Position numbers and translations under genes: made by a program. This document shows, piece by piece, positions 1 to 41,323 of a stretch of 41,323 bases of DNA. Numbering within the stretch: position 1 is the first letter of the stretch; each line of letters begins with the position of its first letter. The notes under the pieces are model-generated. The model made no database searches. It was not told where the DNA came from and saw nothing but the letters and a program-made list of their open reading frames with translations. Source of the stretch: Escherichia coli (GTDB lineage Bacteria > Pseudomonadota > Gammaproteobacteria > Enterobacterales > Enterobacteriaceae); assembly GCF_003334405.1 (NCBI RefSeq), contig NZ_QOWM01000024.1; one strand, given 5' to 3'.

Positions 1-11122: not shown

Positions 11123-12112
11123 TTACTCGTCAGCGATGCTTGCCGGTGGCCAGTTTTCCAGGCGCATGCCCAGAGACAGTCCACGGGAAGCCAGCACGTC
11201 TTTAATCTCAGTAAGAGATTTTTTACCAAGGTTAGGCGTTTTAAGGAGCTCAACCTCGGTACGCTGTACCAGATCACCGATATAGTGGATAGCTTCTGCT
11301 TTAAGGCAGTTAGCAGAGCGGACAGTCAATTCCAGATCGTCAACAGGGCGCAGCAGGATCGGATCGAACTCTGGTTTCTCTTCTTTCACTTCAGGCTGAC
11401 GTACATCACGTAAGTCAACGAAAGCTTCCAGTTGTTCAGCCAGAATGGTTGCCGCACGACGAATCGCCTCTTCAGGATCGATTGTGCCGTTGGTTTCCAT
11501 TTCGATGACCAGCTTGTCCAGGTCGGTACGCTGTTCTACACGCGCTGCTTCAACATTGTAGGCAATACGCTCCACAGGGCTGTAGCATGCGTCGACCAGC
11601 AGACGGCCGATTGGGCGCTCATCTTCTTCCGAATGAATTCGGGTAGAAGCCGGCACATAACCACGACCGCGCTGAACTTTGATACGCATGCTAATAGACG
11701 CGTTCTCATCGGTCAGGTGGCAGATCACGTGCTGCGGCTTGACGATTTCGACATCACCGTCGTGGGTGATATCGGCTGCAGTCACAGGGCCAATGCCAGA
11801 TTTATTCAAGGTAAGAATAACTTCATCTTTGCCCTGAACTCTCACCGCCAGCCCTTTCAGGTTGAGCAGGATTTCCAGGATATCTTCCTGAACGCCTTCT
11901 TTGGTGCTGTACTCATGTAGTACACCATCAATCTCAACCTCGGTCACCGCGCAACCCGGCATCGATGAGAGCAGAATACGGCGCAGTGCGTTACCCAGAG
12001 TATGGCCAAAGCCACGCTCTAAAGGCTCAAGGGTCACCTTGGCGTGCGTCGAACTCACTTGCTCGATATCAACCAGGCGCGGTTTTAGAAACTCTGTCAC
12101 AGAACCCTGCAT
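11123..12112 (-). CDS. rpoA: RNA polymerase alpha subunit
   Basis: 329 aa [50 protein letters not shown]... Confidence 0.97.
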
Positions 12113-12137
12113 TGTGTCCTCTCTTTGGTACTAAGCT

Positions 12138-13184
<1,047 letters not shown>

Positions 13185-13197
13185 TCAATCACCCCGA

Positions 13198-15180
<1,983 letters not shown>

Positions 15181-15187
15181 CTGCTAC

Positions 15188-16321
<1,134 letters not shown>

Positions 16322-16326
16322 CTACC

Positions 16327-17634
<1,308 letters not shown>

Positions 17635-17661
17635 TTACTCCCGTGATTCAATTGGTGACAA

Positions 17662-17970
<309 letters not shown>

Positions 17971-17981
17971 GTAACCCTACC

Positions 17982-19244
<1,263 letters not shown>

Positions 19245-19289
19245 CTAATGTCAACTACTACTGAGACCCGAAAATCAGGTCGTTAAAAA

Positions 19290-19340
19290 TCCCCATATCG
19301 AGGGCGCGGCATTATAACACCGCTTCAAGGATATGGGTAG
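19290..19340 (-). promoter_or_regulatory. spc operon promoter with extended -10 (TGtTATAAT)
   Basis: Minus-strand GGTGTTATAATGCC: TATAAT at plus 19311-19316 preceded by TG (plus 19318-19319); weak -35; sits between the S10 terminator and rplN. Confidence 0.5.
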
Positions 19341-19374
19341 AAAAAATAAACGGCTCATTTCTGAGCCGTTTATT
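19341..19374 (-). terminator. S10 operon rho-independent terminator
   Basis: Perfect 12-13 bp stem AATAAACGGCTCA-tttc-TGAGCCGTTTATT followed on the minus strand by a U6 run; 23 bp after the rpsQ stop. Confidence 0.8.
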
Positions 19375-19396
19375 CGTATTGAGAGAGTGTACTGTA

Positions 19397-21325
<1,929 letters not shown>

Positions 21326-21330
21326 CTACC

Positions 21331-21612
<282 letters not shown>

Positions 21613-21625
21613 TTATCCTCTAAAA

Positions 21626-24021
<2,396 letters not shown>

Positions 24022-24041
24022 TCAATCGCTCAATGACCTGA

Positions 24042-24525
<484 letters not shown>

Positions 24526-24560
24526 CGCGCATTATACATACTTAACCACCGAACGCAAGC
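24526..24560 (-). promoter_or_regulatory. S10 operon promoter
   Basis: Minus-strand TTGCGT (plus 24553-24558), 16-bp spacer, TATAAT (plus 24531-24536), then GCGCGGG; predicted start about 170 nt upstream of rpsJ. Confidence 0.5.
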
Positions 24561-24590
24561 GTATTGCTAGTAAAGTAAACAGCCTTCGGG

Positions 24591-25010
24591 TTATCTCTCA
24601 AGTTCGTTCAGTGCATTTTTGACACGCTCTCTTAAACCGGCTTTCTCTTCGCTTTCTTCCACAGTATTTTCTTCGTCTTCAGAAGAAGAGGGGGCATTCT
24701 CAACCGCGACGCCTGGGTCATCTTCCTCCTCGACGGATTCGACGACGGGGAGTGGCTGTTTTTTGAAGAAATAGTGTTGTGTTGATTGTTTAAAAGCGGG
24801 CGTTTCAGCCTCTACAGTGACTTCGGCTTTTACTATCCAAAGCACCCATAGCTGCCTGGCATACCCACCAACCAGCACCATTCCTGCAAACCACAGGCAA
24901 ATCAGTAATAAACAAATTACATATATTATGGTGCTGTGTTTTTGTCGGGAGAAGATACCAGGGTGACCTGTTTCTTTCTGCTCACGCGCGGCGATATAGA
25001 ATTCAAACAT
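24591..25010 (-). CDS. gspB: type II secretion accessory protein GspB (ExeB-like)
   Basis: 139 aa with single TM segment and acidic Ser/Glu-rich C-terminal region; immediately downstream of gspA. Confidence 0.8.
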   Translation of the reverse strand: MFEFYIAAREQKETGHPGIFSRQKHSTIIYVICLLLICLWFAGMVLVGGYARQLWVLWIVKAEVTVEAETPAFKQSTQHYFFKKQPLPVVESVEEEDDPGVAVENAPSSSEDEENTVEESEEKAGLRERVKNALNELER

Positions 25011-25011
25011 G

Positions 25012-26481
25012 TCATTTCCCCTTCACTGTTGTTTCCGGGGAAATATTTGCTTCATCCCGATATAAGTAGGCACTCTCCCCTGCCACCTGCCAGAGATGTA
25101 CTAACGTTGAAAAGCCAACAACACCGTCAGTTTTCAAGTGGTGGCTTTTTTGAAATTGCTTTATTTTTTCTACCAACAAGGGACGCCACTCCGCCGAAGG
25201 TTCTGTCGAAATATGCAATGCGCGGTTTAACATCGTTTCCAGCCAGAGAATCTCTTCCTCGCTGCTATCACGCGTAATGGTACTCTCCCCTTCCGGCGAC
25301 ATTTTCCACAACAGAAGATAATCACCCGTCCATACCGACTCAAACCATTTATGTGTCAGCGTCCACGTTTGCTGACCTACGAGGACATCAACGCTAGCCT
25401 CACCGACGCGAACGACCACAACAGGCAATTTTTTGTCCCCGACTTTAAGCGATGCGATCCAGGGCAAATTCTGATCTACCAATGTTTGTAAAGAAGCATT
25501 CCCACTTTTACATGCCAGCCCCGCTCTTACTGCCTGATCGCACCAGGCCGAATCAGCTGGGACCTCGTACCCCCATACGCCGTATAACACGCTTAGCGCC
25601 TCACTATCGCGCATCACCACATGAGCAATATCCTTAGTCATATCTTGTTTAACTACTGGCGTTACGGGTATCAGCCACGCAGGAACGGGTAACGTAGCTG
25701 TAAAAGAGGACAGCAGTAGCCAACCACAGGTAAGAGCGATAATGGTTCCACTCATCACCACGGCAAGCTGCATTTTCCGGGGGCGGTTATCACCCAATAT
25801 GCGGTAAATCATTCGCCATTGTTTTGCTGTGAAAACGCTGGTCTGCTCGGCTTGCTGTAATAAGCGAATTGTTTCGCCGGCAAGCGCCAGCTTTCTGCGA
25901 TCGCCCCGACATAATAAAGCTATCCGTTTCAGAACTCTGGCGGTTAAAAGGAGATCGGGTTGGTCAATATTCTGACCTTCAAGGATGCTTGCCTTAAGTT
26001 CGTGCTCCGTCAGACGTCCTATCGAGACAAGTTCAATGCCCTGTTTTTTAAAATCACGTTCGACTTTTCGATCGGGTCTGCCGATCAGCAAAAATTGACC
26101 GTCAGGAATAAGAGATATTGCGCGTTGGAGATCATCAAGTATGCGGCGGTGATTCAGGTGAGCATTTTCAATAATAATAAGAGGGCAGCGACTATCAGTT
26201 CGATGAAGCGCATGCAGTAATTGCCCCGCCATCTCATCTCGCGTCCAGGCGCTGTCACGGCAGCCCTGTTCAGCCGCGTTATCGTCGGTAACGATCCATG
26301 CGGCCTTACCTTGCCAGGAAACAACGAGGCTTAAAGTAATCACACGGCGATGTTTATCTTTTTGCAGTTGCTGCGCCAGCCAGGTTTTTCCACTTCCAGC
26401 CTCACCCAACAAATAGCATAGACGCCAGGTTTGACGTTTCTCACACAACCAGGAAAGAATAACTTCTCTTCTCGTAGACAT
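25012..26481 (-). CDS. gspA: type II secretion accessory ATPase-like protein GspA (ExeA-like)
   Basis: 489 aa, Walker A GEAGSGKT near the N-terminus, TM segment, periplasmic C-terminal domain; divergent from gspC. Confidence 0.85.
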   Translation of the reverse strand: MSTRREVILSWLCEKRQTWRLCYLLGEAGSGKTWLAQQLQKDKHRRVITLSLVVSWQGKAAWIVTDDNAAEQGCRDSAWTRDEMAGQLLHALHRTDSRCPLIIIENAHLNHRRILDDLQRAISLIPDGQFLLIGRPDRKVERDFKKQGIELVSIGRLTEHELKASILEGQNIDQPDLLLTARVLKRIALLCRGDRRKLALAGETIRLLQQAEQTSVFTAKQWRMIYRILGDNRPRKMQLAVVMSGTIIALTCGWLLLSSFTATLPVPAWLIPVTPVVKQDMTKDIAHVVMRDSEALSVLYGVWGYEVPADSAWCDQAVRAGLACKSGNASLQTLVDQNLPWIASLKVGDKKLPVVVVRVGEASVDVLVGQQTWTLTHKWFESVWTGDYLLLWKMSPEGESTITRDSSEEEILWLETMLNRALHISTEPSAEWRPLLVEKIKQFQKSHHLKTDGVVGFSTLVHLWQVAGESAYLYRDEANISPETTVKGK

Positions 26482-26660
26482 AGAACTTCCTGTTTTAATT
26501 ATTGATTATCCTTAATCATAAAAATAATGTATGTATTTATTAATTAAATACATATTACTAATATAAATAAATTTTGCTTGATTCATGCAAGCGGCATTAA
26601 TACTATTTATACTAACGTCAATATACAACCCACCCAATCTATTTTATTAGAACATACATC
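26482..26660. promoter_or_regulatory. AT-rich divergent gspA / gspC control region with 10-bp-arm inverted repeat
   Basis: About 80 percent A+T over 179 bp; perfect inverted repeat TATGTATTTA-ttaat-TAAATACATA at 26530-26554; H-NS silencing of this locus is from memory of the literature. Confidence 0.5.
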
Positions 26661-27476
26661 GTGCCCACACTACGTTTCCCCTTCCATCTGGCGAATCATA
26701 ATAAAGATGCTGCCATCAATATATTGATTATATTTATAAGCATAGGGTCGATTATTTTTAATGTGAATTATTTCCATACAACTATAGTTAAAAATGGACA
26801 GATCATTAATCAACCAACAAACGCATTTCAGTCTGATTTCAGCCTTGCCGCTTTATGGCGTAACGAAAATCATGCTGGGGTAAAAGATGCAAATCCCGTG
26901 GCAGTTAATCAGGAAACACCTAAGCTCTCTATAGCGCTTAATGGCATTGTACTCACATCGAATGATGAGACTTCTTTTGTCTTAATTAATGAGGGGAGCG
27001 AACAAAAGCGATACTCCCTCAACGAAGCCCTTGAGTCAGCGCCGGGAACGTTTATTAGAAAAATAAATAAAACCAGCGTTGTGTTTGAAACTCACGGGCA
27101 TTACGAAAAAGTAACTCTCCATCCAGGGCTACCTGACATCATCAAGCAGCCTGATTCAGAAAGTCAAAATGTACTCGCTGATTATATTATCGCCACGCCT
27201 ATACGTGATGGAGAACAGATATACGGGCTTCGATTGAACCCTCGTAAGGGCCTCAATGCATTTACCACCAGCTTGCTACAACCAGGGGATATCGCCCTCA
27301 GGATCAATAATCTTTCGCTGACCCACCCTGATGAGGTTTCACAGGCATTAAGTTTACTGCTAACTCAACAAAGTGCTCAGTTTACAATTCGTCGCAACGG
27401 CGTACCCCGCTTGATAAATGTTTCCGTCGGGGAACTTACAGGAATGAATGGACTGCGTCATGAAAGGACTCAATAA
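26661..27476 (+). CDS. gspC: type II secretion system protein C
   Basis: 271 aa from GTG at 26661; N-terminal TM segment ([15 protein letters not shown]), periplasmic domain; first gene of the gspC-O operon. Confidence 0.8.
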
Positions 27477-29412
27477 AATCACCTGCTGCTTGCTGGCAGC
27501 ACTACTCATGCCTTGTGCAGGACACGCTGAGAACGAACAATACGGCGCGAACTTCAATAACGCCGATATCCGCCAGTTCGTGGAAATAGTGGGTCAGCAT
27601 CTTGGCAAAACGATCCTGATCGACCCTTCGGTACAGGGAACCATTTCCGTACGCAGTAATGATACGTTTAGCCAACAGGAGTACTACCAGTTCTTTTTAA
27701 GTATTCTTGATCTTTACGGTTATTCCGTGATCACGCTGGACAATGGTTTTCTGAAAGTGGTTCGCTCAGCTAATGTAAAAACATCGCCAGGGATGATTGC
27801 TGACAGTTCTCGTCCAGGCGTAGGTGATGAGTTGGTCACCCGAATTGTACCGCTTGAGAACGTTCCTGCTCGTGACCTGGCCCCCCTGCTCCGCCAGATG
27901 ATGGATGCGGGTAGCGTCGGTAATGTTGTGCATTATGAACCCTCCAACGTTCTTATTCTGACCGGTCGTGCCTCCACCATTAATAAACTGATTGAAGTCA
28001 TAAAGCGCGTTGATGTCATCGGCACAGAGAAGCAGCAAATTATTCATCTGGAATATGCGTCAGCGGAAGATCTCGCCGAGATTCTTAATCAATTAATCAG
28101 CGAAAGCCACGGTAAAAGCCAGATGCCAGCCCTCCTCTCCGCGAAGATTGTGGCGGATAAGCGAACCAACTCTCTTATCATCAGTGGACCGGAAAAAGCA
28201 CGCCAGCGCATCACTTCATTACTGAAAAGCCTTGATGTCGAAGAGAGCGAGGAAGGAAATACCCGGGTTTATTACCTGAAATATGCTAAAGCCACGAATC
28301 TGGTGGAAGTGCTAACCGGTGTTTCCGAAAAGCTGAAAGATGAAAAAGGGAATGCGCGTAAGCCCTCCTCTTCTGGCGCGATGGATAACGTCGCCATTAC
28401 CGCCGATGAACAGACTAACTCTCTGGTCATTACCGCTGACCAGTCCGTCCAGGAAAAACTCGCCACGGTAATTGCGCGTCTGGACATTCGCCGTGCACAG
28501 GTGCTGGTTGAGGCAATCATCGTTGAAGTTCAGGATGGAAATGGACTAAACCTCGGCGTGCAATGGGCGAATAAAAACGTTGGCGCACAGCAATTTACCA
28601 ATACCGGATTACCGATTTTTAACGCTGCGCAAGGTGTGGCTGATTATAAAAAGAATGGTGGGATCACCAGCGCGAATCCTGCCTGGGATATGTTTAGCGC
28701 CTACAATGGCATGGCCGCAGGCTTCTTCAATGACGACTGGGGAGTACTGCTTACCGCGCTGGCCAGTAACAATAAAAATGACATCCTCGCCACCCCAAGC
28801 ATCGTAACGCTGGATAATAAACTCGCGTCCTTCAACGTGGGGCAGGATGTGCCGGTGCTATCCGGGTCACAGACCACTTCAGGGGATAACGTCTTTAATA
28901 CCGTCGAACGCAAAACGGTGGGGACAAAACTCAAAGTTACTCCGCAGGTCAATGAAGGCGACGCGGTGTTGCTCGAAATAGAGCAGGAAGTCTCCAGCGT
29001 TGACTCTTCCTCTAACTCGACGCTCGGCCCGACGTTTAATACCCGTACTATTCAAAACGCCGTGCTGGTCAAAACCGGTGAAACGGTGGTCCTGGGCGGA
29101 TTGCTGGATGATTTTTCTAAAGAGCAAGTGTCAAAGGTTCCTCTGCTTGGCGATATTCCTTTAGTGGGGCAACTCTTCCGCTATACCTCCACCGAGCGCG
29201 CTAAACGCAACCTGATGGTATTTATCCGTCCGACGATTATCCGTGACGATGATGTTTATCGCTCACTGTCAAAAGAGAAATACACCCGTTACCGTCAGGA
29301 GCAACAACAGCGGATCGACGGGAAATCAAAAGCGCTGGTTGGCTCGGAAGATTTGCCGGTGCTGGATGAAAACACGTTCAACAGTCACGCCCCTGCGCCA
29401 TCGTCACGGTGA
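27460..29412 (+). CDS. gspD: type II secretion secretin
   Basis: Translation [27 protein letters not shown]... (signal peptide), secretin domain ([15 protein letters not shown]); internal ATG at 27460 gives 650 aa. Confidence 0.9.
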
Positions 29413-29421
29413 GGCATTCAT

Positions 29422-30903
29422 ATGAGAATTCACTCACCGTACCCCGCCAGTTGGGCGCTGGCACAACGAATTGGTTATCTCTATTCAGAGGGCGAGATTA
29501 TTTATCTCGCCGATACGCCATTCGAGCGGTTACTCGATATTCAACGTCAGGTTGGCCAGTGCCAGACCATGACCAGCTTGTCACAGGCTGATTTTGAAGC
29601 TCGGCTGGAAGCGGTATTCCATCAGAATACCGGTGAGTCGCAACAGATTGCGCAGGATATCGATCAATCCGTCGATCTTCTCTCGCTTTCGGAAGAGATG
29701 CCCGCAAATGAAGATCTCCTGAATGAAGATTCAGCGGCACCGGTTATCCGCTTGATCAATGCGATTTTGAGTGAGGCCATCAAAGAAACCGCCTCTGATA
29801 TCCACATTGAAACCTATGAAAAAACAATGTCGATCCGTTTTCGCATCGACGGCGTTTTGCGGACAATTTTACAGCCAAACAAAAAACTGGCGGCACTGCT
29901 TATCTCCCGAATTAAGGTCATGGCTCGTCTTGATATCGCCGAAAAACGTATTCCACAGGATGGAAGAATTAGTTTGCGTATCGGGCGACGTAACATAGAT
30001 GTCCGCGTATCCACACTGCCGTCCATCTATGGTGAACGCGCCGTACTCCGCCTGCTGGATAAAAACAGCCTCCAGCTTTCATTGAACAACCTGGGGATGA
30101 CGGCAGCGGATAAGCAGGATTTAGAAAATCTCATTCAGCTTCCGCACGGTATTATCCTGGTGACAGGGCCGACAGGCTCCGGTAAAAGCACCACGCTCTA
30201 CGCCATCCTTTCGGCGCTGAATACTCCCGGCCGCAATATTCTGACGGTAGAAGATCCCGTGGAATATGAGCTGGAAGGCATTGGGCAAACGCAGGTGAAT
30301 ACCCGTGTGGATATGTCTTTCGCTCGCGGCCTGCGCGCCATACTTCGCCAGGACCCGGATGTCGTCATGGTGGGGGAAATTCGTGATACAGAAACCGCGC
30401 AGATTGCGGTTCAGGCCTCGCTCACCGGCCATCTGGTACTCTCAACACTCCACACTAACAGTGCATCAGGCGCAGTGACCCGGCTCCGCGACATGGGCGT
30501 CGAATCATTCCTGCTTTCGTCTTCCCTGGCAGGGATTATCGCGCAACGTCTGGTTCGTCGCCTGTGTCCGCAATGCCGACAATTCACGCCCGTATCACCC
30601 CAACAAGCGCAGATGTTTAAATATCATCAGCTCGCGGTGACAACAATTGGCACTCCCGTAGGCTGCCCTCATTGCCATCAATCCGGCTATCAGGGGCGCA
30701 TGGCGATCCACGAAATGATGGTGGTGACGCCGGAATTACGGGCCGCTATTCATGAAAATGTGGATGAACAAGCACTGGAGCGACTAGTCCGGCAACAACA
30801 CAAGGCCTTAATCAAAAATGGCCTGCAAAAAGTGATAAGCGGTGACACCTCCTGGGATGAGGTTATGCGCGTCGCCAGTGCCACGCTGGAGAGCGAAGCA
30901 TGA
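29422..30903 (+). CDS. gspE: type II secretion ATPase
   Basis: 493 aa, Walker [10 protein letters not shown], tetracysteine CPQC...CPHC motif. Confidence 0.92.
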
Positions 30904-32096
30904 ATTATCGCTATCGCGCCATGACCCAGGATGGTCAAAAATTGCAAGGGATCATTGATGCTAACGATGAACGTCAGGCACGACTGCGGCTGCGTGAAGA
31001 AGGGCTTTTCCTGCTGGATATTCGCCCCCAAAAAAGTTCGGGAGTAAAAACACGTCGCCCGAGGATCAGCCATAGTGAACTGACGCTTTTCACCCGGCAG
31101 TTGGCAACCTTAAGCGCAGCGGCATTACCCCTGGAAGAGAGCCTTGCCGTAATCGGTCAACAAAGCAGTAATAAACGACTGGGTGACGTGTTAAATCAGG
31201 TACGCAGCGCCATCCTTGAAGGGCATCCCCTTTCCGATGCATTACAGCATTTTCCCACGCTTTTCGATTCGCTCTATCGTACCCTGGTAAAAGCGGGCGA
31301 AAAGAGCGGGCTGCTGGCCCCGGTGTTGGAAAAGCTGGCTGATTACAATGAAAACCGGCAGAAAATCCGCAGCAAGCTCATTCAGTCACTGATCTACCCC
31401 TGTATGCTCACTACGGTGGCGATTGGGGTCGTGATTATTCTCCTCACTGCTGTCGTGCCCAAAATTACCGAACAGTTCGTGCATATGAAGCAGCAACTGC
31501 CGCTGAGTACACGCATTCTTTTAGGTCTGAGCGACACGTTGCAACGTACCGGCCCGACATTATTAGCGACAGTGTTTATTGTCGCTGTAGGTTTCTGGCT
31601 CTGGTTAAAACGCGGCAATAACCGCCACCGTTTTCATGCCATGTTGCTGCGCGTTGCGCTCATCGGCCCGCTGATTTGCGCCATTAACAGCGCACGCTAT
31701 CTCCGCACTTTAAGTATTTTGCAATCCAGCGGCGTCCCTCTGCTGGATGGGATGAATTTGTCCACCGAAAGCCTCAACAACCTCGAAATTCGCCAGCGTC
31801 TGGCAAATGCGGCAGAGAACGTTCGCCAGGGTAACAGCATTCATCTTTCGCTGGAACAAACCGCAATTTTCCCGCCGATGATGCTCTACATGGTGGCCTC
31901 TGGCGAAAAAAGCGGGCAGCTCGGCACATTAATGGTCAGAGCCGCAGATAACCAGGAGACACTCCAACAAAATCGGATCGCCTTAACGCTCTCCATCTTC
32001 GAGCCAGCACTCATTATTACGATGGCACTGATCGTCCTGTTTATTGTCGTGTCGGTACTCCAACCTCTTCTTCAACTTAACTCAATGATTAATTAA
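30900..32096 (+). CDS. gspF: type II secretion inner-membrane platform protein
   Basis: 398 aa polytopic GspF/PilC family; ATGA overlap with gspE. Confidence 0.9.
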
Positions 32097-32105
32097 GGAA
32101 AGCAT

Positions 32106-32543
32106 ATGCGCGCAACGGATAAGCAACGCGGTTTTACATTACTGGAAATTATGGTGGTGATCGTCATTATCGGCGTACTTGCCAGCCTGGTGGTTCCTAA
32201 CCTAATGGGCAATAAAGAAAAGGCGGATAAGCAAAAAGCCGTCAGCGATATTGTGGCGCTGGAAAACGCCCTTGATATGTACAAACTCGACAATCATCAC
32301 TATCCAACCACAAATCAGGGGCTTGAATCCTTAGTAGAAGCGCCGACACTGCCACCGCTGGCCGCAAACTATAACAAGGAAGGTTATATCAAGCGTCTGC
32401 CTGCCGATCCCTGGGGCAATGATTATGTCCTCGTTAATCCTGGTGAACATGGTGCATACGATCTGCTTTCAGCAGGGCCCGATGGTGAAATGGGAACCGA
32501 GGACGACATCACCAACTGGGGTTTGAGCAAGAAGAAAAAGTAA
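32106..32543 (+). CDS. gspG: type II secretion major pseudopilin
   Basis: 145 aa, prepilin leader [26 protein letters not shown]. Confidence 0.92.
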   Translation: MRATDKQRGFTLLEIMVVIVIIGVLASLVVPNLMGNKEKADKQKAVSDIVALENALDMYKLDNHHYPTTNQGLESLVEAPTLPPLAANYNKEGYIKRLPADPWGNDYVLVNPGEHGAYDLLSAGPDGEMGTEDDITNWGLSKKKK

Positions 32544-32550
32544 GTCAGCG

Positions 32551-33060
32551 ATGAATCAGCAACGCGGGTTTACCCTGCTGGAGATGATGCTGGTGCTGGC
32601 GCTGGTCGCTATCACGGCAAGCGTGGTGCTCTTCACATATGGCCGGGAGGATGTCGCCAGCACTCGTGCGCGCGAAACAGCGGCGCGGTTTACCGCTGCA
32701 CTTGAATTAGCCATCGACCGCGCCACGCTCAGTGGTCAGCCTGTCGGTATCCATTTCTCTGATTCAGCATGGCGCATTATGGTACCGGGCAAAACACCAT
32801 CAGCCTGGCGCTGGGTTCCATTACAAGAAGATGCCGCAGACGAGAGCCAAAATGACTGGGATGAAGAACTCTCAATTCATCTTCAGCCATTTAAACCTGA
32901 TGACAGCAACCAGCCACAGGTTGTGATTCTGGCCGACGGACAAATCACGCCCTTCTCTTTGTTGATGGCTAACGCCGGGACCGGTGAGCCGCTCCTGACG
33001 TTAGTCTGTTCAGGCTCATGGCCCCTGGATCAAACGCTCGCCAGAGATACCCGCCCATGA
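32551..33060 (+). CDS. gspH: type II secretion minor pseudopilin H
   Basis: 169 aa, prepilin motif [16 protein letters not shown]. Confidence 0.88.
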
Positions 33061-33434
33061 ACAAACAATCAGGGATGACACTGCTTGAAGTCTTACTGGC
33101 GATGAGTATTTTCACCGCTGTTGCTCTGACTTTAATGAGCAGTATGCAAGGGCAACGAAATGCCATCGAGCGAATGCGTAACGAGACGCTGGCATTGTGG
33201 ATAGCGGATAACCAGCTTCAGTCACAAGATTCATTCGGCGAGGAAAACACGTCCAGTTCTGGCAAAGAGTTAATAAATGGCGAAGAGTGGAACTGGCGCA
33301 GCGATATCCACTCAAGCAAAGACGGCACGCTTCTGGAACGCACCATAACGGTGACATTACCCAGCGGTCAGACAACCTCGCTTACGCGTTATCAAAGCAT
33401 CGATAATAAATCCGGGCAGGCACAAGATGATTAA
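33057..33434 (+). CDS. gspI: type II secretion minor pseudopilin I
   Basis: Translation [19 protein letters not shown]...; internal ATG 33057 (ATGA overlap with gspH) gives 125 aa. Confidence 0.85.
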
Positions 33435-34014
33435 TCGCCAGCAGGGTTTCACATTGCTGGAGGTCATGGCGGCGCTGGCGATTTTCTCAATGCTTAGCGT
33501 GCTGGCGTTTATGATTTTTTCGCAAGCTTCCGAGTTGCATCAACGCTCACAGAAAGAAATCCAGCAGTTCAATCAGCTACAGCGCACCATCACCATTCTT
33601 GATAACGATCTCCTGCAACTGGTCGCCCGGAGGAATCGGAGTACGGACAAAATCATGGTGTTGGGTGAAGAAGCTATTTTTACCACGCAAAGTCGCGATC
33701 CGCTGGCTCCTCTCAGTGAAGCACAAACCTTACTCACTGTTCACTGGTATCTGCGAAATCATACGCTCTACCGTGCTGTTCGTACTTCTGTGGATGGCAG
33801 GAAGGATCAACCCGCCCAGGCGATGCTGGAACATGTCGAGAGCTTTCTTCTGGAAAGTAACAGCGGGGAAAGCCAGGAACTTCCTCTCTCAGTCACGTTA
33901 CATCTGCAGACTCAGCAATATGGGGGGTTACAGCGCCGTTTTGCATTACCTGAGCAGTTAGCGAGAGAAGAGTCGCCAGCTCAGACGCAGGCCGGGAATA
34001 ATAACCATGAATAA
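33427..34014 (+). CDS. gspJ: type II secretion minor pseudopilin J
   Basis: 195 aa, prepilin motif [16 protein letters not shown]. Confidence 0.88.

Positions 34015-41323: not shown

What the first reader, a model, noticed from the sequence alone, without database searches (positions are those of the whole stretch)
24526..24600. gspB ends about 35 bp upstream of the S10 promoter with no obvious terminator between
The gspB stop codon is at 24591-24593 and the predicted S10 -35 at 24553-24558. I see only a weak 4-bp UUCG/CGAA-type stem in between. If gspAB is ever derepressed, its transcription would read into the S10 promoter and leader, a possible case of promoter interference. Conversely, strong S10 promoter activity may affect local topology at gspAB.
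Basis: inference. Interest (0 to 1): 0.3.

Follow-up and report, generated by a model that had tools for sequence, protein, structure and literature searches.

The report
gspB abuts the S10 promoter
In E. coli the secretion-assembly gene gspB stops 32 bases before the promoter of a large ribosomal-protein operon with no terminator between them, an old and conserved layout that probably matters little, because gspB is barely transcribed and the ribosomal promoter is very strong.

Summary
On the minus strand the gspB stop codon is at 24593-24591. The S10 (rpsJ) promoter is TTGCGT (24558-24553), a 16-nt spacer, then TATAAT (24536-24531), with the start site at 24524. The 32-nt gap holds no intrinsic terminator, no Rho-loading-like stretch and no mapped RNA 3' end.

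The abutment is ancestral. All eight distinct gspAB loci I recovered (GspB down to 22-40% identity) place the gspB stop 10-54 nt before the same promoter. The first terminator downstream is the L4-controlled attenuator in the S10 leader (3' end at 24387). Transcripts that finish gspB should therefore end there or run on into rpsJ.

Meaningful interference with the S10 promoter is unlikely. The gspAB promoter lies in an H-NS-marked, AT-rich spacer. In addition, 41.5% of complete E. coli genomes have no gspAB at this site.

By-product: the boundary of a 16.6-kb two-form segment (gsp-bfr-bfd-chiA versus a short peptidase-bfr-bfd) lies inside the S10 promoter spacer.

This is an ordinary tandem-operon layout of low interest. 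Read-through itself remains untested.

The parts
25012..26481 (-). gspA coding sequence (489 aa; AAA+, GspA C39-like and peptidoglycan-binding domains)
   Evidence: ORF list, RefSeq annotation, and Pfam hits on orthologues.
26515..26543 (-). Candidate gspAB promoter, TTAATA-17-TATGAT, in the AT-rich gspA/gspC spacer
   Evidence: Pattern scan. The same hexamers are listed for gspAB with an 'HNS' mark in PMC3946193. GC is 0.285-0.335 across 26400-26900.
24591..25010 (-). gspB coding sequence (139 aa); stop TAA at 24593-24591
   Evidence: The C-terminal motif LRERVxxAlxEL is shared by divergent orthologues.
24559..24590 (-). 32-nt untranslated gap between the gspB stop and the -35. It includes an A+T-rich block, GTTTACTTTACTAGCAATA (24580-24562), at the position where an UP element would lie.
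   Evidence: Sequence. No hairpin or U tract. The first 11 nt vary between lineages, while 24580 and everything downstream is almost invariant.
24553..24558 (-). S10 promoter -35 hexamer, TTGCGT
   Evidence: Sequence. TTGC is conserved at this spacing in 24 of 24 Enterobacterales rows.
24537..24552 (-). 16-nt promoter spacer. Its downstream edge (24537/24538) is the boundary of the two-form gsp segment.
   Evidence: The alignment with a gsp-lacking E. coli stops being similar at 24537.
24531..24536 (-). S10 promoter -10 hexamer, TATAAT, followed by the GC-rich discriminator GCGCGG
24354..24524 (-). S10 leader (5' UTR), with the transcription start at 24524
   Evidence: The reporter primer for the 'entire 5' UTR' of rpsJ starts GCTTGTCG. 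The fold shows the known hairpin series.
24381..24431 (-). L4/NusA-controlled attenuator (hairpin 24431-24389, U-rich tail 24388-24381). It is the first terminator downstream of gspB. The mapped 3' end is at 24387, which is MG1655 coordinate 3453304.
   Evidence: Hairpin of -13.2 kcal/mol with tail AUUUUCGU. Term-seq 3' end annotated 'L4 binding'. The hairpin folds the same way in the read-through RNA.
24042..24353 (-). rpsJ (S10), first gene of the 11-gene S10 operon

Best explanation
[quoted passage not shown] Nothing in the 32-nt gap can stop a polymerase. This is shown by sequence, folding and the absence of a mapped 3' end.

Inferred: any polymerase that starts at the gspAB promoter and completes gspB runs across the S10 promoter into the S10 leader. 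There it meets its first terminator, the L4/NusA-controlled attenuator at 24387, which is 204 nt past the stop codon. The gspAB mRNA therefore either ends with the S10 promoter and leader as its 3' UTR or continues into rpsJ.

Also inferred: the effect on S10 expression is negligible. gspAB transcription is weak and H-NS-silenced, whereas the S10 promoter fires very often. Occlusion scales with the upstream firing rate times roughly 1-2 s of transit, which gives about 1% or less for a weak promoter.

The layout is ancestral to enterobacterial gspAB loci and is tolerated. There is no sign that it is a regulatory device.
For: Anatomy.

No terminator.

No Rho-loading-like composition: the RNA from 24730 to 24491 has C 16-21% against G 24-30%.

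Published 3' ends: Term-seq (PMC7815308, supplementary file 1, not truncated) has no 3' end on this strand between 3453304 (the S10 attenuator) and 3466218 (the bfr terminator), and 'gspB' never occurs in the files.

Attenuator: its hairpin folds identically with and without the 5' extension. Helices HA-HC of the leader are dispensable for L4 control (PMC3616713), and the leader still supports rpsJ expression and its regulation by the small RNA MotR behind a heterologous pBAD promoter (PMC10578931).

Conservation: all eight distinct gspAB loci (two rows, L133 and L112, are the same sequence) have the S10 promoter 10-54 nt after the gspB stop. GspB identity falls to 22-40% across them.

Weak upstream promoter in H-NS-marked, AT-rich DNA.

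Natural control: 2253 of 5426 E. coli genomes have no gspAB here. In the one such genome examined in detail, a divergently oriented peptidase gene takes its place.
Against: No read-through transcript has been seen. The missing 3' end may only reflect very low gspAB expression in wild type. None of the long-read or Rend-seq tables I tried was held. The occlusion estimate is a back-of-envelope inference, not a measurement. A polymerase bound at the busy S10 promoter could itself block incoming polymerases, so that transcripts end in the gap without any terminator sequence.
Confidence: 0.62

Rival explanations
1. One reading: when gspAB is derepressed, read-through polymerases occlude or dislodge polymerase at the S10 promoter and measurably lower or reshape S10 operon expression.
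For: The geometry allows it. The promoters are co-directional with no terminator, and the stop codon is 32 nt from the -35.
Against: The upstream promoter is a weak match in H-NS-marked DNA. The S10 leader 3' end is among the most abundant in Term-seq, while gspB gives none. The promoter has a GC-rich discriminator, a feature associated (established knowledge) with short-lived open complexes, which are the least sensitive to 'sitting-duck' interference. The same layout has persisted across lineages with GspB identity of 22-40%, which argues against a cost.
Confidence: 0.07
2. Roadblock termination: polymerase sitting or initiating at the very busy S10 promoter physically stops polymerases arriving from gspB. 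These are then released, for example by Mfd or Rho, so gspAB transcripts end heterogeneously in the gap without a terminator sequence.
For: It would explain how gspAB can lack a terminator in every lineage. No discrete 3' end is mapped.
Against: There is no direct evidence. In general, elongating polymerases displace promoter-bound ones rather than the reverse (established knowledge). Heterogeneous ends would be hard to distinguish from low expression.
Confidence: 0.13
3. A cryptic Rho-dependent or RNase-generated 3' end just after gspB defines the gspAB mRNA, so little or nothing reaches the S10 leader.
For: Many E. coli operons end by Rho action without a recognisable motif. H-NS-silenced genes are frequent Rho targets (established knowledge). 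A Rho-dependent region is listed antisense to gspA, on the + strand at 3454633.
Against: Only 67 nt of untranslated RNA lie between the stop codon and the S10 start. Their composition is G-rich and C-poor, the opposite of a Rho loading site. No bicyclomycin-sensitive region is listed on the minus strand here.
Confidence: 0.1
4. Functional coupling: the abutment is kept because it benefits gspAB or S10. For example, the end of gspB supplies the UP-like upstream element, or the L4 attenuator ties GspAB output to ribosome synthesis.
For: The abutment is conserved at 10-54 nt in all eight distinct gspAB loci. The block from about -56 to -36 is nearly identical between E. coli gsp lineages that differ by about 22% elsewhere. 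Several divergent gspAB loci (L130, L132, L133/L112; partly L129) share a different upstream motif, GCTCAYTTTCGCGACGAT.
Against: The S10 promoter works without gspAB in 41.5% of E. coli genomes and in most Enterobacterales sampled. The conservation can equally be explained by compact genomes together with recombination breakpoints in the conserved flank.
Confidence: 0.08

Closest known systems
Read-through between the neighbouring S10, spc and alpha ribosomal-protein operons of E. coli (Lindahl and co-workers, around 1990; recalled from memory, not checked here)
   Same: Co-directional operons follow one another closely, the next promoter lies just beyond the last gene, and termination between them is inefficient.
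   Different: There both partners are strong, co-regulated r-protein operons, and read-through contributes materially. Here the upstream unit is a silenced accessory secretion operon, and read-through has not been demonstrated.
Transcriptional interference between tandem promoters (occlusion and 'sitting duck' models; Shearwin, Callen and Egan; Sneppen et al. 2005; recalled from memory)
   Same: Same geometry: an upstream promoter whose transcripts traverse a downstream promoter with no terminator between.
   Different: Documented cases need an upstream promoter as strong as or stronger than the target. Here the strength ratio is the reverse, judging from the H-NS mark and Term-seq abundance.
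L4-mediated attenuation in the S10 leader (Zengel and Lindahl; summarised in PMC3616713 and PMC10578931)
   Same: The attenuator hairpin, U run and mapped 3' end at 24387 are exactly this element. It would act on any RNA that contains helices HD and HE.
   Different: It has been described only for transcripts starting at the S10 promoter or at plasmid promoters. A role as the de facto terminator of gspAB is my inference.
The H-NS-silenced gspAB / gspC-O divergent operon pair of E. coli K-12 (Francetic and Pugsley 1996; Francetic et al. 2000; papers not held)
   Same: Same genes and same promoter region.
   Different: Those studies, as far as I recall, concern the promoters and secretion function, not the 3' end of gspAB. 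My searches found no paper that discusses gspB together with the S10 promoter.

Membership tests
Sigma-70 promoter (S10 operon promoter) | -10 hexamer close to TATAAT | tested here: met
   TATAAT at 24536-24531. It is invariant in 24 of 24 Enterobacterales rows.
Sigma-70 promoter (S10 operon promoter) | -35 hexamer at 16-18 nt spacing | tested here: met
   TTGCGT with a 16-nt spacer. It matches only 3 of 6 of the consensus, so the tool's scan missed it. TTGC at this exact spacing is present in all 24 rows.
Sigma-70 promoter (S10 operon promoter) | Transcription start about 7 nt after the -10 | tested here: met
   The published reporter holding the 'entire 5' UTR' of rpsJ begins GCTTGTCG, which is window 24524. 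I did not examine raw 5'-end data.
Intrinsic (Rho-independent) terminator between gspB and the S10 promoter | G+C-rich stem-loop followed by a U tract | tested here: not met
   Nothing found by pattern scan or energy scans. The S10 attenuator served as a positive control and was found.
Intrinsic (Rho-independent) terminator between gspB and the S10 promoter | Mapped RNA 3' end at the site | tested here: not met
   No curated Term-seq 3' end between MG1655 3453304 and 3466218 on the minus strand. Caveat: gspAB expression is low.
Rho-dependent terminator after gspB | C-rich, G-poor, unstructured untranslated RNA of about 70 nt or more | tested here: not met
   There are 67 nt from the stop codon to the S10 start. 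80-nt windows across the region show C 16-19% and G 24-29%.
Rho-dependent terminator after gspB | Bicyclomycin-sensitive read-through | tested here: inconclusive
   The published table of Rho regions lists only a + strand antisense site in gspA. Low expression of gspAB limits what this shows.
Tandem-promoter transcriptional interference | Co-directional upstream promoter with no terminator before the target promoter | tested here: met
   Candidate gspAB promoter at 26543-26515, and no terminator.
Tandem-promoter transcriptional interference | Upstream promoter at least comparable in strength to the target | tested here: inconclusive
   Indirect evidence points the other way: the H-NS mark and AT-rich spacer, and 0.78-1.5 million in the Term-seq value column for the S10 leader 3' end against none for gspB. 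No promoter activities were measured.
Tandem-promoter transcriptional interference | Measured drop in target promoter firing when the upstream promoter is active | not testable with these tools
   Needs an experiment or reanalysis of raw RNA-seq data.
L4-controlled S10 leader attenuator | Hairpins HD/HE followed by a U run, with a 3' end in the run | tested here: met
   Hairpin 24431-24389 (-13.2 kcal/mol), tail AUUUUCGU, and a Term-seq 3' end at 24387 annotated 'L4 binding'.
L4-controlled S10 leader attenuator | A match to a curated RNA family model | tested here: not met
   No Rfam hit at E <= 1.
GspA/GspB (ExeA/ExeB-type) secretin assembly pair | gspB directly follows a gspA that has AAA+ and peptidoglycan-binding domains, next to a divergent gspC-D cluster | tested here: met
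   RefSeq names. Pfam AAA_22, GspA_C39-like and PG_binding_1 on the neighbouring gene, and T2SSC and secretin on the divergent genes, in all loci. GspB itself has no Pfam hit.

The most novel reading that the evidence does not exclude
The S10 promoter may be a composite. Its downstream part (the -10 onward) belongs to the conserved operon. Its upstream half (spacer, -35 and the UP-like block) belongs to, and is exchanged together with, the neighbouring accessory segment. E. coli carries at least two unrelated upstream halves (58% and 41.5% of genomes) for an essential 11-gene operon. Separately, the universal gspB-to-promoter abutment could mean that gspAB transcripts are terminated by the L4 attenuator, tying secretin-assembly factor output to ribosome synthesis.
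Probability: 0.12. Interest if true: 0.45.

Novelty: new member of a known kind. Interest (0 to 1): 0.2.

Why it matters
It matters little for S10 expression. The layout is a routine case of two co-directional operons without a terminator, and the strength ratio makes interference improbable.

It has some practical value. Cassettes inserted in gspB as 'neutral' markers next to the S10 leader (as done in PMC5395140) place a foreign promoter directly upstream of an essential operon, with nothing to stop read-through.

The by-product deserves a note. A species-wide two-form segment ends inside the promoter of an essential operon, so different E. coli lineages drive the S10 operon from different upstream promoter halves.

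Tried and rejected
- Rfam search of 23900-25200: only a chance hit, and no model matched the S10 leader.
- Transcript-level evidence: the supplements of the SMRT-Cappable-seq paper contain no gsp or rpsJ rows. The Rend-seq and nanopore papers have no supplements held. Francetic et al. 2000 is not held.
- The one genome-contig scan used a 23-nt rpsJ start that turned out to be conserved across Gammaproteobacteria. It was still useful for the promoter table.
- L123 and L126, which looked like 73% and 36% GspB relatives, are K-12-type DNA with frameshifts and were dropped as evidence of divergence.
- A possible read-through hairpin pairs the -35 region with the discriminator (GCUUGCGU...GCGCGGGC, -10.7 kcal/mol, 22-nt loop). 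I rejected it as a terminator because the loop is too large and the U tail is poor.
It has 0 kcal/mol on the relevant strand, is altered in the one ST131 genome I aligned (CCCAAAGG) and is absent from the L124 lineage.
- A simple deletion origin for the gsp-lacking form was rejected. The spacer differs at most positions, and bfr/bfd are only 77% identical between the two forms.

Full report
**What is there**

The window is E. coli K-12-like DNA. All 5426 complete E. coli genomes match the S10 leader, and identical records annotate gspA, gspB and rpsJ. The following features lie on the minus strand:
- gspA runs from 26481 to 25012.
- gspB runs from 25010 to 24591, with stop TAA at 24593-24591.
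- A 32-nt gap follows, at 24590-24559.
- The S10 promoter has TTGCGT at 24558-24553, a 16-nt spacer, TATAAT at 24536-24531 and the discriminator GCGCGG.
- The leader follows, and rpsJ starts at 24353.

The consensus scan did not report this promoter because TTGCGT matches only 3 of 6 of TTGACA. The assignment rests on two things:
- Anchored on the -10, all 24 Enterobacterales rows I assembled read TTGCnn, 16 nt, TATAAT, GCGCGGGC or a close variant.
- A published reporter carrying the 'entire 5' UTR' of rpsJ begins GCTTGTCG, which places +1 at 24524.

With that start site, the gspB stop codon occupies -69 to -67.

**Is there a terminator?**

No.
- The pattern scan finds none on the minus strand between gspB and rpsJ.
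- RNA 24640-24526 folds at -21 kcal/mol, against -25 +/- 3.3 for shuffles (z = +1.2).
- My scan for single hairpins followed by a U-rich tail finds only loose structures of -8 kcal/mol or weaker with very large loops. It recovers the S10 attenuator as a control (-13.2 kcal/mol, tail AUUUUCGU).
- The bfr terminator in this window is a strong hairpin with a poor U tail. I therefore also looked for any strong hairpin regardless of tail, and found none.
The stretch 24600-24559 folds no better than 81% of its shuffles.
- The stem is changed in the one ST131 genome I aligned (CCCAAAGG) and absent from a divergent gsp lineage (TCTGCCCGTTG).
- Rho loading is unlikely. Only 67 untranslated nucleotides separate the stop codon from the S10 start, and the RNA there is G-rich and C-poor (C 16-19%, G 24-29%).

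**Published 3' ends**

In the Term-seq tables of Adams et al. 2021 (PMC7815308; supplementary file 1 is held uncut), the minus strand has no curated 3' end between MG1655 3453304 and 3466218. 'gspB' does not occur in any of the four files.
- Position 3453304 is window 24387. It is the U run of the S10 leader attenuator, annotated 'L4 binding', with 0.78-1.5 million in the table's value column.
- Position 3466218 is the bfr terminator.

Because gspAB is poorly expressed in wild type, this is weak support rather than proof of read-through.

**How the region most likely works**

Shown: there is no stop signal in the gap. The first terminator downstream is the attenuator hairpin (24431-24389) with its U run, 204 nt beyond the gspB stop. 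This hairpin folds identically in the leader alone and in an RNA extended back into gspB.

From the literature:
- Only helices HD and HE are needed for L4-mediated termination. HA-HC are dispensable (PMC3616713).
- The leader still supports rpsJ expression and its regulation by the small RNA MotR behind a heterologous pBAD promoter (PMC10578931).

Inferred:
- Polymerases that complete gspB cross the promoter. They then either terminate at 24387, which gives gspAB mRNA a 3' UTR made of the S10 promoter and leader, or continue into rpsJ.
- Interference with S10 is negligible. The gspAB promoter (TTAATA-17-TATGAT at 26543-26515) sits in a 28-33% GC spacer that a SELEX study marks 'HNS'.
- Occlusion scales with the upstream firing rate times a transit time of about 1-2 s. 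For a weak promoter this is about 1% or less.
- The GC-rich discriminator is a feature associated (established knowledge) with short-lived open complexes, the kind least prone to being dislodged.

**Comparative evidence**

The abutment is not specific to K-12. A profile search for GspB relatives, followed by look-ups of their contigs, plus two loci from the species scan, gave eight distinct gspAB loci (nine rows, because L133 and L112 are the same sequence). In all eight, the S10 promoter follows the gspB stop directly.

| Locus | Stop to -35 (nt) |
|---|---|
| E. coli K-12 type | 32 |
| L124 (divergent E. coli-named lineage, about 78% nt identity) | 32 |
| L129 | 46 |
| L130 | 33 |
| L131 | 54 |
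| L132 | 32 |
| L133 / L112 (Enterobacteriaceae UBA5654) | 30 |
| L113 (Citrobacter amalonaticus) | 10 |

GspB identity to E. coli falls to 22-40% in these loci, yet the C-terminal motif LRERVxxAlxEL is retained. None of the gaps contains a credible terminator. The layout is therefore old and tolerated, which argues against a cost.

Conversely, 2253 of 5426 E. coli genomes (41.5%) have no gspAB at this site. In the one examined in detail (L001), a 155-aa prepilin-peptidase gene is transcribed away from the S10 promoter. Most other Enterobacterales sampled carry a peptidase remnant, bfr, or both upstream instead of gspAB. gspAB read-through is therefore not needed for S10 expression.

**By-product: a two-form segment that ends inside the promoter**

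A gsp-lacking E. coli was compared with the window.
- The two are 99.95% identical up to 24537, one base upstream of the -10.
- They are unrelated from 24538 to 37347.
- They are only 77% identical across bfr and bfd.
- They are identical again from 41176, just beyond tufA.

Both forms keep GCTTGCGT and the 16-nt spacing, but 11 of the 16 spacer bases differ. The spacer of the gsp-lacking form (..CAGATTTGCG) resembles that of other gsp-lacking genera such as Silvania and Mangrovibacter.

Of the 5426 genomes, 3169 carry the gspB-type junction. A pan-genome study independently found gspAB, gspC-O, chiA, bfr and bfd co-segregating as accessory genes (PMC11390585). I found no paper that places the boundary inside the promoter.

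**Comparison with known systems and novelty**

The genes, the promoter and the attenuator are textbook elements. Operons without terminators and tandem-promoter read-through are common. My literature searches found no paper that addresses the gspB-to-S10 junction. I therefore file it as a new instance of a known kind, with low interest.

The read-through itself and the size of any interference remain untested. The experiments that would settle them are listed under next steps.

Noticed in passing
window 24538-41175 (boundaries 24537/24538 and 41175/41176): A 16.6-kb two-form segment lies between the S10 promoter -10 and the 3' flank of tufA. K-12-type genomes carry gspBA, gspC-O, bfr, bfd and chiA. 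The other form carries a 155-aa prepilin peptidase plus bfr and bfd alleles that are only 77% identical at the DNA level. The flanks are 99.95-100% identical. Counts are 3169 and 2253 of 5426 genomes.
   Followed up: partly
L124:3421-3480 compared with window 24590-24531: A third, rare gsp lineage (about 78% nt identity across gspA and gspB; 2 of 5426 genomes fall in the 80-90% identity band for this junction) becomes nearly identical to K-12 starting 11 nt after the gspB stop, at about -56. This marks a second sharp identity boundary at the promoter's upstream edge.
   Followed up: partly
L130, L132, L133/L112 and L129, the 25 nt upstream of the -35: Divergent gsp-linked S10 promoters share a block, GCTCAYTTTCGCGACGAT(TTAC), directly upstream of the -35. 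Several gsp-lacking promoters share TAATTTCTAAAC at the same place. These may be UP-like elements or a factor binding site.
   Followed up: no
window 24560-24523, minus strand: The -35 region (GCUUGCGU) can pair with the discriminator (GCGCGGGC), giving -10.7 kcal/mol with a 22-nt loop, in any RNA that reads through the promoter. I judged it not to be a terminator.
   Followed up: yes
L128:1607-2319 (E. coli G3/10), equivalent to about window 24643: An IS1 element is inserted in gspB about 50 nt upstream of its stop, and a second IS1 truncates gspA. The S10 promoter and the last 50 nt of gspB are untouched.
   Followed up: no
L126:3480-3600: One assembly (GCA_037022625.1) has gspAB and the promoter identical to K-12, but its S10 leader and operon are diverged (72-94% identity) and its r-protein genes are fragmented. 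It is either a chimeric or low-quality assembly, or a recombinant with the breakpoint again at the promoter.
   Followed up: no
L130-L133, locus ends: Four metagenome contigs that carry divergent gspAB stop 83-186 nt after the gspB stop. My guess is that the assemblies break at the S10 leader because it is shared between strains.
   Followed up: no
window 25716, + strand (MG1655 3454633): A published bicyclomycin data set lists a Rho-dependent termination region antisense to gspA (PMC7815308, supplementary file 2).
   Followed up: no
window 24582-24593, + strand: The AGCC-UUCG-GGUU tetraloop hairpin is stable only on the + strand (-2.3 kcal/mol), which is antisense to gspB. No transcript is known there.
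   Followed up: yes

What the first reader, a model, noticed from the sequence alone, without database searches (positions are those of the whole stretch)
26530..26554. Perfect 10-bp-arm inverted repeat in the gspA / gspC divergent control region
TATGTATTTA-ttaat-TAAATACATA is a 25-bp palindromic element in the centre of the 179-bp intergenic region from which both gsp transcription units must start. Its size and symmetry suit a dimeric regulator site or an H-NS nucleation site. It is not explained by any coding feature.
Basis: seen in the sequence. Interest (0 to 1): 0.45.

Follow-up and report, generated by a model that had tools for sequence, protein, structure and literature searches.

The report
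AT-rich palindrome in gspA/gspC spacer
The 25-bp perfect palindrome is real, but it is most likely just the most AT-rich part of an already known H-NS-silenced, SlyA/LeuO-responsive control region of E. coli's cryptic type II secretion genes; its perfect symmetry is confined to E. coli and is probably not needed for function.

Summary
TATGTATTTA-TTAAT-TAAATACATA lies at 26530-26554 in the 179-bp, 23%-GC gspA/gspC spacer of a K-12-like E. coli. It is modestly above chance (p about 0.01-0.02 in shuffles of the spacer) and unique in the window.

Published work places H-NS, SlyA (EMSA on exactly this 179-bp fragment) and LeuO (SELEX, cited second-hand) on the spacer. No paper I could read maps any of them to the palindrome.

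- The best H-NS-motif matches flank the palindrome.
- The proposed SlyA box (26555-26566) abuts it.
- It shares the 7-5-7 dyad layout of the LeuO core site, but the sequence match is at chance level.

Comparative data argue against a need for symmetry. Sister Escherichia clades have only 8/10 arms with a 6-nt spacer. More distant syntenic orthologues have no dyad. A natural 9/10 E. coli variant exists, and this segment is the fastest-diverging part of the spacer.

The palindrome overlaps the -35 of a predicted proximal gspA promoter. It lies in the leader of the reported distal gspA starts and about 71 bp upstream of the predicted gspC start. An RNA-hairpin role is weak.

Verdict: ordinary, low interest. 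It is a plausible docking patch inside a known silencing and counter-silencing switch.

The parts
26530..26554 (.). Perfect inverted repeat TATGTATTTA-TTAAT-TAAATACATA. It is 25 bp with one G and one C, has 7 TpA steps, and lies in the most AT-rich run of the window.
26482..26660 (.). The 179-bp gspA/gspC divergent spacer, 23% GC. It is 100% identical in about 90% of sampled E. coli genomes. Published work places H-NS, SlyA and LeuO on it, and an IPOD-HR occupancy peak.
26555..26566 (-). SlyA box proposed by Curran et al. 2017 (TTATATTAGTAA, '79 bp upstream of gspA'). It is the only 6/6 TTA-N6-TAA match in the spacer and directly abuts the right arm.
26515..26543 (-). Predicted proximal gspAB sigma-70 promoter TTAATA-17-TATGAT. 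The -35 (26543-26538) lies inside the palindrome and the -10 is at 26520-26515. It is the best consensus match on this strand (9/12) and is the one listed by Shimada et al. 2014.
26578..26606 (+). Predicted gspC promoter TTGATT-17-TACTAT (an alternative -35, TTGCTT, is at 26574-26579). The block is conserved even in orthologues whose GspA is 41-45% identical. The predicted start near 26613 puts the palindrome centre at about -71.
26600..26614 (-). Two TAGTAT -10-like hexamers (26605-26600 and 26614-26609). Each lies 6 nt upstream of a reported gspA start (-112 = 26593; -121 = 26602). Transcripts from these starts run through the palindrome.
26564..26573 (+). Best match within the spacer to the H-NS high-affinity motif (TAAATAAATT, 8.0 bits). 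It lies outside the palindrome.
26496..26505 (-). Second H-NS-motif match in the spacer (TCAATAATTA, 7.7 bits).
25012..26481 (-). gspA (489 aa), first gene of gspAB.
26661..27476 (+). gspC (271 aa, GTG start), first gene of gspC-O.

Best explanation
The palindrome is the most AT-rich 25 bp of the already known H-NS-silenced divergent gspAB / gspC-O control region. It has no dedicated role that depends on its perfect symmetry.

Proposed mechanism:
1. H-NS binds the AT-rich, TpA-rich spacer. It probably nucleates at the better motif matches that flank the palindrome and at those inside the 5' end of gspC.
2. H-NS then spreads or bridges across the palindrome.
3. This covers the -35 of the proximal gspA promoter (inside the palindrome), the leader of the distal gspA promoters, and the upstream region of the gspC promoter (palindrome centre near -71). 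Both operons are kept cryptic.
4. The dimeric winged-helix counter-silencers SlyA, and probably LeuO, bind in or beside this patch and loosen H-NS.

The perfect 10-bp symmetry is incidental. It is either chance in 23%-GC DNA or the product of a clustered mutation in the E. coli lineage.

Shown, by published work: H-NS occupancy and silencing of the spacer; SlyA binding to the fragment; induction of gspCDEF by SlyA.
Inferred: all positions within the spacer, the promoters, and the role of the palindrome itself.
For: - H-NS association with the spacer: ChIP datasets K and O in Curran's Table 2; the H-NS flag in the RNAP SELEX table; the promoter-island table.
- The only residual IPOD-HR occupancy peak in this neighbourhood is in this spacer, with the exact H-NS position stated to be unknown.
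- SlyA shifts the exact 179-bp fragment, and gspCDEF rises 2.4-fold on SlyA overproduction.
- The palindrome lies in the most AT-rich run of the 41-kb window and has 7 TpA steps.
- It overlaps the -35 of the best minus-strand promoter match.
- Symmetry looks dispensable: 8/10 arms with a 6-nt spacer in sister clades, which is chance level; no dyad in distant syntenic orthologues; a natural T26534C variant in unrelated E. coli strains.
- There are no other copies and no regulon signal.
- No transcription factor gene lies in the gsp neighbourhood.
Against: - A perfect 10+10 repeat is still unusual locally (p about 0.01-0.02).
- Both left-arm substitutions between E. coli and the sister clade are mirrored by complementary changes in the right arm (26530/26554 and 26534/26550). 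My own arithmetic gives a chance of roughly 0.015 for this, and the figure depends on the alignment. It hints at some pressure, or a mutational mechanism, that keeps the symmetry.
- The whole spacer is far more uniform within E. coli than its coding flanks, so the palindrome is not evolving freely within the species.
- No footprint-level data could be accessed. Francetic et al. 2000 is not held.
Confidence: 0.55

Rival explanations
1. The dyad is a genuine operator for a dimeric winged-helix counter-silencer: LeuO (or the related LysR-type regulator LrhA) and/or SlyA. One DNA-binding-domain dimer sits on the 7-5-7 core GTATTTA-TTAAT-TAAATAC. From about -71 of the gspC promoter, and over the proximal gspA -35, it displaces H-NS and switches the two operons.
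For: - Fragel et al. [quoted passage not shown]
- I reconstructed ATATTCA-TACTG-TGAATAT at Pcas and ATATTGA-TTTGG-TGAATAT at PleuO. The gsp core has the same layout, fits T-N11-A, and matches 5 of 7 positions per half-site.
- Pgsp is cited as a LeuO SELEX target, and SlyA binds the fragment.
- Four overlapping 5/6 TTA-N6-TAA registers lie inside the palindrome next to the 6/6 box. Curran's table accepts 5/6 sites at other promoters.
- Mirrored substitutions occur in both arms in the sister clade.
Against: - The 10/14 match to the LeuO core is reached in 53% of shuffles of the spacer, and by four overlapping registers in the spacer.
- The sister clade has a 6-nt spacer and half-sites GCATTTA/GCATTAA, which fit worse, although LeuO and SlyA are conserved proteins.
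- The symmetry extends to 10 bp per arm, further than the 7-bp half-sites of the LeuO core.
- The supplementary list of LeuO motif hits could not be read.
Confidence: 0.25
2. The dyad is the operator of an as yet unidentified, E. coli-specific dimeric regulator. This regulator would turn on the cryptic secretion system, and perhaps chiA, under a natural condition.
For: - The perfect symmetry is specific to E. coli, and the spacer is almost invariant across about 3,100 genomes.
- The co-silenced chiA upstream region has its own highly significant AT-rich inverted repeat with a TATTTA/TAAATA core.
Against: - No regulator gene lies in the locus.
- There is no second copy of the arms in the window, including upstream of chiA.
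- In metagenomes, every hit with gsp-like flanking sequence is the gsp spacer itself; the other 18 hits lie in unrelated DNA.
- A 9/10 variant is tolerated in nature.
Confidence: 0.07
3. The repeat acts in RNA, as a hairpin in the 97-121-nt gspA leader. It would work as a weak attenuator or a stability and translation element. The hairpin is followed by CAUUAUUUUUAU and lies 49 nt or more upstream of the ATG.
For: - Reported gspA starts at -97, -112 and -121 lie to the right of the palindrome. Two of them are backed by well-placed TAGTAT hexamers.
- The hairpin appears in the minimum-free-energy fold of the leader, extended by a bulged helix.
- On its own it is -6.9 kcal/mol, z = -2.9.
Against: - The stem is nearly all A-U.
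- The leader as a whole is no more structured than shuffles, z = -0.9.
- In the sister clade the hairpin falls to -3.1 kcal/mol (z = -0.55) and the leader to z = -0.36.
- It is not flagged as terminator-like, and there is no Rfam match.
- The source of the start-site coordinates could not be verified.
Confidence: 0.05
4. The origin is purely mutational and there is no function. A clustered change in the E. coli lineage, such as a template-switch 'quasipalindrome correction' or a small replacement patch, rewrote the right arm into the exact complement of the left arm. This concerns origin and is compatible with the best explanation.
For: - In the alignment, 11 of the 27 differences from the sister-clade haplotype fall in 18 bp (26542-26559).
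- The segment 26530-26566 has 13 differences in 37 bp against 14 in 142 bp elsewhere in the spacer (Fisher p = 0.0004).
- The E. coli state is perfectly self-complementary and the sister state is not.
Against: - No outgroup aligns here, so the direction of change is unknown.
- The cluster extends 5 bp beyond the arm (26555-26559), which arm-to-arm copying does not explain.
- The left arm also differs at two positions.
Confidence: 0.3

Closest known systems
H-NS silencing with SlyA/LeuO counter-silencing of cryptic E. coli K-12 promoters (hlyE/clyA, casA, leuO, fimbrial operons), as in Curran et al. 2017, PMC5797941
   Same: An AT-rich promoter region with H-NS occupancy. SlyA binds in EMSA at 50-100 nM and the genes are induced on SlyA overproduction. 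The gsp spacer itself is one of the promoters listed in that paper.
   Different: The paper proposes the adjacent 12-mer (26555-26566) as the SlyA box and does not mention the 25-bp palindrome. No footprint exists for this promoter in the literature I could reach.
LeuO high-affinity core site IIa at Pcas (Fragel et al. 2019, PMC6698644): the 19-bp palindrome ATATTCA-N5-TGAATAT
   Same: A 7-5-7 dyad layout with T-N11-A, AT-rich, in an H-NS-repressed promoter. Five of 7 positions match per half-site.
   Different: The sequence match is at chance level for this base composition. The gsp arms are perfect over 10 bp rather than 7. LeuO binding is known only at locus level, from a second-hand citation.
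H-NS high-affinity nucleation motif tCGATAAATT (Lang et al. 2007, PMC2094087; the proU sites)
   Same: AT-rich with central TpA steps, embedded among further AT-rich lower-affinity sequence that would allow spreading.
   Different: The palindrome scores only 5.5-6.4 bits, against 5.2-11.4 for the footprinted training sites. It lacks the CG dinucleotide of the motif, and four neighbouring sites score higher.
H-NS/StpA-repressed yghJ-pppA-yghG-gspC-M promoter of enterotoxigenic E. coli (Yang et al. 2007, cited in PMC2094087)
   Same: A type II secretion operon of E. coli silenced by H-NS (reference list only).
   Different: It is a different gsp cluster at a different locus with a different promoter. 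I did not read the paper or compare the sequences.

Membership tests
H-NS high-affinity (nucleation) site, Lang motif | A 10-bp match to tCGATAAATT comparable to footprinted sites | tested here: inconclusive
   With a matrix built from the 11 published sites, the palindrome's best scores are 6.4, 5.8 and 5.5 bits. The training sites score 5.2-11.4. Four nearby sites score 7.7-10.4.
H-NS high-affinity (nucleation) site, Lang motif | AT-rich with a central flexible TpA step, flanked by further AT-rich DNA that allows spreading | tested here: met
   23 of 25 bases are A or T, there are 7 TpA steps, and it lies in the most AT-rich run of the window.
H-NS high-affinity (nucleation) site, Lang motif | H-NS protection of this element at the lowest protein concentrations | not testable with these tools
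   Only spacer-level occupancy is published. The IPOD-HR paper states that the exact position is unknown.
SlyA (MarR-type) operator | A 12-bp dyad TTA-N6-TAA (ideal TTAGCAAGCTAA) | tested here: not met
   Inside the palindrome there are only 5/6 matches, in four overlapping registers (26536, 26537, 26540, 26544). The single 6/6 site is the adjacent 26555-26566.
SlyA (MarR-type) operator | SlyA binding in vitro | not testable with these tools
   Published EMSA shows binding to the whole 179-bp fragment only.
LeuO / LysR-type core site | Two 7-bp half-sites in dyad symmetry separated by 5 bp, with T-N11-A | tested here: met
   GTATTTA-TTAAT-TAAATAC is a perfect 7-5-7 dyad. T26536 and A26548 give T-N11-A.
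LeuO / LysR-type core site | Sequence similarity to ATATTCA-N5-TGAATAT above background | tested here: not met
   The match is 10/14. 53% of spacer shuffles reach 10/14, and three other registers in the spacer tie.
LeuO / LysR-type core site | LeuO binding at the locus | not testable with these tools
   This is stated second-hand by Curran et al., citing Shimada 2011. The primary paper and the Fragel supplement are not held.
Intrinsic terminator / attenuator hairpin | A G+C-rich stem followed directly by a U run | tested here: not met
   The stem has one G-C pair and is not flagged by the terminator scan. Energy is -6.9 kcal/mol. A U-rich tract does follow on the gspA strand.
Conserved structured RNA | Pairing maintained in orthologues, stability above shuffles, or an Rfam match | tested here: not met
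   Leader z = -0.9 in E. coli and -0.36 in the sister clade. The hairpin is -3.1 kcal/mol in the sister clade. No Rfam hit comes near threshold.
Fur box | Match to GATAATGATAATCATTATC | tested here: not met
   The best window overlapping the palindrome matches 12/19. The real Fur-like site is at 26720-26738 inside gspC.
Dispersed repeat / mobile-element end | Multiple copies with shared flanks | tested here: not met
   There is a single copy in the window. Of 30 metagenome hits, 12 are the gsp spacer and 18 are unrelated AT-rich contexts with different spacers.

The most novel reading that the evidence does not exclude
The E. coli-specific perfect dyad is a true operator. It would be either a LeuO/LrhA-type core site or the site of an unidentified dimeric regulator. 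Occupancy would flip the cryptic Gsp secretion system on under a natural condition, possibly together with its substrate gene chiA, whose upstream region carries its own, larger AT-rich inverted repeat. This would help explain why the spacer is frozen across E. coli but rewritten in sister clades.
Probability: 0.12. Interest if true: 0.5.

Novelty: new member of a known kind. Interest (0 to 1): 0.2.

Why it matters
The natural signal that switches on the K-12 Gsp secretion system is not identified in any paper read here. The available work describes the system as cryptic and H-NS-silenced, relieved by SlyA overproduction. If the palindrome were the docking point of a counter-silencer, it would give a precise handle for finding that signal, and a compact test case for how H-NS and dimeric winged-helix proteins compete at overlapping divergent promoters.

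As the evidence stands, the palindrome adds little beyond what is known about the spacer. Its main value is as a target for a simple footprint or a one-arm scramble experiment.

Tried and rejected
1. Cross-species footprinting with genome contigs. It returned only E. coli contamination in two unrelated assemblies: L006, which is K-12-like with long-read indel errors, and the 273-bp L007. Neither was informative.
2. Cryptic-clade Escherichia (L008, L016-L026). They all carry one haplotype, so they give a single independent comparison. P0009/L027 (GspA 93% identical) has the E. coli haplotype.
3. Distant orthologues (L009-L015). The palindrome region does not align and no dyad rises above chance.
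4. A tile-by-tile population test with megablast. The palindrome tile is fully masked as low complexity and returns no match. I used the whole spacer instead.
5. The primary papers are not held: Francetic 2000 and 1996, and Shimada 2011. The Fragel 2019 supplement is not held either. Reference 52 in the start-site table of Mendoza-Vargas 2009 does not resolve to a gsp paper, so the source of the -97, -112, -121 and -236 starts is unverified.
6. Readings rejected: Fur box, Rfam RNA, intrinsic terminator, dispersed repeat, and a half-site shared with the chiA upstream region.
7. From memory, I compared the dyad with the ArgR, TyrR, CRP, FNR, ArcA, PhoP, NagC/Mlc and Nac consensus sequences. None fits in both spacing and core bases. 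This check was not computed.
8. Cruciform extrusion. The DNA hairpins are only -5.9 and -6.3 kcal/mol, and nothing bears on extrusion in vivo.

Full report
**Locus.** The window is K-12-like E. coli; the 381 bp around the finding are 100% identical to MG1655 derivatives. On the minus strand lie rpsJ, gspB (24591-25010) and gspA (25012-26481). On the plus strand gspC starts at 26661 with GTG and is followed by gspD onwards. Further right are bfr and chiA. The spacer 26482-26660 is 179 bp at 23% GC, against about 50% on either side.

**Observation.** The repeat is exactly as described: 26530-26539 TATGTATTTA, spacer TTAAT, 26545-26554 TAAATACATA, 100% complementary. A perfect arm of at least 10 with a short spacer arises in 2.1% of dinucleotide shuffles and 1.3% of mononucleotide shuffles of the spacer. 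With the spacer limited to 3-8 nt the figure is 0.8%. All other inverted repeats of this size in the window are GC-rich terminator hairpins. The palindrome is not central: its centre is 26542 and the spacer's centre is 26571.

**Other copies.**
- There are none in the window at up to 3 mismatches, and the half-site is not enriched.
- An exact-arm scan of 241 million metagenome records gave 30 hits. Twelve are the E. coli gsp spacer. Eighteen lie in unrelated, mostly very low-GC or microsatellite-like DNA, with different spacers and no shared flanks.
- The same arms therefore recur by chance in AT-rich DNA, and there is no dispersed motif.

**What is published about the spacer.**
- H-NS ChIP datasets mark gspCDEF (Curran et al. 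2017, Table 2).
- The spacer is listed as an H-NS-associated 'promoter island'.
- It is the only residual IPOD-HR occupancy peak in its neighbourhood. That paper states that the region is repressed by H-NS binding but that the precise location was unknown.
- SlyA shifts a biotinylated PCR product that is exactly these 179 bp, with an apparent Kd of 50-100 nM. gspCDEF rises 2.4-fold when SlyA is overproduced.
- The proposed SlyA box, TTATATTAGTAA '79 bp upstream of gspA', is the reverse complement of 26555-26566. It touches the right arm.
- The same paper counts Pgsp among LeuO SELEX targets.
- RNA polymerase sigma-70 genomic SELEX lists two predicted promoters for this spacer. For gspAB it gives TTAATA-17-TATGAT, which is 26543-26538 and 26520-26515, so the -35 lies inside the palindrome. 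For gspC it gives TTGATT-17-TACTAT, which is 26578-26583 and 26601-26606. My own scans recover the same hexamers.
- Mendoza-Vargas et al. 2009 cite earlier gspA starts at -97, -112, -121 and -236. These correspond to 26578, 26593, 26602 and 26717. The -112 and -121 starts each lie 6 nt downstream of a TAGTAT hexamer, which supports the conversion. The cited source could not be traced.

**Position of the palindrome.** It overlaps the -35 of the proximal gspA promoter candidate. It lies at +24 to +72 in the leaders of the distal gspA starts. It is centred about 71 bp upstream of the predicted gspC start (near 26613).

**Motif tests.**
- H-NS. A matrix from the 11 footprinted H-NS sites of Lang et al. 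gives the palindrome 5.5-6.4 bits. Higher scores fall at 26564-26573 (8.0), 26496-26505 (7.7), 26716-26727 (8.9, on both strands) and 26748-26757 (10.4). The palindrome is nonetheless in the most AT-rich run of the window and has 7 TpA steps.
- SlyA. Only 5/6 TTA-N6-TAA matches lie inside the palindrome, and the 6/6 site is adjacent.
- LeuO. Fragel et al. [quoted passage not shown] I recovered ATATTCA-TACTG-TGAATAT at Pcas and ATATTGA-TTTGG-TGAATAT at PleuO. The gsp core GTATTTA-TTAAT-TAAATAC shares that layout and 10 of 14 bases. However, 53% of spacer shuffles reach 10/14, and three other registers in the spacer tie.
- Fur. The palindrome is not a Fur box.

**Conservation within E. coli.**
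- The spacer is 100% identical in 54 of 60 evenly sampled genomes, out of about 3,130 that carry it. Only 4 genomes fall below 99%.
- By contrast, 1,160 of 3,141 genomes are 95-99% identical over the 381 bp that include 202 bp of coding flank.
- The rare spacer SNPs are at 26534, 26560, 26565, 26576, 26577 and 26653.
- T26534C occurs in two separate isolates, one from the USA and one from Viet Nam, and reduces the palindrome to 9/10 without compensation.

**Conservation outside E. coli.**
- Cryptic-clade Escherichia (E. ruysiae, Escherichia sp. MR, H605; GspA 75% identical) all carry one haplotype, AATGCATTTA-TTGATA-TTAATGCGTT. This has 8/10 arms and a 6-nt spacer. Seventy-two per cent of shuffles of that spacer reach 8/10.
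- The segment 26530-26566 is the divergence hot spot of the spacer: 13 differences in 37 bp against 14 in 142 bp elsewhere (p = 0.0004).
- The blocks that hold the predicted promoters are conserved.
- Both left-arm substitutions are mirrored by complementary right-arm substitutions. This fits mild selection for symmetry, RNA pairing, or a templated mutation, but it is a single comparison and depends on the alignment.
- Syntenic orthologues whose GspA is 41-45% identical (Superficieibacter and unnamed metagenomic lineages) keep the rpsJ-gspB-gspA / gspC-D-E layout and the TTGCTT...TAATACTATT block. They have no significant dyad.

**Structure.**
- In gspA-sense RNA the hairpin is -6.9 kcal/mol and appears in the leader's minimum-free-energy fold, but the leader is not unusually structured (z = -0.9).
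- In the sister clade the hairpin is -3.1 kcal/mol and the leader z is -0.36.
- There is no Rfam match.
- The DNA hairpins are -5.9 and -6.3 kcal/mol.

**Conclusion.** The element is real and locally unusual, but every line of evidence that could single it out as a discrete site is negative or at chance level. The surrounding spacer, in contrast, is a documented H-NS, SlyA and LeuO target. The most economical reading is that the palindrome is the AT-rich core of that silencing tract and overlaps promoter elements, and that its perfect symmetry is incidental. About a quarter of the probability remains with a real dyad operator for LeuO, LrhA or SlyA. A footprint and a one-arm scramble would settle the question.

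Noticed in passing
window 41084-41129: The chiA upstream region (chiA ATG at 40936, minus strand) carries a 46-bp AT-rich inverted repeat, ATTCATATTTAAAATGTTAA-ATTGAA-TTGATATTTTAAATATGAAT. The arms match 18/20, and the outer 15 bp are perfect. None of 2000 shuffles of the 242-bp spacer reaches this, and the DNA hairpin is -10.3 kcal/mol. It is statistically stronger than the gsp palindrome. chiA is described in the literature as the H-NS-silenced substrate of this secretion system. It shares only a TATTTA/TAAATA core with the gsp element.
   Followed up: partly
window 26715-26738: Inside the 5' end of gspC there is a perfect 14-bp palindrome, ATCAATATATTGAT (26715-26728). It overlaps the best Fur-box-like 19-mer of the region (26720-26738, 14/19) and a strong H-NS-motif match on both strands. 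Chen et al. 2007 report an EMSA-confirmed intragenic Fur site in gspC overlapped by a sigma-70-like site, which is probably this one. A reported gspA start at -236 (26717) falls here too.
   Followed up: partly
window 26482-26660: The whole 179-bp spacer is 100% identical in about 90% of about 3,130 E. coli genomes from all major lineages, while the adjacent coding DNA differs by 2-3% in over a third of them. This is unusually strong conservation for an intergenic region of a 'cryptic' operon. The cause is unresolved: selection, a low mutational supply in AT-rich DNA, or recombination.
   Followed up: partly
L065 (E. coli EC2001, NZ_CP133811.1), junction at about window 26516; L038, junction at about window 26520: In strain EC2001 an IS1A element sits immediately after window position 26516 and is followed directly by gspD, so the palindrome, the rest of the spacer and gspC are gone. 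A low-coverage metagenome contig (L038) follows gsp from the gspD side down to 26520 and then switches to unrelated sequence. This could be a different insertion or an assembly chimera. Either way, breakpoints cluster in the A/T run just left of the palindrome.
   Followed up: partly
window 26576-26592: A small hairpin, GCTTG-ATTCATG-CAAGC, overlaps the predicted gspC -35 and lies at the reported gspA starts. The scan flags it as terminator-like on the minus strand. The stem is broken in the sister-clade haplotype, where CAAGC becomes CAACC.
   Followed up: no
L009 2717-2762 (spacer positions 239-284 in window orientation): A distant syntenic orthologue (GspA 45% identical) has an AT-rich inverted repeat with 18-bp arms, TATATTTATAATTATTAT-N10-ATAATAATTATAAATATA, between gspA and the called gspC start. 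It may lie within an unannotated N-terminal extension of gspC.
   Followed up: no
L006, L007: Public assemblies labelled Flavobacterium paronense CECT 8460 (contig tig00000213) and Alkalicoccobacillus porphyridii P16 (a 273-bp contig) contain E. coli rpsJ-gsp sequence. The former is K-12-like with long-read indel errors. Both look like contamination.
   Followed up: partly
window 26600-26614: A tandem ATACTA...ATACTA (9-bp offset) gives two minus-strand TAGTAT -10-like hexamers that overlap the plus-strand gspC -10 (TACTAT). The gspC promoter and the distal gspA promoters therefore overlap back to back, and RNA polymerase could occupy only one orientation at a time.
   Followed up: no
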